Positions 1 through 64,000 of a stretch of 64,000 nt of DNA are shown one piece after another. The notes under the pieces are model-generated. The model made no database searches and was not told the origin of the DNA. It worked only from the letters and a program-made list of their open reading frames with translations. Source of the stretch: an uncultured Bacteriovoracaceae bacterium. Lineage in GTDB: Bacteria > Bdellovibrionota > Bacteriovoracia > Bacteriovoracales > Bacteriovoracaceae. The stretch is from NCBI GenBank assembly GCA_963747475.1, contig CAVVFE010000007.1:23963-87962 (forward strand), read 5' to 3'. Position numbers and translations under genes: made by a program. Positions within the stretch are counted from its first letter, which is position 1. Every line of letters begins with the position of its first letter.

Positions 1-2
1 AG

Positions 3-910
3 GACGCAGGAACGGCCATGCCCGTAAGCGATCCTTTTGACAAGGGCGATGAGCTTAAACTCAAGGCCCTGCTCATGAGCCCAGAGGTCACGATTAAAAG
101 AATCGCCGAACAAGACGGCGAGGCCGCCTCTCAGAAAACCGTATTATGAAAATATTCGCAAGGCCCATATGGCGGCCTTAACGAAATCCTCTCGCTCGTT
201 GAGCTAAAGATGAGCATGGACCAAGGGGGATACGATATCATCGTCCTAGACACCCCTCCCGGCGGGCACTTTCTCGATTTTTTAGAAAGCGCCCACAAAA
301 TAAAGGCCTTTTTTAATCAAAGCTTTGTTGAGATTTTTAACTCCCTTGGAAAAGGCGACGGCAAGGCCAAAAAGGGCGCGAGATTCATGACAAGAGTCGT
401 CTCCTCTGGCGTAAAAAAGCTTCTTGGCTATCTTTCCAAAGTCACGGGAGCCTCGTTTGTTGACGACTTTATCGACGCTGTTTTCGCCATATACCAATCC
501 AAAGGACGCTTTTCTCGGTGCGCTTGAGCTGCAAGAGCGAATAAGCGACCCTCAGAAGTCCAATTGGTTTCTCGTCACAAGCGTTGAGCAGAACAAAATC
601 AAAGAAGCTATGGAGCTTCAGCGAAGGCGCCAAAGGGCTTCTTGAGAGGGACTCTTATGTCATTCTCAACAAGTGTTTGAGAGACGAGCTGGAGGCCTGG
701 AGTCCTAAAGAAGAACTTGGAAAAATGATTAAAGATAGTATTGTGGAGAGAGAAAAAAATCACGAGAGTTTATTAGGTCAAAAGTTCGAGCAGGTGCTGC
801 GATTTTCAGAAATTTTGAAGACGAGGCCAATCGATCATGTTCGTGACCTGAAAGCTCAGTGGGAAGGAATTTCTTCCTCGGAAAATGGAGACTCAAATGG
901 AAAAATTTAA
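3..910 (+). CDS. ArsA/GET3-like P-loop ATPase, C-terminal portion (5' end off-window; reading frame interrupted)
   Basis: ORF 210-527 carries [19 protein letters not shown], which resembles the ArsA DTAPTGH switch. The protein continues in other frames (ORFs 424-645 and 584-910). There is an in-frame TGA at 147-149. Confidence 0.45.
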
Positions 911-1909
911 GAACACTTCAATTGTGGACGCGATCGGAAACACTCCGATCGTTCGCCTGCAAAACGTCGCTAAAGACGTCGATAGCGAAATTTATGTAAA
1001 GCTTGAATATCTTAACCCCGGCGGATCAATTAAAGACCGCATGGGCGTTTATATGTGCGAAAAGGCCGTTGAAAACGGCGATCTAAAACCGGGCGGAACA
1101 ATAATTGAGTGCACCTCTGGCAACACTGGCATAGGCATAGCTTTATACGCAAACACTCATGGCTATAAGTCAATTTTCGTCATGGCCGATAAACAGTCCC
1201 AAGAAAAGATCGACAATCTCAAGGCCTTTGGAGCGAAAGTTATCGTCTGCCCGACAAATGTCGCTCCTGAAGATCCAAGATCTTACTATTCTGTGGCGGC
1301 AAGCCTAAAAGAGATGCCAAACTCTTTTCATATCAATCAATATGAGAATATCTACAATGCCGAATGCCACTATCAGCAAACTGGCCCTGAGATTTATGAC
1401 CAAACAGAAGGCAAGTTTGACACATTCATGGCGGCGGTCGGAACAGGCGGCACCATTTCAGGCGTAGGGAAAATACCTAAAAGAAAAAATGCCTAATGTT
1501 AAGGTCGTCGGCGTTGATTGCGAAGGGTCGATTCTTGCCCATTATAAAGCGACCGGAGAAAAAATCGAGGGATCTTCTTACGTTCTTGAAGGGCATCGGA
1601 GAAGACTTCCTTCCTGGGAATGTTCACTTTGAGGTGATCGACGATTTCGTCGTCGTGAAAGACGAGGAAAGCTTCCAGATGACAAGACGTCTCGTCAAAG
1701 AAGAAGGCATTTATACTGGCGGGTCCGCAGGCGCGGCGGTGGTGGGAGCGATCAAATACGCCAAAAAGCTCGAAAAACCTGAAAGGATTCTTATTGTCCT
1801 TCACGACTCAGGGAATAAATACGCCTCCAAAATCTACAATGACGCTTGGATGAAAAAAATGGGCTATCAGGTGGACGATGCGCAGGACAAACCGACAAAG
1901 AGATACTAA
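885..1909 (+). CDS. PLP-dependent cysteine synthase / cystathionine beta-synthase family enzyme (frameshifted in this assembly)
   Basis: Motifs [35 protein letters not shown] and SGNKY are present. ORFs 885-1496 and 1496-1909 are the N- and C-terminal halves. The frame breaks at the A-runs near 1478-1496, where ...[17 protein letters not shown] is readable only after a 1-nt correction. Confidence 0.8.
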
Positions 1910-1958
1910 AAATCATCGGAGACAACGGAAAGCTTGCATGATTTAAAAGGGAGTAGGC

Positions 1959-3104
<1,146 letters not shown>

Positions 3105-3163
3105 AGTATTCCCTAGAGCGCTACACTTTGCTTACTTGCAAAAGAAAAGCGCCCCATCAGGGC

Positions 3164-3793
3164 CTAGAATCGGCCTTGGGCCTCGACTTTTTCTTCTTTT
3201 TTTGGCTCCTCTGTAGGCGCCTTTTCTTTTTCCTCTTCAACTTCTTCAACAACTGGAGAGCTTAGAGAGTTCCCGTCCGAGTAAAGGTCGACAGGCTCTT
3301 GGTACTTGGAAAAAAGATCTCCCTCATCGAGATGCTTTTTCAAAAGAAGATAGGCGCAATAGATTTTACCATGGGCGCTGGAGAGCTTTTCTCTTTCGCC
3401 TTCCGCAAAAATAAGACCTTTGTCCTCGAGAGTGCTTTTTAGATTCTTCCAAGACTCGCAAAACTCAGACGAGGAATTGCGATCGCACTTTGCCCCGCCT
3501 CTTTTATAGACACTTAAGCTTCCTTTGGAAGTTTCCTTGATATGGATCGGCTCGCGGCACACGTCCACTTTCCAATCACTATCAAGCAGCCCCTTGTCTT
3601 TTACAACGATTTCGCAAACGTCTTTTTTGAGGTAAAGATCATTTTTCATAAGCCCCCAGAAGTCGCCCTTATGGGTGACACTCGCTTCAAAAGAGGCCTC
3701 CAAACAGGCTTTGGAGGAGAATTTTTCGACATTCGCCCCAAAGACCAATGAGGAGAAAAGGAGCAGAGCTAAGCTAGATTTGAAGCATGACAT
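3164..3793 (-). CDS. Hypothetical secreted protein with Cys-rich core and acidic/Lys-rich C-terminal tail
   Basis: The ORF is intact. It has a signal-peptide-like [22 protein letters not shown] (internal Met of ORF 3164-3835). I recognise no family. Confidence 0.5.
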   Translation of the reverse strand: MSCFKSSLALLLFSSLVFGANVEKFSSKACLEASFEASVTHKGDFWGLMKNDLYLKKDVCEIVVKDKGLLDSDWKVDVCREPIHIKETSKGSLSVYKRGGAKCDRNSSSEFCESWKNLKSTLEDKGLIFAEGEREKLSSAHGKIYCAYLLLKKHLDEGDLFSKYQEPVDLYSDGNSLSSPVVEEVEEEKEKAPTEEPKKEEKVEAQGRF

Positions 3794-4893
3794 TTTTTTG
3801 TACCTCCAACATAATGGCCGACGCGTCGTAAGCAAGAAAGCCGCCTTTAGAGTCTTTCTTTAATTGAAAGAAAATCTCGTCCAGGACATCGAGCAGTTTG
3901 ATTTTTTTATTGTTTAAAAGAGTCTCAATCATAAGGTCAGGAGACAGGTCTTCCCAGTTTTTAACAAAGCCCGGGCGAAAGAAGAAGAAGCCGCTCTCCT
4001 CTATCAAGGGCTCTCTCATATTCGGCCTCTTCAAAATCGCTTTTAGGAAGTTCAAGTCATTTCCGGCAAAGTTGAGCTTCTGCCTGGAGCTTACAAGCTT
4101 AAAGTCGCCAAAAACATGGCCCTTCGCCTCGTAAGTGTTCAAGTCCAAAATACCGGTGAGAATATTTACAGAAAGCGGTTTTTTCTTTTTTGTTTTATTT
4201 ATTTCCTCAACTTCAGTTTTGATCTCTTTTAAAAACTCGATTTCAGACTCTCTTAGTGAGACTTTTCTTTTCTTTAAAGTCTGAAAAAATTTGAAGAATT
4301 GAGCTTGAAGCGAGGTAAGAGGACGTCTCGGTCATGAGCAGAAAAATCTTTCCGCCCGCGGTGAAAATATCAAAGAACTCGCCCCCCACGCTGTCTCCGG
4401 CCGCGTATTTGCTTAAGGCCTTTAGCCCTTTGAGGTCTTGAAAGCGTTTAGGTCTATTCTGTTCGTGGGCCCTCTTGACTCTGATTAGTTCAGTTTCGAC
4501 GCTTCCCATGGTTTTTTCCAGCTCTCTGTTGATGGTCAGAAGCTGGGACTTAAGGACCATAAACTCTTTCATGATGTTTTCGACTCTCAAAAGCTGAGAG
4601 CAAATTTTTTTTTCATCGTCCTTCTTGGAGAAAGCGAGAACGCAATTAGAAGGAAAGTCTGCGGCCTTGATTTCATCGCCGCCGTAGAGAGCGATCGCTT
4701 TTTGATGGGAAATCTTATTTTTGAAAAGAGCATCAGCGTCTTTCAAAATATCGGCATGAACAATTGCCAAATCTTCGCTAAGCCCATTGGCATAATTAAA
4801 AGTTGTCGAATCAAGCCGTATGCTGGAGAGGCCTAGCTCCTCTCGACTTCGCAAGAACTCCTCAATTTCCTGATTATTGTCAATAATTATCAT
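3774..4893 (-). CDS. PP2C/SpoIIE-family (RsbU-like) phosphatase with N-terminal receiver-like region, frameshifted
   Basis: AGDSVGGEFFDIF matches the SpoIIE/PP2C metal-binding motif (GGDfyD). ORF 4243-4893 continues in ORF 3774-4148 after a frame break near 4243-4330. Confidence 0.55.
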
Positions 4894-5086
4894 TTATAAC
4901 CTATGGGTCTCTATTTCCCTGCTTATGTCACTTTTTTCCGAACGAAAACACTAGTTTACAATAACTTAGCATACTTGCTGCAGGCTCATCCAACTTTAGT
5001 GTTTATTTTTATCTAAAACATCCGATTAGAAAAGGAGCTTTTTAAAAACCAACGAAGCGCGCCAATCGCTGAAGGATTAATTTTAA

Positions 5087-5855
5087 ATGAGCAAGAAAAA
5101 GAGCAACGTCATTAACCTGGACGAAAGAAAGCAGGCCAAAGGCCAAAAAGAGTCCGGCAATTCCTCCAACATGATGATTTCCATCATGAATATGACCAAA
5201 AGAATTGAGGAATTGAAGACAGAAAAGCAAAAAATTTGCGAAATGGCCGCTCGCACCATTCTTAAAGCTCTAGACGCCAAAGACAAATACACTTATGGCC
5301 ATAGCATGAGGGTGACTTACTTCTCCATGGTATGTGGCAAAGAGCTAGGTCTTGGCGACAAAGACATGTATGACCTTCAACTGTCCGCTCTATTTCATGA
5401 TATTGGAAAAATCGGAACTCCGGACGCTGTTCTTAATAAGCCAAGCAGATTGACTGATGAAGAGTTTGGAATCATGAAGCAGCATCCTTCCGACTCTTAT
5501 GAGATTCTCAAAGGATTCTCTGTGTTCGAAAAGGTCGCAAGGTTCGCTAAACACCACCATGAAAGATACGATGGTCGCGGTTATCCGGACGGCCTTAAAG
5601 GGGAGCAAATTCCTCTCTACTCTCGAATAATTCTCATTGCAGACACTTTTGACGCCATGACTTCCACCCGCGTTTACAGGAAAGGCCTTTCTTATGAAAC
5701 CGCCTTTCGAAGAGCTGGAAGAGTTCTCTGGCTCGCAATTTGATCCAGGACTAGTGAAAGCGTTTATCAGCGGAATGGAAAAAGAAATGGCGAAAAAAGA
5801 GGACAAGTTCTACATTCCGCTTATGGACGAGATGTATGATAAAAACGCCGCCTAA
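5087..5855 (+). CDS. HD-GYP domain protein (cyclic-di-GMP phosphodiesterase type)
   Basis: Motifs HSMRV, HDIGK and HHERYDGRGYPDGL (HD...GYP signature) are present. A frameshift near 5700-5740 leads to a C-terminus ...FSGSQFDPGLVKAFISGMEKE... that ends at the TAA at 5853-5855. Confidence 0.8.
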
Positions 5856-5858
5856 TTT

Positions 5859-7490
5859 CTATCTCGAACAAAAGTTCGTTTCCACGGCCATATCAATCTT
5901 ATATTGTTGCATGCCCGCGCAGTCCATTGGACTCTCATACACTTCACTAGGATAACATTCTATATTTGTGCCCTCTTTCAAATGCCACGCATAATTTTGA
6001 CCGCATTGCTGAAATGAGCTCTCGCCAATGCATGCCCAGTGCTTTCCTTCGCAATTATAAACAAGCCCTGCTCCTGGTATCGAGGTAATTAGGCGCAAGT
6101 GTGGGCTCAGCGTTTTCAACATTGATAGTCTGATCTCTTCTCTCTTTAGCGTTGGTTTCTAGTTGTTTTAAGATCGCAGTCGGTGATCTCTTCACCGCCG
6201 CCCGGCTCAGCAACTTCATCAATAATTTGTTGACCGATGTTAAGCTCTTCCGAAGGGCTCCTCATTTGGCGTCACGTCGGAGCGACTCAGCTTGGGGAAG
6301 GCTCCACCACAACGGACGGATGGAGCTTCTTTTCGCCTTCTTCCGGCTCGTTCTTCTATCGGCTCCTCTTCAGTTGCCTCGACGACTGGAGCTGGCTCTT
6401 CAGTTTTTTCTTCGCCGCCCGAGGTGATTTTTTCCTCTTCAAACAGATTATCAAGATCGTCATCGCTTGATTCCGGAGTTGTCGTTACTGTCGGCGCAGG
6501 CTCAGGAGTCGGCTCGGGCTCAGGAGTCGGCTCGGGCTCGGGCTCGGGCTCGGTCGTCGGTTCGGGCTCTGCTGTCGGCTCGGGCTCTGCTGTCGGCTCG
6601 GGCTCTGCTGTCGGCTCAGGCTCTGCTGTCGGCTCAGGCTCTGCTGTGGCTGGTCTCTGTCGGCTCCTGCTCTGGCGCTCTCAGGCTTCTGTCCTGCTTT
6701 GACGGTGTCTTTTTCTTTTTTAAGTCCCTTTTGTACTTAGGAACGATTTTTGGAGCGGGAGCCGCCACCTCGGTCTTTTCTTCGGGGCTCATATCAAGCA
6801 TAAGAATAATGATCACTCCGAGGAAGATAACGATATGAATGACTTTGATTTTTCTTTTAGGTTTTGCGCCTATCGGCAGCCGGCTCTTCTCCCTCTTTTT
6901 CTTTTTGCTTGGGCCATTCCAGCTCTTTTCTTTTTTGAGAGTTTGGCCGCCAGAGGCGCCAAACTTGGAAGATTTTTCTCAAAAAAGGCCTCTAGCTCGG
7001 ACTTCTCGGACTCTTCGACCTGCTGAGTCTGTGTGCCAGCTTTGAGCCTTTGTTTCGTTTTCATCTGGTCCATTGGACGGCCGCTTTTTTTGCCAAAGCC
7101 CAATTCCATGCCCCGAATTTTTTGAAGAAAAGGAAGCTTGCCAGGAAGACCCTTAGGCTTCTTGGAAGACTCTTCGCTATTCATAGTGTCTGTAGAATCG
7201 GAGTAAACTCGCCAGTCTTGTCTTCATCTAGACCTAAGTCAAGGTCTTGTGTCTTTTCGCCGTCAATTTCCAATTCTCCAGTCCTGTCTCTAGGACCTAG
7301 CTGCCCGGGGGGTGTTCTTCACTCAGGGATAACTCGTCCTTCACCGTCAAGCGCCTCGTCGAGGTCGAGTTCTTCTGACTCGTCTTCCATTTCAACTTCA
7401 ATATTTTCGTCAATGGAGTCTCCATCTTCATTCTTTTTGGAGAACTTTCCCTTCAATTTGCCAAAAATAAGACCGCTCCTAGCGTGGGTA
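5859..7490 (-). CDS. Membrane-anchored acidic Glu/Pro/Thr-repeat protein with Cys-rich C-terminal domain (multiple frame breaks)
   Basis: Minus-strand pieces, in order: acidic N-terminus (..[30 protein letters not shown]..), Lys-rich segment (ORF 6870-7184), TM-like [16 protein letters not shown] (about 6800-6850), (EPEPTA)n repeats and a 6-Cys C-terminal domain (ORF 5859-6122). Long plus-strand ORFs here (6292-6702, 7050-7499) look like antisense shadows rich in Ser, Leu and Phe. Confidence 0.4.
6497..6648. repeat. Tandem 18-bp (6-codon) repeat, about 5 near-perfect units plus degenerate units
   Basis: The unit ggctcgggctctgctgtc recurs head-to-tail at 6559-6648, preceded by ggctc(a/g)gg(a/c)(g/t)... 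variants. On the minus strand it encodes (T-A-E-P-E-P)n. Confidence 0.85.
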
Positions 7491-7710
7491 ATTGTTTAAC
7501 TTCTTTATATGGTATTACAAACGCCTGATTTATTTAAGAAAAAACGCCTTTCCCGACTAATACGCTCACCTATAACATTTAACTCCTGGGAACAAAAATG
7601 GCTCTTAGTCGGTTGTCCTCGGGAGAAAGTTCAATGCCCGTGAGGGTTTTCTTTTAATAAGAGCCCCATAATTTTTCGCTCCTCCCAAAAGAAAGGAGCC
7701 CCCTCGTGAC

Positions 7711-8513
7711 TTAAAGAGCTTGCTTAGGTTCCAGGCGACAAAGCCCCATCGTCTTGCGGACATTCACCTCGCTTAAAAGGCAAAGCTTTACCTCTCCCTC
7801 TTCTAGGTAAAGATAGGAATCTATAGAGAAAGGGGCGCTGGCGCCGAGGGAGAAGTAGAAGTCGGCGACCTTTTTAATTCTCTTTCTTATAGTCCAAAAG
7901 GACTGGTTCGCTCCAGTCCGGCTGGGACAGCAGAGTGTTCCTTTATATTGAAACTGAGAGTCCACAATGTTTTTATAATAAGTAATCTCCCCACTTCCAA
8001 GAACAAGAGAGCTGAAGTCCATGATTCTCTGGCGAAGCGGCTCTTCAATAAAAGACTCGCCCTTGCCTAGAAGCCTCTCTATTTTGTCCTTGTCTTTTGG
8101 CCAAGATAATGCGCCTCGCCACTTAGCTCTCCTAAGCTTTTATAAAGCCGTCCTATTTTGGGTGAAAAGTTCCCGGCATTTACAAGCTTTCCATGGGCTA
8201 GCCCTAGGTCTTTTGCGAGAGCGTTGGAAGTGGCCTTGGAGTGCAGCTTTTTATCTTGTTCCCTATCATCTATAGGGCACCACCAGGGACGGATGCCTTC
8301 CAGCGACTCAGTGGTTCTAAAACGTCTTCCGGTCAGGCGTTCAGTTTTTTTTCATAAAGAGAAGAGTAGTTTCTTGTGGTAAAGACGGGCTCGCTCTTCA
8401 AAAAAATGGACAAGATGCTCAAACTCTCTATTTTCTCTTGATGATTTAATCTCATATTTAGGAGACCCGCTAAAAAGCCAAGACTCATAATCGGCGTTAA
8501 AGTGCCAACTCAT
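7711..8513 (-). CDS. ATP-grasp-fold ligase-like protein (frameshifted)
   Basis: Two motif stretches support the call: ..IRPWWCPIDDREQDKKLHSKATSNALAKDLGL.. and C-terminal ..FSIDSYLYLEEGEVKLCLLSEVNVRKTMG.. (ATP-grasp E-x-N-x-R type). Its ATG at 8513 overlaps the stop of the upstream gene (ATGA). An apparent in-frame TGA at 8352-8354 abuts a T8 run. Confidence 0.5.
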
Positions 8514-9336
8514 CTTTCTTTCTCCCGCTTCCAGTCTTTTCTATGCGTGACTCTAAAATCGTCTTGATAATTTTTTAGCTTCTGAATAAAAGACTCGTCC
8601 AGTTTGGCCTCTTTTCTGGCCTCCTCCAAAAAAGTTTTCCTTTGGACCTTGCGGGGGTGATTGGCCAGGGAAGATTTTCATTATAATAAGTCCAGAAGTC
8701 TTTATCGCCCCTCCACTTTTCAAGATACCGAGCGCCCAGCTGCACATGAGACAACTCGTCTTCATAAACAATTTTTAAAGTGGAGGCCGTCTTCAAGTCG
8801 CCAAGTTCTCTAAACACTTTTTCATAGAAATGGGCAAAGTCGAGATTGGCGGCTTCAAATGTCAGAGACATGACCGAGCAAAATTTGAGGGGCTATCGAG
8901 CTTTCCCATTTGCCTCCAGAAAAAATCATTTAGCGGAAAGTCTCCAAACTCGTGCCCTATTTCGTTCAGTCTTTTCACATAGAGTTTAAAATGTAATTGT
9001 TCGTCTTGAAGGGCCTTAAAGATCCCTTTTTTAAACCTCTTCAGTTCCTCAGTGTGGTGAGGATAGATCAAAATGGCGGCGGCCATCATCTCCACCGCGA
9101 GCAACTCATGATTGGCAAAGCTATGAAGCGCCTGCGCCTTCTTTTTCAATGATATGAAAATGTCCTCTCGGAAAGCGAATTTGCTCACCAGTGAGTTTGA
9201 TCCTCTCGTCTCTTGCGGGGACTTTAAGATCATAGCCCTCTGAGCTTTTTGAGAACTCCAAAGCGTCAGGAGCAAAGAGCTTGTCTTCTATGCTTCCTCC
9301 TTCAAGAATTTTCCTCGCAAATTCAATAACTTCCAT
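8510..9336 (-). CDS. DUF455-type ferritin-like di-iron family protein (frameshifted)
   Basis: ALHSFANHELLAVEMMAAAIL, DEQLHFKLY and EDELSHVQLG fit a ferritin-like ExxH pattern. The gene is split into ORFs 9121-9336, 8862-9275 and 8575-8871, with a shifted tail ending at the TGA at 8510-8512. Confidence 0.6.
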
Positions 9337-9420
9337 TGATTTTTTCCTGACATTAATTTTTATAAATATTCTCTCAAGGATTCACATAACCGACCCGATA
9401 AGTCAGGCGTAGGAGAATCT

Positions 9421-10964
9421 ATGCTCAGAATTCCGGCCTTCTGGCTTATCTGCGTGGCCTTGAGCGCTCACGCCCAAATCGATATTAACAGTTTCATAGA
9501 AGCGAAAGCAAGCCGTCCCGAGGCGGGGACCTAAATATTGGCTACTACTACACCGTCCCCCAATACGAGGAAAATCCAGATCCTGAAAAACAAGTCACTA
9601 TCGAGTTTTTCTTTGGGGAATATGATGGAAGCGAAGAAAGTCGAAAGCAACTTGATTTTCTAAAAGAGATGATCAAGGACGATAAGTCCATCTCAAATAA
9701 GTTTGCTCTTGAAAGCCTCGCCCTCGCTCCCCACGGCGTTGACATTCAATCCAGCGATGAAATTGAGGAAATTGCCGAGCGGCTAGACCTAAAAGACATT
9801 AAGTATGAGAACTTCCAAGAAGGGGCTTTTGAAGTTCTAACGAGACAAAAAAGAGGGCCCTCCTCCATGGGGGAAAGAGTCGGCGCCTTTATCAGGAACC
9901 CGCGCAATTATTGGACTTTTATTCGCACCGCCACAGGAGCAGGTGGTGTGACAGCGAGTCTTGTTATCGCAAAGGGAGTGGCCCCCGCAGTCGCCGCCAC
10001 ATTCGGCTTTTTTCCGGGCATCGCCTCTGGCGGCATCACATATTTTAGCGGTCAGTTTGGAAACTGGATCACCAGCGGGGCGTGGAGCAGATGGCTCTTG
10101 GAGTCCGAAAGCATGGTCGCAAAAAACATGCGAAAAGGCATGAAGCTTACTCACAAGAGCTTTGAGGCCTTTTTTGACAAGACAAAGTCCGCCATACGAA
10201 AAACGAGTCCCAGGCTTTATAAAAAGCTCGCCAAGAACTTCGCCAAGAAATCGGCAAGGCCCACGACAAGCGCTGCGGTCAAGGCGGCGAGAATACTCTC
10301 CACGGCGGAGGAATTTGTGCGCTCGTGGGTGGCCGAAGTGGCCTTTACAAGCATAAGCATAAAGATCCCACAAGCGATTGCCGGCATTGGCCCTTCGGCG
10401 GGCCTCTTGTCGCAAGCGGGCGACATCCTCGCCGGCGCCACGATGGGGATGGCGGCGCAGAGTCCGGGCGACATAGCGATCATCAAAAGAAAATACCAAA
10501 AAGTTGAGGAGCTCAGAAAGCTCGTTCAAGAAGGGAAAGTCCCAAACACAACGAGCGAAATCGTGGTGAATAAACAAAAAGTCCAAAAGACGCTTTTGGA
10601 AGAAATCGATATGGTGCTCGCGAAAACGGGAGAATTTGAAAGCTATTCCATTAACCGTTTTTCTCATAAGGCCTTGCAAAAGGTGGAGAACTGGGCAAAA
10701 TCAAGAGCGACCATGCTCTCCTTTTTTACCGTCACCAGTGTCGGCATGGAGATCGCCCATATTCCGCTTGCAAAGCCCTTTCTAGCGGCGATCGGAGCGG
10801 GCGGAGGCCTTTATTACGCTCATGTCGCGGGAAAGATAAATCTCAAGGTTCCTGAAAAAGTGAAAAAGCTCTATAGGCCATTCAAATTAGGAAGGGTCAA
10901 GCTCAATATGAGAAGCGTCTTTTCGAGAATGTGCCAGTCGAAATTCGCTATGCGAAGCAATTGA
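9421..10964 (+). CDS. Hypothetical secreted/membrane protein (one frame break near 9530)
   Basis: A signal peptide MLRIPAFWLICVALSAHAQ starts at 9421. A frame break then leads into ORF 9669-10964 (431 aa), which has Gly/Ala-rich hydrophobic segments. I recognise no family. The antisense 280-aa ORF 9837-10679 is Arg/Cys-rich and was rejected. Confidence 0.5.
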
Positions 10965-10966
10965 TA

Positions 10967-13636
10967 TTAACCTTTGGTGAAGGGGGACGCTTTATTTTTC
11001 TTGCCTCCCCTTTTGCCTCTTTTGCCCTTCCCCTTGGGAGGGCCTGCAGAGCTTTTACCACCGCTCTTTGCGCCGCCTTTGCCGCCTCGTCTAGGGCCGC
11101 CTCTTGCGCCGCCTTTCTTTTGATCGCCTTTGTCTCTTCTTGGCCCTCTAAAGCGCCTTGCTCCAAAGCAGGCCTCACAAATATTGAACTCAAAGCTGTC
11201 AGGGAGCTTCACCCCGCAGGAAGAGCAGCGACGAGAAACTTTCTCGGAGAGAAGCTGATTGAGTTTCTCAATGGCCTCAGTCTTATTGGCGAGAAGCTCA
11301 GCTTCAACGAACTCAAAGTTTTGATTATTAAAATGTCTGGCAAGCCATTGATAAAGCTCGACGCATTTTATGGCCCGCTCAAGATAGTCGATGTCATCGC
11401 TTTCGGGATCGATGTCCTCATTTGTGATCTGCCGACTCTGAACATAGTGATTGGCGATCCAAACAAAGTACTGGACATGCTCCAAAAGACCTAGATTTAC
11501 TGGAGCGCAGGCGAACCCAAAAACTTCGGCGTCGCTAAGCTTGCCCTGCTCATCAACGCCTTCGACCATTTCTGTCACTTCGATCATCTCTTTTAAGTCG
11601 ACGCAATAGAAAGGCTTCTCAAAAGTCATGGTGTTAAAGAGCCTTAAGAATTCTGATAGGTCCAAGCTAGCAAGCGTGTTCTCTTCAAGGGCCTTATTAA
11701 CAGACCTAAAAATATCAAGGTCAGGCCCCACCATAGCGAGCTCTTTCTGTTCAAGCTTTGCGCTTAAGGCGCTTCTTACAAGATCAAGTCCTTCGTCCAC
11801 TTTTTTAAGTGTCGTGACTTTCCCCTCTGGGAAGCGGCCATAACGTCCGGCCCGACCGGCGATTTGTTTTATTTCAGATTCTGTTATGAAGTGCTCTTTG
11901 GAATTATAAAACTTCGAAAGGGTCGAGAACACAATCCTTTTAATAGGAAGGTTCATGCCCATGGCGATGGCGTCAGTGGAGACCATAATATCTGTCTCGC
12001 CGCTATCAAATTTTCTCGCTTGCTCTCTTCTCACTTCAGGGCTCAAGCGGCCGTAGACGATCGAGACCTTGAAGCCAAGCTTTTCCAAGTCCATTTTATA
12101 TTTAAGAGCGTTTCGCCTTGAGAAAACAATAAGCGCGTCGTGCTTTTCAAGCTCAGTGAGCTTGAGCTGCTTTTTCATAACGTCAAGCTTTGTCATACGC
12201 TCGTATTTCTTTATTTCAAGCTCATCGCCTGTGAGCTTCAGTATTTTTTCCACGAGCTCTAAAACGGAGTGGTCTCCGCAAAGGTGAATTTCGTCACTAT
12301 TGATATTAACGAGAGCTCTCGTCCACGCCCAGCCCCTTTGAGGATCAGTGATCATTTGAATTTCATCAATCACCACACAATCAAAGTCCTCATTCATCCG
12401 GGCCATCTCTATGGTTGATGAGTAATGAGTGGCGTCTGGCTGCTCTATAACCTCCTCACCAGTGAGAAGATTTGTGACGACGCCCTTGTCGTTTAAGGTG
12501 TCGTAGAGCTCTGAAGCCAGAAGCCTAAGCGGCGCCAAATAACAGCCATGCTTGGCCTTTGCTAGGGCCTCAATGGCGTTATATGTCTTGCCTGAGTTGG
12601 TGGGGCCCATATGATAAATGATTTTTCGTGTTTTCTTTCTCGCCTCAGTATGCGCCCAAAACTGCCCCAGATACTCGCGTAAGATGGTAGCAGAGATGTC
12701 CTTTCGCTTATAGGCCATAATGGACTTAACAAGCTTTAAAAACTCTCTTTTAAGAAGGTTTGGCCCTTTCCACATGCCAAGACCTAATTGAGTGAAAAAC
12801 CTCTCAAATTCCTCGTCAGTCACAAGCCCTGGAGAGATGTCTTCCTCGTCCAAAACAGAGTTGAAGAAGGTGATCAAACGCTCTTTGTAAGAGCGTCCAA
12901 CGTCGGTGTGAAAACCTAGTTTTGATTTAAGCTCCGCCTTAATGTCCGAATCAAGCTTATTAAGCGAGCCTCTTTTAAGCTTATAGCGAACTCTCTGCAG
13001 GTTCTTCTCAATGCGTTTTTTGAGCTTGTTATAATAATCGCTCACATAACTAATCTTCTGAGTGAGAACGAGATCCTGCAGCTCTTCCTCTGCCTCGGCG
13101 ATAAGCTCGCACTGCTGTTTGAAGACCTCGTCCCGCAGCTTGGCCCTAAAGTCCGCAAGACATTTCTGACAAGGACAACCAAGCTGATTGGCCTTTAGCT
13201 CCGTTGAAAAGTTCTCTTTGATAGTCTCTTGAGAGCTAAGATGCTTGTCTCTAACTTCAACGTCCCACTCTTTAAAAGATATAATATAGTTTTGAAGCAG
13301 TTCACTCTCGACTTTCTCGCCGGGAACCAATGGAAAGCTTTCTCTCTCCGGCAGGAGAAAGTCGTCCAAAAAGATAGTTTCGACCAAAGTCTCCCTATCG
13401 CTTAGCTGTCGAGAATCGCCATATTCTTTTTCAAATAGACGCTCTAGGCTTGGGTAGTTTTCAAATAAAGAAAAGGCGCTTTCAGCAATTTGCTTGAGCG
13501 CCTCTAGAATTAATTTTGCTTGATCAAGAGATCGAAGATCCTCGTCATTTTCCCGCCCTTCATAGGCCAGAATGGCCTGTCGTGAGCCGGAGAGGTTTTC
13601 TTCGATCTCGGAGAATATTTTAAGTTTTTTGTCCAA
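10967..13636 (-). CDS. SUV3-like superfamily-2 RNA helicase with long N-terminal extension, C-terminal zinc ribbon and Arg/Gly/Lys-rich tail
   Basis: Intact 889-aa ORF. Helicase motifs: GPTNSGKTY (Walker A), VIDEIQM, IVFSRR, YGRLSPEVRREQARKFD, VSTDAIAMGMNLPIKRIVF and QIAGRAGRYG. The tail reads CSSCGVKLPDSFEFNICEAC followed by ..RGGPRRGGKGGAKSGGK... Confidence 0.85.
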   Translation of the reverse strand: MDKKLKIFSEIEENLSGSRQAILAYEGRENDEDLRSLDQAKLILEALKQIAESAFSLFENYPSLERLFEKEYGDSRQLSDRETLVETIFLDDFLLPERESFPLVPGEKVESELLQNYIISFKEWDVEVRDKHLSSQETIKENFSTELKANQLGCPCQKCLADFRAKLRDEVFKQQCELIAEAEEELQDLVLTQKISYVSDYYNKLKKRIEKNLQRVRYKLKRGSLNKLDSDIKAELKSKLGFHTDVGRSYKERLITFFNSVLDEEDISPGLVTDEEFERFFTQLGLGMWKGPNLLKREFLKLVKSIMAYKRKDISATILREYLGQFWAHTEARKKTRKIIYHMGPTNSGKTYNAIEALAKAKHGCYLAPLRLLASELYDTLNDKGVVTNLLTGEEVIEQPDATHYSSTIEMARMNEDFDCVVIDEIQMITDPQRGWAWTRALVNINSDEIHLCGDHSVLELVEKILKLTGDELEIKKYERMTKLDVMKKQLKLTELEKHDALIVFSRRNALKYKMDLEKLGFKVSIVYGRLSPEVRREQARKFDSGETDIMVSTDAIAMGMNLPIKRIVFSTLSKFYNSKEHFITESEIKQIAGRAGRYGRFPEGKVTTLKKVDEGLDLVRSALSAKLEQKELAMVGPDLDIFRSVNKALEENTLASLDLSEFLRLFNTMTFEKPFYCVDLKEMIEVTEMVEGVDEQGKLSDAEVFGFACAPVNLGLLEHVQYFVWIANHYVQSRQITNEDIDPESDDIDYLERAIKCVELYQWLARHFNNQNFEFVEAELLANKTEAIEKLNQLLSEKVSRRCSSCGVKLPDSFEFNICEACFGARRFRGPRRDKGDQKKGGARGGPRRGGKGGAKSGGKSSAGPPKGKGKRGKRGGKKNKASPFTKG

Positions 13637-13658
13637 TTACCTTATCCCAATAATGGGA

Positions 13659-14873
13659 CTATTTTCCCATCTCAATCATAAAAGCGACAGCTAGCTTGGC
13701 AAACTTTTCGGCGTGATCCGCGTTGTTGTCAGAGTTTGCTAGCGTGTCGTTGTCGGTATGAATTTTACCGTTGATATCGCCCATTGTCGATTCAAAAGGC
13801 ATGCTCGCAGGATAGCCTTCATTATGCCAAGAGGCGTGATCTGAACAACCATAGCCGCACTTGGAATAGCCCCACGGAACTTTAACATAAGTGTCGATAA
13901 GCTTGCCCATAAACTCGTTTTGGGCCGCGTTTGTATAGTCGTTCATAAAAACGATGTCCAAGTCTTCGGAGCCTTTATGATTAGTCATATCGAGTTGCAT
14001 AACGCCCACGACTTTCTTGCCTTCGCGCTTAAAGCTTTTTGCTATGTCTTTAGACCCAAGAAGCCCAACTTCCTCGGCGGCATAGCCCATAAACTTGATG
14101 GTTCTCGACGGCCTATAACCACTTTCCATTGCAAGCCTAATCGCTTCAGTGATGCTCGCGATGCCAGAAGCGTTGTCATCAGCGCCTGGCGCTCTATTTC
14201 TTCTTTGTCCAAACCAGCCAGAGATTGAGTCCGCGTGGCCTCCGATAACAACAATTTCTTCCGCTTTGTCGCTTCCCTCAATTGTCATCATAAGAGAAGG
14301 CTGCGGCCAACGGTCATGTTTAAAATACTCGACCTTAACGTCGTTTCTTCCTTTAGATAGCTCTTCCCATTTTGCTTTAAGCCATGCTTGAGACTCAACA
14401 CCTGTGTCGGCCTTATAGAAGCGGTTATGGTAGCTGGCAAGCTTTTCAATAACTGTTCTAATATTGAACTCGGATGTCTGCGCCACCAGGGCCTCAACAG
14501 TTTCCTGCTGATCAATGGAATAATTAAGAAAAGGCATAGACTTCGCGAACTTTCTGACTTCCGCGTTCGCAAGAACAGCTTGCGCCTCTTCCAATGAATC
14601 ATGGGCAACAAAGCCGGCGCAGCGGTTGAACTTTTCGTGCATCATATGAGAGAGGCTCGCGATATCGCTCTCTTTCACTTTAACGATGGAGATGCCATCG
14701 GCATTTGAGAGCTCAGAAAAGCTATTCAATGATTTATTGGCGGAGCTGACCGCGTCAGAACCAATGGTTAAGTAAAGATCTTTTGGAGCTGCTAAGGCCG
14801 TCCCTGCCATTAAACTAGCGATCGCTAGCCCTTTTAGTGTATTCATAAACCTTCCTTTGTTTAATATCTTCAC
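13659..14873 (-). CDS. M28-family bacterial leucyl aminopeptidase (Vibrio/Aeromonas type), secreted
   Basis: Intact ORF with a signal peptide (..LAIASLMAGTALAAP). Motifs GGHADSI, DDNASGIA, AAEEVGLLGS and DHASWH are present. Confidence 0.85.
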   Translation of the reverse strand: MKILNKGRFMNTLKGLAIASLMAGTALAAPKDLYLTIGSDAVSSANKSLNSFSELSNADGISIVKVKESDIASLSHMMHEKFNRCAGFVAHDSLEEAQAVLANAEVRKFAKSMPFLNYSIDQQETVEALVAQTSEFNIRTVIEKLASYHNRFYKADTGVESQAWLKAKWEELSKGRNDVKVEYFKHDRWPQPSLMMTIEGSDKAEEIVVIGGHADSISGWFGQRRNRAPGADDNASGIASITEAIRLAMESGYRPSRTIKFMGYAAEEVGLLGSKDIAKSFKREGKKVVGVMQLDMTNHKGSEDLDIVFMNDYTNAAQNEFMGKLIDTYVKVPWGYSKCGYGCSDHASWHNEGYPASMPFESTMGDINGKIHTDNDTLANSDNNADHAEKFAKLAVAFMIEMGK

Positions 14874-14959
14874 TATAGTTAAGCGCGGCCGAAGCGCTTC
14901 TTAAACAAACTTCCTCTAACATTCTTTATATGCGGCAATTATCGGTCTAGAATGGCGAT

Positions 14960-15493
14960 ATGAAGAATCTTACATTTAAAATTCTTGCGGCGCTCCTAGA
15001 AAAAGCTCATACGAGGACAGGTCTAATGGCCTTAGAAAAGGCCTTGGTCTGGGGAATACCCTTTAATATTCCCCATGGTTTCAAACTTCTAAAACTCGAT
15101 GCGCAAGAAGCGATCATGAAGCTCCCTTTCAAAAGGGCCAACAAAAACCATTTAGGCACCGCTCATGCGTGCGCCATCGCGACCTTGGGAGAATTTCCAG
15201 CAGGGGCTCTTCTCATTAAGCATTTCTCGCCGGAAAATTACCGAGTGGTCATGACCGAGCTCAATGTGAAATATGAAAAACCAGGTGTCGGCGATCTTAT
15301 CGGGCGCGCTCAGGTTGAAGCTCGGGACCTCGCAAGCTCTGAACAAGAACTCTCCAAGAATGGCCAGACATTTATTACCGCCTCCACAATTGTCACGAAT
15401 GCAAAGGACGAGACTGTGGCGACTGTCACCACTTATTGGCAATTGAAGGAATGGGGCCGAACGAAGCATCGACAAAGCTTATCGCTCAAATAA
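14960..15493 (+). CDS. Hot-dog fold thioesterase-like protein (PaaI/DUF4442-like)
   Basis: Intact 177-aa ORF. ..NHLGTAHACAIATLGEFPAG.. resembles PaaI/YiiD-C family hot-dog proteins. The assignment rests on motif resemblance only. Confidence 0.45.
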   Translation: MKNLTFKILAALLEKAHTRTGLMALEKALVWGIPFNIPHGFKLLKLDAQEAIMKLPFKRANKNHLGTAHACAIATLGEFPAGALLIKHFSPENYRVVMTELNVKYEKPGVGDLIGRAQVEARDLASSEQELSKNGQTFITASTIVTNAKDETVATVTTYWQLKEWGRTKHRQSLSLK

Positions 15494-15564
15494 TTATTTC
15501 CTTTTTTACTCATGCCCGCGCGGTTTCTAACATTTAAGTAGAAACGATAGGCATCGGAGACTGC

Positions 15565-15876
15565 ATGGAAGCTCAGCAAAAATTCACCCGGCCAGCGAAC
15601 GCCCTCAACCTTCTTTTTAGGAAATTCTCCGCCCATCGCCTCAAGCTAAAAGATCTCCGAGTTAAAGTCGAGACTAAGAAGAAGGCAAAGATTCTCGAGC
15701 CACAGCTCGAGCAACTTGAAGGCCAGGCGAAAAAGATTCAGGAAATCAAAAAAAGCTACAGCTTTGGCGAAACGTCCAAGGCCCCCGCTCTCGCGAAGGC
15801 GTTTATTGAGGCCCTGGAAACTTTCGAGTTTAATTTTAAGAAACTTATAAACAACGCTCAAAAGCTAGGTCTTTAA
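15565..15876 (+). CDS. Hypothetical small Lys-rich helical protein
   Basis: Intact 103-aa ORF, convergent with feoB. No family recognised. Confidence 0.35.
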   Translation: MEAQQKFTRPANALNLLFRKFSAHRLKLKDLRVKVETKKKAKILEPQLEQLEGQAKKIQEIKKSYSFGETSKAPALAKAFIEALETFEFNFKKLINNAQKLGL

Positions 15877-15877
15877 A

Positions 15878-17734
15878 CTATAAGAGTCTTAGGACCTGAT
15901 AAGTGATAAAGCTCATTAAGTAAGCGAGCGCCAAAGTATAGGCCCCATAGATAATAGGGACCTTAAATCCCCCTGTCTCGTTTCGAAGCACCGCAAAGGT
16001 CGAGATGCACTGAGGAGAGAAGATAAACCAGACCATCAGAGCGAACATGCTCGCCATTGTGAATTCTTTTGAGATGAGCTCTTTTAATGAGCTCACCGTC
16101 TTTTCCTCGTCCTCTCCCTGAACGCTCATCACAGTGGCAAGCGAACTCACGAGCACTTCCCTGGCTCCAAAGCTAGGTATAAGGGCGGTGGTGATTCTCC
16201 AATCAAAACCTAGAGGGGCGAAAACGGGCTCAAAGGTTTTTCCGATTTTTGCCGCGTACGAATAATTGATCGCCGGTTGGTCAGCGTTCTCGGGAGGTCC
16301 AGGAAAGGTGACCAAGGCCCAGATGACAATTGATAAAATCACAATGACCGTGCCCGCCTTTCTAACAAAAAGCGACGCTTTTTGATAGGTGGAGCGAAGA
16401 ATATTTGAAATCCTTGGCATGCGATAGCCTGGAAGCTCCATCATAAGATAGCTAGGGGCGCCCTTCACCATCGTCTTTTTCATTATGAAGGCCACGACAA
16501 AGGCGGCGATAATGCCCACAGCGTAAAGGCCGAAAAGAGCCAGCCCGGGAAGGCCTAAAAATCCAAACACAGTTTTATTGGGAATGGTCGCGGCTATGAG
16601 AAGCGTGTAGACGGGCAATCTAGCGCTACAAGTTGTCAGTGGAGAAACAAGCATGGTGACAAGTCTTTCGGCGGGATTTTCCATAATTCTTGTCGCCATT
16701 ATCCCAGGGATAGCGCAGGCGTGAGAAGACAGAAGAGGAACGACCGCTTTTCCCGGAAGTCCGAGCTTTCTCATAATATAGTCCAATAAAAAGGCCGCCC
16801 TTCCAAGATAGCCAAAGTCCTCTAAAAAATTGATCAGAATATAGAGAAAGCAAATATGCGGCAAAAAGACCATGACTCCGCCCACCCCGGCGATAACTCC
16901 ATCGATAATGAGGCTTTTCAGATGCCCGTCTGGAAGGACCATTGCCACCAGACCTCCAAGGCCTTCAAAGCCCGCCTCTATAAGCCCCACAAAAGGATCG
17001 GCCCACGCAAAAAGAAGCTGAAAGAGAAACAGCAGCACCACAAAAAGTATGGCAAGCCCTAGGACAGGATGCAGAACAATGCTGTCCACCGACTCCGTAA
17101 AGTTGTCCTTTGAAATCGGCGTTTTGACAGCGTCTTTAAGAATCGACTCCACTTCGGCCAACTTTTCTTGAATATAGCTTGGCTCTTTAATGTCGCTTTC
17201 AAAGCTTTTAGAGTAATTAAAAGTCTTTTCAGGCCTTGCTCTTTCTTCAAGGCAGGCGTCCATAAGCCTTTTTGCTCCCACTTTGTCATAGGCGACAGTG
17301 GGAACGACAGTGGCGCCCAAGGACTCTGACAGTTTTTCCACATCGAGCTTAAGGCCGCGCTTCTCGGCGATGTCCATCATATTAAGAGCCACCACAAATT
17401 TTTGTCCAAGGTCCCTGATTTGAAGGGCAAGATAAAGACTTTTTCTTAGAGTTGGTCGAGTCCACAACGAGAGCGAAGACGTCAGCCTTCTCTTCTTTTC
17501 TCTTATTTAGAATATAATCTCTTGTGACTTTTTCGTCCAAGCTGGACGCGTCCAGCGTGTAAACGCCAGGCAAGTCCACAACATCCAGCTGCTCTTTTTC
17601 AAGTTTGGCCTTGCCAAACTTTTTTTCCACAGTGATCCCTGGAAAATTGGCGACCCGCTGGTTGTTCTTAGTGAGAGTGTTAAAAGGGCCGTTTTTCCGC
17701 TATTAGGAAGTCCAACAAGAGCGATGAGAGACAT
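15878..17734 (-). CDS. feoB: Ferrous iron transporter FeoB (frameshifted)
   Basis: N-terminal G-domain motifs are LIALVGLPNSGKTALL (P-loop) and VVDLPGVY. The membrane domain lies in ORF 15878-17467 (529 aa). The gene is split across ORFs 17507-17734, 17382-17630 and 15878-17467. Confidence 0.85.
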
Positions 17735-17971
17735 TATTTCACGCTTTCCTCGACCAAAATCATGGCCGCTTCAGTTTTTGTGAGAGCAAATTGGGAGTTG
17801 TCCACTTCAAATAATAAGGGGATTGCCGAAAATAGGGCCTGTCCTTCTTAGCTCAACTTCCCTGCCGGGAAAGAACCCAAGCCTATTAAACCTGGAGGAC
17901 TGGTCCAAATCGCCCTCAATGGAGTGGATGATATATTTTTTTTGTTTTTTGGCTTCGCTCAATCGAACCAT
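17734..17971 (-). CDS. feoA: FeoA (one frameshift near 17810)
   Basis: My own translation gives MVRLSEAKKQKKYIIHSIEGDLDQSSRFNRLGFFPGREVELRRTGPIFGNPLI|FEVDNSQFALTKTEAAMILVEESVK. Its stop overlaps the feoB ATG (TAATG). Confidence 0.7.
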
Positions 17972-18062
17972 AATTGCTTCCTATTACATATAATGTTTGA
18001 GGTACAAAACATATATCTGAAATAGCAAACTATGGCGAAAAAGTCCATGGGGAGGGCGTTTT

Positions 18063-19455
18063 TTACCCTCCTACATAATGGTTTCGGTGTTGCCTGGGTG
18101 GGTCGAGCCTTGCGAGCGCCGATATCATGTCTTGTAGCTCTAGATGCTTAGCAATTTGAGCTTGCCGCTTAAGGTTCTCCTTATGGCCTTTATAGATGGA
18201 CTGTAGGCTTGATATGATGATTTCCTCGCTCTTGGCCGATTTTCCTTGAAGCTCTTGGGCCTTCTCCCTCAAAAGCAGCCTTTTCTCCTTTTTGGCCTTT
18301 AAGAGATTGAAATCTTGTGAGCTATTTAGGCTTTCGCTATTTTTATAGGCGCTATTAATTAATAACTGAGCTTTTGAAACCGCTACTTCTAACTGAACGA
18401 GACGCTTCTCAAGCCCATTATGGGCGGCGTCTAGATCATTAAATCTTTCATTGGCCATGTCATAGCTATTTTGAAACTTGCGCACTATTTCAGGATGGCT
18501 TATGCCTTTTTTAATATGAACTAGCCCTGCTAAGGCCTGTCCAAGTCTTGCCTTGGACTCTCCAGTTTGAGCCCTCTGGGCCTTGATTTCATCTTTAATA
18601 GCGTCGAGATTTGGCAGTCCCACGGCCATGTCTTCAATGGCATTTTTAAGCGTTCCAAAATCGTTTTGAAAGCCATCCAGGTCTTTTAAGGTCTCCCCAA
18701 ACTGGTTATTAAATTTTAAGCAGAAGTCTTCTAGTTTTCTGGCGGTGTCGGAAAGACTAATAACGCCCTCTTTAAATGTTTTGAGGTCGCTAATTTGATC
18801 TTTAGATGCTGAAAACATTTGGGAGTTGAGATCATAGGCCTCATCAGCGCTTTCATGCGCCTCTTCAAGCTCGCTATAGAGCATTTCAATTTTATTAATT
18901 AGCTGCGCCTTTTCAGACTCTTTTTTGCCATAGAACTTCTCAAACATGTCGAGCATGCCCTCGATGCCCCCGACCTCATACTCTTTTCTAAGCTGTTGCT
19001 TATCGGCAGCGGCAAAGGAGTCGTCCATAAACAAGCGCAAAGTCTTGTCAATAGGATTAACAATAGAGACGGCCTGGTCTTGTATGGTCTCTCGCATAGA
19101 AAGTAGCGGGTAGAAGAAGAGCATGATCTTCTTTTGGCCTTGATTTTTTACAGGGGACACAAACATTTCATAAGGGCGCGTTTCAGTATTTCTCATCGGG
19201 CTTCACTTGGATTTGATAAATGCCCGCCACGTCATTTTTAAGCGCTTCGACAACTGGATCATCATGACCAAGATTGGTGAGTTTCGCCAGATAGTCCCAA
19301 CTCATATATTCTTGGGAAATTTCTTCTTCGCTGATTTCCCAGTCATCGCAAAATTGTTTATTAGTCCATTCGACCTTCAAATTTTTATCAAGCATAACAG
19401 CGCTTAAAGGGAGAGCGTCCTGGAAAATGGACCCAAAACTCATTCTTTTATTCAC
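18063..19455 (-). CDS. PAS-like sensor domain fused to a long coiled-coil region (frame break near 19190)
   Basis: The PAS-like N-terminus runs SFGSIFQDALPLSAVMLDKNLKVEWTNKQFCDDWEIS...IYQIQVKPDE|NTETRPYEMFVSPVKNQGQKKIMLFFYPL. It is followed by about 330 aa of heptad-like helical sequence. No MCP hairpin-tip, kinase or GGDEF motif was seen. Confidence 0.5.
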
Positions 19456-19470
19456 ATACTCGGAATTGTC

Positions 19471-20446
19471 TCAGACAAAGCGCTCAAATTCTTCGACTAA
19501 ACTCTCCTTCAAAAAGTTTTTGCCATTAATAATGCCTTCGCCAATAAGAGTCTTTAGGGCTTCTTCCAATGCGGAGTTAGAGCGGACTCTTGCGTAGCGA
19601 TTAAAAGCAAAGCCCGCAAAGAAGAGAAGCCCAGTGAGCCCAAGCACGCCTAGCATGCCCATAACGTAATAGCGGCCCATCCTTTCCACTTGAAGTTTTT
19701 GAAGGGAAATTTCCGGGCCGATTTTATCAAGCCACTGTTGATAGGCCTCTCCAAAGTTTTCCAGTCTTTAAAGACCTTTGCTCGCTTGCCAAGATACTGG
19801 GAAAGCATTCCCGTCTCTGTTCTTAGATTTTCAATCCTGCTTTTGATTTCAGATTTCTCAGGCCGGCCAAGAACGCTATTTTCAGTGATGCGGACCATGC
19901 TCGAGAAGTCTTTTTCAATAGATTTCACAAGGCGATCAAGCTCCCCTGGCCCCATGGGGTCTTTTGAAATATTAAGCACCCTCTCGCTCATGCGAGTCAG
20001 TGTTCTCCATTTATTTCTTTTTACGTAGTCAGAAAACTTGTCCATTTTTTCATTAAAAACAGAAAGCACCTTTGCGCTTTTTTGATGCGATATAAGCCCG
20101 CCCACATGCAGACTTTAATTTTTGCAATTTTTTAAAGGCGTTTTGATAGGAAGCGTCTTCGGCCAAACTATGGATCGTCTTTCATTTCCGATTCAAGCGA
20201 CTTTATTTGGTCCAAGGGCCTTTTTGGGGCTTTCTCGGTAAATAAGCCCTTTAATTTCCTTGATGCCCTTTGCCTTCTGCAAGCTCTTCAAGAGTGAAGC
20301 CCGCCTTATGCAAGATCCTTTGATCGTGATCCGTCTATAAAACCTAGTTTCCAAAAATAAAAGACCGCTCCAAGAGCGGCGAGCATAATGGCGACTAAAG
20401 AGATTTGATAAAACTGAGTCAGATTTTTGTTTAATTTTTCGATCAT
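19471..20446 (-). CDS. Hypothetical bitopic/two-TM membrane protein with coiled-coil loop (several frame breaks)
   Basis: ATG at 20446 has an AGGA RBS. The first TM is MIEKLNKNLTQFYQISLVAIMLAALGAVFYFW, followed by a helical region (ORF 19650-20105) and a second TM, YYVMGMLGVLGLTGLLFFAGFAF (ORF 19471-19689). It may form a single unit with 18063-19455, since its TGA is in frame with the next ORF. Confidence 0.4.
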
Positions 20447-20595
20447 CCTGATTGTCCTAAATTATTTTCTGCTTAGGGGACCCTAAAACGCTTCCATTAT
20501 CCCTCATAGAGAGCGAAAAATGAAGTTCTTTCCCAAAAACAAAAAGCCCGACTTTATGTGGTCGGGCTAGAAGCAAGTTAAATTTGAAATTGATT

Positions 20596-21382
20596 TTAAG
20601 AGGCGATGTCCTCATGAGAGTCGAAGTCGTTTTTAAGCTTCGCTTTAAGTTTTAAGATCGCTTGGGTATGAAGCTGGGACACTCTTGATTCCGTCACGTC
20701 AAGAACTTGGCCGATTTCTTTAAGGTTTAAATCTTCAAAGTAGTACAGGGAAAGCACAAGTCTTTGCTTCTCAGGAAGGGACTTGATCCCCTCTTTTATG
20801 AGGTTTTGAGCGCTTTTATAGTTAACAGCGGAAAATGGATTAGAGCTTCTTCTATGCTCTAAAAGTCCCGCCATTAATTTTTTGTCGCCGCGATTAAAGC
20901 TTGCGGAGTCGTCAATATTGAGAAGAGAAACGCTTTTAGACTTATTAAGCATGTCATGGAACTCTTCCATGGAGCATTCAAGCTCTTTACACATCTCATC
21001 ATCAGTCGCAGGACGTCCAAACTCTCTCTCTAGTTTAGCGTAGGCCCTTTCAAGAGTTTTGGATTTTTCTCTGACGGAACGAGGGACCCAGTCCTGAGAG
21101 CGAAGCTCGTCTAAGAATGGCGCCACGAATTCGAAATTCAGCGTATGTTTTAAATTTATTGTCTCTTGTTGGATCAAATTTTTGAATCGCGTCCATGAGC
21201 CCAATTACTCCGCATGAAATAAGATCATCAAGCTCAATATTGGATGGGAGCCTAGAGGCGATTTTTTGAGCGATAAATCTTACTAAAGGAGCATATTCGA
21301 CAATAATCTTGTCTTTGACCTCTTGGTCCATTACGCATCTGTAGTCTTTTAGGTTTTTTAGTTTGGTGGACAATGATGACAT
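20596..21382 (-). CDS. fliA: Flagellar sigma factor FliA (sigma-28), frameshifted near 21100-21200
   Basis: Region 2 is ..APLVRFIAQKIASRL..DDLISCGVIGLMDAIQKFDP..FKTYAEFRIRGAI.. and region 4 is ..LVLSLYYFEDLNLKEIGQVLDVTESRVSQLHTQAILKLK... The gene sits at the end of the flhF-flhG cluster. Confidence 0.85.
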
Positions 21383-21391
21383 GGGCTCTCC

Positions 21392-22315
21392 TTAGCTTAT
21401 AGTGTGAACTTCTTGTTCCAAGACTTTTCTTCCAGCGGACGGTCGAACCGCCTCACCAAAAGATCTGCCCAGATCATCGGAATACCGGCCAACAACTTTA
21501 AGAAATTTTTTGTGAAAGCCAGAATCTTTGTTATGTAGGAAAAAATTGTCAAATCTTGAGTGTTCTACATCAATTCTCTTAAGTCCTCCGAGGATGCTGG
21601 TCCTGCAGCCAAGGAAGTTTTCGACCGTTTCGCTGATGGTGAAAGCGACTCTTTCGAATTGCGCCTGAGTCGAATACATATTCACGAGAAGATGATTTTC
21701 TTTCACGCCAAACTTGGACGTAAGAACTTTGATAAGAGAGTAAGAGTCAGTGATGGACGCTTTGTCCGGAGTGACGACCATGATTCTTTGATCGCAATAA
21801 GCGTTAAGCACCAATGCCTCTTTGCTAAGCCCGGCGGGACAATCTAGCATGATAAAGTCATACTCTTCTTCATGAGCGTTTATAATGTCTATAATGAGCT
21901 CTTCCAAGCGAAGCTTTGATTCGAAAAGGTCCAAGTCTCCATTGCATGCTGAAAGAAGATGAAAATTATTTTCTTTATAGAGACAGTCTTCAAAAGATTT
22001 TTGGGCCGTCAAAAGAGAGTAGAAGTTTGAGTTGTTTAAAGGAAGGCCTAGCCTTATTGCGGTGTTTGAGAGGTTATAATCGCAATCTATCAAAAGAGTT
22101 TTATGGCCTTGAGAAGCGAGCTCTTGAGCGAATTTGAGAGCGATGGACGTCTTCCCCACCCCGCCTTTTCCGCCAGTAAAAGAGACAGTGACGCAACGGT
22201 CCCGCCCTGATTTCTTCAGCTCGTTTTTGCGACTTTGTCTTTCATGAATGAGAGCTTGAACTTGTGTGTGATACGACGAATTGAACGACAACAACCATTC
22301 GCTGGTCTTCTCCAT
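21392..22315 (-). CDS. flhG: MinD/ParA-type flagellar number regulator FlhG (FleN/YlxH)
   Basis: Intact ORF with deviant Walker A GGKGGVGKTS. It lies between flhF and fliA. A canonical N-terminal DQAxxLR activator motif is not obvious. Confidence 0.8.
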   Translation of the reverse strand: MEKTSEWLLSFNSSYHTQVQALIHERQSRKNELKKSGRDRCVTVSFTGGKGGVGKTSIALKFAQELASQGHKTLLIDCDYNLSNTAIRLGLPLNNSNFYSLLTAQKSFEDCLYKENNFHLLSACNGDLDLFESKLRLEELIIDIINAHEEEYDFIMLDCPAGLSKEALVLNAYCDQRIMVVTPDKASITDSYSLIKVLTSKFGVKENHLLVNMYSTQAQFERVAFTISETVENFLGCRTSILGGLKRIDVEHSRFDNFFLHNKDSGFHKKFLKVVGRYSDDLGRSFGEAVRPSAGRKVLEQEVHTIS

Positions 22316-22374
22316 AAACTTCCTGTCCCCTTAGCCCAAATTCCTTTCGGGCCGCAAAAATGTTATCTAAACGA

Positions 22375-23839
22375 TTATAAGTTAAACATGCCGGCCAAAA
22401 TCCTTTCGGCCGTGGCGCCTTCAATGTCGTCAGGGACAGTAGGTCCTGTCCCAAAAAACTTCAAAGGAAGCTCGTTGTGCTTATAATGCGTGTTGACCAA
22501 GGCCCCATAATTTAGGCACTGATCTACATATGAAATTATAACTCCATTCAATCTATCTTTATACTTGGAAAGAATTTTTCGGTTGTATAATTCAGAATGA
22601 ATGGCCGATATATTTGCCAAAATTTCAATCTTCTTAAAAGATCTTTTAATCGTGTCCAGAATCTTTTTTGATTCGTCCTCTTTTCCGGCGTTCACTTTGA
22701 TGTCAAGAATCACCTGCTTGCCGGCCTCAATCGCCTTTCTGGCCTCTGTCATAAGGTGTGAAAGTGTTTCCACATTCGCGACATCAAGCTTAAAAATGCT
22801 TTGGGCAAACTCATGTTTGATTTGCTCGGACTTGTTTTCTCGCAAGCGAATAATTTTTGCGTCTTCCATAAGCACAGCAAGTTTCATCGCCATCCCCGTC
22901 TGTCCGCATGAGGACTCGGAAACAAGGGCCGTGACCACAGGGACCTGACCATCAGTTTGTTCAGAGAATAGAGGCATAGAGACATTGATCATCGAGTTCA
23001 ACTCTCTAAGCCCAAAGTCAAAAAGAGTCTCTTCGTCCTCTCTCTCCTCTCTGCTCAATTCGAAACGAGCTTTTTTGACAATGGCGCTTACTATGGACTC
23101 ATTAAGGTCCAGAGTTCTAAGGCTATTTTTAAGTTCTTCAAGACCTTTTTCTTCGTCAGTCATCGCTCTCGCGGGAGTTGAGGCGTTTTTTGATAATTCA
23201 AAAAGCTTTTTCTCCAGGGCCTCGATTTGTCTGCTTTGCGAATCCAGCTGGGCCTTGAGACGGCGTTCATAATCGTTGGGTCCCATGGGAGCGTCCATTT
23301 TTTCAATTGGCGCTTCTTCCTCTCCAAATTCTTCAGTTTACTGAAGCTTGAGCGCGAACCTCTGGCTCGTGATGCTCTTCGTTTAAAAAACCGTCAAAGT
23401 CCTGCTTTTTTGCTGGGCCTCTTCCTCTTCGACGCTTAAAAAATCGTCCAAAGAGCTGTTTAAATTTACTGGAGGCCTTTTGGACCGTGTTAACGACCCT
23501 ATTGAGTCCCATGCTGCCATAGCTTGCTCCGCCAGAAGATTGCTGGCGTTGGGCCTGCGGCTCGTGTTCGTTGTATTCGTTGATCATATGATTAATAGAG
23601 CTTGAGGGCGCTTGATAAAATGCGTTTTTTTGACCGCCAAGGGCCTTGTCTACTTTGGCCTTTTTGGTGTAACTTTGCTCAGAAATCGCGGCAGTGATTT
23701 CAACTCGACCCTTCTTGAAAGCGCCTTTTAGCCCTTTGTTAGTGATGGTCTTGAGGATGATAGCGTCTGGACCAAGTTCAGTCTTAACTGATCTTAGCGC
23801 TTCGTCCAAAGTGTCCGCTTCGAATTTCTTAACGTACAT
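22375..23839 (-). CDS. flhF: FlhF-like SRP-type GTPase homologue with degenerate GTPase motifs (one frame break near 23300-23335)
   Basis: The N-terminal B-domain start MYVKKFEADTLDEALRSVKTELGPDAIIL is typical of FlhF, and the position between flhA and flhG fits. The G-domain aligns, but the P-loop reads SESSCGQTG, DTAG reads DIKVNAG, and TKLDE reads SYVDQ. Confidence 0.75.
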
Positions 23840-23909
23840 TGTATTGCCCTGCCTTCCTTTCTGGCCTTCCATCGCCCCTCATGGGCGAGGTTAACTTATT
23901 GTTTTCTTT

Positions 23910-25976
23910 TTAGACCCTTACCGTCCCGAGCGATCTGATATTGATGTCAGGACTCAACTCATTGTGGCTCACCACCACAAGGTTCGGAATAAACTTTTCA
24001 GTCAAGCGCTTAAAGTGTCTTCGAACGACTGGCGAGCATAGAACGATCATTTTTTCGCCCATATTAGTCGCCTCTTCAATTCGCTCATTGAGGCTCGCGA
24101 GAATCGTTTGAGTCAGCTTAGGATCCAATGACAACTGCTGTCCCTGCTCTGTTTGGATCAAATTTTGCGCAATTGATTCTTCTATGCCCCGATCTAGCGT
24201 GAAAAGAGGAACGTCCCCGGTCTCGCTCTTTATCCTCTCCGTGATAGTGCGGTAGAGGGATTCCCTGGCCATTTCTGTCAGAGAATCAGCGTCCTTAATT
24301 ATTGTACCATTTTCGGCAAGAGATTCAAGAATTGTCCGCAGATCTCTGATCGGAACGCCCTCTCTGAGTAAATTTTGCAAGACTTTCAGAACGACGCCTA
24401 AGTTGACGATTTCAGGCACAAGATCGTCGACCAATTTAGGATAATCCTGCTTAAAGTTATCAAGTACTTTCACTAGCTCCTGGCGGCCAAGCAGCTCGTG
24501 CATATTCGCCTTAAGAACTTCCGTAATATGGGTGGCAATGACAGTGGATAAGATCGACAACAGTATAGCCATTATACTGAGCGTCTTCTCTAAGCTCTTC
24601 ATTGATCCACACTGCTTCAAGTCCAAAGACCGGCTCTTGAGTCTCGACCCCATCAATTTTCTCAATGACCGTTCCAGGGTCCATCGCCAAAAAGTGGTCT
24701 GGCATCAGCTCCGCTTTGGCGACAACAATGCCTTTGATTTTGAGATTATACTCCCCTGGCTTGAGCTCCAGATTGTCCCTAATTCGAACTGATGGAATGA
24801 TAATGCCCCAGTCAGTCACAAATTGTTTTCTGATATGACTGATTCTTTCGAGAAGATCGCCATTTTGATCAGAGTCGACGATATTCACAAGCCCATAGCC
24901 TACTTCAAGCTCGACCATTTCAAGCGACAGAAGGTCCTCAAGATTTTCCCCTCCTTCTTTTTTCTCTGGACGGCCTCAATTTGAGAAGCTCGTTCCTCGG
25001 CCTCGCGATTTTTATCAATTCGAAACGCGGTGAAAGCCGATGATGGAAGCGATCATTATGAAAGGAAACATCGGAAAACCCGGCACTAGAGAGAACATCA
25101 CAAGAACGCCTGAGCGTGATGTAAAGGGCCTTTGGCTGAAAGCCAAATTGTTTCCAATTGCTCGCCTAGGCCAGTTTCTTCAGTGTTTCTTGTGGCGATG
25201 ATGCCAGCGGCGGTGGAGATGATAAGCGCAGGTATTTGGGCGATAAGCCCGTCCCCCACAGTAAGGAGGGTGAAGACTTGGGTCGCTTCAGAGAAGTCCA
25301 TTCCATTTTGAGCGACGCCGATTATGATGCCGCCCAGAATATTGACCGCAGTGATGAGAATTCCAGCGATGGCGTCGCCTCGAACGAACTTCGAAGCACC
25401 GTCCATTGAGCCGTAAAAGTCGGCCTCAGCGGCGACTTCCGCTCTTCTCTTTTTCGCCTGCTCGTCATTGATAAGACCAGCGTTAAGATCGGCGTCGATC
25501 GCCATTTGCTTGCCTGGCATCGCGTCCAAAGTGAATCTTGCGGCGACTTCGGCAACTCGTCCGGCGCCTTTGGTGATGACGATGAAGTTAATGATGACAA
25601 AGATGACAAAAACAATAATACCGACAGCGTAGTTCCCGCCAACGACATAGTTTCCGAAGGCGCTAATGATGTCGCCCGCGGCGCCTGAACCTTCAGAGCC
25701 GCCTCTAATAAGGATGTTCCTAGTGGAAGCGACGTTAAGCGATAGCCTAAAGAGCGTCACCACGAGAAGAACAGCTGGGAAGGTCGAGAAATCTAGCGGC
25801 TTCTTTATGTAAACTGAAAGAAGCAAGATGGTGATCGATCCCGCCAAAGTCAAAGCGATAAACATGTCCATCATCATGGGAGAGACGGGAATGATCATGA
25901 CTCCAAGGACGAAAAGAAGGCCAATCGCAATAGCGAGGTCGCCTTGTTTTCCGAATTGTTTTAACTTCTCTAGCAT
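23910..25976 (-). CDS. flhA: Flagellar export apparatus protein FlhA (frameshifted)
   Basis: Conserved stretches include ..[21 protein letters not shown].. and ..[12 protein letters not shown]... The C-terminal cytoplasmic domain lies in ORFs 24511-24918 and 23910-24665. The gene is split into at least 3 ORFs. Confidence 0.9.
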
Positions 25977-25998
25977 AATTACCTTTTAGTTTTGGACT

Positions 25999-27074
25999 TT
26001 AGCCTAACGCCTTTTTTTTCTTCTTCATTCTGTACACGAACGCCAATATTTCGGCCACGGCCTTATAGAGAGAGCGGGGAACGCCCTGCCCCACTTTGAC
26101 CGTTTTATAAAGAGCTCGCGCAAGCGGCACGTTCTCGACAATGGGAACGCCATGCTCCTTGGCTATTTCTCGTATTCTCATCGCCAAATGGTCTTGGCCT
26201 TTGCCCGATGATTTCTGGAGCGATCATTGTCTCCCCGTCATATTTTATCACAATGGAGATATGAGTCGGATTGGTCACAATAACGTCAGCAGTGGGGATG
26301 TCCGCCATCATTCTCTTTGTTGCCATGTCCCGCTGAATCGCTCTAATTTTCTGCTTAACTTCGGGACTACCTTCTCTTTCCTTATGCTCTTCTTTCACTT
26401 GTTGCTTGGTTTGTCTGTGCTTTTGCTTGTAGTTCCACTTCTCAAAAGCGAAGTCGGCCACCGCGACGACCACAAGACCTCCAAGAATCGAAAGAGAAAG
26501 CTTCAGAGCGAACATTTTGCCATAGCTAAACGGCCTGAGCCGCCTCTGTGTGTAAGAAAGCCGGTGAAGCTTGTGAGTTTGCTCGAGATGATCGCGTAAG
26601 TCACGGCCAAAACAATGGTGAACTTTAAGAGCCCTTTTATGACCTCTGCGATGGACTTTTTTGAAAATATTCTTTTAAAGCCGCTGGCGGGTTAATCCTT
26701 TCCGCCTTCAACTGAAGAGCGTCTGGGGCGTAGAGAATTCCCACCTGCATGACTTGAGCGATCACGCCAAGGCCCATGGAAGTGAGAAAGACCGGGGCCA
26801 CGCACTTGCCCGCCATAAGAAAGGTCTCTTGCAAGATCTCTTTGGCAAGTTCGCCCTGATAGGCGAACTTAAAGTCCAGCCCATAGAGCCACTCAATATA
26901 CTCGCTCACGAGCTCAAAAATATAAAGACTCGACATGACGAGAACACAGAGCACGCCCGTAAGGATGAGCACGCTATTGAGCTCTTTCGAGGAGGCGACG
27001 TCGCCTTTTTTCCTCGCTTCGTCCAGTTTATGCTGGGACGGCTCTTCTGTCTTTTCGCCTTGGTCGTCGGCCAT
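25999..27074 (-). CDS. flhB: Flagellar export switch protein FlhB (frameshifted)
   Basis: The start is [32 protein letters not shown]. The NPTH autocleavage motif ([11 protein letters not shown]) lies in ORF 26105-26515, and the C-terminus reads ..[13 protein letters not shown]... Confidence 0.9.
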
Positions 27075-27084
27075 TGTCTACCCT

Positions 27085-27868
27085 TTATTGAAAGAGCTGG
27101 AACCACTCGCCCAGCCTCTCCACGTACATAGTGTAAGCGACGTGAAAGAACTCCTCACTAATCGCGAAGAACACCAAAAGTCCAATCCCGATGTTCACCA
27201 CAAAACTAACCATCAAAATATTCATTTGAGGAATTGTCCTTGCCACAATCCCCATGACCAAGTTCAGTATCAAGTTAGTGAATAAAATAGGCGTCGCCAG
27301 CAAGAAACGAGGCCTGAAAAACGCCCTTAAAAAAGTCTTGATAAAAGATATGGATATTCGCGAAGTTCCCGATATTTTCCATTGTCACGCTGAAAAAACG
27401 AGTTAAGCACCCCTTTAAACATCGGGATCAGGGCCCCCGTGGTGAGAATCATGATAAGGACCGTCCACTGGATCATCTTCTCAAAAGGGCCGGTTTTCTG
27501 ATCGGCCGTCGGATCGAAGTAGCTCACGGAAGCGAAGCCGATTTGTTGGGTCATAAGCGAGCCGGAAGCGACAAATAAGATTCATAATGACTTTGACCAG
27601 GTAGCCCGTGATAAGGCCCACAACAGTGTGAAAAATGGTGAGCCACCAAAACTTGTCCACGCCCACGTTGACGACTTCTTGAACCAAGCGTTCCCTTCAC
27701 TACAGGAAAAAAAGCGTAAGAGATGACAAGAGACATAAGGACTTTGACGAGGTTTGGAACGCTCGTGTTGTCAAAAAGCGGAAGTTGAACGAGGATCGCC
27801 GCCCATCTTGAAAAAGACAGCCAAAAGGCGATAAGAACGGCGTAGTCAACAACGCTTACGTTAATCAT
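27085..27868 (-). CDS. fliR: Flagellar export apparatus protein FliR (frameshifted)
   Basis: A polytopic membrane protein between fliQ and flhB. It is split across ORFs 27551-27868, 27327-27554 and 27085-27303, and its start overlaps the fliQ stop. Confidence 0.8.
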
Positions 27869-28134
27869 CTATGCATCACCACCGCGGGAATGTTCGCGTA
27901 AAGGTCATGAGTGAATGAAGTGATCGTCTCCATCATCCAAGGACTTAAAATGACAAGAGCGAAAACAATGACAACGATCTTTGGAATAAAAGAAAGCGTT
28001 TGCTCGTTGATTTGGGTCACCGCTTGAAACAATGAAACGAGAATACCCACAACCAACGCCCCAAGAAGCATGGGGGCCGCAAGCATTAAGCGTGACCTTG
28101 ACAGCTTGGTTAGTGACTTCAATGACAAAATCAT
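27865..28134 (-). CDS. fliQ: Flagellar export apparatus protein FliQ
   Basis: Intact 89-aa two-TM protein containing ..LVSLFQAVTQINEQTLSFIPKI... Confidence 0.85.
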   Translation of the reverse strand: MILSLKSLTKLSRSRLMLAAPMLLGALVVGILVSLFQAVTQINEQTLSFIPKIVVIVFALVILSPWMMETITSFTHDLYANIPAVVMHR

Positions 28135-28149
28135 TGTTCATATATTCTC

Positions 28150-28914
28150 CTAATTGAATGACCGCAGAATGGAGCCAGTTACTAACTGCCATCCGTCCAC
28201 GAGAACAAAGAGTAAAAGTTTAAACGGCATTGATATAATGACAGGAGGAAGCATCATCATCCCCATCGCCATAAGGACAGAGGCGACCACCATGTCCAAA
28301 ATGAGAAAGGGAATATAAAGCAGAAAGCCGATCTGAAAAGCGGTCTTAAGCTCAGAGATGATAAATGCTGGAATGAGGTAGTGAAGAGGCACGTCGTCCA
28401 CTGTCTGCGGCGCCGGCTCTCCTGTCACTTCGTAAAAAAGCCCAATGTCCGCCTTTCTTACTTGAGACGTCATAAAGCCTCTAAGCTCCCCTTCAATTCC
28501 CGTCAGGGCCTGAGTGGTCGTGATTTGCTTGTTCATATATGGCTCAACGGAGTTATTGTAGATCGCTTTTCCAGTCGGCATCATCACAAAGCCAGAAAGG
28601 AAAAGAGCAAAGCCCACCAAAAGCTGGTTTGGAGGCATGCTTTGTGTTCCGATCGCCTGTCTCATAAAAGAGAGGACGACAATGATTCTCGTAAAAGATG
28701 TCGTGAGAATAATAAAGGCCGGGGCGAGGGTCAAAAGGGTAAAAAGAATCACGACCTGCATGGTGTCCACGAGATCGGTTCCTTGCCCAAAATTAACACT
28801 CAGTCCTGGCAGATTCACAGCGCTAGTTTGCGCAAAAGCTGAAGGGCCGACGAACAAAAGCGCCGGCAACAACAGTTTCAAAATGCGAATCGCTCTTCCT
28901 AAGCAATTACTCAT
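28150..28914 (-). CDS. fliP: Flagellar export apparatus protein FliP
   Basis: Intact 254-aa ORF with ..FTRIIVVLSFMRQAIGTQSMPPNQ.. and ..FLLYIPFLILDMVVASVLMAMGMMMLPP... Confidence 0.9.
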   Translation of the reverse strand: MSNCLGRAIRILKLLLPALLFVGPSAFAQTSAVNLPGLSVNFGQGTDLVDTMQVVILFTLLTLAPAFIILTTSFTRIIVVLSFMRQAIGTQSMPPNQLLVGFALFLSGFVMMPTGKAIYNNSVEPYMNKQITTTQALTGIEGELRGFMTSQVRKADIGLFYEVTGEPAPQTVDDVPLHYLIPAFIISELKTAFQIGFLLYIPFLILDMVVASVLMAMGMMMLPPVIISMPFKLLLFVLVDGWQLVTGSILRSFN

Positions 28915-28930
28915 TAATAGGTCCTTTATT

Positions 28931-29571
28931 TTATTGAAGGGGCTTTAAGCTTTTCGCCTTCTTTCTAATTTGGTCAGAGAACTTAACTTTGTCTTTCATT
29001 TTCATATAGTCCGAAAGAGAGGACTGCTTGTTTGACTGTGTGATGTCCTCTTTAAGCTTCACCTTGTCCATCGACTCTTTGCTTATCTCAGCGACGTTAA
29101 GGTTGTCGTCAAAGTTGTCTCCTGCGATTTTGCGCTCGCCCTCTTTCAAGTACCCAGCAACGTCTCTTATTTCAGAAATGGGATGGATGCCCGCTTCGGT
29201 GTTGCTTACAAGAAAGACTTGGTTATGGGCCTTGACCATCATAAGGCTTTTTTTAGGAGCGATATAGGTCTGAGAGACGACCTGAATCTGGTCCGTTTTG
29301 TTTAAAAATCCTAGTTTGCCTTTTTTGATAAATCCCTTCTTCATCAGTGTCACAATTCCGTAGAACAACAGGAGCGTCACCGCCAAAAATGCAACAAACT
29401 TGCCACCGTACTCAAGCAGTGAAAACGATGATTTGGAGGACTTGGTGGCGCTGACCGATCTGTCGCCGCCAGTGTCGTTTTGACTTTGTCCGAGTCCACC
29501 TTGGCCTTGATCACTTTCCTAAGCTCCACCTTCCTCTTTGGCCTGGAGTCCATCTTTATAAGAGAGTTCAA
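28931..29571 (-). CDS. fliO: FliO-like single-TM protein (frame break near 29380); possibly continuous with 29583-30072
   Basis: The TM VAFLAVTLLLFYGIVTLM is followed by ..QVVSQTYIAPKKSLMMVKAHNQVFLVSNTEAGI.., which resembles the FliO core. The gene sits immediately upstream of fliP. Confidence 0.55.
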
Positions 29572-29582
29572 ATAATCTTCAT

Positions 29583-30072
29583 TTAGATAATCGCCTTTTT
29601 GACTTTTCGCGGAAGCCTTTTTGCCGGCGCCTTTGCGACTGAAGGAGCGGGTTTTTTGGCCTTTGGTGCCTTCTTCAGCGCCACTCTTGGAAAGTTAAGC
29701 TCGATTTTCCCTTCCTTAATCATGAGCGAGACCTTGTCGGCCTTGTCATTCATGGTGAAAGGAAAATTCGGCCTTTAGCCTTGAGCTATTTCCTGCGAAG
29801 TTGGAGACATTTAGCTCAGTGTCTCTGCCGGAAGTGGCAAAAGAGACTTTTTTTGAAATTTCTCTTTTGATTTTAGAGTCAGGAATCACGACTTGGATGG
29901 TGGAGCCAGACACTCTTAGCTCAGGGTAGTCCTTCAGGGTCCCTTTGTAGCTCACCGTAAGACTTCCCTGTTCTTTGCTGGCGTCAAAATCCATAGATTG
30001 AATCTCCACGGAAGCTTGAGCGACTCCCATTAAAAGTGAAGCTATTAAGGTAAAGGTCTTAAAAAGTTTCAT
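29583..30072 (-). CDS. Secreted beta-rich (AMIN-like?) domain protein between fliN and fliO (frame break near 29750)
   Basis: Signal peptide MKLFKTFTLIASLLMGVAQA is followed by SVEIQSMDFDASKEQGSLTVSYKGTLKDYPELRVSGSTIQVVIPDSKI.. and then a Lys/Ala/Pro-rich linker. The AMIN resemblance is by eye only. Confidence 0.4.
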
Positions 30073-30114
30073 ACGATTCCTTCGTGATCTCTTTTTTGTG
30101 AATTGTTTGTTTTT

Positions 30115-30492
30115 CTATTTAAGCGTCTCAATTCTTTCAAGTGGACTGATGATGTCAGTAAGCCTAATGCCAAATTTCTCGTTCACAACGACGACCTCGC
30201 CTCTGGCCACAAGCTTTCCGTTCACAAGCACTTCTAGGGGCTCGCCCGCGAGCTTGTCTAATTCAAGAACTGAGCCCTGACCTAGTTGAAGAAGGTCCTT
30301 GATCACAACTTGGGCCCTCCCAAGCTCTACGCTTACTTTAAGAGGGATGTCCAAAATAAAGTCCAGGTTTTGCACCTTGAGCTTATTAAGAGCGTCATCT
30401 CCAGTCTTAATCTGGTCGGCCAATTGAGCGATGGCGTCTTTTTGGTCCTGGTTCATCGCCTCTTGATTCTCAATGTTGTTGTTGTCTTCCAT
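30115..30492 (-). CDS. fliN: Flagellar motor switch protein FliN
   Basis: Intact ORF with the SpoA-type C-terminus ..VSVELGRAQVVIKDLLQLGQGSVLELDKLAGEPLEVLVNGKLVARGEVVVVNEKFGIRLTDI... Confidence 0.85.
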   Translation of the reverse strand: MEDNNNIENQEAMNQDQKDAIAQLADQIKTGDDALNKLKVQNLDFILDIPLKVSVELGRAQVVIKDLLQLGQGSVLELDKLAGEPLEVLVNGKLVARGEVVVVNEKFGIRLTDIISPLERIETLK

Positions 30493-30521
30493 GTTTTGCC
30501 CTTTTTAGATGCTTTGTATGC

Positions 30522-31517
30522 TTAATCTTTTAGTCTTTTAGTGATTTGAACGGCCCTATTGCCTTTATACTCGCCCGCCAGGCAGTAAAGCTTTTTGGTC
30601 CCCTCTATTTCCACAGCGAGCTCTCCAGAGACTTCTTGGTGAAGAGGAATAATGTCCCCCTCTTGAAGCCCCACAAGGTCTCCCACGGTCATCTCAGTGT
30701 CCCCTAGCTTAACGACCGCTTGAGCAGTCGCTCCCTGAACATGATCGTGCATGGACTGAGTCCAGAGACTGTCCACAACGTCGTTCTCTGATTGATAGCT
30801 GGAGCTTAGTTTCTGCTTGATTGGCTCGATTGTTGAGTAAGGAATCACCACCATAATCGTTCCAGACGCTGACTCAAACTCAACTTCGAAGGTCGTGGTG
30901 ATAATAACGTCTGATGGCGGAACAACGCCGACAAATTGCGGGTTGATTTCTGTTCTCATGTATTGAGCGTCGATTTTATGAACAGGGGCCCAGGCCTCTT
31001 CGAGATCTCCGATCGCCATGTCCATGACTCTTTTCATGAAAGAGAGCTCAATTGATGTGAATTCTTTGCCTTCGATTTTTGTGAATGGCCTGTCAGTGCC
31101 GCCAAAATAAGAGTCAATGATCGCGTAAGCAAGCTTTGACTCAAATACGAGAAGCGCCGGTCCTCTGAGCTCGTTAAAGCGCATGATGGACATGCAACTA
31201 GGAATTGGAAGCGTGTTGACAAATTCGCCAAACTTCAAAAGATCTGTCGAGATCATTGAGATGGTAGAGATTTTTCTAAGCGAGTTTGAAAGCGAGACTC
31301 TAAACGAGCGGATAAACCTTTCGTAGATGATTTCCAATATGGGCATTCTGCCACGGATGACCCTGTCTTGGTTGGTCAGGTCATAAGGCTGGATATTATC
31401 GGACGACTCCTCGTCCTCATAGTCCTCGTCGAACCCAGACTCGACCTCTCCCTCACCGTCTTCATTTACGGCGCTTAAGAGCGCGTCTACTTCGTCTTGA
31501 CTTAATACTTGGGCCAT
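30522..31517 (-). CDS. fliM: Flagellar motor switch protein FliM
   Basis: Intact 331-aa ORF. The N-terminal LSQDEVDALL is the CheY-P binding motif, and ..RGRMPILEIIYERF.. is also present. Confidence 0.9.
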   Translation of the reverse strand: MAQVLSQDEVDALLSAVNEDGEGEVESGFDEDYEDEESSDNIQPYDLTNQDRVIRGRMPILEIIYERFIRSFRVSLSNSLRKISTISMISTDLLKFGEFVNTLPIPSCMSIMRFNELRGPALLVFESKLAYAIIDSYFGGTDRPFTKIEGKEFTSIELSFMKRVMDMAIGDLEEAWAPVHKIDAQYMRTEINPQFVGVVPPSDVIITTTFEVEFESASGTIMVVIPYSTIEPIKQKLSSSYQSENDVVDSLWTQSMHDHVQGATAQAVVKLGDTEMTVGDLVGLQEGDIIPLHQEVSGELAVEIEGTKKLYCLAGEYKGNRAVQITKRLKD

Positions 31518-31581
31518 CTTAATCCCCTCCTGGGCTATCTATGGTGAAAGCTTCCTGCTTTCACGCTGGTTAAAGTCCAAA

Positions 31582-32136
31582 TTAGTTTATTTGGAATCCA
31601 ACATAAAAAATGTCTACGACTTTTCCGTCGATTAAAAAGGAATTGATCGCGGACTTGATCTGTTCCTTTAAATAAAGCTTGCCGTCCCTTTTGAGAATGT
31701 CCTCAGGCCGCTTCGAGTTCAAGATGCCGATAATAGTGTCTCTAATCTGCGGCTTTCTCGCCTCGACTTCAGCGATCTCAGAGTCTTCGCTGAGCTTCAA
31801 CACAGCATTGAGCCTGACATACCTTCTTGGTCCGTCTCCTTGGGCCAAATTCACGGTGAAGGTCTCGAGGTTAATAAGAGACTCGCGTGAAATGTTTTCC
31901 AAAGGCCTATCTTCCGAGACCAAAGGATCCTCTTTGGACGCGTTAGCTTGCTTTAATAGTTCTGAAAGATCAGGGCGTTTCGCCTCCATCTGCATGAACT
32001 GATATTGATAAAACGCGACAAGGCCGAGCGCCACAGCGTTCAGTATCAGTAATAATGCCACTAGAGGGTTTTTACGGCTGGTGGATTTTTCGGAGGAATC
32101 CGCTTGAGCTACTGATTCCTTCTCTTCTTCTGCCAT
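31582..32136 (-). CDS. fliL: Flagellar basal-body-associated protein FliL
   Basis: Intact ORF with a single N-terminal TM and a C-terminus ..FTVNLAQGDGPRRYVRLNAVLKL....VVDIFYVGFQIN typical of FliL. It is the first gene of the cluster. Confidence 0.8.
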   Translation of the reverse strand: MAEEEKESVAQADSSEKSTSRKNPLVALLLILNAVALGLVAFYQYQFMQMEAKRPDLSELLKQANASKEDPLVSEDRPLENISRESLINLETFTVNLAQGDGPRRYVRLNAVLKLSEDSEIAEVEARKPQIRDTIIGILNSKRPEDILKRDGKLYLKEQIKSAINSFLIDGKVVDIFYVGFQIN

Positions 32137-32186
32137 TGACCTAAACTCCTTTCAGATTTCGAACGACTTCCTGTCGCCATGTCAAA

Positions 32187-32215
32187 ATTATAGCTGCCAA
32201 AAATTTTGATATCAA
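32187..32215 (-). promoter_or_regulatory. Near-consensus sigma-70 promoter upstream of fliL
   Basis: The minus strand reads TTGATA (32215-32210), a 17-nt spacer, then TATAAT (32192-32187), about 50 nt upstream of the fliL ATG. Confidence 0.5.
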
Positions 32216-32319
32216 GTACATCCTGCCGATTCGGCAAAATAATCCTTGGTTTTTGCCTTAAAGACGTCACGTTTTTGACACATGGCCAAGTTTTACGTCT
32301 TCGACCCGGTAAGTTTTGC

Positions 32320-32767
32320 CTACTTTAGTAAAATGCTCGAGCATACCACGATCCATAGAGCCATCACAACGATTAGACTCAGTCCAAAAACTCTCATTCT
32401 TAAGATGATGTTATTTGATCCTAGATGGATGAAAGCGTGCCAGCGCTCTAAAGGCGCAAAATAAACCGCTGAGAAGGGAGGTCGCATAATTGCTGAGTTT
32501 GAGTCACCATGGCCAAAAGGGCGGCCACATAAAAGAGCACTGGCATCTCAAATAAGTTCTTATAGTGCCGAGAACCTTGAAGAACATGGCCGGCATTTGA
32601 CCTTCTGTCTCATAGGTCGCAAACTGCCGGACCTCTAATCTCCCCCGCTTTTAACGCTTTTACTCTCCTTCTAAACATGATAAAAGAGTGACAATCGTGA
32701 GGGCGGTCATAAAGAAAAGAGAGCCAGTCAAAATTTTTACGTGGTGGTCTATAGGAACAAGTGACAT
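32320..32767 (-). CDS. MAPEG-family-like small membrane protein (frameshifted)
   Basis: My own translation gives MSLVPIDHHVKILTGSLFFMTALTIVTLL.. , ..NLFEMPVLFYVAALLAMVT.. and ..HAFIHLGSNNIILRMRVFGLSLIVVMALWIVV.. in three frames. No ORF of 60 aa or more survives in the track. Confidence 0.4.
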
Positions 32768-32790
32768 GAAAATACCTTGAAGGTTAAGAG

Positions 32791-32820
32791 AAATAAAAAA
32801 GGGGAAGCGCTAGCTTCCCC
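32791..32820 (-). terminator. Rho-independent terminator downstream of hup
   Basis: Hairpin GGGGAAGC-gcta-GCTTCCCC at 32801-32820, followed on the minus strand by TTTTTTATTT. Confidence 0.75.
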
Positions 32821-32850
32821 TCTTTTATGTTTAAAAGCTTTAAAAAGCTA

Positions 32851-33129
32851 TTAGAACATGTCTTTCCAAGCTTTACCTGGACGGAACTTAGGAAGAGTCT
32901 TAGCTTTGATTTTGATCTTCTCACCAGTCGCAGGGTTAACGCCAGTTCTAGCTGATCTCTTAACTTTTGTGAAAGTTCCGAATCCAACTAGAGAAACATC
33001 GTTACCTTTCTTAACAGACTTCTTGATGGTATCAAGCATGTTGTTGATGAAAGCGTCAGCGTCTTTCTTAGTAAGGTGGTTAAGTTCTTTTGATTTCAAG
33101 ATGGCTTCTACTAACTCTTTTCTGTTCAT
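32851..33129 (-). CDS. hup: HU/IHF-family DNA-binding protein
   Basis: MNRKELVEAILK...GFGTFTKVKRSARTGVNPATGEKIKIKAKTLPKFRPGKAWKD is the HU signature with its beta-arm. The start is taken at the internal Met of ORF 32851-33141. Confidence 0.85.
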   Translation of the reverse strand: MNRKELVEAILKSKELNHLTKKDADAFINNMLDTIKKSVKKGNDVSLVGFGTFTKVKRSARTGVNPATGEKIKIKAKTLPKFRPGKAWKDMF

Positions 33130-33331
33130 ACGAATCTCCAAATGTCAGTGTTAATAATACTATAGAGAAATGTTTGCTTACTATTTTTATAATGGCAAAT
33201 TTTTTTTATGAAAAAATAGCTTTTTTTTAAAAAAATACTTTTTTCTTTAAATGGCCGAAAATGGCTCTCAAAGGGCTTGCCAGAGCTTAAAATTGAGGCT
33301 AGCCGCCGAAAAGGAAAAAAAGGCCTAAAAA

Positions 33332-33358
33332 CAAAAAAAGGCCCGCCTTTGGCGAGCC
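33332..33358 (-). terminator. Rho-independent terminator downstream of the dsbA-like gene
   Basis: Hairpin GGCTCGCC-aaa-GGCGGGCC (minus strand) is followed by a T7 run. Confidence 0.65.
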
Positions 33359-33392
33359 TTTGCAGATGGGGTTCTTAAGTGTTCTTTAAGGT

Positions 33393-34184
33393 CTAAAGTT
33401 TGACCTTGCCCTTCTCTTCAAGCTTGTTGATAAGGTCAACAAAGTGAGAAGTCGGGAAGGCGCCTTTAACAGGAATGCCATTAATAAGAAATCCTGGCGT
33501 CCCTTGAAAGCCATACTTGGCGGCCTCGGCCTGGTCCTCTTTGATTCTTTGAGCGACCTCTTTTGAGTCAAGATCTTTCTCAAGCTTCTTCATGTCAGCG
33601 CCAACTTCTTTGGCGGTCGCCTTAAGAAAGGCCTCGCCCTTTTTAAGCTTTTGCTGATTTTCAAAAATTTTATCATGGAATTCGGCGGCCTTTTTTTCAC
33701 TTTGAAGCCTGATAGCTTCATAATACTTCGCGGCAGGCATGGCGTGCGGGTGAAAGCTAAGAGGAAGATGCTTATAAATAAACTGAATTTTACCGTCATA
33801 CTTTTTCAAAAGCTCCTGAACAGTTTGATAGCCACGGTTACAGTATGGACACTCAAAGTCGGAATACTCAACAAGAGTGAGAGGAGCTCCTTTTGTTCCT
33901 CTGATCATTTCATCTTCTCTAATTTCAGGCTTCAGAGGCTCATCAAAGTAGGTCTCCATTTGCTTGGCCTCTTCTTGCGCCTTCTTCTTCTCCATGTCGC
34001 TACGAGCGACCTTAACGGCCTCGTTTAAAGCGTTGATGAACTCGCTTGGGTTGGCCTTGATCGCTTCAGTAAGAATATCGGGGTTGTTTTTAAGCGTCTC
34101 TTTAAGTTGGCTTTCATTGACGGTGCAAGACAGGGCCAAAGAGCTCAAGGCCAGAAACGCGATTTTTTTAACGTAAGCTTTCAT
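33393..34184 (-). CDS. DsbA-family thiol:disulfide oxidoreductase (secreted)
   Basis: Intact ORF with a signal/lipoprotein-like N-terminus (LALSSLALSC), a CPYC active site (EYSDFECPYC) and ..GTPGFLINGIPV... Confidence 0.75.
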   Translation of the reverse strand: MKAYVKKIAFLALSSLALSCTVNESQLKETLKNNPDILTEAIKANPSEFINALNEAVKVARSDMEKKKAQEEAKQMETYFDEPLKPEIREDEMIRGTKGAPLTLVEYSDFECPYCNRGYQTVQELLKKYDGKIQFIYKHLPLSFHPHAMPAAKYYEAIRLQSEKKAAEFHDKIFENQQKLKKGEAFLKATAKEVGADMKKLEKDLDSKEVAQRIKEDQAEAAKYGFQGTPGFLINGIPVKGAFPTSHFVDLINKLEEKGKVKL

Positions 34185-34253
34185 AATGTCCTTTTTTGAT
34201 AGTAGTTAAAATTTGTATTTAATTGATATTGTTAAAAATTTTAAACGATCACC

Positions 34254-35194
34254 TCATTTATTCCCAGACTTTTCTTCACTTGAGATTTTTGCCGCAATAA
34301 ATTTAAGATAGCGATTAAACACGAGGCCATGGGGCCTTATATGGTTGTAGCCGAGAAGCCTGACCCGGGCCTTGAAGTCCCCCTTCATAAAGGACCTCAT
34401 AGTCGAAAAATAGCCAAAAATGGCCCCTGATACTTTTCCATACAGGTGAAAGGAAAGCGTCACATAAGAAATAATGATCGTGAATGTGGCCAAGACACTT
34501 ATGGACTCAAAAATCGCGGCCTGGCTTTGGAAAAAGTGGCTAGTGGCGAAGCCGTGAATCTTAATAGTCTTGACCGCAAGGTCCACCATGTCCTCCCTGA
34601 GATATGCGACGCCATATTGAGCATTGTCACTGCGACCAGAGCGATCGCCAAAGTCAGCAAGAAAAAATGGAAGAAAAACGCCCTTTCAAAGACAGGTCTG
34701 TGGATTCCCATAAATTGAGGCGGAATTGAGTTTGAAAGAAGCTTTTTCTTTTTAGTTGAATCTTCAAGGTACTGAAAGAAAAAGTCTGAAAAGCGCGTAA
34801 GAAGTTTGTAATCAGAGAAGCTATCGGGCTCATAGCTTTCCTCTTCACCCTCAAGCCTTCTTTCGCAGTAATTTGAGATGACCGCAAAAGGCCTAATGAG
34901 GATTTTAGAGATAAAAACCCCCGCAAAAAAAAGGCATATAATAAAAAGAACGAGATAAGGGACCATGTCGCTTGCGCTTTTTAGCACAGCATCGTAGTAG
35001 GCCTCCCTAAAGGTCTTGGCCGCTAGAAAGCCCTGAGATTCAAAAAAGACATTGTCCAAGGCCAAGATAATCCACAGGCAGTAGCCGATGAGAGCGGAAA
35101 CCAGAATGAAAATTCCCGCAAACTTCAGGCCCGTGGTCAAAGCAAAGATGGACGTGTCAGACCTGAAAAGTTTCTTGAGCTTTATCTTTGGCAT
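34254..35194 (-). CDS. Hypothetical polytopic membrane protein (frame break near 34500-34590)
   Basis: ORFs 34499-35194 and 34254-34589 join into one membrane protein with HAMP-like juxtamembrane helices. No output domain was recognised. Confidence 0.4.
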
Positions 35195-35261
35195 ATTTCT
35201 TTTGGCATAATAGTCCTATTAAGACCATTTTAAGGCCTTTAGCTTTTGATATATAGCGGGC

Positions 35262-35428
35262 AAGACTTTCGGCTCGTGTAAAAGTTACAATTGCCTACCA
35301 TGTCCGTTGACCCGGCGTGCCAGTATGCTAAGTTGGCTCCACAGCGATACGAAATTCGTGTCAAAGTAACTCTCTCCCTCTCTCTCGATTGCGCAAGACC
35401 CTCTCAGTCTTGCGCATTCTTTTTTTTT
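35262..35428 (+). ncRNA. Candidate small RNA (orphan promoter-like element plus strong intrinsic terminator)
   Basis: An extended -10-like TGATATATA lies at 35247-35255. The terminator has a perfect 10-bp stem (35390-35399 with 35407-35416) followed by TTCTTTTTTTTT. There is no plus-strand ORF, and both flanking genes are on the minus strand. Confidence 0.25.
35390..35428 (+). terminator. Rho-independent terminator (plus-strand orientation) in the 35195-35457 intergenic region
   Basis: TGCGCAAGAC-cctctca-GTCTTGCGCA is followed by ttcttttttttt. On the minus strand the hairpin has no T-tract after it. Confidence 0.6.
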
Positions 35429-35457
35429 CACCGAAATTTTTAAAAAGGGACTAAAAC

Positions 35458-36228
35458 TTAGAATAAAGGAAGCTCTTTTTGAACGCGTCCTCTGAAGAAC
35501 TCTCTTGTCCCTCGAGCAATCGCGTCCGCATAGGCGCGCAAAAATTTGCCCCTCCTAAGCTTCCAAATTTCCTTGTCGTTCGACATAAATCCGGCCTCAA
35601 TTAAAATTCCAGGTCTTTTGGACAATGCCAAAACATAAAAGAGCCCGGGCTTAATGCCTCTGTCGCGCATGCGGAATGGCACGGAGACTTTCTCCTGAAC
35701 CTTGGTGTGAACTAAACTTGCGAGTTTTCTTGAAGACGAGACCGTCTTTTGAATGACGAGGTCGATTAAAATTTGATTCACGACCTTTTCGGCGCCTTTA
35801 AGATATTCATTTTCAATATTTTCCACTTTCTTTACGGCGGCGTCTTCATGGTTGTCGAGATAATAAGTCTCAAATCCATGGGAAGATTCCTCGGTGGACG
35901 AGTTAAAGTGAATAGATATAAACAGGTCGGCCTTGACGGCCTCGGCCATTTCGGCCCTTTCATTCAGATCAACATGCCGATCGAAACTGCGGGTCAAATA
36001 AGTTGTGTAATAAGGGTCTAGTTTTTCTTTCACTTTCTTTGCCAAGCTCAAAGTCAGGTCTTTTTCATAGACCATCTGAGTGACGACCTTATCGCCTCTT
36101 TTGACCCGAACGCTCTTCTTTGCGCCAAGCTCGTCTCCTCCATGACCGGGATCGATGAGCACCACAAAGCTGAAGGCCTTTAGAGGCCCAAGAATCAGCA
36201 GGACAAATAAAAAATACTTTCTCATCAT
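35458..36228 (-). CDS. N-acetylmuramoyl-L-alanine amidase (Amidase_3 / AmiA-C type)
   Basis: Intact ORF with a signal peptide. Motifs VVLIDPGHGGDELGA, ISIHFNS and ILIEAGFMSN are present. Confidence 0.85.
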   Translation of the reverse strand: MMRKYFLFVLLILGPLKAFSFVVLIDPGHGGDELGAKKSVRVKRGDKVVTQMVYEKDLTLSLAKKVKEKLDPYYTTYLTRSFDRHVDLNERAEMAEAVKADLFISIHFNSSTEESSHGFETYYLDNHEDAAVKKVENIENEYLKGAEKVVNQILIDLVIQKTVSSSRKLASLVHTKVQEKVSVPFRMRDRGIKPGLFYVLALSKRPGILIEAGFMSNDKEIWKLRRGKFLRAYADAIARGTREFFRGRVQKELPLF

Positions 36229-36242
36229 ATGAAGCGAATTCT

Positions 36243-37406
36243 CTAATACAATCTCTCTAACTTAAAGCGGGGAAAATAATGCTTGAGAATTTGTTTATAG
36301 TTATGACCTCGCTTTGCCATTTCTAAGGCCCCGTATTGGCAAAGACCAACGCCGTGACCAAAACCTTTTCCCTCAAGAATGACCTCTCCCCCTTTAGCGA
36401 TCACAGAAAAAGAGTTGCTGCGGGTGTATTTACGGCCAAGGGTGGAGCGAATTCTTGATTTCTTTAAAACCACCAAGCGATCATCGTCATAGACCCTCAT
36501 TCGAGCGTCCGAAAAATTTAGCGGGCGCCACCTTAAAAGCGGCCACGCCTCTATCAAGCTTATCGCTCTGGTAATTAGAAAGAGCTTTGTCCACCGCGGA
36601 ATAAAAATTCTTCTTTGGCAGCACTGCCTTCCAATCTTTTGGGCCATGCTTATGGCAATAAGGGCAGTCCACGTTGGTGTAGCCCTCAACACTATGGCTC
36701 CACACTTGGTCTGGTCTTCTCGTTTTTCCGCCGCACTTAGAATGAAAGAAAATCGGAGAAATTTTTCCGTTGTTCAGAGAAAGGACCTCTCCCTCTGTCT
36801 CCCTTTGGGCGCGTGAAGTTTTCACAGTCACGTCAAAAAAGTCTCCATTCACTTGGTGTCGTTCTGAGTTCTCTAAATCGTAGTAGCCCTTCTTGCCCTG
36901 TCTTTCCTTGATTTTATAAAGAGCATAAGATCTGGCGGCCACAGCTTGGGCCTTCAAGGCCTCAAGAGGCCAGCGTCGGGCTCATTTCTTTTGAAAGGAC
37001 AGACCCTATATAAGTCTCAATTCCAACTTCATTGACAATATCGCAGCCATTTGCGGCGGGAGGCGCCACCAAAAGAAGAGAGCCTCGATATTTACCCGAG
37101 CCGACTCCTAAAAGTCCTGTCGAGGAGCTGATGCTTGCGAGCAACAAAGGCGCCATTAAAGCGCGAGTACTTCTTTAAAGGAAGGCAGTTAAAGTGAAGG
37201 CTATGCCTTCCCTTGTACTTCTTCTCTTTGCCAGAGCCTCCAATTCGTTTGGTCAAGTCGGTGCCAGTAATGGAAAGCTTCTTCTGTTTGGCCGAAATTA
37301 AGACCCTGATTTTAGGCTCTTGATAGTCTGAAGCGTATTTTCTCGCCGGGGAAGCTGCTTGAGCGACAAGCGTGAGGGCGAAAAAGGCCAATCCTAGTTT
37401 TAACAA
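36243..37406 (-). CDS. SpoIID/LytB-domain protein (frameshifted)
   Basis: Motifs KAQAVAARSYAL, FHSKCGGKT and GFGHGVGLCQYGALEMAKRG are present. The gene is split over ORFs 37092-37406, 36962-37156, 36487-36957 and 36243-36692. Confidence 0.8.
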
Positions 37407-37536
37407 ATTCCTCTCCTTGGAATTCTTATAATTCTACTAAGATTTTAAAGGTTTAATGCGCAAAGTTCAACTATGGAATTTCTAATTTAGGCCCAACTTG
37501 GCCATGGCCTTTTGCATGTCTTCCCACGCAATCCTT

Positions 37537-38418
37537 TTAGAGTTTGGGCGCCTCGACTAAAAAGGCGGGAGAGAAGAGGGGCATGACTTCAAAAGAATGC
37601 GTCTGATCTCCCCCAGTGACTTCCTTTTCATAGAATTGACCGTGGCAATTCTGCAGTCGCTGGTTTGCTCCTAGCAAACGAGAAGTGGTCGCCCCACCTA
37701 GGGAAACCACGATCTTTGGTCTGAAGTGCAGAATCTCTTCCACAAGCGGCTGCTCAAAAGAAACTCGCTCGCCGTCTTTGAGAACAAAGCAAGAGCTTAC
37801 GAGGGCCTCCCCCTCTCCAAGCTTCATCGCGCGCATCATGCGATCGAACAACTGGGCCGCAGACGACTCAAAAAAGGCCTCTAGCCCAAGTTCTTTTCCT
37901 TCAAGATCATTGAGCTCTTCCGAGCATTCGGCGACGAAGATGGCCTTAAGAGGGGCCTTAGGATTAAGGGAATATTTTAAGTGAAAAAAATCAGCCGAAT
38001 GATTAGAACTAAGCTTTTTAACTTCATCCAGTTCTCTGGCAGTGGGAGCGAAGTCGCTTAGAAACTCTAGGCCTATTTCCTTTTTCCTGATTTCTCCACC
38101 AGGGAAGTTTATGGCGTCTTTTTCGCTCTTAGAGAGCTGTTTGCGAGCAAAATCTTGCAAAGAGTCCAGAACCTTCGTCTTTTCTGTAACGCTTTGTGGT
38201 CGCTTGCTGGCCTCTTGCTCCGGAGAATTCTCCACCACATTATCTTTCTTCGCCCGAGTTGCCTGCTCAGGAATTTCAGGTTCCAAGCTTTCCTCAATAG
38301 CATAGCTCCATGAAGCTCCAGACAGGCCTAGGGAGTAGCTCTGAGGAACGCTCTGATTGAATCCGCGCAATTGCCGCAAAGCGACACCATAATTTTTTAA
38401 ATTCGTGTTGTTTTCCAA
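37537..38418 (-). CDS. Uracil-DNA glycosylase superfamily (family-4-like) protein with non-canonical active-site motifs and an N-terminal extension of about 110 aa
   Basis: The C-terminal 180 aa align by eye to the UDG4 layout. However, motif A reads FVAECSEE (canonical GEAPG) and motif B reads LFSPAFL (canonical HPS/HPA). Confidence 0.5.
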   Translation of the reverse strand: MENNTNLKNYGVALRQLRGFNQSVPQSYSLGLSGASWSYAIEESLEPEIPEQATRAKKDNVVENSPEQEASKRPQSVTEKTKVLDSLQDFARKQLSKSEKDAINFPGGEIRKKEIGLEFLSDFAPTARELDEVKKLSSNHSADFFHLKYSLNPKAPLKAIFVAECSEELNDLEGKELGLEAFFESSAAQLFDRMMRAMKLGEGEALVSSCFVLKDGERVSFEQPLVEEILHFRPKIVVSLGGATTSRLLGANQRLQNCHGQFYEKEVTGGDQTHSFEVMPLFSPAFLVEAPKL

Positions 38419-38574
38419 GGATCTTAGAGCTGCTTTGCGAGGGGTTTTGGTGAGGTGACTTCATGAGTTCTTCTATCAAATCGGAAACAATTTTCCTAGT
38501 CTGAAGGATTCCTTAATTTCTTAAAGCGTTTTAGCTGAGCTCCGAAAAGTAGGTATACCCAGTTAGGAGGAAAA

Positions 38575-38790
38575 ATGGCCAAGGAAATAGATTTTAAATT
38601 TGAAAAATTCGAAGAATATTGGGGCGGAGCTGATCAGGTCAAAAAGACCATTGGCGAATGCAAAGTATGCGGCTCAAAGCTCTTGCTTAGCCATATGCCT
38701 GACTATAAGAACCTGCTTGTGCAAGAGACTGCTCGATGCATTGAATGCGGTTCTGGAAATAGAAAAACAATCCACGTCCTTAAACTAGGC
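38575..38790 (+). CDS. Small zinc-ribbon protein (CxxC...CxxC)
   Basis: It has an AGGAGG RBS at about 38563 and the motifs ..CKVCGSK..CIECGSG... The listed ORF extension to 38976 overlaps the antisense strand of the uvrC 3' end and is probably not real. Confidence 0.4.
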
Positions 38791-38793
38791 CAG

Positions 38794-40660
38794 CTATTTT
38801 CCATCAAGGCCACGCAAATGTTCATAAATAGCTTTTGCGTGGCGGACCTGAATCCCAAGAAGATCCGCAATCTCTTTAACATTCATTTTAGCAAGCTCGT
38901 CTTAGGACGTGGTAAGGCTTCTAAGGATTTCCTGCTTGGTCTTCTCGCCTATGCCATGAACATCATCAATCCATGATTTAAATACCCGCTTTTTCTCCGC
39001 TTTGTGATGAAGCTTACGGCTAAAGCGGTGCGCCTCGTCCCGCATTTGCACAATGATTCTAAAAAGCGAAGGACATTTGGAAAGAATATAGGGGTTTGAG
39101 CGGTTGGGAATGACCAACCTTTCCTCGGAGCGCTCGACCTTATTGCTTTTAAAGCCCGATTTCAAATCGCGAGATTTTGCGATGCCGGCCACAGGAACGT
39201 CGCAATCAAATTCGGCGAGGACTTTTCGACAGTATTCACCTGAGCAACGCCTCCGTCCACAATAAAAACATCAGGCCAAGGGCGGCGTTTGAGCCTCCTG
39301 GTAAAGACCTCTTTCATCATCGCAAAGTCGTTATTGCCTTCTGGGAGTTCTTCAAGATGGTAATATCGATACGACTTTTTGTCCGCCTTTCCGTCGTGAA
39401 AGACCACTTGGGAGGCGGTCGGAGATTTTCCCTGCCAAATGGCGATGTCATAGCATTCAATGACTCGAGGCCGCTCCTTCATGGAGAGCAAGTCCTTTCA
39501 ATTTATTAAGGCCGGTGAATTCGCTTTCTTGATTTTTTATTCTTATTCTTTGAGTTTCTTCGGCGTGATTTCTGGCGGCGTCCACCAGGCTCTTATACTT
39601 TCTGCCTCCGGCGGCGACTCTAAAGCGCGACCCTTCGCCCACGGTTTTCTCGAGCGCCTCTTCGAAGTTTTCCGTCTGTTTTTTGAGAGGTCTGCGACAA
39701 TCATTTCAGGAATGGGCTCGTCCGATTGTCCATAGTATTGGAGCATAAAGATAATAAGCTCTTCAGAAATTTCATCGAGAAGATCATCAATAGAGAAGTG
39801 AAAGGACTTATGACCCAAAAGGCTTCCCTGGCGAATCATATAAAGACTAACGTCGAGCTCCTTGTCTCCCTTATAGAAAGAGAAAACGTCCACGTTCTTC
39901 TCGTCTAGGAACTCCACTTTTTGGTTGAAGGAGTGCTCGAGAAAAGGCCTTAACTCCTCAAGGGCGTCGCGGATCATCGCCGCTCTCTCAAAGTTTTCTT
40001 CCTCAGCGGATTTAAGCATTTGCGCCTCCAAAATCTTCACGGCCTCTTTTGCCTGCCGGCCTCCCTTTCAAAAGCTTTAAGCGCGTTCTCTAGGTCCTCT
40101 GCGTATTCATGCTTGCTAATATGATCCACACAAGGCGCGCTACAATGGCCCATCTGGTAAAGGATGCAGGGAGTTTTCCTCGAGGCAAAGTCCCAATCAG
40201 AACAGTCTCTAAGATTAAACGCCTTAGCAATCACTCTCATGACTGAAGAAATGTTCGAGCCCGAAGGATAAGGCCCGTAAAGCTCAACGCCCGCTTTTCG
40301 CTTGGGCCTTCTCGCGTACTGAAGCTTGGGAAAAGCGTGCGCTTTGTCCACTTTCACATACGGATAAGATTTATCGTCCTTTAAGCGGATATTGTATTTG
40401 GGACGATTGTCCTTGATAAGATTATTTTCTAGAACATAAGACTCCGCCTCAGAATTGGTGAGGATAAAATCAAAGTCTCGAACTTTTGAAACAAGAATGC
40501 GCGTCTTGGCGGACTTTGCCGAACCATTGAAATAGCTCTGCACACGATTTTTGAGGCTTTTCGCCTTTCCCACATAAAGAATAGTGCCAGCGCCGTCCTT
40601 CATAAGATAGCAGCCAGGACTTCGAGGCAAGGCATTTGCCTTACTTAAGAGGTCGGACAT
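38794..40660 (-). CDS. uvrC: Excinuclease ABC subunit C UvrC (frameshifted)
   Basis: The GIY-YIG domain is marked by PGCYLMKDGAGTILYVGKAKSLKNRVQSYF, and the UVR domain by ..EENFERAAMIRDALEEL... The endonuclease and HhH C-terminus reads ..IDDVHGIGEKTKQEIL.. then shifted ..KEIADLLGIQVRHAKAIYEHL.. ending at the TAG at 38794-38796. Confidence 0.9.
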
Positions 40661-40758
40661 TTTTATCTCATCTGGCAGTCATTCTTTACGCATCCCTATT
40701 TATTCGCTAAAATAATTTAGTTTTAACCCGTCCTAATTTATAACCAAAAAGGAAATCT

Positions 40759-41172
40759 ATGTCCAAGTACGCGGCCGGAAAAGAAGTGCTCTCTTATTGC
40801 GGCAAATGTAAACTGACTTTGTCGCACACAATAGTCTCAATGAAGGACTCGGCCACTATTGGTAAAGTTGAATGCAGAACATGCAAAGCAACTCACGCCT
40901 ATAAAGACCCTTCATCTAAAACCAAAAAAGTAAAAAGAAAATCAAGCATACCTGGCGCGAAGTCCAAATCTATGTCAGTCAATGAGCTTTGGACTGAAGA
41001 ATTTGGCAAGGCCCAGGGAAAGCCGCTTTCTTATAGCATCAAAAACGAGTTTCACGTGGGAGACTTTATTGACCATAAGAAGTTTGGTCCAGGCATCGTT
41101 CAAGGCATTGTTGATGGAAAGATCGAAGTTCTCTTTCAGCACGAAATCAAAACACTGATCCATAACAAATAA
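40759..41172 (+). CDS. Hypothetical protein with N-terminal zinc ribbon and C-terminal SH3-like (GDxIxHxxFGxGxV) motif
   Basis: Intact 137-aa ORF with CGKCK...CRTCK and ..VGDFIDHKKFGPGIVQGI... Confidence 0.5.
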   Translation: MSKYAAGKEVLSYCGKCKLTLSHTIVSMKDSATIGKVECRTCKATHAYKDPSSKTKKVKRKSSIPGAKSKSMSVNELWTEEFGKAQGKPLSYSIKNEFHVGDFIDHKKFGPGIVQGIVDGKIEVLFQHEIKTLIHNK

Positions 41173-41205
41173 AAAAGGGAGCATTCTCGCTCCCTTTTCT
41201 TTTTA
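41171..41205. terminator. Bidirectional intrinsic terminator between convergent genes
   Basis: AAAAAA-GGGAGC-attctc-GCTCCC-TTTTCTTTTT lies at 41171-41205. Confidence 0.6.
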
Positions 41206-41227
41206 TTCTCAGTTTATCTTTTTAAAA

Positions 41228-43307
41228 TTAAAAGCCAAAGCCCCATCCAGCGCTCAAGCATAGTCCCATATTGCTTGGGCTATAAGGAGCATAACCATAG
41301 TTCATTCCATAGCCGCCTTGTCCATAGCCTTGATAGCCATTAGACCAAAGGTTTCGGGCCGAGTTTTGATAGGCCCCCTGCAGGCCTGCTTGCTGCAAGT
41401 AAGAGTCTTGCATATAGGCCTGGTTGTTTTGCGCATAACTTTGCTGGATATTGCCCCAGCTAGCTCCGCCGCCAGCGCCCCAGCCGCCAGATCCGTTCCA
41501 GTATGATCCTGCGCCATTGCCCCATGGACTCATGCCCATGCCGCCTGCGCCGCCGCCATAAGGGTTGCCGTACATACCGCCGTTCATTCCAATTCCTATT
41601 CCGCCGCCAAAACCGCCAGCTGGTCCAGGATACATTCCCATACCGCCTGGCATAGTTCCGCCCATTGCCCATGCCGCCGCCTGGGCAAGGAGCTTGAATA
41701 CACATTATTCCTCCATTGCCCATGCCGCCCATGCCTGGGTACATGCCGCCCATGCCTGGGCCATTTCCTGGCATCATAGTGCCAAGACCTAAATTGATTC
41801 CAAGACCAGGGTTCATGCCGCCCATGCCAGGGTACATTCCGCCCATGCCGCCCATTCCAGGGTACATGCTCCCGCCCATGCCGCCCATTCCAGGGTACAT
41901 GCCGCCCATGCCGCCCATACCGCCGCCCATGCCAGGGTACATTCCGCCCATGCCGCCCATACCAGGGTACATGCCGCCCATACCGCCGACACCAATACAT
42001 TCCGCCCATGCCGCCAACTCCGCCGTATGGATTATACATGCCGTAAGGACCGGCCATGCCGCCCATAAAGCCTGGGGTATAACCAGCCCCTAGCCATGGA
42101 TTGCCGAAGCCTCCCATGCCGTTGCCCATAAAGCCCATGCCGCCTGCGAAGCCGCCCAGCTGATAGCCATTACAGCCAGGGGTGTTCATATTGCCCCCAA
42201 ACTCGCGGTCTGGAAGCCCGTTGCCAGAGACGTAGTTTCTCTGAGCCTGCACATCATTATAGTATGATTGAATATAATTCGTTTGCATCAATTGACATTG
42301 CTCAAAGCCAGTCGCGGCAGCTCCTGCCCACGCTTGGTTTGCTCCAAGGTAAGCGTCAGCTCCCGCTTTTACTCCAAGATAGCCCATGACTGGTGGAAGA
42401 ACCGATCCGGCGATTTCTGCGATGCCGCTGAGAGTTCCATAAACTCCGCTTCTCTTTCCAGCGCTGGCGCAGTTTCCTGTTGTGCAGTGAAAGCTATCGC
42501 TTGTTTGAGAACGATAATATTTGCGTCGTCTCCAATGCAATCATTCATATGAAACAGTGTAGGCGCAGCTAAAAATAACGCCACCGACATTATAAGTTCT
42601 ATTGCCACTCGGGCCATTTCCGGTATTTACTCCGCCGCGAACAATAACACCACCGCCAACGGGGTTTCCGTGCTTATCAACACCGTATTTGATTCTACAT
42701 TTCTTTTTTACATTGCCCCAAATATTGAAGCAGCTGTCAGGAAGGTTGATTCTACCGCCGCCGCTTATAACAACGCTGCCATTGCCGTTCGCTCCAGTTG
42801 AGCCAGTAGCTGCCTGTTGAACCTGTTGTTCCATCACCTGGTCCAGATGACCGCCACTTGATGCCACCGCATATTGCGCATCTCTAAGAATACATTTTAC
42901 ATCCGTCTTCGCCGCAGATGGCCTTCCAGATGTCAAAGCTAACTTTCCCGGCATTAATCTCATAGCTTCCTCCGGTGGCATCTCAATTATGTCGTCGTCC
43001 GTCTCTGCAGTCGCCGCAATGCTCTTTCCAACCGCCCACGGAAAACAGCGAGTTCACCAGTGAAGGACATGCTTAATGCTGGCTAACAGTCATGTCGACG
43101 GCAACCTTCCAACAGACGTAACATGTTTATCTTAGTGGTCGGTTCCATTTTGCTGGCCTGTCATACTCAACGTTCCACTATCGATAGTCTCCGCCAAGGC
43201 AATTACCCAAGAGATAAGCGTGTTGTAGATGCCGCGAGCTAAGCATTTCCAGCGAAAAGCATGATAGTCAGACCTACTGACACTAATAATTGAATTCCCT
43301 TAACCAT
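41228..43307 (-). CDS. Secreted Gly/Met/Tyr/Pro-rich low-complexity repeat protein (multiple frame breaks)
   Basis: Signal peptide MVKGIQLLVSVGLTIMLFAGNA starts at 43307. Pieces lie in ORFs 42541-42981, 41596-42540 (first half), 41460-42017 ((GGMGGMYPGMG)n) and 41228-41665 (tail ending GWGFGF). Plus-strand ORFs exist only inside the repeat. Confidence 0.5.
41710..42000. repeat. Tandem about 33-bp (11-codon) repeat with CATGCC core
   Basis: Units of the form catgccgcccat(g/a/t)cc(a/t)gggtacat(g/t)ccgcc recur head-to-tail. The minus strand reads GGMGGMYPGMG, and the plus strand reads PMPPMPGYMPP. Confidence 0.85.
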
Positions 43308-43523
43308 AATTACTCACCTATGAGTTAAATTTCATTTCGCTTTTAATAAGCGCCAAAAATCGGCACTCTAAACAAAACGCTTTGATAGGGACAAATTTCC
43401 CTTCAATATCTTGTCGGAAGATTGCCTAAAATACTTAACGGTAATAAGTGTTTGAATTTGTTAGAGAATGATGAGTAATTTTGGGAGGTTGTCCCCTAGG
43501 CGCTCCGGCCCAGGGGCCGGTCT

Positions 43524-43988
43524 TTAGCCCATGCTTTGGACTTGATGAGCCTTTGGATTGAACTTTCGAATGCTAGTAACAAGGAACTCGATAAGCTCGT
43601 CATCAGAAGCGTAGACCTCTTCTACTAGATCACATGTAAGAACAAAGTCCTTAACTCTCTGAGCGATATTGTGAAGAGACTCGACCATGTAAAGTCCTCC
43701 GATATTCTCGCCTTGGAAGCTTTTGATGATTTCTTTTCTTGCGTGGTTGAACATTTCAGTCTCAGTGATGTCTTCAGTCACTTCGTCTAGACCAAACTTC
43801 TCTTCCACTTCTTCGATGGCCTGCTCTCTAATGTCCTCATCAGTGGAAAAGCTCACACCCAGCTCTGTCGCGAGAGCGTCGATGACGTCGGCCCTTTTAT
43901 CAGCAGCATACTCAATCAAATCATCTTGCTTTAAGTGATTGATAGTATGAGTCGCCAAGGCAACTAGCGTGTTAAAGTCTGTACGCAT
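43524..43988 (-). CDS. Hypothetical acidic cytoplasmic protein (possibly DUF507-like)
   Basis: Intact 154-aa ORF. The family guess rests on overall composition and length only. Confidence 0.4.
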   Translation of the reverse strand: MRTDFNTLVALATHTINHLKQDDLIEYAADKRADVIDALATELGVSFSTDEDIREQAIEEVEEKFGLDEVTEDITETEMFNHARKEIIKSFQGENIGGLYMVESLHNIAQRVKDFVLTCDLVEEVYASDDELIEFLVTSIRKFNPKAHQVQSMG

Positions 43989-44030
43989 AATACGGTGTCC
44001 TTTTTAGATTAAATTCCCCATCAGTCTACA

Positions 44031-45673
44031 TCATTCAAAAGCGATACTACAAGAATATTTGGGGGTTAATTGGCGAAAACTTAGCTTTTCCCGAATCTTT
44101 GACGCATCTTCGATATAACTTTCAACACAACGCTTCTTTCGCCAAAAGACAAAGAGAAACAATGCGTAAAGAGCAAAAACCAGCGAGAAAGAGACGCCGA
44201 GATAAAGGCATTTTGCGACAAAGTGCAGCTTATAAAATAGCGGGGCGTAAGGCTTTAGGCCCACAAAATTCCCGCAGACGATGAGGGCGGCCAAGGAATA
44301 ATCTTGGCAAGTCTCAAACTTAAAAAGTCATTAAGACCGATGCTTAAGGTCTTTTTTCATAATCCACGTCTGGGCCGAAGAGTTGAGAAGCATGGAAAGC
44401 GTCGTGCCGAAGGCCAGGGTCTCAAAGCCATAAATGGGAGTGAGAGCGACGCAAAAAACAATATTAAAAGCCACAGAAAAGACCGAACAATAAACAGGAA
44501 CCCTTTGGCGGTCGATCGTGTAGAAGGCCGGCACAAAGATCTTATAAATACCATAAAACGGAAGCCCAATCGCGTACCAAACAAGGGCCTTTGAGGTCAT
44601 AAGTGTGGAGAAGGAATCAAACCTTCCTCTTTCAAAAATAAGGTGAACGATTTCCTTTAGAAAAAAGAACAGCGCAAATCATCGCGGGCAAAATCACCAC
44701 CCATGAGGAAAGATAGCTGCTCTTTAAAAGCTCCTTGGCCCTGCTCCTTCTCTCCCTTCCTTCCACGCGTTTGAAAAATGAACCAGATTGGCGTTTCCAA
44801 TGGACACGCTCAAGAATGCCCACCGGCAATTGAAAAAGGCGAAAGGCATAGCTAAGCCAGGAGACGGCTCCCACGACCGTGCCTGTGGCAAGAATAGTGT
44901 TCACAATGAGATTTGCCTGCGTCGCGGCAAAGCCGATAAGTCCAGGGCCCAAAAGCTTAATGACTTTCTTTGTTTTTTTATGAAGCCCGTTTTTCAAACG
45001 GGTTGGAGAAAACGTGATGCTTAATAATAAGCGGCACTTGAATAAATGCCTGAACAAGACCGCCGATAAATACGCCCGCGCCAAGAGCGTAGATGGCGGG
45101 ATACCCCAAGCTCGTCATCACACTTGGAAGCCCAAGCATGCACGCAATCATGGAGACGTTAAAAAAGGCCGGAGCCAAGCGCCGGCACAAAGAAGACTTT
45201 GAGCGAATTCAATGCGCCCATAAACAAGCGCGGCCAAAGAAACAAAAGTCAGAAAGGGCGCCATGATGCGAGTGAGCCCCACAGTGATGGCGAACTTTTC
45301 AGGATCAGATTTAAACTTAGGGGCAAAGACAGAGATGATTTCAGGAGCAAAAAAAATAGTGAGCCCTGAGATGAGTCCCAGTCGCGATGATGAGCACGAT
45401 GAACAAAGACCATAGAAGCCTTCTGGCGCTCTCTTTATCTTCCCCCTTGGCCTCGATAAAGGTCGGCACAAAGGCCGCCGAGAAGGCGCCTTCAGCAAAG
45501 AGATCTCTCAAAAGATTGGGAATTCGAAAGGCGACATAGAAAGCGTCTGTCATCCCGCTTGCGCCGAACATAAAGGCGAGAACTTGTTCCCTTACCAGCC
45601 CCAAAATTCGACTCATAAATGTCGCGGTCGCCATTTTCAGAGATGAAAGAATAACTGCTTTTGAAGTCGCCAA
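44031..45673 (-). CDS. murJ: Lipid II flippase MurJ/MviN (heavily frameshifted)
   Basis: The N-terminus [53 protein letters not shown] is diagnostic. The rest is spread over at least 6 ORF fragments down to 44031. Confidence 0.8.
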
Positions 45674-46168
45674 TGCGATTGCCCTTAGAAAGAATTGCCT
45701 GTCTAGTTTTGTTCAGTTTAAGCCAGGTCGGTCTTAGCTGTAAATGAGATTAACTGTGATATTCATTACTTAAATTGGCCGTAAGGGGCGCGCCTAAAGA
45801 GTAAAATTCTCAAGGGGAAAAAACTTATCATGCGCGGCAGAGGTTCAAAATGGCCTTGAAGGCGTCACAGAGCGTATCTCAACGATTTCTAAGATTTATC
45901 AAATAACGCGCGCCCGCTAAAAGCGCTTTGACACTGGCTTTCTAACATTTGCTCATTTGGGCGCAAGAATTTGTAATCCGAAAATACTCGCGATGCGCTT
46001 CCACAGCTTGATATGCTCATTTCAACGGAAGGCAAGGAAGCCTGAAGCCCGGGTCAAAAATGTTTCCATGGACGGAAGAAAGGCCCGGACAAACACACAC
46101 GCAGGACGCGCATTTAAATTCAGCAACTAAATGAATTACAGCTGAACGAGAGACCAAGGAGGTTTGCA

Positions 46169-46513
46169 ATGTTTTTAGCAGTCGCGGTCGAAACCAACAA
46201 ACACCCTTCCATGAGAAACAACTACAAAGTTTGGTATCTGGAAATTGGACCTAATGGAAAGGTCCGAGGGGTAGGAGTGAAAACGAAAGAAGAAGTCATT
46301 AAGAGCGTTTTCGACAACTATCGCCTCACCGGAAAAACTCATTGGAGATGTTTCCAAAAAGACAGAGAAAGCTCAACGGCGATCGAGATTTATGACTTCA
46401 TCGCCATGAACACAAATGACAATACTCACTTCGGGAACCTGCCCACGTTAAGTGAATTCCAAACGACTTTGGACTCACTCAGGGCCAACCTCGAGCTACG
46501 TTCTATAGCTTGA
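46169..46513 (+). CDS. Hypothetical protein
   Basis: Intact 114-aa ORF with a GGAGG RBS at about 46158. No family recognised. Confidence 0.45.
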   Translation: MFLAVAVETNKHPSMRNNYKVWYLEIGPNGKVRGVGVKTKEEVIKSVFDNYRLTGKTHWRCFQKDRESSTAIEIYDFIAMNTNDNTHFGNLPTLSEFQTTLDSLRANLELRSIA

Positions 46514-46716
46514 AGCCGCCCTCCCACATTTTACCTTTCCATGGATGGATGACCACAAACTAGGCCCGTGAATTCGGGCCTCCCTTTTTTCTAATTCCGT
46601 GATTACTGGTATAGGATTTTTTAATGTCTATCGCGCCATTAAGGGGTTTTATTTCTGGCAAACATAGGCCTATGATGAAGCTGTTTGTCTACACTATTCC
46701 CCTGAAAGGAGATCCT

Positions 46717-47669
46717 ATGTCTAAGCCTTTTATTATTGTTTGTGACGGAATGGACCAGAGCGTATTTGAAGAGCTCAAGTCCAATGACGCCCTTGATGTT
46801 CATCCAGAGCCAAAGCTTTCTCAAGATCAAATCAAGGAGCTTCTTCCCAAGGCGAACGGTCTTGTTATCAGAAGCGCCACAAAGCCTGATAAGGAGTTTA
46901 TAGACCAGGCGCCTAATCTTAAATACATCATCAGAGCGGGCGAAGGCACTGACAATATCGACAAGGCCTATTGCGCTGAAAAAGGAATTAAAGTTTCCAA
47001 CACTCCAGGCGCAAATAATAACTCCGCCGCCGAGCACGCTTTTGCGCTTATCATGTCTGTTCTTCGTCATACGCCCCAGGCCAACTCTTCAATGAAAGAC
47101 GGCAAATGGGAAAAGTCAAAATTCACCGGCAATGAGCTTTGGAAGAAAACAGTCGGCATCATGGGCTTTGGCCGCATCGGCCAAATATTATGCAAAAGAC
47201 TTCAGGGCTTTGAGCCAAATGTTCTTTTCTTTGATCCAGGTGTTGAGAAATCTGAGTTCGATTACGCGAAAAAAGTCGACACACTTGGACGAGCTTATTT
47301 TCTAAATCAGACATTGTTTCAATTCACACGCCTCTTCTTGACGCCACTAAAGGAGTCGTAAACGCTGACCTTCTAAAGAAGATGAAAAAAGACGCCATTC
47401 TTGTGAACGCTGCTAGAGGAAAGATCGTCAACGAATCTGACCTCGCCTCCGCTTTAAAAGAAGGAACAATAAAGGCCGCTGGTTTTGACGTTTTCGCCAA
47501 CGAGCCGCTAGAAGACGGATCAGACCTAAGAGATTGCGACAATCTTGTCATGACTCCTCACCTTGGCGGTAGCACCGAGGAAGCTCAGTTTCGCGTGGGC
47601 GAAATGGCGGCTCATCAAATGGTCGAGTTCTTTAAAAATGACAACCTTCTTAACGAGGTAAAGGCCTAA
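46717..47669 (+). CDS. D-isomer-specific 2-hydroxyacid dehydrogenase (short SerA/PGDH-like), frameshifted near 47280-47380
   Basis: It has an AAAGGAG RBS, an NAD-binding motif GIMGFGRIGQ, and the motifs ..NTPGANNNSAAEHAF.. and ..MTPHLGGSTEEAQ... Confidence 0.75.
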
Positions 47670-47671
47670 TA

Positions 47672-48943
47672 ATGAATTCATTAGCTATTATCGGAGCCCA
47701 ATGGGGCGACGAGGGCAAGGGCAAGATCACCGATCTCCTTGGCCAAAAAGCCGACGTTGTCGTCCGATTCCAGGGCGGCAACAACGCTGGCCACACCATA
47801 ATCTTTGATGACCAAAAAATTGTTCTTCACCAGGCCCCATCCGGAATCCTTCATACAAATTGTGTTTCAGTCATCGCTCATGGAGTCGTCTTTGAGCCCG
47901 AGGCCTTTCTGGAGGAGCTTAAAGAAGTGAAAAAGCATGTTAAGGTCACGCCTGATGGCTTGAAGATCGCCCTAAACGCCACAGTGATCACTTCTTATCA
48001 CAAACTGCTGGACTCAATTCGCGAGGGAAAAGGTTCCACAAAGATCGGCACCACAGGCAAGGGAATTGGGCCCGCTTACGAAGACAAAATTTCTCGCAGA
48101 GGTCTAAAGATCAAAGACCTGCTTGATAAGGAGGTCCTAAAAAGAGCTTGTCAGTCTCCCTAGAAGAAAAAGGCCCCTCTTTTGAGGACTATTATCAAAT
48201 GGAGGCGCCCCAATCTAGAAGAAGAGACGGAAAGGCTTTTTGCTCTTGGCAAAAAGCTTGCGCCCTTTTGTCTGTGATAGCTTTAGCTATCTAGACAAGT
48301 GCAAGGCGCAAAACAAGAAAGTTCTTTTCGAAGGCGCCCAAGGCGTTCTTCTCGACATTGACTATGGCTCCTATCCTTACGTTACAAGCTCTTCAACAGG
48401 CGTCGCAGGCGTTTTCACGGGCGCAGGCAGCTCAGAGGTGCGAAGAGCGACTTGGAATCTGCAAGGCCTACACCACAAGAGTCGGTGAAGGGCCAATGCC
48501 GACAGAAATTAGCGAGCCGATCGGAGACGAGATTCAAAGAATTGGCCACGAATTCGGCGCCACGACCGGCAGAAGAAGACGTTGCGGCTGGCTTGATCTT
48601 CCAGGTCTTAAAGTACGCGGTCAAGGCCAGCGGGCTTACCTCATTGCGCTTACTAAACTTGATGTTTTGAGCGGGCTTGATAAACTAAAAGTCTGCCATG
48701 CTTACGAAGTGGAGGGCAAAGAATATGATTGCGCCTATCCTGGGCTTGATCTCTCCAAGGCCACTCCTATCTACACTAGCCTATCTCCTTTCACAGAGGA
48801 CTTTAAAAAGGACGGCAGACTATAGCAAAGAGCTAAAAGATTATATTGAGCTTATAGAGGAGAAAGTGGGAGTGCCGGTAGGGATTATTGCCTATGGCCC
48901 TGAAAGAAAACAAATCCATTTTAGGAAGGACTATTTTTCCTAA
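47672..48943 (+). CDS. purA: Adenylosuccinate synthetase PurA (frameshifted)
   Basis: Motifs [39 protein letters not shown] and [14 protein letters not shown] are present. The gene is split into at least 4 ORFs. Confidence 0.9.
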
Positions 48944-49038
48944 GACTCTAAGTCTCGCTCCATTCTGACTGCTCATCAAAATGCCAGGCCTGCGCCTGCG
49001 AGTCTTGGAGCTCGTCCTGACAAATAATCATTGACGCT

Positions 49039-49509
49039 TTATCTACTCGGTGAAGAGAGTCGAAGGGCGCAGAATAATAATAGATTTTTATCAAGAACTG
49101 TGGGAATAGTTTTTTTAGGGTCCTCATAACAGTAATAACCCGCCTTTAACCTCAGAAGGTCCGGAGCAAACTCTCGTTGCTCAGAAAAATACTTTCTTAA
49201 AATAAGAAAGGTGTTTGTCGACACATTTAAAGGGCTTAAGAGCTCAATTTTAGAGATAATTTTTTCAAAGTGGCTCTGGCTAGTTATTTCATAAAAAAGA
49301 GAATTAAAAACGTCAAAGCGCTCTTCTCCTAGTCTTGAGTGCAAGGCCTTCGCCACCTTTTCCGCAATCGCCTCGGCCACGATCGCCTCAAGGGCGGAGT
49401 CGGAAAGAAAAATGTGCCCCCCAACCGAAAGGACCTCTTTATTCGAATTTCTATAAAGCGCGCATTCCAAAAGCGGAGAGCTGGAAAAGCAAACATCTTC
49501 AAGGCTCAA
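49039..49509 (-). CDS. Hypothetical protein (probable N-terminal extension in another frame up to about 49600)
   Basis: ORF of 156 aa. No family recognised. Confidence 0.35.
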   Translation of the reverse strand: MSLEDVCFSSSPLLECALYRNSNKEVLSVGGHIFLSDSALEAIVAEAIAEKVAKALHSRLGEERFDVFNSLFYEITSQSHFEKIISKIELLSPLNVSTNTFLILRKYFSEQREFAPDLLRLKAGYYCYEDPKKTIPTVLDKNLLLFCALRLSSPSR

Positions 49510-49640
49510 AAAACGGTCTTCAGCCGAAAGAGCTCATGGTACAGATGCCCACTGTCGAGTACAGAGTTTAGGGTTCTTCTAACAATGGAAGCGTTTTCGG
49601 TGTTTAGCGTATTCAGACCTTATGCCTGTCTTCACCTTTC

Positions 49641-50061
49641 TTATAATTTTATAAAGTCTCGTTTCGCTGTCCGCTGGAAGACTTCAGAGAGAGACTTGTT
49701 GAGAATTTCATTGCATCCTAGAACTAAATTATCATCGGCGCCAAACTTTCTCAGGTCCTTGCATGCCCTTATATCATGTTTATTTAAAATTCTTCGGTAC
49801 CAAAAAAACCATCCTCCCCTGTCGAAGTTAGTGTCCACGACAAGTGTCCCTCGAGAGCGGCGAAAGTTTCTCTTGATGAAGTCTTTCATGTCAGAGTCGT
49901 CGAGCGCCTCTTTGAATCCCTCACTGAACGCTTTATAAAAGTCTTTATGATAGTCGAAGTCTCTTGTCCACCATCGAGCACAAGGTCTCGGCCTTGCTCA
50001 CGCAAGCTTCCTGACCATGGGCCAGACCAATAAATAGGCAGACAAGAATTAGCAGTTTCAT
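49641..50061 (-). CDS. Hypothetical small secreted protein (one frame break near 49950)
   Basis: Signal peptide MKLLILVCLFIGLAHGQ starts at 50061. After a frame shift it continues ..DFDYHKDFYKAFSEGFKEALDDSDMKDFIKRNF.. (ORF 49641-49889). Confidence 0.4.
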
Positions 50062-50140
50062 AGTTTCCTTAACTTGACTTTAGATAAAGCAAATTAGAGC
50101 GCCGAAACAGGGAATTACTATTTTGGACGCTTAGGAAGTT

Positions 50141-50662
50141 TTAGCTGAACAATAAAAAAACAATGTCCAACTTTTTGACGCTTTTAGAAGCAATTAACTG
50201 CCAATGTCTTTCTTTGGGTCGAAAGCATTCGAAATCGGTGGCGCCTCTTTCAAACACGTAAAGTTTGTCTCCGGAGCGGTTTCTTCTGTAAAGAAAGGCG
50301 CTGCCTCCTTTAAAGACTTTAGAGATGCCAGGATACCTTAAGTCCCCATGCCCTCCATTTGCGTCTGGGCCGATCATGGAGGCGCTAAACATGTAACGAG
50401 AGTTTTTTAGCTCGTCCAAAAAGCCTTGCAAGACGGCCTTTGGCAATTTTTTCAAGGCCTTCATAGCTCTTAAACTTTCCGTTCTATAGGAGAGGTTGGT
50501 GAACATAAAGTAGTTATTTTCTCCGTAGAGCTCTTCTTGAAACTCCTCTCCAAGAACGATAACGGCCTTTTTGGAAGTGAATTGGTTCCCAGTGTCGATA
50601 ACAAGCTCCATTTTGGAATTAATCTCTCTGACCACCTTCTCCACCTTTTCAGCGAGGGACAA
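50141..50662 (-). CDS. Hypothetical protein
   Basis: Intact 173-aa ORF that starts 5 nt after the stop of the upstream gene. No family recognised. Confidence 0.4.
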   Translation of the reverse strand: MSLAEKVEKVVREINSKMELVIDTGNQFTSKKAVIVLGEEFQEELYGENNYFMFTNLSYRTESLRAMKALKKLPKAVLQGFLDELKNSRYMFSASMIGPDANGGHGDLRYPGISKVFKGGSAFLYRRNRSGDKLYVFERGATDFECFRPKERHWQLIASKSVKKLDIVFLLFS

Positions 50663-50666
50663 AAAC

Positions 50667-51263
50667 TCATCGGCGCTTTAAGTCGGAGGCGAGCAGGGCC
50701 TTGAGTGCCGAGAACTCCATGTATTCCATTTCCATTTGAGTCACAAATAGGCCCTTCGCATTTTTCATTTGAGCGAGAATATTATTGCCCTTTTGAGTTA
50801 TGACAGGCACAGGAGCAAACTCTTTGGGAAACTTTCTTGCAAAGGGATACTGGTGAAAGAAGCCACTGTAGACCACATAGTTGTCATTCCCTTCATAACA
50901 TTCGGCAAAGTCTGTTTTATAAGGGCCATTATTCTCATAGACCTTATAAGAGCGCGAAAGCCCTCTTACCAAATCGCCATAGGGCCCTAGAAAATGAGAC
51001 AAAGTCTCAGAGCAAAAAACAATTTTATCAGAGCTATTTTTTGCGAAAGTCTTTAGAAGCTCATAATTGATTTTAGTGGCGGTCCCCGTCTCTATATGGC
51101 TCTCCCCAAGAGAAAGGTAAGTTTTCTTATTTTGGGCGAACTCCGCCACTTCAGTTTTTAGTTCTTCAAAACTAATTGTATGAAAGTCGGTCTTGATTGC
51201 GCCTAAAAAGGACTGAGCGTAAACGATGTTCGCTGCGAGTAAAAGAAATGCCAAATGCTTCAT
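50667..51263 (-). CDS. Hypothetical secreted protein (weak ChaN/TIKI-like GExH resemblance)
   Basis: Signal peptide MKHLAFLLLAANIVYAQ. The motif ..YLSLGESHIETGT.. resembles the GExH motif of ChaN/TIKI-type domains, but this is speculative. Confidence 0.4.
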   Translation of the reverse strand: MKHLAFLLLAANIVYAQSFLGAIKTDFHTISFEELKTEVAEFAQNKKTYLSLGESHIETGTATKINYELLKTFAKNSSDKIVFCSETLSHFLGPYGDLVRGLSRSYKVYENNGPYKTDFAECYEGNDNYVVYSGFFHQYPFARKFPKEFAPVPVITQKGNNILAQMKNAKGLFVTQMEMEYMEFSALKALLASDLKRR

Positions 51264-51338
51264 TAGGGCCCCCTATAGGGTCCTTTTATAGCCCAAGACA
51301 GAGCTGACCGCATCGGCTTTGAAAAAATGTGTGGATTT

Positions 51339-52617
51339 TTAGTTAAGAGGCCTTGCAATAAGCTTATTGCCGCTCATTTCACTGAGGTAAACGTCTGAAA
51401 TTGTGTTACTAAGGTCCTTATCGCTTTTCATCGCCACACGAATATAAGACGAGGTATAGCCCTCAAAAAGGCCGTCTTTCTCCCTCTCAAAAAGGACTTT
51501 GTTTTCGCCGCCGATGAAGGCCTTTGCGAATTGCGCCTTCTTCTCTTCTCCAAGGTGAATAAGAGTTTTAACTCGGTCCTTTTTAACCCCCGCCTGAATT
51601 TGCTCTTCCATTTTCGCAGCAGTGGTGTTCTTTCTTTTTGAATAAGGGAACACATGAAAGTGAGTTATTGGAAGCTCTTTTAAGAGCTTGTATGTCTGCA
51701 TGAACTGATCTTCAGTCTCGCCTGGATAGCCGACGATGACGTCCGCCCCAATTGAGCAATTAGGAAAGTATTCCTGAACCATAGCAATGACGTCCCGATA
51801 AAAGGCGACGTCATACTTTCTTCGCATGGACTTTAAGATGTCATCGCATCCGCTTTGAAGAGGAATATGGAAATGGTCCTGGTATTTGCCGCTAGTTTTT
51901 AAGACCTCTAAGAAGCTCTCGCGTGATGGTGTTAGGCTCCACTGAAGACATCCGAAGCCTCTCAAGTCCTTCGACTTCCACCACCCCTTTCACGAGGTCC
52001 TCAAGTCTCTCGCCTGAGGTGGACTCATATTCGCCGATATTAACGCCGGTGAGAACAATTTCCTTAAAGCCTTCGGAGACCAATTTCTTCGCTTCTTCCA
52101 CCGCCTTATCGACAGTGATTGTTCGCGAGCGCCCTCTAGCAAAAGGGATGATGCAATAAGAGCAAACATAATTGCAGCCGTCTTGGATCTTTAAAAAGGC
52201 CCGGGTATGGGAGTCGGCCTTGGTGGTGGTGGCCCCCCAGAACTCAGTGGTGTTATCAATTTTGACTTGGGTCTCTTCCTCTTCTTGTAGGTAATCAAAG
52301 ACTTTATATTTTTCATTGGTGCCTAAAATAAGATCAACACCTTTCATTTTCTTAATCTTTTCAGCCTCCATTTGCGCATAGCAGCCGGCGACCACGACCT
52401 TGCCTTCAGGACTATGTTTTTGGGCCTTTCGTATAAGATTTCTGCAACTGGAGTCTGCCCCATCGGTCACCGTGCAGGTATTAAGAAAAGTGACATCACT
52501 TTCTTCTCCAAAGGGAACGACCTTATAGCCTTTCTCGACAAAAGTTTGAGCGATCTGGCCTGTCTCAGACATATTAAGACGGCAACCTAATGTGTGAAAT
52601 GAAACCTTTTTTTCCAT
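51339..52617 (-). CDS. mtaB: Radical-SAM methylthiotransferase, MtaB/MiaB-like (frame break near 51900-51960)
   Basis: The UPF0004 N-domain reads VSFHTLGCRLNMSETGQIA...NTCTVT. The radical-SAM motif CNYVCSYCIIP and a TRAM-like C-terminus are also present. Confidence 0.8.
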
Positions 52618-52751
52618 AGCTCTCTAAATGAAATTAACTGATCTTAAGTTATAGACGCGCACTGTAATTGATGATTGAGAAATTGGCAATAACGTCCACA
52701 GAGACCTTAAAAAAATTTAGGTATTTTTTTTCATATCTTGGATTTTAAATG

Positions 52752-52780
52752 TTGACTTTTCTCTTAAGGAAATCTAAATT
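52752..52780 (+). promoter_or_regulatory. Sigma-70-type promoter for the tRNA-Lys/tRNA-Glu pair
   Basis: TTGACT (52752-52757), a 17-nt spacer, then TAAATT (52775-52780), about 24 nt upstream of tRNA-Lys. Confidence 0.5.
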
Positions 52781-52803
52781 AGGTTTCACGTTTTTAAGGT
52801 GAC

Positions 52804-52880
52804 GGTCTCGTAGCTCAGTTGGTTAGAGCATCTCCCTTTTAAGGAGAGGGTCCTGTGTTCGAGTCACAGCGAGATCACCA
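52804..52880 (+). tRNA. tRNA-Lys (anticodon UUU)
   Basis: Hand-folded cloverleaf: acceptor GGTCTCG/CGAGATC, D stem GCTC/GAGC, anticodon stem TCTCC/GGAGA with loop CTTTTAA, T arm CTGTG-TTCGAGT-CACAG, and an encoded CCA. Confidence 0.9.
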
Positions 52881-52908
52881 TCTTAAAACGTAAAGACGAT
52901 CAGTAAAT

Positions 52909-52986
52909 GCTCCCATCGTCTAGCCCGGTCTAGGACATCGCCTTTTCACGGCGGTAACAGGGGTTCGAATCCCCTTGGGAGTGCCA
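52909..52986 (+). tRNA. tRNA-Glu (anticodon UUC)
   Basis: Hand-folded cloverleaf: acceptor GCTCCCA/TGGGAGT, anticodon loop TTTTCAC, T arm AGGGG-TTCGAAT-CCCCT, and an encoded CCA. Confidence 0.9.
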
Positions 52987-53000
52987 AAAATAATAAAAAA

Positions 53001-53027
53001 GCCTGTCTTCGGACAGGCTTTTTTTTT
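53001..53027 (+). terminator. Rho-independent terminator after the tRNA pair
   Basis: GCCTGTC-ttcg-GACAGGC is followed by T9. Confidence 0.8.
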
Positions 53028-53104
53028 GTTCTCCAAAAGTGAAGTAACTAGTCATCTTCTTTTGACACCTTTTCTTAGGCCCGTCCCATTGCTTGCCCCT
53101 CTCT

Positions 53105-54119
53105 TCAAGCTCCTGCATTTCTCTTAGGTCTTCCTTTGGACTCGTCCACAGGCTCTTGATCTTCGTCTTTGGGAGCGAACTCCAAGGAAAAGAGAAGTGG
53201 GAAATGATCTGAGCCAGTATCAGGAAGCCTCGTTAAGTCGGAGTAATAAAAGGAATCAGAGTGAAAGAAGTGATCCAGAGGCGCTCTCATAACAGGGTTC
53301 CAAGTGGGGAAACTATTATAAAGGCCTCGCCCGACTCTAGGGTCAAGAAGCTCGCCTGTCCTTTTAAAAAGCCTAGTTGTGTGCGACCACGCGACATCAT
53401 TGAAGTCGCCCACAACAAGAACATGCGGCAGCTTTCTAGCAAGCTCGGCAATTTTCATGAGCTCAGAGTCACTCTCAATAGAGTCCCCCTCTTTCGGCCT
53501 TGGCGGCCTGGGGTGCACTCCAAAAAGAACGAATTCTTGACCTTTTCTAAACTCCATCAAGGCGTGAATCGATGGGACTCTTTCGTCCACAAGAAATTTC
53601 ACTTCATGCTCCTTTATTTTAAGCTTTGAATACAAGAGCATTCCATAAGTATTGTCTTGAGGAGCAAGAACCTGGTAGGGATATTTATCTTTGAGGCCTC
53701 TTAGGTTTTGTTCCCAAGCTTTTCCAGTTTCCACTAAAAAGATTATGTCTGGATCATGCTTTTTAAAAAGCTTCATGGTCTTTTCATATTCCGTGTTCTT
53801 TGCCCGAACATTAAAGGTGAGAACCTTCACAGCGCGGCGCCCCCGCTCTGTAGGCAGAGACTCCTTCTCATGAAAGATGGTATAGGGGAATATTCGATAT
53901 AAGTCGAGGCCCAGAGTCAGTGACGAGGCCCAAAACCAGGACAGTTTGGACGACGCCATTTCTATAAAAAGCCACCTCTAGCGCAAGACAAAGAAGGGCG
54001 AGGACGAATAATTGCAGACGGGGAAAATCCAGCGCCCTCACGGGCCATAGCCCTGTGTTCCACAAGGGAAGAAGACTTCCCGCAATGAGCAAAATAGAAA
54101 AGACATGGAGAACCTTCAC
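53105..54119 (-). CDS. Endonuclease/exonuclease/phosphatase (EEP) family protein with N-terminal membrane anchor (frame break near 53870-53960)
   Basis: Motifs VLTFNVRAKN, DIIFLVET, GDFNDVAWSH and GSDHFPL are present. The N-terminal TM helices lie in ORF 53868-54119. Confidence 0.7.
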
Positions 54120-54806
54120 CTAATCAAGCTCCTCGATAAAGCTCTTTGCCTTTTTGTTGGAGACTTCAATCTCTCTCATCAGGTCTTTCATGTCTTTCTC
54201 TATGCTTTGGAACTCGCTTTTGAAATTTCCAATCATCTTCGCGTTTAAGTTGTGCTTGAGATAAATGACTCTGTCCTTAAACTTCGCCAGCACGCCTTCT
54301 AGTTGAGTCTCCACTTTCCTCATATTTTTAAGAGTTTCTGAAAAGCGAACTTTTGTTGTCGAAAGCTTGGCCTTGCTCTGTGATTTGTACTTTTTGTTTT
54401 TGAGCTCGTTTGCCTCGTTTTTCCACTCTAGAAATAAATCGCTTGCGATGTCCTCAATTTTGTCAATCCGCTCACTCAGGTCCTCTTTTTGTTCGACCGA
54501 GTCTTCATAATCGTCCTTAAGACCGTCATAGGTCTCTTCAAGTCTCCCCTCTTCAAAGCTGTATTCATGCCTTATCTTTGCAAGTGTGCTTTCAAACTTC
54601 TCCTTCACATCAGTTTGTTCTTCCTGAGCGGCCTGCATATTGCTCTGGAGAAGGTCTCGCTTTTCCTTGCCCATAGTCTCCCAAAAACTATAGTAAGCAG
54701 TAGAGCAGGACACAGTGAGTAAGAGAAGAAAATGGCCAAACTTCAAAAGGCCTCCATCGTTGTTTGAATCGCTTAAATTATAACTTCCCGCCGCGCTTTT
54801 ACGCAA
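54120..54806 (-). CDS. Coiled-coil lipoprotein, DUF2959-like
   Basis: Intact ORF with a lipobox-like LLLLTVSC. The helical E/K-rich body (..KRDLLQSNMQAAQEEQ..FLEWKNE..) resembles DUF2959 proteins from memory. Confidence 0.45.
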   Translation of the reverse strand: MRKSAAGSYNLSDSNNDGGLLKFGHFLLLLTVSCSTAYYSFWETMGKEKRDLLQSNMQAAQEEQTDVKEKFESTLAKIRHEYSFEEGRLEETYDGLKDDYEDSVEQKEDLSERIDKIEDIASDLFLEWKNEANELKNKKYKSQSKAKLSTTKVRFSETLKNMRKVETQLEGVLAKFKDRVIYLKHNLNAKMIGNFKSEFQSIEKDMKDLMREIEVSNKKAKSFIEELD

Positions 54807-54877
54807 AGTTCCGCCTTTAATTCCCGCTATGTAAAACCATTGTACAATTTTGAAGACTTATTGGGCCTGGACAAAGC

Positions 54878-55800
54878 TTAGTTTAGCATGTCCACCCGAG
54901 GAGAGAGGAAATGATGCGACCTATCGATAGAGGTCAGATACTTCTTATAGCTTTTGGAGACAAGATTCTCCACTTCTTCCAAAGTTATGTCTGATTTATT
55001 AATCACCACTAGGCGATGCTGAAATGACCTATGACTCACCGGACTTGTCTCTATTCCTATGAATATAGATCTGGCCTTTTCAGGGCCAACACCAGGCGCT
55101 ATAAGCAGCTCTTTTCTTATAAACTTCTCAGCTCCTTCTGCGACCTCAATCGAGTGAAGACAATTCGCTTCTCTTAACGAGTTCACCTGTGGCCTTATAA
55201 GTGGGCTTCACAGAGGTCACTCTTAGCCTACTGGCCTCGGGATGCGCGGTGACCCTTTTAAAATAATTGTCGAATCCGCTTTCTCTATATTCTTTCCATT
55301 TGGCCTTGTATTCTTTAATGGACTTTCTAACGGACGCAAGCTCCTCATGAAGGGCCCTCCGTTCTTGATCAGTGACTTTTCTCTTTTTTTCAGAAATTCC
55401 AAAGCGTCGTCAAAAACAAAAAGAGCGTCATCCCCTGAGGTGTGAGAAGCGTACTGGGCGAGGGAGAACTCAAGATCAGGCCCAAAGCCGCGCTCCACAT
55501 GCTCATAAAAAGAATTGAGCTTCTTGTCCGCCTTCCAGAACGCCTCCCTAGAGGCCTTTATCACCTCCTCGATTTGTCCAAGTGATTGACGGCCTTCATA
55601 GTCTCCATGAGTCCCTCGGCGCCCATCTGCCCAATGTCCACCGAGTAGACTATTCCTGTGGTGGCGTTAGGGCTAAGGCTCACAGTTCCAGGGACGAGAA
55701 CAGAGGCGGTGATTTTATCGATGTCCCCAATATAGTCGTATATAAGATTCGCCTCATTGGCCGTTTACACGAGGAAAGACCTGTTTGACCTCATCCAAAA
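54878..55800 (-). CDS. Hypothetical protein (reconstructed across several frame breaks)
   Basis: The pieces are ..NEANLIYDYIGDIDKITASVLVPGTVSLSPNATTGIVYSVDIGQMGAEGLMET.., ORF 55223-55564 and ORF 54878-55186. No family recognised, and the boundaries are uncertain. Confidence 0.3.
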
Positions 55801-55812
55801 ATCCTTGTCCTG

Positions 55813-56558
55813 TTAGAGCTCTTCCTGAGCGAGGTTGATCATGTCCAGACTCAAAGTGACCTGCCCGTCAGGCCATGTTTTAAAGATTCCCTCTGCCGGA
55901 CATCCGCTCCTGAATCAGCCTTCCATCTTGAAGACTTCTGACCAATCAGCTTTTGGCATTCTTCAGCAAATTCTGAAAAACTTCTTAGTTTCTCCGGGGG
56001 AGGTCCTTGAGAGCTTGGTGACTAAAGAGGCCTTGTCCGGCGTGGCTCCAAAGCCTCCTATCATCCAATGCTCAAGATCTTTCAGCATGAGGCGGAGGAG
56101 CGACCCCTTTTTCCGCCAACGCGCTTTCAAGCTTCGCGGCAAATTTCGCATTGGCCCTTTCAAAAGCGCCCTCGAGAGAGCGCCTCTCCTCAAAATTTGA
56201 AAGTCCCAAATTGAGAGATTTATAGTCGTGATATTTAAGCTTGATCTTAGCGTAGATTTGAGGCTCCGTCTCTCTTAGCTCCTTTAAAAACATTTCTTGA
56301 AAAGAGATGGAAAGGCTATAGGACTCGCCTTTGTCCTTAAGAATGCTATCGTTAAGCTCTTTCATCAGTCGATTTTCCACGCGGAAAAAAGTTATTCCTT
56401 CCAACTCGCCTTCTTTTACAGCATTATGAATTTGCTATTTTCTTTAAAGACAGAGCCTTGAAAACCATAGAACTCTTTTCTCCTAAGCAAGCGAGTGTCG
56501 ATGACAGAAGAAATATTAGAGAAGGCCTCAGAACAGAAGTCCTGGGCATGAGACGCAT
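55813..56558 (-). CDS. Hypothetical lipoprotein (frameshifted)
   Basis: The ATG at 56558 begins MRLMPRTSVLRPSLIFLLSSTLAC (lipobox). The protein continues in ORF 56072-56404 and in shifted frames down to the TAA at 55813-55815. Confidence 0.4.
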
Positions 56559-56594
56559 GCCTCCCACGAGGAAGGCGGCGATAAGAAGAAATAA

Positions 56595-56632
56595 AAATGC
56601 GCTCTTCGATAAGTCACATTTGACTTATCGGA
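56595..56632 (-). terminator. Hairpin (possible terminator or processing site) after the rimK-like gene
   Basis: A perfect 10-bp inverted repeat CGATAAGTCA/TGACTTATCG lies at 56607-56630. On the minus strand a T-rich stretch begins only about 8 nt after the stem. Confidence 0.35.
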
Positions 56633-56647
56633 TTATTAAGAAAATTC

Positions 56648-58174
56648 TTATGCTCCTGAGCGTTTCAGTCTGGTTTTATCGATAAACCATTCGACAAGCC
56701 GATCATAGAGCTCGTCTCCAAACTCTTTGTCCTCAATGCCGGCGTCTATATTGGGATTGTCATTGATTTCCACAACATAAATATTTCCTTCGCTGTCCTC
56801 TTTGAGGTCCACTCCATAAAGCCCGTCCCTAATTTGGGAGGCGGCCTGGGTGGCGATTTTCAGAACTTTTTCGGGAGCGTTTTCGACTGGCAAAAGTCTC
56901 AAAGTCTCCGCTAAAGGCGTCGCTCTTCGAGTCCTTTATCATGATTATAGATCTGCCAATGGCCGGTACTCATATAGTACTTGCAAACGAAGAATGGCGC
57001 TCTTGCCAAGCACTCCAACTCTCCAATCGAAGGGCGTAAATAAAAATTTTTGGACCAAGACAAGGTCGCTCTTTTTTCAGGAACTCGGAGATAATCTCTT
57101 TTGCCTCTTCTTTTGTTTTCGCTTTTTTCACGCCTACACTAAAAGACCCGTCTGGGACTTTAATGACAAGGGGAAGCCCAAACTTCGCCTCCAGATCATC
57201 AATGGTCTTTTTCTTAGCATCGTGAACAAAAGTCCCCTGGAATGGAAGCGATCTTCGCTCGCTCTAGAAGGTTAGAAATGTATATTTTATTGGTGCATTT
57301 CAAGGATGCGTCTCAGGGTCGTCCATGACGGCGATGCCTTCACTTTCGGCCTTCTGAGCAAATCGATAAGTGGAGTTTCTTATAGAAGTCGTTTTCCTAA
57401 TAAAAAGAGCGTCAAATTCACTAAGCCTGCCAATGTCCTTTCCAGTGATAAATTCGCACCACACGCCCTTTTTCTCGCAAGCGCTTTTAAAGCGTTCAAG
57501 CGCCTTCTCATCGCTTGGGCGCCTGCGCCTCCTCCGGGTCAACAAGCACGGCAAGCTCCATCTTGTAAGTTTTTCTGGCCTTGGGAAGCCGCCAAATCTT
57601 GGAGCTATAGGAGTCCAAGCTCTTCGCAAAGAAGTCTTCCTCTTTCTTCAGCCAGAGCGGCAATTGAAACGGGCGCCACTCTATGAATTTTCAGTCTTCC
57701 GTTTTTATGTCCCAACAGTGACTTGCAATAAAGGACATGGGTAGTATTCAAAAATTTTGCGTCCAATAGCCTCAAACTTTTTCTCTCTGGGTCTTGGAGA
57801 AGAAGATGGTAAAAGAAGCCTCTTCGCCAGCGTTTATTTGCAGAGTCTTTCCGAAGGCCTCCATGTCCCTCATGAAAGTCGGCCAAATCATGAAGGTAAA
57901 CCTGCTTTTTGCCCAAGTCATTTAAGGTCTTCAAAGAGGGCAAGACGCGGTGGCCTCTCGCTTCAGCAAGCATGCTACAGTAATATCCGCGCTTTAAGTA
58001 TCCCGTTTTAGAACAAAGGTTTATCAATCGAAGGCCCTTATTTTCCTGGAAAGAGGGATCAAAAAGATAGCTCTGAACGGAGACGACTTGATCAGTCGGG
58101 AAATAAGGTCTCCAGTCGTCCAACTCATCAACAACAATTATAAAATTTGTGTCCACAGGGGCCCGCTTTTCCAT
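56648..58174 (-). CDS. RimK-type ATP-grasp ligase with N-terminal RLAN-like domain (frameshifted)
   Basis: ORF 57605-58174 resembles the RimK-like ATP-grasp N-terminal (RLAN) domain. ORF 57300-57629 is the pre-ATP-grasp region (..GVWCEFITGKDIGRLSEFDALFIRKTTS..). ORF 56648-56902 is the ATP-grasp C-terminus (..YGVDLKEDSEGNIYVVEINDNPNIDAGIED..). Confidence 0.7.
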
Positions 58175-58230
58175 TATAGTTAACTCACTCCCTCATACCT
58201 TCAGAGGAATGAGATTAGTAAATATGAGAA

Positions 58231-59332
58231 TTGCTAAAAATGGAAGATATAAAATATCGCCCCGCTTGCCTTGACGACCTCCCCCTTTTAGTCGAACTGG
58301 AAAACGCGTGTTTTGAATATGACCGGCTCACCGACGCAAATTTTCGTCATATGATTAAAAAGGCCAACGCGGACGTTATCGTTCAGGTTTTTGATGGCGT
58401 CATTGCTGGCTATGGCGTGCTTCTTTACAGGAAGGGGACCTCTCTCTGTCGATTATATTCCCTAGCGGTCTCACCTAAACTTAGAGGCAAAGGCCTGGGC
58501 GCCAAGCTTCTTAGACGCTTAGAAAAGACCGCTCACGACCGAGGCATGAGCTATCTGCGCCTTGAAGTCAAAAAAGACAACCGGCCAGCGATCACGCTTT
58601 ACGAGAGCAAGGGCTATGTCCAATTTATGGTCAAGCCTGATTACTATGACGATCATAGCGACGCCTTGTGCTTGGAAAAGCCTGTGCAAAAAAACACAGA
58701 GGGCCTTAAAATTAAGGTCCCTTTCTATAGGCAGACCACCGACTTTACTTGCGGCCCCTCTGCTCTTCTTATGGCGATGAAAAGCCTTGAGCCATCGAGA
58801 AAAAACGAGCGCATCGAAGAAATCCAAATTTGGCGAGAGGCCACTACTATATTTATGACGTCAGGACACGGAGGGTGCGGTCCTCATGGGCTGGCGCTTG
58901 GCGCCTTTAAGAGGGGCTTTAGCCCGAGCTCCATTTCAACACGACAAGATTCTTTTTATCGAGGGCGTCGGCAAAAAGAAAAAAAAGAAATTATAAAGCT
59001 CGCTCAAGACGGCTTTGAAAAAGAGATCAAGGCCAATCACATTCAAATGAGCCATGATCTCAGCTGGAGATCACTTGAGGAGATTATTAAGCGCGGCGGC
59101 GTGCCCCTTGTTCTTATTAGCTCTTATCGCCTCACTAATAGCAAGGTCCCCCACTGGGTGGTGGTGTCAGGAATCTCCGAAGACTTTGTTTTCTTTAATG
59201 ATCCCTATATTGAAGAAGGCGATACAGTGGTCTCCAACTCCGACATCCCCATTCGACAAAGACGAATTTGAGAGGATGGCCCAGTATGGAGGAAAGCAGG
59301 TCAAGTCCATTCTTGCCCTCTTTAAAGACTGA
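58231..59332 (+). CDS. GNAT N-acetyltransferase fused to a papain-fold (C39-like) cysteine peptidase domain (frame breaks near 58930-58990 and 59250)
   Basis: The GNAT core reads ..LYSLAVSPKLRGKGLGAKLLRRLE..RLEVKKDNRPAITLYESKGY... The peptidase motifs are FYRQTTDFTCGPSALL (Cys at about 58750) and KVPHWVVVSG (His at about 59152). The shifted C-terminus ..FDKDEFERMAQYGGKQV.. ends at 59332. Confidence 0.7.
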
Positions 59333-59368
59333 TTTGGTGAAATTTGCGCATTATACTATAATAGAGAT

Positions 59369-60589
59369 ATGAAAATTAAAGATTCAGGTTTTTCTTTGGT
59401 AAGTGTTCTTATGGCCACTGCTCTTATGGGCGGTCTTGCAGTTATGTTTATGCAGATGATGAAAAACATGAATCAAGGACAGGGCTATGTAGAGGCGGCC
59501 GCCGAAGAAGTTGCCCTGAGAAATGAAATCGACATGATCCTTGGTAATCCAAAGTTTTGCAGAGTTAGCCTAGCAGGGCCAGGACCCGCGGGCTCACCAA
59601 CAAGCCCTGAAACTTTTTTCAAGCGAGACATTACCGATCTTGAAAATGACCCAGGCAAAGAGGTTGAGCTATGGTTAGCTGATACCACAGGAGAAGAAAG
59701 AACAAACAAAAAGTTTGATGCTTTAGATCCAGCTAAGAACAAATATGGCAAACTCAAATTAAAAGAGATCAAATTATATATGACCAATGGGGACGATCAA
59801 AACTACCCCGACGCCAGCTATCATGATGACATGGGAGAGCTCCTTGTTAAGTATGAAAAGCCAATAGGAAGCAATAAAACAAGAGAGATGGTCGCCAAGT
59901 TTCCGCTCACAGTCGGCATGAGCACCACCTCAGGAGAGACCACAATAGTATCTTGCTCCAAATCTGCTGGAGGGAACTCAGCGTCGCTAACTGGGTACTC
60001 TTCGAACTGTAGGATTCGCTTGTCCCACAGGGACAATACTGATCCATGGAGACACTCGCCCTATTTAGACATGTCAAAGCCTGGTTTTGTTGGCATTAGA
60101 CAAGATGGACGCATGAATAGTGATGACAGACTTAGAGTTCGGATGTCCAACTGTGGATTTACTGAAATTGATAACTACCTTAAAAATTGTCGCTTTGGTC
60201 TTGGTAGACGGGACACAATGCACAGCTCAACTCCTAATCCCACACCCGACACTTCATCAGAAGGATTATTGAATATAGGTGTAACTTATCACGTTCCAAT
60301 CGGAACTGTAGAGTACGACGACCATTTCTACTTTAGATTAAGATGCCCCGCCGGGCCCAATCCTGAACTTCATGACTATATGAAAAAAAATTGCATGGTA
60401 TGCATGGGTCAGTCAGATCTCCATAGGCCAAGTCCAGACACCTCTGCCTGCTCACAGATACAGGACTCGACGGGCACAAAATGGGACAGGTTTGGGATCG
60501 ACGGCGAAACTGACGGAGATGACTTATTTTTCTTTGGCTTTTTCTGTGGTTATTACGCCCCCATTGTCCAAGGCATTAAAGTGAACTAA
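59369..60589 (+). CDS. Large type IV pilin/pseudopilin-like protein with atypical N-terminus and three Cys-bounded C-terminal modules
   Basis: Intact 406-aa ORF. MKIKDSG|FSLVSVLMATALMGGLAVMFM resembles a prepilin leader plus hydrophobic helix, but position +5 is Ser rather than Glu. Confidence 0.6.
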   Translation: MKIKDSGFSLVSVLMATALMGGLAVMFMQMMKNMNQGQGYVEAAAEEVALRNEIDMILGNPKFCRVSLAGPGPAGSPTSPETFFKRDITDLENDPGKEVELWLADTTGEERTNKKFDALDPAKNKYGKLKLKEIKLYMTNGDDQNYPDASYHDDMGELLVKYEKPIGSNKTREMVAKFPLTVGMSTTSGETTIVSCSKSAGGNSASLTGYSSNCRIRLSHRDNTDPWRHSPYLDMSKPGFVGIRQDGRMNSDDRLRVRMSNCGFTEIDNYLKNCRFGLGRRDTMHSSTPNPTPDTSSEGLLNIGVTYHVPIGTVEYDDHFYFRLRCPAGPNPELHDYMKKNCMVCMGQSDLHRPSPDTSACSQIQDSTGTKWDRFGIDGETDGDDLFFFGFFCGYYAPIVQGIKVN

Positions 60590-60599
60590 GACTTTTGCT

Positions 60600-61592
60600 T
60601 TAGTCCACCTGCTCCCATTCCCCTTTGCTACTAAGCTTATACTTTTTTGAAATCTGCGCAGCGCCCTTTGCTCCTCGAGCAGACAGGGCAATAAGAGGTT
60701 TATTGTTTTCCCAATCAATCTCCACCGCCCCAAACGTCCTCCCAAAATGAATATTTGGATAATAAAAACTAGCAAACCACTGCAGGTACCAAGGCGCTGT
60801 GTGGGTAAGTCCGCTATTGATAAATTCCAGATGACCAAAGTTCTTATATATGGAAGTGAAATGCTTATCACCTGAAAGAAAAACAACCCCCTAAGGACCT
60901 AGTAACTTTCAAGAAGCTTTAAAAGGCGCTTATGGGCTTTGGATAATCAGTCCATCCCAATGCCTTGGGCACATCATCTGACATGACAGAGATTCCGCTC
61001 ACAATAAAGTGAATCTTTGCCTCACTGCTTTTCAGCTCGTTTCAAGCCATTCCCATTGCTCTGTTCCCTAAAATGTCATTGTTCTTCTCTGGCCTGTGCA
61101 AGTGAAACCGGGTGTCGAGAAAATATTTTTGCCTGTTTCTTCCCTCGCCAAAAGAGTAAGACGCATATATGCCGTTTCTTTGTCTTCTTTTGAATTTTAG
61201 GCTCTTCAAGAAAATCAAGCAAGTGCTTTTGCGACTCGGTCTTTATCGGATTAAAGAAGTCAGCGTCATTTTCCCCATAATCATGGTCGTCCCAAGTCCC
61301 AATAATGGCGGTCTTCTTTTTAATTGTTCATAGTTAGAGTTTGTTTAATTCGCTCATAAGCTTTTTCGAGAACCGCGCCCTTTTTCGCGTCAGCATAGAC
61401 ATTGTCCCCTCCCCAAATAAAGACTTGAGGCGCAAGAGAATTGATTTCGCTCCAAAGTGCGGTTCCCCGGCGCATGATCATTACATGAACCGAAAGCAAA
61501 GCTTTTAAGCTCTTTAATATCGTTTAGCTTTTCCTGATTAGAAGTTCGCAAAGACAAGCTAGGGGAATAGGAAAATAAAAGAGCATCTTCAT
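60600..61592 (-). CDS. PhoD-like metallophosphatase (heavily frameshifted)
   Basis: Recognisable pieces are signal-like MKMLFYFPIPLACL, FAFGSCNDH, ..VFIWGGDNVYAD.., GTWDDHDYGENDA and ..FFSGDKHFTSIY..GLTHTAPW... The gene ends at the TAA at 60600-60602, and its ATG overlaps the scramblase stop (TAATG). Confidence 0.55.
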
Positions 61593-62223
61593 TAGTCAAA
61601 AAGTCCCAAAACACTCCCAGAGTTCTCCTCAAAGAAGTCAAGGTCTATGCTTAAAGTTGCGAGCAAGATGACGGCCTGTTCTTCTTCTTTCCATTCCCTT
61701 TTGGAGAGATCTGTCGCAAAGCTATCGCTATCGCTGAAAACTTCTTTCAGAACGCCGCCCCACTTTTTTGCTATCTGGCCCGCGTCCTCTCCTCTTCGTC
61801 TTGATTTGAAATGTCCAAAGCTTCCAACGAGGCGACTCTATTTTGGCGAAGACTGAGCCTCTGGAATCTAGCAGATCGTATTTGCGCTTTAAGACGCCAA
61901 AGCGAGTTTTAATTTCTCCAATAAGTTGATCGTTTTTAAAGACCCTCATTTCTGAAAAAAAGAAGAAGAACGGTCTGCGAGCAGTAAGAACAAGCTCTTT
62001 TTGGGAGTTCCAAATATCAATGTCCATTGGCCTGCGCGCTTTGAAAAAATTCTTCGTGAGAGCGCCGAGGGCCCCCTTCTCTTTCGGCCGCGTATCCCAA
62101 GGGCCGTCCCTCTTCATCAAGGATCGAGTATTTATTCGCCGTCTCCCATCCGGTGAAGATTTCTAGCTTTTCCCTAATCTGTCTAATTTTTACGAATTTT
62201 GCGTCCCCTATTAAAGATTTCAT
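61592..62223 (-). CDS. Phospholipid scramblase (PLSCR/LURP-one fold) family protein (frameshifted)
   Basis: Family-like stretches are ..KFVKIRQIREKLEIFTGWETANKYSILDEEGRPLGYAAE.., ..RRPFFFFFSEMRVFKNDQLIGEI..RKYDLLDSRGSVFAKIESP.. and the shifted tail ..IAKKWGGVLKEVFSDSDSF..LSIDLDFFEE... Confidence 0.55.
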
Positions 62224-62335
62224 GGACCTCCCTGATCATTTGCTTGGGCTCAAGCTTTGCGCGCCTGTTAGACACTTTAAGAGCCGTATTCTATAGTAAA
62301 GTCTCATTCTTAAAATTCAAACCAAAGGTTTTCCC

Positions 62336-63313
62336 ATGAAAGCGCGTCATATCTTACTGTCTTTATTTCTCCTATTAGTCGCAGCGTGCCAAGACGACAC
62401 GGTGACCATTGCCTATCAGGGAATGGCGAATCCATGGAAACACCTCATTAAAACCAAAGCTTTCGACGACATCAGCAAGGCCCCTATAGATTGGAAAAAA
62501 TTCAACTCAGGCGCGAAGATTATTAACGCCATGGCAAGCGGAGATGTCGACGTGGCGGTGCTAGGCTCCACTCCCCTGGCGAGCGCCCTTGGACAAGGCC
62601 TTCCTATCAAGGTCGTCTGGGTCATGGGGGTCATTGGTGAAAGCGAGGCGCTCGTGGCCAAAAAAGAAATACGCTCTCTGGAGGCGCTTAAAGGAAAAAA
62701 GGTGGCCACTCCCTTTGGCTCGACTTCCCATTACCATCTTCTTCTCGCTCTCAAAAACAAGGACATAGACCCCAATTCTGTCGAAATATTTAACCTCTCG
62801 CCCTCCGGCATTGTGAGCAGCTGGAAAACTGGGCAGATGGACGCCGCTTACGTATCGGCCCCGGCGCTAGAAGAAATAAAAAAAGACGGCAATGTTCTCA
62901 TCACCTCGGCGGACCTAGCTGAATCAGGCGACCCTACTTTTGACGCCATAGTGGCAAGAGAGGAGTTTGCCAAAAAGAACGGCGATTTCATTCAAAAACT
63001 GCTTGGCAAGATCAATCAACTCCACACTCGTTTGTCCAAAGAGAACTGGACTGTCGAGACACCAGAAGTTCAAAATATTTCTCAGCTCGTAGGCTCTTCT
63101 CCAAAGGACGTTATTACCTCTTTAAATGGCTACGAGTTTCCTCTCGCAAGCGAGCAGGCCTCAGAGAAATTGCTTGGAGGCGGCCTTTCAGAAGCGCTTT
63201 TAAAAACTAGCAAATTTCTAAAAGAGCAAGGCAAGATTCGCAAGGCGCAAGAAGATTATAGGAAGTTCTTAGACCCGAGCTTTGCTCAAAATATTTTAAA
63301 GAGCGAAAAATAA
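62336..63313 (+). CDS. tauA: Taurine ABC transporter substrate-binding protein
   Basis: Intact ORF with a lipoprotein-type signal (LLLVAAC). It is collinear by eye with E. coli TauA (VTIAYQ..DWKKFNSGAKIINAMASGDVDVAVLGSTPLA..SEALVAKK..GKKVATPFGSTSHY..). Confidence 0.8.
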   Translation: MKARHILLSLFLLLVAACQDDTVTIAYQGMANPWKHLIKTKAFDDISKAPIDWKKFNSGAKIINAMASGDVDVAVLGSTPLASALGQGLPIKVVWVMGVIGESEALVAKKEIRSLEALKGKKVATPFGSTSHYHLLLALKNKDIDPNSVEIFNLSPSGIVSSWKTGQMDAAYVSAPALEEIKKDGNVLITSADLAESGDPTFDAIVAREEFAKKNGDFIQKLLGKINQLHTRLSKENWTVETPEVQNISQLVGSSPKDVITSLNGYEFPLASEQASEKLLGGGLSEALLKTSKFLKEQGKIRKAQEDYRKFLDPSFAQNILKSEK

Positions 63314-64000
63314 TGTCCCTTTTAGAACTTGACTCTGTTGGACTTGAATATGATGACGGACAAGAATCATCAGTCATGGCCTTGGAGGACATTAATCTAA
63401 GGGTCGATCAGGGAGAATTTGTGGTCATTCTAGGAGCAAGCGGGTGTGGCAAAACCTCCCTTCTCAATATGATAGCCGGCTTTCTCTATCCGACGGACGG
63501 GAAGGCAAAAATCAACAATTCGCCCATCACGGGACCAGGGCCTGACCGTGGAGTGGTTTTTCAAAAAAACGCCCTGATGCCTTGGCTTAACGTGGAGGAC
63601 AATGTTGAGCTTGCCTTGAAGTTTGCGGGAATCGATAAAACGAGAAGAAAAGAAGTCTCAGAAAAGTGCCTCAATTGGGTCGGCCTGCAGGGATTTAAAA
63701 AGAGCTATATTTATCAGCTTTCAGGAGGCATGCAACAGAGAGTTGGCATAGCAAGGGCCCTTGCAAGCGAGCCCAAAATGCTCCTTCTCGATGAGCCATT
63801 AGGAGCATTAGACGCGATCACCAGGGAAGAAGTCCAAGAAGTTATTTTAGGAGTTTGGGAAAAAAGCCAAAAGACGATTCTCATGGTCACTCACAGCATT
63901 GAAGAAGCGCTCTTTATGGCGACAAGGCTTATTATAATGACGCCAAGGCCCGGCCGCATTTTTAAGACTTATGACCTTTCATTTTCGAAAGACTTTCTTT
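63313..64000 (+). CDS. tauB: Taurine/aliphatic sulfonate ABC transporter ATP-binding protein (3' end off-window)
   Basis: The ATG overlaps the tauA stop (TAATG). Motifs are Walker A GASGCGKTS, the signature LSGGMQQRVGIARAL and Walker B LLLDEP. It is not in the ORF track because no stop codon falls within the window. Confidence 0.85.
   Translation, partial: MSLLELDSVGLEYDDGQESSVMALEDINLRVDQGEFVVILGASGCGKTSLLNMIAGFLYPTDGKAKINNSPITGPGPDRGVVFQKNALMPWLNVEDNVELALKFAGIDKTRRKEVSEKCLNWVGLQGFKKSYIYQLSGGMQQRVGIARALASEPKMLLLDEPLGALDAITREEVQEVILGVWEKSQKTILMVTHSIEEALFMATRLIIMTPRPGRIFKTYDLSFSKDFL

What the first reader, a model, noticed from the sequence alone, without database searches (positions are those of the whole stretch)
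41228..43307. Secreted Gly/Met/Tyr/Pro low-complexity protein built on a 33-bp tandem repeat, (GGMGGMYPGMG)n
On the minus strand a signal-peptide-like start (MVKGIQLLVSVGLTIMLFAGNA, ATG at 43307) leads, through several frame breaks, into four regions. The first is a Cys-containing Gly/Asn-rich region (..GANGNGSVVISGGGRINLPDSCFNIWGNVKKKCRIKYGVDKHGNPVGGGVIVRGGVNTGNG..). The second is a Gly/Ala/Tyr region (..CTTGNCASAGKRSGVYGTLSGIAEIAG..GFAGGMGFMGNGMGGFGNPWLGAGYTPGFMGGMAGPYGMYNPYGG). The third is roughly 8-9 near-identical 11-residue units GGMGGMYPGMG. The fourth is a Gly/Gln/Asn/Tyr tail ending ..SAGWGFGF-stop. I know of no characterised bacterial family with this composition. The closest analogies I can name are Gly/Met-rich animal elastomers (abductin-type FGGMGGG repeats) and the Met-rich Cu(I)-binding loops of CopA/PcoA/CueO-type proteins. 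The Q/N/Y/G tail and terminal Phe also recall secreted amyloid or outer-membrane-targeted proteins. A separate oddity is that the CATG-centred repeat encodes a Met-rich peptide on both strands (PMPPMPGYMPP on the plus strand). The gene has its own upstream spacer of about 215 bp and shares a bidirectional terminator with the convergent gene.
Basis: partly seen in the sequence, partly recalled or inferred. Interest (0 to 1): 0.8.

Follow-up and report, generated by a model that had tools for sequence, protein, structure and literature searches.

The report
Secreted glycine-rich protein of predatory bacteria
This is a real gene, badly garbled by sequence errors, for an exported, almost charge-free glycine/methionine-rich repeat protein; it belongs to an uncharacterised family found only in Bdellovibrio-like predatory bacteria and sits behind a conserved flagellar/attack-phase (sigma-28) type promoter.

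Summary
The minus-strand gene at 41228-43307 is real. Intact orthologues of 570-690 aa lie at the same locus (murJ / acidic 150-aa gene / X / zinc-ribbon gene / uvrC) in 15 other Bacteriovoracaceae, Halobacteriovoraceae and Bdellovibrionota contigs. A profile search finds 159 protein clusters.

The frame breaks are not special to this gene. uvrC, murJ and most neighbours are broken at about 3 events per kb, so they are most likely sequence errors.

The repeat is 5 contiguous units plus 1-2 outliers, of 30, 33 or 42 bp. It is not 8-9 units of 33 bp.

No Pfam, NCBIfam, PDB-sequence or Foldseek match exists. The family architecture is:
- a signal peptide;
- a variable Cys-containing head;
- a conserved CxxC plus helical core;
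- an uncharged Gly-rich region whose repeat unit differs by lineage (GMGGMYPGMG, GGFNGG, GGWGGN, GNQFGGQFG);
- a Q/N/Y-rich helix;
- a C-terminus ending ...SAGWGFGF.

Methionine is not conserved (0-20% of the region, median 4.5%), which argues against copper binding as the family function.

A sigma-28-type promoter (TTAAG-N16-CCGACA) lies upstream in 14 of 16 loci, matching the published Bdellovibrio attack-phase consensus.

Best reading: an attack-phase, Sec-exported, self-associating structural or adhesive envelope protein. The function is inferred, not shown.

The parts
43412..43438 (-). Sigma-28 (FliA)-type promoter candidate, TTAAG-N16-CCGACA, about 105 nt upstream of the ATG
   Evidence: It is the only exact match to TWAAG-N16-CCGAYA in the 64-kb window (0.10 expected). 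The same motif lies at the equivalent position in 14 of 16 family loci. The published B. bacteriovorus attack-phase consensus is TTAAG-N16-CCGATA (PMC3627812).
43365..43404 (-). Conserved non-coding block between the promoter and the ribosome-binding site: palindrome GGGAAATTTGTCCC followed by CTATCAAAGCGTTTTGTTTAGAG
   Evidence: The block is conserved in sequence in the window and in L001, L002, L003, L004, L006, L007, L009 and L010. No conserved RNA structure was found and no Rfam match. Its function is unknown; it may be a regulator binding site.
43313..43319 (-). Ribosome-binding site AGGTGAG
   Evidence: Read directly from the sequence. AGGTG is conserved in the upstream alignment.
43242..43307 (-). 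Signal peptide MVKGIQLLVSVGLTIMLFAGNA (Sec / signal peptidase I type, no lipobox), followed by an in-frame TAG at 43239-43241
   Evidence: The M[VFI]KGIQ... start is conserved in orthologues.
42800..43241 (-). N-terminal Cys-containing head domain, the most heavily broken part (at least 5 frame switches, plus in-frame TAG/TAA/TGA codons)
   Evidence: tblastn and frameshift-aware alignment to L001, L002 and L007, and the minimum-switch count. The equivalent residues 20-130 of the intact relative P0008 are predicted as an alpha/beta domain with pLDDT up to 93.
42541..42799 (-). Gly/Asn/Thr linker and second Cys module (..GSVVISGGGRINLPDSC..KKKCRIKYG..FSCAYTVSYE)
   Evidence: It reads in a single frame (ORF 42541-42981). 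An equivalent module is present in L003, L008 and P0011.
42019..42540 (-). Family-defining core: CIGDDANIIV, CxxC, the hydrophobic Ala/Gly-rich segment LSGIAEIAGSVLPPVMGYLGV, AWAGAAATGFEQCQLMQTNY, LPDR, CNGYQL and GNGMGGFGNPW..GYTPGFMGGM..NPYGG; frameshifts at about 42540 and 42500
   Evidence: Alignments A1, A2 and A6. The Cys residues and the GFE.C and CNGY motifs are invariant. A profile of this region finds 159 clusters. The region is predicted as a long helix with pLDDT 70-85.
41531..42018 (-). Uncharged Gly/Met/Tyr/Pro low-complexity region, with frameshifts at about 41991-42018 and about 41660; contains CIQAPCPGG
   Evidence: Composition is G 45%, M 19%, P 9%, Y 7% and D/E/K/R 0. The equivalent region of P0008 is predicted disordered, with pLDDT below 40.
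41814..42015 (-). Imperfect tandem array of GMGGMYPGMG-type units (30, 33 or 42 bp)
   Evidence: Tandem Repeats Finder scores up to 205. Unit spacing is 33, 30, 42 and 30 nt, and copies are 66-98% identical.
41228..41530 (-). Conserved tail: SPWGNGAGSYWNGSGGW, a Q/N/Y-rich predicted helix (NIQQSYAQNNQAYMQDSYLQQAGLQGAYQNSARNLW), and the C-terminal motif YGYAPYSPSNMGLCLSAGWGFGF followed by a TAA stop
   Evidence: ORF 41228-41665 and alignment to orthologues. In the family, an aromatic residue lies within the last 3 positions in 88 of 106 representatives. The helix has pLDDT 69-77 in P0008.
41171..41200 (.). Bidirectional intrinsic terminator shared with the convergent zinc-ribbon gene (40759-41172, plus strand)
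41716..42093 (+). Antisense Pro/Met-rich ORF (125 aa), judged non-coding
   Evidence: It is confined to the repeat and arises from the CATG palindrome in GGC-ATG runs. No conserved antisense ORF cluster was found across the 12 syntenic loci.

Best explanation
Window 41228-43307 (minus strand) encodes the local orthologue of an uncharacterised protein family restricted to Bdellovibrionota. The gene is most likely intact in the organism, and the frame breaks and stop codons are errors of this sequence record.

Proposed mechanism, step by step:
- The protein is made from a FliA (sigma-28) type promoter. In Bdellovibrio-like predators that implies expression in the motile attack phase (inferred).
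- It is exported by the Sec pathway and its signal peptide is cleaved (inferred).
- Outside the cytoplasm it consists of a small disulfide-containing head, a conserved CxxC plus long helical core that probably oligomerises, about 200 residues of uncharged disordered Gly-rich chain, a Q/N/Y-rich helix, and a short C-terminal strand with alternating hydrophobic residues that ends in an aromatic residue.
- The low-complexity part works through composition, not exact sequence. Hydrophobic or aromatic 'stickers' (Met/Tyr here; Phe, Trp, Asn/Gln in other lineages) are spaced by Gly. This would make the chains self-associate into a flexible, cohesive, elastic or adhesive layer at the predator's envelope or surface (inferred).
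- The C-terminal motif is the likely anchoring or targeting element (inferred).
- The repeat array grows and shrinks by in-frame slippage.

Shown here: the gene, the family, the architecture, the synteny and the conserved promoter motif. Inferred only: export, attack-phase expression, self-association, location and role.
For: - Homology and intact orthologues. There are 159 clusters at E<=1e-3 and 115 at E<=1e-10 in 1.84 billion representatives.
- Synteny: murJ / acidic 150-aa gene / X / zinc-ribbon gene / uvrC in all 12 long-form loci and in the distant short-form loci.
- Breaks are not gene-specific. Frameshift-aware alignments give murJ 10 events in 1.6 kb and uvrC 5 in 1.9 kb, with other neighbours 0-12.7 per kb; the neighbours together give 45 events over about 15.2 kb, roughly 3 per kb (my sum over). 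The alignment-free minimum is 3.9 switches per kb in the target, against 3.2 (uvrC), 3.8 (murJ) and 0.8-4.2 elsewhere. Another long-read contig, L016, shows the same fragmentation.
- Signal peptides are present in nearly all members. Five Cys residues are conserved.
- Low-complexity region across 106 representatives: D/E/K/R 1.6% in the last 250 residues against 18.6% elsewhere, and Gly 31%. Repeat units are lineage-specific. The close relatives L004 and L005 differ in the length and number of units in the GGWGG repeat region.
- AlphaFold2 on the intact relative P0008 with a 61-sequence alignment: confident head, long core helix (pLDDT 70-85), disordered residues 349-530, tail helix (pLDDT 69-77).
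- Promoter: one exact match in the window at the right place. The relaxed motif is found in 14 of 16 loci, against a chance of 0.0025 per zone. The B. bacteriovorus attack-phase consensus TTAAG-N16-CCGATA was found in 92 of 140 attack-phase promoters (PMC3627812).
- Working analogue for Gly-rich disordered adhesives that phase-separate and gel: tick cement glycine-rich protein (PMC11794139).
Against: - No transcript, protein, localisation or phenotype data exist for any member. All database names are 'hypothetical protein'.
- The N-terminal 508 nt is broken more densely (9.8 switches per kb) than the window average, so decay of this particular copy is not excluded.
- The promoter assignment rests on a motif and on a consensus measured in a different family (Bdellovibrionaceae). 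2 of the 16 loci lack the motif.
- The 16 loci are related, so the binomial figure overstates independence.
- The C-terminal 34 residues and the low-complexity region have low model confidence. No beta-barrel or other anchor fold is predicted.
- Only 53% of members end exactly on an aromatic residue.
- Self-association is inferred from composition alone. Unlike tick cement protein, the region has no Arg for cation-pi contacts.
Confidence: 0.5

Rival explanations
1. The window copy is a genuine decaying pseudogene, disabled by nonsense and frameshift mutations, rather than an intact gene misread by sequencing.
For: At least 8 frame switches are needed. In-frame TAG, TAA and TGA codons occur within a homologous reading frame. 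The N-terminal 508 nt carries 9.8 switches per kb, about three times the window average. The breaks are not linked to homopolymers, so they are not a simple platform signature.
Against: Essential or housekeeping neighbours are broken at the same overall rate: murJ 3.8 per kb and uvrC 3.2 per kb, with an in-frame stop in uvrC. A free-living predator cannot have lost murJ. The C-terminal 1.57 kb of the target has only 2.5 switches per kb and keeps near-perfect family motifs.
Confidence: 0.12
2. It is a periplasmic Met-rich metal (Cu(I)/Ag(I)) binding or buffering protein, in which the GGMGGMYPGMG repeats act like the Met-rich loops of CopA/PcoA/CueO.
For: Met makes up 19% of the 214-residue low-complexity region and the protein is exported. 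Close relatives (P0008, L003, P0009-P0011) are also Met-rich.
Against: Met content in the equivalent region ranges 0-20% with a median of 4.5% across 106 representatives. Orthologues at the same locus use Phe/Asn, Trp or Gln/Phe units instead. The repeat contains no His or Asp. No multicopper-oxidase, CusF or CopC domain is detected. No cop/cus/pco genes lie in the conserved neighbourhood.
Confidence: 0.05
3. It is an outer-membrane-targeted or functional-amyloid protein. The C-terminal alternating motif ending in Phe would be a BAM beta-signal or the nucleus of a cross-beta fibre formed by the Q/N/Y tail, and the Gly-rich region would be only a linker.
For: The C-terminus ...LSAGWGFGF alternates hydrophobic and small residues and ends in Phe. 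The last residue is F, Y or W in 56 of 106 members, and an aromatic residue lies within the last 3 positions in 88 of 106. The tail has a yeast-prion-like Q/N/Y/G composition.
Against: No beta-barrel is predicted and the last 34 residues have low confidence. The Q/N-rich part is predicted helical. There are no curli or Fap repeat domains, and no csgG- or fapF-like secretion genes nearby. One or two strands are too few for a membrane anchor unless the protein oligomerises.
Confidence: 0.2
4. It is a bitopic inner-membrane protein. The hydrophobic segment LSGIAEIAGSVLPPVMGYLGV would span the membrane, so the low-complexity region and tail would be cytoplasmic, for example a polar condensate scaffold.
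For: The segment is about 20 residues, conserved, and predicted helical. Its hydropathy is borderline: median Kyte-Doolittle 19-residue score 1.28, reaching 1.87 in some members.
Against: Only 9% of members reach the usual 1.6 threshold. The segment carries conserved Glu and Pro-Pro. Flanking K+R is symmetric at 1.9 on each side, so there is no positive-inside signal. Invariant Cys residues lie on both sides of the segment, as expected for disulfides in an exported protein.
Confidence: 0.1
5. The plus-strand Pro/Met-rich ORF (41716-42093) is the real coding sequence.
For: An open 125-aa frame with a TTG start exists.
Against: It is confined to the repeat and is the mirror image of GGC-ATG codon runs. 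The minus-strand frame carries a signal peptide, a conserved core and a tail shared by 159 clusters. No conserved antisense ORF is seen in the syntenic loci.
Confidence: 0.01

Closest known systems
Abductin (molluscan hinge-ligament elastomer, FGGMGGGNAG decapeptide repeats) and the 'glycine loop' proteins (loricrin, Gly/Tyr keratin-associated proteins); named from my own knowledge
   Same: A secreted, uncharged Gly-rich chain. Short tandem units of about 10 residues carry Met and aromatic residues as the only bulky side chains. The region is predicted disordered.
   Different: There is no sequence homology, and this protein is bacterial. Met is not conserved among orthologues. The low-complexity region is embedded between a folded Cys-containing head and helical core on one side and a conserved Q/N/Y tail on the other. 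Elasticity has not been tested.
Tick cement glycine-rich protein (PMC11794139) and other bioadhesive low-complexity proteins such as mussel foot protein 3 (the latter from my own knowledge)
   Same: A secreted disordered Gly-rich protein with periodically placed aromatic residues, made by an organism that must attach firmly to another organism. The Trp/Asn-rich variant in L010 (GWNNGWNGGWNN) resembles mussel foot protein 3 in composition.
   Different: Tick glycine-rich protein relies on Arg-aromatic cation-pi contacts. This family's region has about 1.6% charged residues, so any cohesion would have to be pi-pi, hydrophobic or hydrogen-bond based. No adhesion or phase-separation data exist.
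FG-nucleoporin cohesive domains and Q/N/Y prion-like domains (Sup35 type); named from my own knowledge
   Same: Both are depleted of charge, have Gly/Asn/Gln spacers with Phe/Tyr stickers, and evolve fast in sequence while keeping composition. L011 carries GNQFGGQFG units.
   Different: Those domains are eukaryotic and cytoplasmic or nuclear. This protein is exported, has conserved cysteines, and is not related by descent.
Met-rich Cu(I) sites of CopA/PcoA/CueO and CusF (from my own knowledge)
   Same: A periplasmic location is inferred, and this lineage has many Met residues.
   Different: There is no multicopper-oxidase or CusF fold, no His or Asp in the repeat, and no copper-resistance neighbours. 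Met is dispensable across the family.
Curli CsgA / Fap functional amyloids and outer-membrane-protein C-terminal beta-signals (from my own knowledge)
   Same: The protein is Sec-exported, has a Q/N/G/Y-rich segment, and ends in an alternating hydrophobic motif with a terminal aromatic residue.
   Different: There is no curlin or Fap repeat, no dedicated secretion operon, no predicted barrel, and the Q/N segment is predicted helical.

Membership tests
The uncharacterised Bdellovibrionota family defined here (core profile A3/A6) | Conserved core: CxxC ... hydrophobic Ala/Gly segment ... AWAGAA.GFE.C ... CNGY ... GNG.GGFGN.W..AGYSPGF | tested here: met
   The window core (42019-42498) is 57-71% identical to P0001-P0003 and 42-71% identical to the cores of L001-L011. 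All invariant Cys, Gly, Phe and Glu positions are present.
The uncharacterised Bdellovibrionota family defined here (core profile A3/A6) | N-terminal signal peptide, uncharged Gly-rich region, Q/N/Y tail, C-terminal aromatic motif | tested here: met
   The tail aligns end to end with L001 and L003.
The uncharacterised Bdellovibrionota family defined here (core profile A3/A6) | Position between the acidic 150-aa gene (downstream of murJ) and the convergent zinc-ribbon gene and uvrC | tested here: met
The uncharacterised Bdellovibrionota family defined here (core profile A3/A6) | One uninterrupted reading frame | tested here: not met
   At least 8 frame switches are needed. This is attributed to record-wide errors, because murJ and uvrC are equally broken.
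Met-rich copper-binding proteins (CopA/PcoA/CueO, CusF, CopC) | Multicopper-oxidase, CusF or CopC domain | tested here: not met
   No Pfam or NCBIfam hit in the window pieces or in any of 61 family members.
Met-rich copper-binding proteins (CopA/PcoA/CueO, CusF, CopC) | Met motifs conserved among orthologues, usually with His or Asp | tested here: not met
   Met is 0-20% (median 4.5%) of the region. There is no His or Asp in the window repeat.
Met-rich copper-binding proteins (CopA/PcoA/CueO, CusF, CopC) | Actual Cu(I)/Ag(I) binding | not testable with these tools
   This needs recombinant protein.
Curli / Fap functional amyloid | Curlin or Fap repeat domain and a dedicated secretion operon (csgEFG, fapF) | tested here: not met
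   No Pfam hits. The neighbours are murJ, the acidic protein, the zinc-ribbon protein and uvrC.
Outer-membrane beta-barrel proteins (BAM substrates) | C-terminal beta-signal ending in an aromatic residue | tested here: inconclusive
   The window protein ends ...SAGWGFGF. In the family, 56 of 106 end in F, Y or W, and 88 of 106 have an aromatic residue in the last 3 positions.
Outer-membrane beta-barrel proteins (BAM substrates) | A beta-barrel domain | tested here: not met
   The AlphaFold2 model of P0008 has no barrel. The C-terminal half is disordered apart from one helix, and there is no structural match in the PDB.
FliA (sigma-28) regulon / Bdellovibrio attack-phase genes | Promoter matching TTAAG-N16-CCGATA (PMC3627812) | tested here: met
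   The window has TTAAG-N16-CCGACA at 43412-43438, the only match in 64 kb. The motif is conserved in 14 of 16 loci.
FliA (sigma-28) regulon / Bdellovibrio attack-phase genes | FliA-dependent, attack-phase-specific transcript | not testable with these tools
   No expression data are available for any member.
Abductin-type elastomers | Homology to abductin, or the FGGMGGGNAG repeat | tested here: not met
   The profile and sequence searches returned only Bdellovibrionota-type hypothetical proteins. The repeat unit here is GMGGMYPGMG. The resemblance is in composition only.

The most novel reading that the evidence does not exclude
Bdellovibrio-like predators carry a phylum-wide, sigma-28-driven, Sec-exported 'sticker-and-spacer' protein. 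Its charge-free Gly/aromatic/Met region would form a condensate, gel or elastomer outside the cytoplasm. Possible roles are a prey-attachment glue, a seal at the entry pore, or a flexible matrix of the envelope or flagellar sheath. This would be a bacterial, extracytoplasmic counterpart of FG-nucleoporin gels, tick cement or abductin, with a material-forming region that is re-invented by repeat turnover in each lineage while the head, core and tail stay fixed.
Probability: 0.2. Interest if true: 0.8.

Novelty: new variant of a known kind. Interest (0 to 1): 0.55.

Why it matters
How Bdellovibrio-like predators stick to, enter and reseal prey is still poorly understood at the molecular level, and so is how their envelope tolerates the deformation of squeezing through a small pore.

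This gene would be a concrete, testable candidate for a material-like component of that process, for four reasons:
- It is conserved across the phylum.
- It keeps the same place next to murJ.
- It carries the attack-phase type of promoter.
- It encodes an exported, charge-free Gly-rich chain whose composition, rather than its sequence, is conserved.

It would also extend sticker-and-spacer low-complexity proteins, known mainly from eukaryotic cytoplasm and animal secretions, to the bacterial cell exterior.

There is also a practical point. The repeats break short-read assemblies, and noisy long-read assemblies shred the gene. That helps explain why the family has stayed unannotated.

Tried and rejected
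Searches that found nothing:
- Pfam on the window fragments, on 8 intact orthologues and on 61 family members; NCBIfam on 5 members.
- PDB sequence profile search.
- Foldseek of the AlphaFold2 model against the PDB: best E-value 0.34, so no meaningful match.
- Megablast of 40700-44000 against plasmids.
- Rfam on 40600-44200: only sub-threshold hits on the terminator hairpin.
- Literature searches for glycine-rich, low-complexity or prion-like proteins in Bdellovibrio or Halobacteriovorax: nothing on this family.

Ideas tested and dropped:
- A conserved RNA structure in the 5' leader: none (3 invariant pairs, -0.28 kcal/mol).
- A transmembrane reading of the core hydrophobic segment: not favoured.
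- Homopolymer-linked indels as a platform signature: not seen.
- An initial sigma-28 guess at GCCGAT nearer the ATG (43363-43388) was replaced by the better-conserved TTAAG-N16-CCGACA site.

Tool limitation:
- The word-indexed homologue search performed poorly on this family. It returned 3, 4 and 10 hits, mostly fragments. The exhaustive HMMER search was needed to see the family.
Full report
**What is in the sequence.**
- On the minus strand an ATG at 43307, preceded by AGGTGAG, opens MVKGIQLLVSVGLTIMLFAGNA.
- The spacer to the upstream gene is 216 nt.
- A bidirectional terminator hairpin lies at 41171-41200, between this gene and the convergent zinc-ribbon gene.
- The repeat is real but less regular than described. 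Tandem Repeats Finder reports periods of 9, 21, 30, 42 and 63 over 41806-42015.
- The MYPGMG-containing units are spaced 33, 30, 42 and 30 nt, with one more unit 93 nt away and a degenerate one at about 41996. That is five contiguous units of 10-14 residues plus one or two outliers, with consensus GMGGMYPGMG.
- The plus-strand Pro/Met ORF (41716-42093) is confined to the array. It follows from CATG being a palindrome within GGC-ATG codon runs, and no antisense ORF is conserved in related loci.

**The gene is real and has intact relatives.**
- A search with the reconstructed non-repetitive part found three hypothetical proteins from Bacteriovoracaceae metagenome-assembled genomes, 45-62% identical. 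tblastn showed homology along the whole window gene.
- A scan of species-representative genomes with the two most conserved peptides gave 11 loci. All are Bacteriovoracaceae, Halobacteriovoraceae, Oligoflexia or Bdellovibrionota assemblies, plus one contig binned as Flavobacteriaceae that has the same neighbours.
- Nine of these loci carry an uninterrupted ORF of 573-686 aa. Two are cut by the contig end.
- Gene order is conserved in all twelve loci: murJ-like gene, acidic gene of about 150 aa, this gene, a convergent zinc-ribbon gene, then uvrC.
- An exhaustive HMMER profile search of 1.84 billion representatives found 159 clusters at E<=1e-3 and 115 at E<=1e-10.
- Short-form members (about 400 aa, lacking the large head) sit at the same murJ/uvrC locus in more distant lineages.
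- All source names are 'hypothetical protein'.

**The frame breaks.**
- Frameshift-aware alignment of intact orthologues to the window shows the neighbours are broken too. murJ has 10 frameshifts in 1.6 kb, uvrC has 4 frameshifts plus an in-frame stop in 1.9 kb, and others range 0-12.7 per kb. Most events are one-base insertions.
- An alignment-free count of the minimum frame switches needed for a stop-free path gives 3.9 per kb for the target, 3.2 for uvrC, 3.8 for murJ and 0.8-4.2 elsewhere.
- A free-living bacterium cannot lack murJ. The breaks are therefore best explained as errors of this record, not biology.
- They are not homopolymer-linked.
- Another long-read, pilon-polished contig (L016) shows the same shredding of murJ, uvrC and this gene.
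- One caveat remains. The N-terminal 508 nt needs 5 switches (9.8 per kb) and contains TAG, TAA and TGA codons inside a homologous frame. Local decay of this copy cannot be fully excluded.

**Anatomy of the family.**
- Signal peptide of the signal-peptidase-I type.
- Variable Cys-containing head, absent in the short forms.
- Invariant CxxC.
- Conserved Ala/Gly-rich hydrophobic segment (LSGIAEvAGAvlPPvmGYLGV), followed by AWAGAAATGFEQC, LPDR, CNGYQL and GNGmGGFGNPW..AGYSPGFMGGM.
- Low-complexity region of 160-300 residues.
- Conserved VPWGNGAGSYWNGSGGW.
- Q/N/Y-rich segment.
- C-terminus of the type YGYAPYSPSNmG.SlSaGfGFGF.

Numbers across 106 representatives of at least 380 aa:
- The last 250 residues contain 1.6% D/E/K/R, against 18.6% in the rest, and 31% Gly.
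- The last residue is F, Y or W in 56, and an aromatic residue lies in the last three positions in 88.

Repeat units differ by lineage:
- GMGGMYPGMG in the window.
- GGGMGGMYPGF in P0008.
- GGFPGGGM in L008.
- GGWGGS/N in L004 and L005, which differ from each other in the length and number of units.
- GGFNGG in L006.
- WNNGWNGG in L010.
- GNQFGGQFG in L011.

Met makes up 0-20% (median 4.5%) of the region.

**Structure.**
- AlphaFold2 was run on the closest intact relative, P0008 (602 aa), with a 61-sequence alignment.
- It gives a confident small alpha/beta head (pLDDT up to 93) and a long helix over the core (residues 216-289, pLDDT 70-85).
- Residues 349-530 are disordered (pLDDT below 40).
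- A helix covers the Q/N-rich segment (residues 529-566, pLDDT 69-77), and the last 34 residues have low confidence.
- Foldseek finds nothing in the PDB (best E-value 0.34). Sequence profiles find nothing in the PDB, Pfam or NCBIfam.
- The core hydrophobic segment is not a typical membrane span. Its median Kyte-Doolittle 19-residue score is 1.28, only 9% of members reach 1.6, it carries conserved Glu and Pro-Pro, and its charged flanks are symmetric.

**Regulation.**
- About 105 nt upstream of the ATG the window has TTAAG-N16-CCGACA (43412-43438). It is the only exact match to TWAAG-N16-CCGAYA in 64 kb, where 0.10 is expected.
- The same motif, or CTAAAG/TAAAGTTT-N-CCGA(T/A)A, lies at the equivalent place in 14 of 16 family loci, including the distant short-form loci. 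The chance of a hit per zone is 0.0025. The loci are related, so the probability is only indicative, but the proteins have diverged to about 30% identity.
- Karunker et al. (PMC3627812) mapped 140 attack-phase promoters in B. bacteriovorus. They found TTAAG-N16-CCGATA, the FliA (sigma-28) site, in 92 of them.
- I therefore infer FliA-dependent, attack-phase expression. This has not been measured for any member.
- Between this site and the ribosome-binding site lies a conserved block: the palindrome GGGAAATTTTTCC followed by CTCAAAG.GTTTTGTTTAA. In several lineages a TATAAT box follows. The block has no conserved RNA structure and no Rfam match.

**Interpretation.**
- Shown: the gene, the family, the architecture, the synteny and the promoter motif.
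- Inferred: the protein is exported. This rests on the signal peptide, the invariant cysteines on both sides of the hydrophobic segment, and the C-terminal aromatic motif.
- Inferred: it is made in the motile attack phase.
- Inferred: it acts through a compositionally conserved, charge-free Gly-rich chain whose bulky residues (Met/Tyr here) serve as cohesive contacts.
- Such chains are known, outside bacteria, to give elastomers (abductin, glycine loops), selective gels (FG nucleoporins) and adhesives that phase-separate and age into solids (tick cement protein, PMC11794139).
- For a predator that must attach to, enter and reseal prey while deforming its own envelope, a flexible cohesive or adhesive surface or periplasmic layer is the reading I consider most likely.
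- The helical core is the probable oligomerisation module and the C-terminal motif the probable anchor.

**Alternatives.**
- Copper binding is unlikely as a family function, because Met is dispensable and no copper-related domain or neighbour is present.
- An outer-membrane or amyloid role for the tail remains possible, but no barrel or dedicated secretion system supports it.
- A bitopic topology with a cytoplasmic tail is disfavoured but not excluded.

**Verdict.**
It is wrong to give weight to methionine, to the frame breaks or to the antisense ORF.
- The family is new to the curated databases and is of moderate to good interest for predator cell biology. Its function remains inferred.

Noticed in passing
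window 31500-52700 (for example uvrC 38803-40678, murJ-like 44096-45673): Most genes longer than about 1 kb in this part of the window are broken by frameshifts and occasional in-frame stops, roughly 3 per kb and mostly one-base insertions. The breaks are not linked to homopolymers. Some genes are untouched (the acidic 154-aa gene, the zinc-ribbon gene, 35461-36243, 33396-34181). The record as a whole looks error-ridden.
   Followed up: yes
window 43524-43988 (minus strand); L001-L011, L012, L015, L017: The acidic, signal-peptide-less gene of 148-155 aa immediately upstream is much more conserved than the target (for example the shared FNHARKEIIKS block, even in lineages where the target core is only about 30-40% identical). 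It always lies directly downstream of murJ; the glycine-rich gene follows it directly or, in L012, L016 and L017, after one to three interposed genes. It has no Pfam or NCBIfam family. Its function is unknown, but it is clearly a core gene of this phylum.
   Followed up: partly
window 43365-43404 (minus strand) and the equivalent positions in L001-L010: A conserved non-coding block lies between the sigma-28-type site and the ribosome-binding site: the palindrome GGGAAATTTTTCC plus CTCAAAG.GTTTTGTTTAA. In L004, L006, L008, L009 and L010 a perfect TATAAT follows it (TACAAT in L003). It could be a regulator site with a second, sigma-70-type promoter. No RNA structure or Rfam family fits it.
   Followed up: partly
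L002, L007, L015, L017 (contig ends): Four of the 16 family loci end inside this gene, at or just after the start of the Gly-rich region. Many database entries for the family are 'partial'. The repeats evidently break short-read assemblies, which helps explain why the family is poorly represented and unannotated.
   Followed up: partly
L016 (ENA ERZ28548088, contig name ending in _pilon): This independent long-read assembly shows the same fragmentation of murJ, uvrC and the family gene into several short gene calls as the window does.
   Followed up: partly
L010 (CAXPDR010000038.1, labelled Flavobacteriaceae bacterium): The contig carries the full Bdellovibrionota-type neighbourhood (murJ / acidic gene / family gene / zinc-ribbon gene / uvrC), so it is probably mis-binned.
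   Followed up: no
L004 9161-11188 compared with L005 9167-11164: Two nearly identical orthologues differ by 10 residues, through different lengths and numbers of units in the GGWGG repeat region. This is direct evidence of in-frame repeat expansion or contraction between close strains.
   Followed up: partly
window 40759-41172 (plus strand): The convergent 137-aa gene has an N-terminal CxxC...CxxC zinc ribbon and weak, sub-threshold C-terminal matches to DUF3553 and the CarD/TRCF RNA-polymerase-interacting domain. It is conserved next to uvrC in 10 of the 12 long-form loci (the other two contigs end before it), and a gene of similar size and orientation sits there in L016.
   Followed up: no

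Follow-up and report, generated by a model that had tools for sequence, protein, structure and literature searches.

The window, the 64,000-nucleotide stretch of DNA from an uncultured Bacteriovoracaceae bacterium analysed here, carries a RimK-type ATP-grasp ligase gene back to back with a gene that joins a GNAT acetyltransferase to a papain-like peptidase. The locus raises the question of what these two enzymes do together and whether the genes around them belong to the same system. An earlier, sequence-only reading proposed a pair of divergent operons with an envelope or pilin-like substrate. Most of that proposal finds no support; the flanking genes are not kept among relatives. The core consists of two genes, the RLAN-RimK ligase and the divergent GNAT-DUF3335 protein, and the envelope and pilin-like neighbours are incidental to the pair. 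The RLAN-RimK/GNAT-peptidase module is already known from computational work (Iyer et al. 2009) and from the Pfam entries RLAN and DUF3335, and the window contributes little past the existing comparative-genomics predictions for the enzyme pair. A literature search found no experimental study of the RLAN-RimK and GNAT-DUF3335 pair.

The ligase was assigned by frameshift-aware alignment together with Pfam, PDB and Foldseek searches.

56648-58156, minus strand: RLAN-RimK ATP-grasp amide ligase (about 498 aa with frames corrected)
57620-58075, minus strand: RLAN domain, ligase residues ~34-183 (Pfam PF14401, positions 2-149 of 150)
Near 57868, 57789, 57716, 57646, 57519, 57307, 57231, 57077, 57001, 56937 and 56888, minus strand: the 11 ligase frameshifts, from alignment to P0001; no in-frame stops
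56606-56631, minus strand: hairpin of 9-10 bp (RNA fold) just 3' of the ligase stop, overlapping the probable GTG start of the next gene, unk555

Matches to Pfam RLAN, RimK and Dala_Dala_lig_C bear out the claim of a minus-strand RimK-type ligase with an RLAN N-domain. The RLAN match improved from E = 1.4e-24 on the raw ORF to 2.6e-42 once the frames were corrected, and the RimK and Dala_Dala_lig_C profiles gave 36 bits (cut-off 21) and 52 bits respectively. Once corrected, the ligase shares 83.9% identity over 498 aa with intact P0001, contains no stops and retains all 58 invariant columns of a 62-sequence alignment, including the ATP-grasp Lys336 and the Mg-binding-motif pair Glu465/Asn467. 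RimK (7QYR, 8.4e-11) was recovered in the PDB sequence search, and ArgX, RimK and LysX were the best Foldseek matches. PDB sequence matches were confined to the ATP-grasp portion (profile positions 239-475), with no solved or characterised relative for the RLAN part. An enzyme that modifies only S6, as canonical RimK does, had been named as one outcome that would count against the earlier proposal. The canonical RimK models score the ligase far below their cut-offs (63 vs 143 bits and 32 vs 331 bits), so the enzyme is not just an S6 ligase. The longest ORF starts at ATG 58174; the homology-supported start, GTG 58156, is most likely the true one; a Shine-Dalgarno sequence and the GTG are conserved there in 7 relatives. 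At the 3' hairpin, a 91-nt stretch folds with -24.2 kcal/mol (z = -2.8), and L001, the closest relative, has a similar sequence.

The divergent protein was examined against Pfam, NCBIfam and the PDB, and its AlphaFold2 model was searched with Foldseek.

58240-59332, plus strand: GNAT (RimI-like N-alpha-acetyltransferase) fused to DUF3335 papain-like cysteine peptidase, 363 aa after frame correction (start ATG 58240, one frameshift near 59257)
About 58240-58690, plus strand: GNAT domain
About 58717-59332, plus strand: papain-like peptidase domain
58732-59202, plus strand: catalytic residues Gln165 (58732-58734), Cys171 (58750-58752), His305 (59152-59154) and Asp321 (59200-59202), codons verified
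58876-58878, plus strand: second invariant cysteine, Cys213, in GHGGCGP (50 homologues)
58157-58239, between the genes: divergent gap, about 83 bp (7 related intergenic regions aligned)

The predicted fusion of a GNAT with a C39-like peptidase is confirmed by matches to DUF3335 (2.8e-64), Acetyltransf_1 (1.6e-16) and Peptidase_C39_2 (1.3e-5); taken together, profile searches support all domains of the pair. PMC10318531, citing Iyer et al. 2009, describes DUF3335 as often fused to GNAT. The best NCBIfam match is rimI (73.8 bits; cut-off 86.4), the PDB relatives of the GNAT are RimI, Ard1 and Naa10, and the AlphaFold2 model (pLDDT 88.3) has RimI-type proteins as its best Foldseek matches. The GNAT thus has its nearest relatives among N-alpha-acetyltransferases, and the acetyl-CoA motif R-G-K-G-L-G was found in the domain. 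The catalytic Cys (TCGPSAL) and His (HWVVV) noticed earlier are both present and, with Gln165, invariant in 50 homologues, where Asp321 is at least 90% conserved. The protein is 74.6% identical to its L001 orthologue.

The gap between the two genes had been given as 56 bp (58175-58230); measured from homology-supported starts it is about 83 bp. It holds a back-to-back -10-like box (ACTATAAT / TATAGT), a Shine-Dalgarno-like AAAGCGGG ahead of the GTG that starts the ligase and, adjoining the GNAT-peptidase start, the conserved block CTCATATTTACT. A single promoter-like match, TCCACA-17-TATAGT on the plus strand, is predicted by consensus match only.

Conservation of the pair was surveyed in 82 loci. 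The link of RLAN-RimK ligases with GNAT and peptidase partners proved strongly non-random: a GNAT partner adjoins the ligase in 81 of the 82, the sole exception lying at a contig end. With five further close relatives (L083-L087), in which the pair is also kept, the ligase stands next to a GNAT gene in all 86 informative loci, and no other neighbour is kept in this way. Orientation is mostly divergent, with gaps of 54-83 bp among close relatives. The pairing is near-obligatory across Gammaproteobacteria and Bdellovibrionota, and the module occurs in thousands of genomes. De novo clustering of neighbour genes yielded no third conserved gene beside the pair, and a screen for ORFs <80 aa within 700 bp of it found none conserved beyond the genus Pseudomonas. 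The peptidase domain is missing in 29 of 80 loci, and 9 loci have a DUF2817 (M14-like) gene placed between those for ligase and GNAT; this marks the hydrolase as an accessory that can be exchanged, which is what turnover of a product would lead one to expect.

The flanking genes behave differently from the pair. Every flanking protein was compared with the 82 loci by tblastn.

54878-56617, minus strand: unk555, secreted protein of about 555 aa (67.5% identity to an L001 555-aa protein)
54120-54806, minus strand: DUF2959 protein with a possible N-terminal signal/lipobox LLLLTVSC (Pfam 1.3e-54)
53051-54119, minus strand: membrane-anchored EEP family protein, 3 frameshifts (Pfam 7.6e-30; 75.8% identity to an L001 356-aa protein)
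59369-60589, plus strand: 406-aa protein with a pseudopilin-like N-terminus (motif alignment) and a Cys-rich C-terminal half
60606-61581, minus strand: PhoD-like phosphatase, convergent with the pilin-like gene (63% identity to L001 PhoD by tblastn and frameshift-aware alignment; 7 frameshifts, 1 in-frame stop)

Two unknown genes, the first encoding a lipobox lipoprotein, had been placed 3' of the ligase. The region 54878-56600 holds one gene, unk555, with 11 to 13 frameshifts and no in-frame stops; a Sec-type signal peptide is present at its N-terminus, and no lipobox Cys is common to it and the L001 homologue. It matches no Pfam or NCBIfam model, and the family is rare (a 110-aa fragment retrieved 17 representative clusters). 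The DUF2959-like protein and the membrane-anchored EEP enzyme were correctly recognised, the N-terminal membrane segment of the latter being encoded in another frame. The 406-aa ORF and its tight spacing to the GNAT-peptidase also stand, and its pilin-like character resides in an N-terminal motif only: KDSGFSLVSVLMA carries K-x-x-G-F-S-L-V-hydrophobic, without Glu+5. No Pfam (even at E<=1) or NCBIfam model matches this protein. A search of 5.8 billion proteins found no more than 4 clusters of its family, and NCBI names one of them 'type II secretion system protein'. Among the 82 loci, unk555, DUF2959, EEP and PhoD lie beside the pair only in L001, and the pilin-like protein only in L002. All five thus represent lineage-specific synteny and fall outside the system.

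Taken together, the module is a self-contained, cytoplasmic unit of two genes sharing the gap of about 83 bp. For its function, somewhat better than even weight is given, by analogy, to an N-acetylated di- or oligopeptide metabolite made by the ligase and the GNAT and turned over by the fused hydrolase. The ligase would add at least one amino acid, driven by ATP, to the carboxylate of a small acceptor by Glu-type chemistry (RimK, LysX, RIMKLA); the GNAT would cap the alpha-amino group from acetyl-CoA; and the fused peptidase would hydrolyse or trim the product, so that synthesis and turnover could reside within one module. We infer a small-molecule acceptor in preference to a protein; the RimK, LysX and ArgX relatives and those among N-terminal acetyltransferases fit a protein target equally.

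A tentative alternative, possible but rather unlikely, is reversible protein tagging, in which the ligase would add an amino-acid tail to a cellular protein encoded elsewhere, at its C-terminus or on a side-chain carboxylate; the GNAT would acetylate the same protein at the N-terminus, and the tail would be removed again by the papain-like domain or by DUF2817, in parallel with RimK/RimB on S6 and TTLL/CCP on tubulin. RimK, LysX and ArgX, the ligase's nearest solved relatives, all act on protein C-termini, and the closest GNAT relatives are protein N-alpha-acetyltransferases. Target specificity is commonly gained through an extra N-terminal domain, and RLAN would serve here as the target-recognition module. 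M14-like DUF2817 shares a clan with the deglutamylating carboxypeptidases. However, none of the 87 loci links the pair to a candidate substrate gene, the ligase falls far short of the canonical RimK cut-offs, and the RimK-family enzymes RIMKLA/B, MptN and CofF also make small molecules.

It is unlikely that the genes for the ligase, unk555 and PhoD have truly decayed to pseudogenes, leaving the module non-functional in this organism. In 9.8 kb, 33 frameshifts were counted, 29 of them in these three genes (about 7 per kb) vs 4 in the other ~5.6 kb comparable (0-1 per kb in GNAT-peptidase, pilin-like, OpuAC and DUF2959 genes). The density is significantly uneven (chi-square p = 2.6e-4) and shows no link to homopolymers, a pattern not obviously predicted by a pure sequencing-error model. 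The public record likewise gave fragments only, namely a GNAT-peptidase cut short at 343 aa (P0121) and 97 aa of unk555 (P0245), and no intact ligase. Against decay, the ligase and unk555 lack in-frame stops (one stop was seen in all), and at 84% identity the corrected ligase is closer to its orthologue than the intact neighbours are to theirs (75-79%). Bacterial pseudogene decay is deletion-biased, whereas 25 of the 33 events are +1 insertions, a signature of sequencing error, and frame breaks with fragmented, overlapping ORFs run across the entire window. The ligase frameshifts are thus most likely assembly errors, and the gene is therefore probably functional in the organism.

Maturation of a microviridin/graspetide-type RiPP, the C39-like peptidase cutting the leader, the GNAT acetylating the N-terminus so exposed and the ATP-grasp enzyme cross-linking or extending the ribosomal precursor, is very unlikely. 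Microviridin clusters do combine ATP-grasp, GNAT and C39-type peptidase activities. C39-ABC transporters are the genes most frequently associated with graspetide ligases (PMC8939145), but neighbour clustering linked no ABC transporter to the pair, and within 700 bp of the pair no small ORF is conserved outside Pseudomonas. With its RLAN domain, the ligase falls among RimK, LysX and Ddl; its profile matches include no graspetide-ligase family, and the peptidase domain is dispensable in the 29 loci mentioned above.

The envelope model, in which a peptide carried by the pilin-like protein or by nearby lipoproteins would be ligated, acylated or trimmed by the two divergent operons, is highly improbable, and its poor conservation already largely refutes it. 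It draws on tight spacing, as unk555 starts 30 nt past the ligase stop and the pilin-like gene 36 nt past the GNAT-peptidase stop, and on the recurrence of these arrangements in L001 and L002 respectively. Since the 30-nt distance is the same in L001, the ligase and unk555 may be co-transcribed in both organisms, although a hairpin lies between them. However, each adjacency recurs in one other genome only, a different one in each case. The remaining 80 GTDB loci lack these neighbours beside the pair, the sole trace being a weak partial match to the pilin-like protein in L012 (E 1.7e-6, ~100 aa, ~3 kb from the ligase), and in L083-L087 (55-66% identity) the pair is retained with both flanks different. 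The best pilin-like homologues (P0242, P0243) and the best unk555 homologue (P0246) lie elsewhere in their genomes with no RimK pair adjoining. No N-terminal hydrophobic segment was found in the ligase or the GNAT-peptidase, whose solved-structure relatives are cytosolic enzymes, whereas unk555 is exported and the DUF2959, EEP and pilin-like proteins are membrane or exported proteins, which makes it awkward, in terms of topology, to see them as direct substrates of the two enzymes.

Least probable is NRPS-independent thiotemplated assembly of the closthioamide (CtaD/CtaG) or butirosin (BtrJ/BtrH) type, with the ATP-grasp enzyme loading or extending amino acids on a carrier protein and the papain-like domain acting as transacylase, not hydrolase: in closthioamide assembly an ATP-grasp enzyme does cooperate with a DUF3335/BtrH-like papain-fold enzyme, CtaG (PF11814; PMC7183216), but no conserved carrier-protein, decarboxylase or phosphopantetheinyl transferase candidate was found near the pair (ORFs <80 aa: within 700 bp), and the module has just two genes, in thousands of genomes.

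The reading preferred here, a cytoplasmic pair that would make and turn over an N-acetylated peptide metabolite, has its parallels in known systems. Its logic is like that of NAGGN, where Ngg carries out both the N-acetylation of Gln and peptide-bond formation and is encoded in an operon that includes a peptidase (PMC8070244). It is also like that of NAAG, with NAT8L, RIMKLA and GCPII.

Open reading frames were listed over 50-64 kb of the window and Pfam scans were added. In the raw frame, RLAN is matched (E = 1.4e-24) on the minus-strand ORF that ends at 58174, and the C-terminal part of a RimK-type ATP-grasp domain lies on a downstream fragment ending at 56648. The ligase of the sequence-only reading is thus present on the minus strand (56648-58156) but is not a single intact ORF; as given, its reading frame is interrupted by 11 frameshifts. 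Proteins of L001, the locus of the closest relative, were aligned to the window by a frameshift-aware dynamic programme, and P0001, the intact 498-aa orthologue of L001 obtained from protein search, served as the ligase reference. After 11 frame corrections, 498/498 residues were aligned to P0001 at 83.9% identity with zero in-frame stops, and all 58 columns invariant among 62 homologues were kept. The frame-corrected ligase matches PF14401 RLAN over 148/150 profile positions (E = 2.6e-42; 144 bits, cut-off 25), and also PF08443 RimK (36 bits, cut-off 21) and PF07478 Dala_Dala_lig_C (52 bits), so the profile searches agree with the RLAN-RimK assignment made at first reading. The corrected product is accordingly read as a predicted ATP-grasp amide ligase with intact motifs.

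The 62-sequence ligase profile, when searched against the PDB, recovered Pseudomonas and E. coli RimK, LysX and Ddl, the RimK match reaching 8.4e-11. These matches are confined to profile positions 239-475, and RLAN therefore has no relative with a solved structure in this search. The AlphaFold2 model of the ligase (pLDDT 86.8) was placed closest to ArgX, RimK and LysX by Foldseek (TM-score 0.76-0.82, target-normalised), and Ddl was matched as well; the matches listed are ATP-grasp relatives, and the RLAN fold is thus not separately matched. The NCBIfam scores were far under their cut-offs, at 63.3 bits against 143.4 for TIGR00768 (RimK subfamily) and 32.3 bits against 331 for NF007764 (S6-glutamate ligase equivalog). 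By these scores, the ligase is a predicted member of the RimK superfamily and not a canonical RimK. With RLAN it has ~498 aa, whereas canonical RimK has ~300 aa and no N-terminal extension.

The plus-strand partner was found on a 346-aa ORF from 58231, in which Acetyltransf_1 (1.6e-16) is followed by DUF3335 (PF11814, 2.8e-64), described by Pfam as a 'Peptidase_C39 like family'. Its match to Peptidase_C39_2 is marginal (26 bits against a cut-off of 24). The acetyl-CoA motif R-G-K-G-L-G of the GNAT domain agrees with the family consensus RGxGLG. RimI is the best NCBIfam match of this domain (73.8 bits against a cut-off of 86.4), and N-alpha-acetyltransferases, namely RimI, archaeal Ard1 and Naa10, lead its PDB profile and Foldseek matches. 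The model of the whole protein (pLDDT 88.3) matches the fold of RimI with a TM-score of 0.88-0.89 (target-normalised); only GNAT folds are among the matches listed, and neighbours of the peptidase domain are not visible there. Gln165, Cys171 (TCGPS), Cys213 (GHGGCGP) and His305 (HW) are invariant in 50 homologues and Asp321 is at least 90% conserved; the codons of the catalytic residues were confirmed in the window DNA. The peptidase domain looks catalytically competent, since Gln165, Cys171 and His305 do not vary and Asp321 is nearly constant. The fusion of a GNAT to a C39-like peptidase with catalytic Cys and His, as first read, is supported both by Pfam and by this invariance. The partner is shown by its domains and residues to be a predicted RimI-like acetyl-CoA-dependent N-acetyltransferase joined to a papain-fold Cys/His/Asp hydrolase or transferase. 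A bacteriocin-processing C39 peptidase of the ABC-linked kind was rejected; PF03412 gave no match, and no conserved ABC exporter or precursor ORF is linked.

The frameshifts are not restricted to the ligase. The 'two unknown genes' that had been placed below it, from 54878 to ~56600, are a single frameshifted gene for a secreted protein (unk555), orthologous to the 555-aa protein of L001 at 67.5% identity. Alignment to that protein required 11 frameshifts, with two more in the signal-peptide region. The phosphatase gene PhoD has 7 frameshifts and 1 stop, and the EEP (endonuclease/exonuclease/phosphatase family) gene has 3. The GNAT-peptidase has 1, near 59257, which places its true end at 59332, and the DUF2959, OpuAC and ABC genes and the 406-aa ORF have zero. 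Among the single-base frameshifts in 53051-61581, +1 insertions make up 25/33. Runs of at least 3 lie near 70% of the frameshifts and near 62% of random positions. Homopolymer errors of the 454, Ion Torrent or nanopore type were rejected on this background, and random-insertion errors were preferred. The density is significantly uneven (chi-square p = 2.6e-4): the ligase, unk555 and PhoD have ~7 per kb, the GNAT-peptidase, 406-aa ORF, DUF2959 and OpuAC 0-1 per kb. The heavily frameshifted genes are all on the minus strand. Overlapping frame-broken ORF pairs are seen across the whole window (1-64000). From the public record of this DNA, protein searches recovered just two fragments, a GNAT-peptidase cut short at 343 aa (P0121) and 97 aa of unk555 (P0245). 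As the ligase has no in-frame stops, is more conserved after correction than its intact neighbours, and insertions prevail, the frameshifts are very probably assembly errors.

To place the start codons, the divergent regions of seven relatives were aligned. A Shine-Dalgarno sequence followed by GTG-GA is conserved across all seven, and the ligase start was therefore assigned to GTG 58156. The GNAT-peptidase starts at ATG 58240 (MEDIKYRP). With these two starts the divergent gap becomes ~83 bp (58157-58239) instead of the 56 bp first noted. A conserved ACTATAAT box in this gap resembles a -10 hexamer whichever strand is read, and another conserved stretch, CTCATATTTACT, adjoins the GNAT-peptidase start. 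A consensus scan gave one promoter-like site, which uses the ACTATAAT box on the opposite strand and is no more than suggestive.

A Sec-type signal peptide is present in unk555 both in the window and in L001. The lipobox reported for the first downstream gene was rejected, as comparison of the N-termini gave no lipobox cysteine common to the two. Neither Pfam nor NCBIfam gave a match to unk555, and a family search with a 110-aa exact fragment reached only 17 representative clusters (E <= 0.001). Outside L001 the nearest homologue is P0246, which has no RimK pair close by. The start of unk555 falls 30 nt past the ligase stop in the window and in L001 alike, inside a conserved hairpin; the like sequence in L001 lies at ~11515-11545. 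From this spacing, co-transcription of the ligase and unk555 is possible locally, not as a family property. The hairpin might terminate transcription weakly or occlude translation. The hairpin and the other features of the surrounding DNA are as follows.

Features around the ligase and GNAT-peptidase genes (coordinates in the window, strand, description)
51339-52617, minus strand, putative MiaB-like radical-SAM gene, split at ~51.9 kb and read from its translation
52804-52986, plus strand, tRNA-Lys(UUU) and tRNA-Glu(UUC), between the MiaB-like and EEP genes
56606-56631, minus strand, 9-10 bp hairpin CGATAAGTC...GACTTATCG directly after the ligase stop, overlapping the probable GTG start 56617 of unk555
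61728-62223, minus strand, scramblase-family gene in two frames (Pfam Scramblase 2.8e-10 and 1.9e-9)

A scramblase-family gene also flanks the GNAT-peptidase in L083 and L084, two loci of close relatives. The DUF2959 and EEP genes proposed on the minus strand were both recovered downstream by Pfam (DUF2959 1.3e-54; Exo_endo_phos 7.6e-30). In L001, a PA-domain M28 metallopeptidase gene (13387-14886) lies between the 555-aa gene and DUF2959, at this single locus, and its architecture recalls glutamate carboxypeptidase II. The window is without this gene, with 71 nt between 54806 and 54878. The 406-aa pilin-like protein on the other side (59369-60589, plus strand) has three relatives, the family amounting to four clusters among 5.8 billion proteins, and no Pfam or NCBIfam match. 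It shares with them an N-terminal K-G-F-S-L-V-hydrophobic segment without Glu+5. Set against the prepilin motif G-F-[ST]-L-x-E, it reads G-F-S-L-V-S ahead of a hydrophobic helix, with a Gly and a Ser that do not vary in 5 homologues. NCBI calls one homologue a 'type II secretion system protein', and two relatives (P0242 and P0243) are in unrelated contexts. Its C-terminal half has three Cys-containing repeats, NCRIRLSHRD, NCRFGLGRRD and NCMVCMGQSD. As observations, the core genes of the sequence-only reading stand, while frames, gene count, lipobox and gap length have been corrected.

Conservation of the pair and of its flanks was surveyed in 80 loci, together with their 10-kb flanks, from GTDB species genomes (including Pseudomonas, Xanthomonadales, Vibrio, Shewanella, Methylococcales, Halobacteriovorax and Bacteriovorax), and contigs of closer metagenomic relatives were added. 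The ligase family has >7,800 matches and the partner family >5,300 among protein clusters, and the pair is hosted by Pseudomonas, Xanthomonadales, Vibrio, Shewanella, methanotrophs and predatory Bacteriovoracia. The best GTDB match has 48% identity, the source lineage being absent from the species set searched; the nearest named relatives are Halobacteriovoraceae and Bacteriovoracaceae. Every protein of the window neighbourhood was compared with 82 loci by tblastn. The GNAT partner adjoins the ligase in 81/82, the exception (L037) ending at a contig edge, and the pair is kept in 5/5 further relatives. The neighbours behave otherwise: unk555, DUF2959, EEP, PhoD and OpuAC are found beside the pair in L001 only, and the pilin-like protein in L002, another close relative, only, with a weak partial match in L012 ~3 kb off. 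Relatives at 55-66% identity retain the divergent pair with gaps of 54-83 bp, and their flanks differ (P-type ATPase, scramblase, MGS, LysR, PurK-like and others). The partnership of RLAN-RimK with the GNAT-peptidase is therefore real. The envelope and pilin genes do not recur as parts of a system, and the two divergent operons imagined to act on an envelope or pilin-like substrate fail the conservation test across 82 + 5 loci.

De novo clustering of ORFs within 7 kb gave the same picture. The two core genes alone are broadly conserved, the remainder is genus-level synteny, and no third conserved gene of at least 80 aa was found in this range. Small ORFs (18-79 aa) within 700 bp of the pair show no conservation outside Pseudomonas, and a search for a RiPP precursor returned only Pseudomonas-internal DNA conservation. 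The neighbourhood survey found no linked substrate, carrier, precursor, exporter or transporter gene. Within Pseudomonas, a CorA-like transporter gene (Pfam CorA 1.1e-33) follows the ligase by ~20 nt in 12 loci (e.g. L009:11529-12479, L061:11487-12425) as genus-level synteny.

The composition of the partner varies among the loci. The papain-like domain is present in 51/80; in the other 29/80 (Xanthomonadales and some Pseudomonas, e.g. L008, L016, L056, L058) the partner is a stand-alone GNAT of ~160 aa. What the ligase is always paired with is therefore the GNAT and not the peptidase. In nine gammaproteobacterial loci, mostly of methanotrophs (L005, L006, L037, L043, L047, L059, L068, L075 and L078), a DUF2817 gene (3.8e-102; M14-like metallopeptidase superfamily) lies between the ligase and GNAT-peptidase genes and may encode an additional or alternative hydrolase of the module. 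The survey thus shows an obligatory ligase-GNAT linkage together with a hydrolase that is optional and exchangeable.

From these components a mechanism can be proposed in which the ligase would attach one or more amino acids to a carboxylate, capping of the alpha-amine would fall to the GNAT, and the hydrolase would degrade or trim the product. Neither core enzyme begins with a hydrophobic segment, and those of their relatives that have been solved are cytosolic; the flanking unk555 and 406-aa protein are exported or membrane-bound. For a small peptide as the product, we consider the chances to be about even. Protein termini are what the ligase and the GNAT's nearest structural relatives all act on; this favours a protein target, which is nonetheless rather unlikely. 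A still more doubtful form of it makes the pair a writer/eraser for an undescribed bacterial post-translational mark: RLAN would target a specific unlinked protein, and the ligase would add a tail of amino acids to its C-terminus or to an acidic side chain; the partner would both acetylate this protein and, through the papain-like domain, remove the tail. Such a system would parallel, in bacteria, the glutamylation and deglutamylation of tubulin. A lineage-specific version, in which the protein modified ahead of export is the pseudopilin-like neighbour or the secreted 555-aa protein, is very improbable. Modification of Klebsiella fimbriae by CfmP was rejected as a parallel, CfmP being a TupA-like ATP-grasp enzyme and not RLAN-RimK; it shows only that ATP-grasp enzymes can affect pilins. 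The papain-like domain could instead act as a transacylase, as in CtaG and BtrH (PMC7183216), or the pair could serve a RiPP pathway, as in microviridin clusters (PMC8939145), but both roles are unlikely because carrier, precursor and transporter genes are absent near the pair.

An obligatory GNAT, an exchangeable hydrolase and the lack of a linked precursor, carrier or transporter narrow the plausible chemistries. Identifying the product would bring bacterial physiology either a new N-acetyl-peptide metabolite family or a new kind of protein modification. At family level the question is a worthwhile one. The window locus is no more tractable than its Pseudomonas orthologues: the extra context proposed for it is incidental, its source is an organism either uncultured or poorly assembled, and tractable Pseudomonas carry the same pair. 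In interpretation, then, the pairing has held and the envelope/pilin system was not borne out.

A neighbourhood of RLAN-RimK with a GNAT/papain-like peptidase was reportedly predicted by Iyer, Abhiman, Burroughs and Aravind in 2009 (Mol Biosyst). The Pfam entries RLAN and DUF3335 and the NCBI product names ('RimK family protein'; 'GNAT family N-acetyltransferase/peptidase C39 family protein') presumably come from the same analysis. On this ground the module is taken as an already described prediction, of which the window holds a new member, from a lineage that is probably Bdellovibrionota. Both proteins have the architecture, adjacency and catalytic residues of the predicted system and nothing essential differs, apart from a lineage outside the GTDB species set searched and a ligase frameshifted in the assembly. 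One paper (PMC10318531) describes DUF3335 as often fused to GNAT and credits this to Iyer et al. 2009. The literature searched gave no experimental or functional study of the RLAN-RimK/GNAT-DUF3335 family.

What the window ligase has in common with canonical RimK and Pseudomonas RimABK is the ATP-grasp fold typical of RimK, LysX and ArgX, together with a conserved motif for Mg/ATP binding; unlike canonical RimK, it has ~200 extra N-terminal residues (RLAN). RimABK couples its ligase to a protease of its own, RimB (PMC11957791). The partners there are a retropepsin and an EAL protein, and in the window a GNAT-papain fusion. ATP-grasp ligases also work with papain-fold enzymes of PF11814 or BtrH type in the closthioamide (CtaD/CtaG) and butirosin (BtrJ/BtrH) pathways (PMC7183216). 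These pathways need carrier proteins and further tailoring enzymes, whereas none are linked to the window pair. Membership in such thiotemplated systems was rejected, as no carrier (PCP/ACP) or decarboxylase is linked: clustering over 7 kb gave no third conserved gene of 80 aa or more, and no conserved ORF of 18-79 aa lies within 700 bp.

Glutathionylspermidine synthetase/amidase joins an ATP-grasp-type synthetase to a cysteine amidase of papain-like (CHAP) type, by which the product just made is hydrolysed, and so offers a model in which synthesis and turnover are built into one system. Both activities reside on one bifunctional polypeptide of other families and without a GNAT, in contrast to the two genes of the window. 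In the mammalian pathways of NAAG and beta-citrylglutamate (NAT8L, RIMKLA/RIMKLB, GCPII), a RimK-family ligase adds Glu to a GNAT-made N-acetyl amino acid and a dedicated peptidase degrades the product; NAT8L, RIMKLA and GCPII make and break N-acetyl-Asp-Glu by a logic like that of the bacterial NAGGN system. The NAAG components are unlinked eukaryotic genes without RLAN, and the degrading enzyme is an M28 metallopeptidase, while the window has a linked pair with RLAN. RIMKLB is given as a RimK homologue in PMC7907349.

The NAGGN system (Ngg, AsnO and the PA3461 peptidase), which yields an N-acetyl dipeptide, likewise brings GNAT acetylation, ATP-dependent peptide bond formation and a peptidase together in a compact locus (PMC8070244). 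N-acetylation of glutamine and formation of the peptide bond are both the work of Ngg, and a peptidase is encoded in its operon (PMC8070244). In Ngg the GNAT is fused to the ligase, and in the window to the peptidase; the NAGGN peptidase is M42 and that of the window papain-like; and NAGGN has the AsnO amidotransferase, none being linked to the window pair. Membership in NAGGN itself was rejected, the GNAT scoring 32 bits against a TIGR03103 cut-off of 569 with the GNAT motif alone covered. NAGGN is nevertheless the best characterised parallel of the mechanism proposed here.
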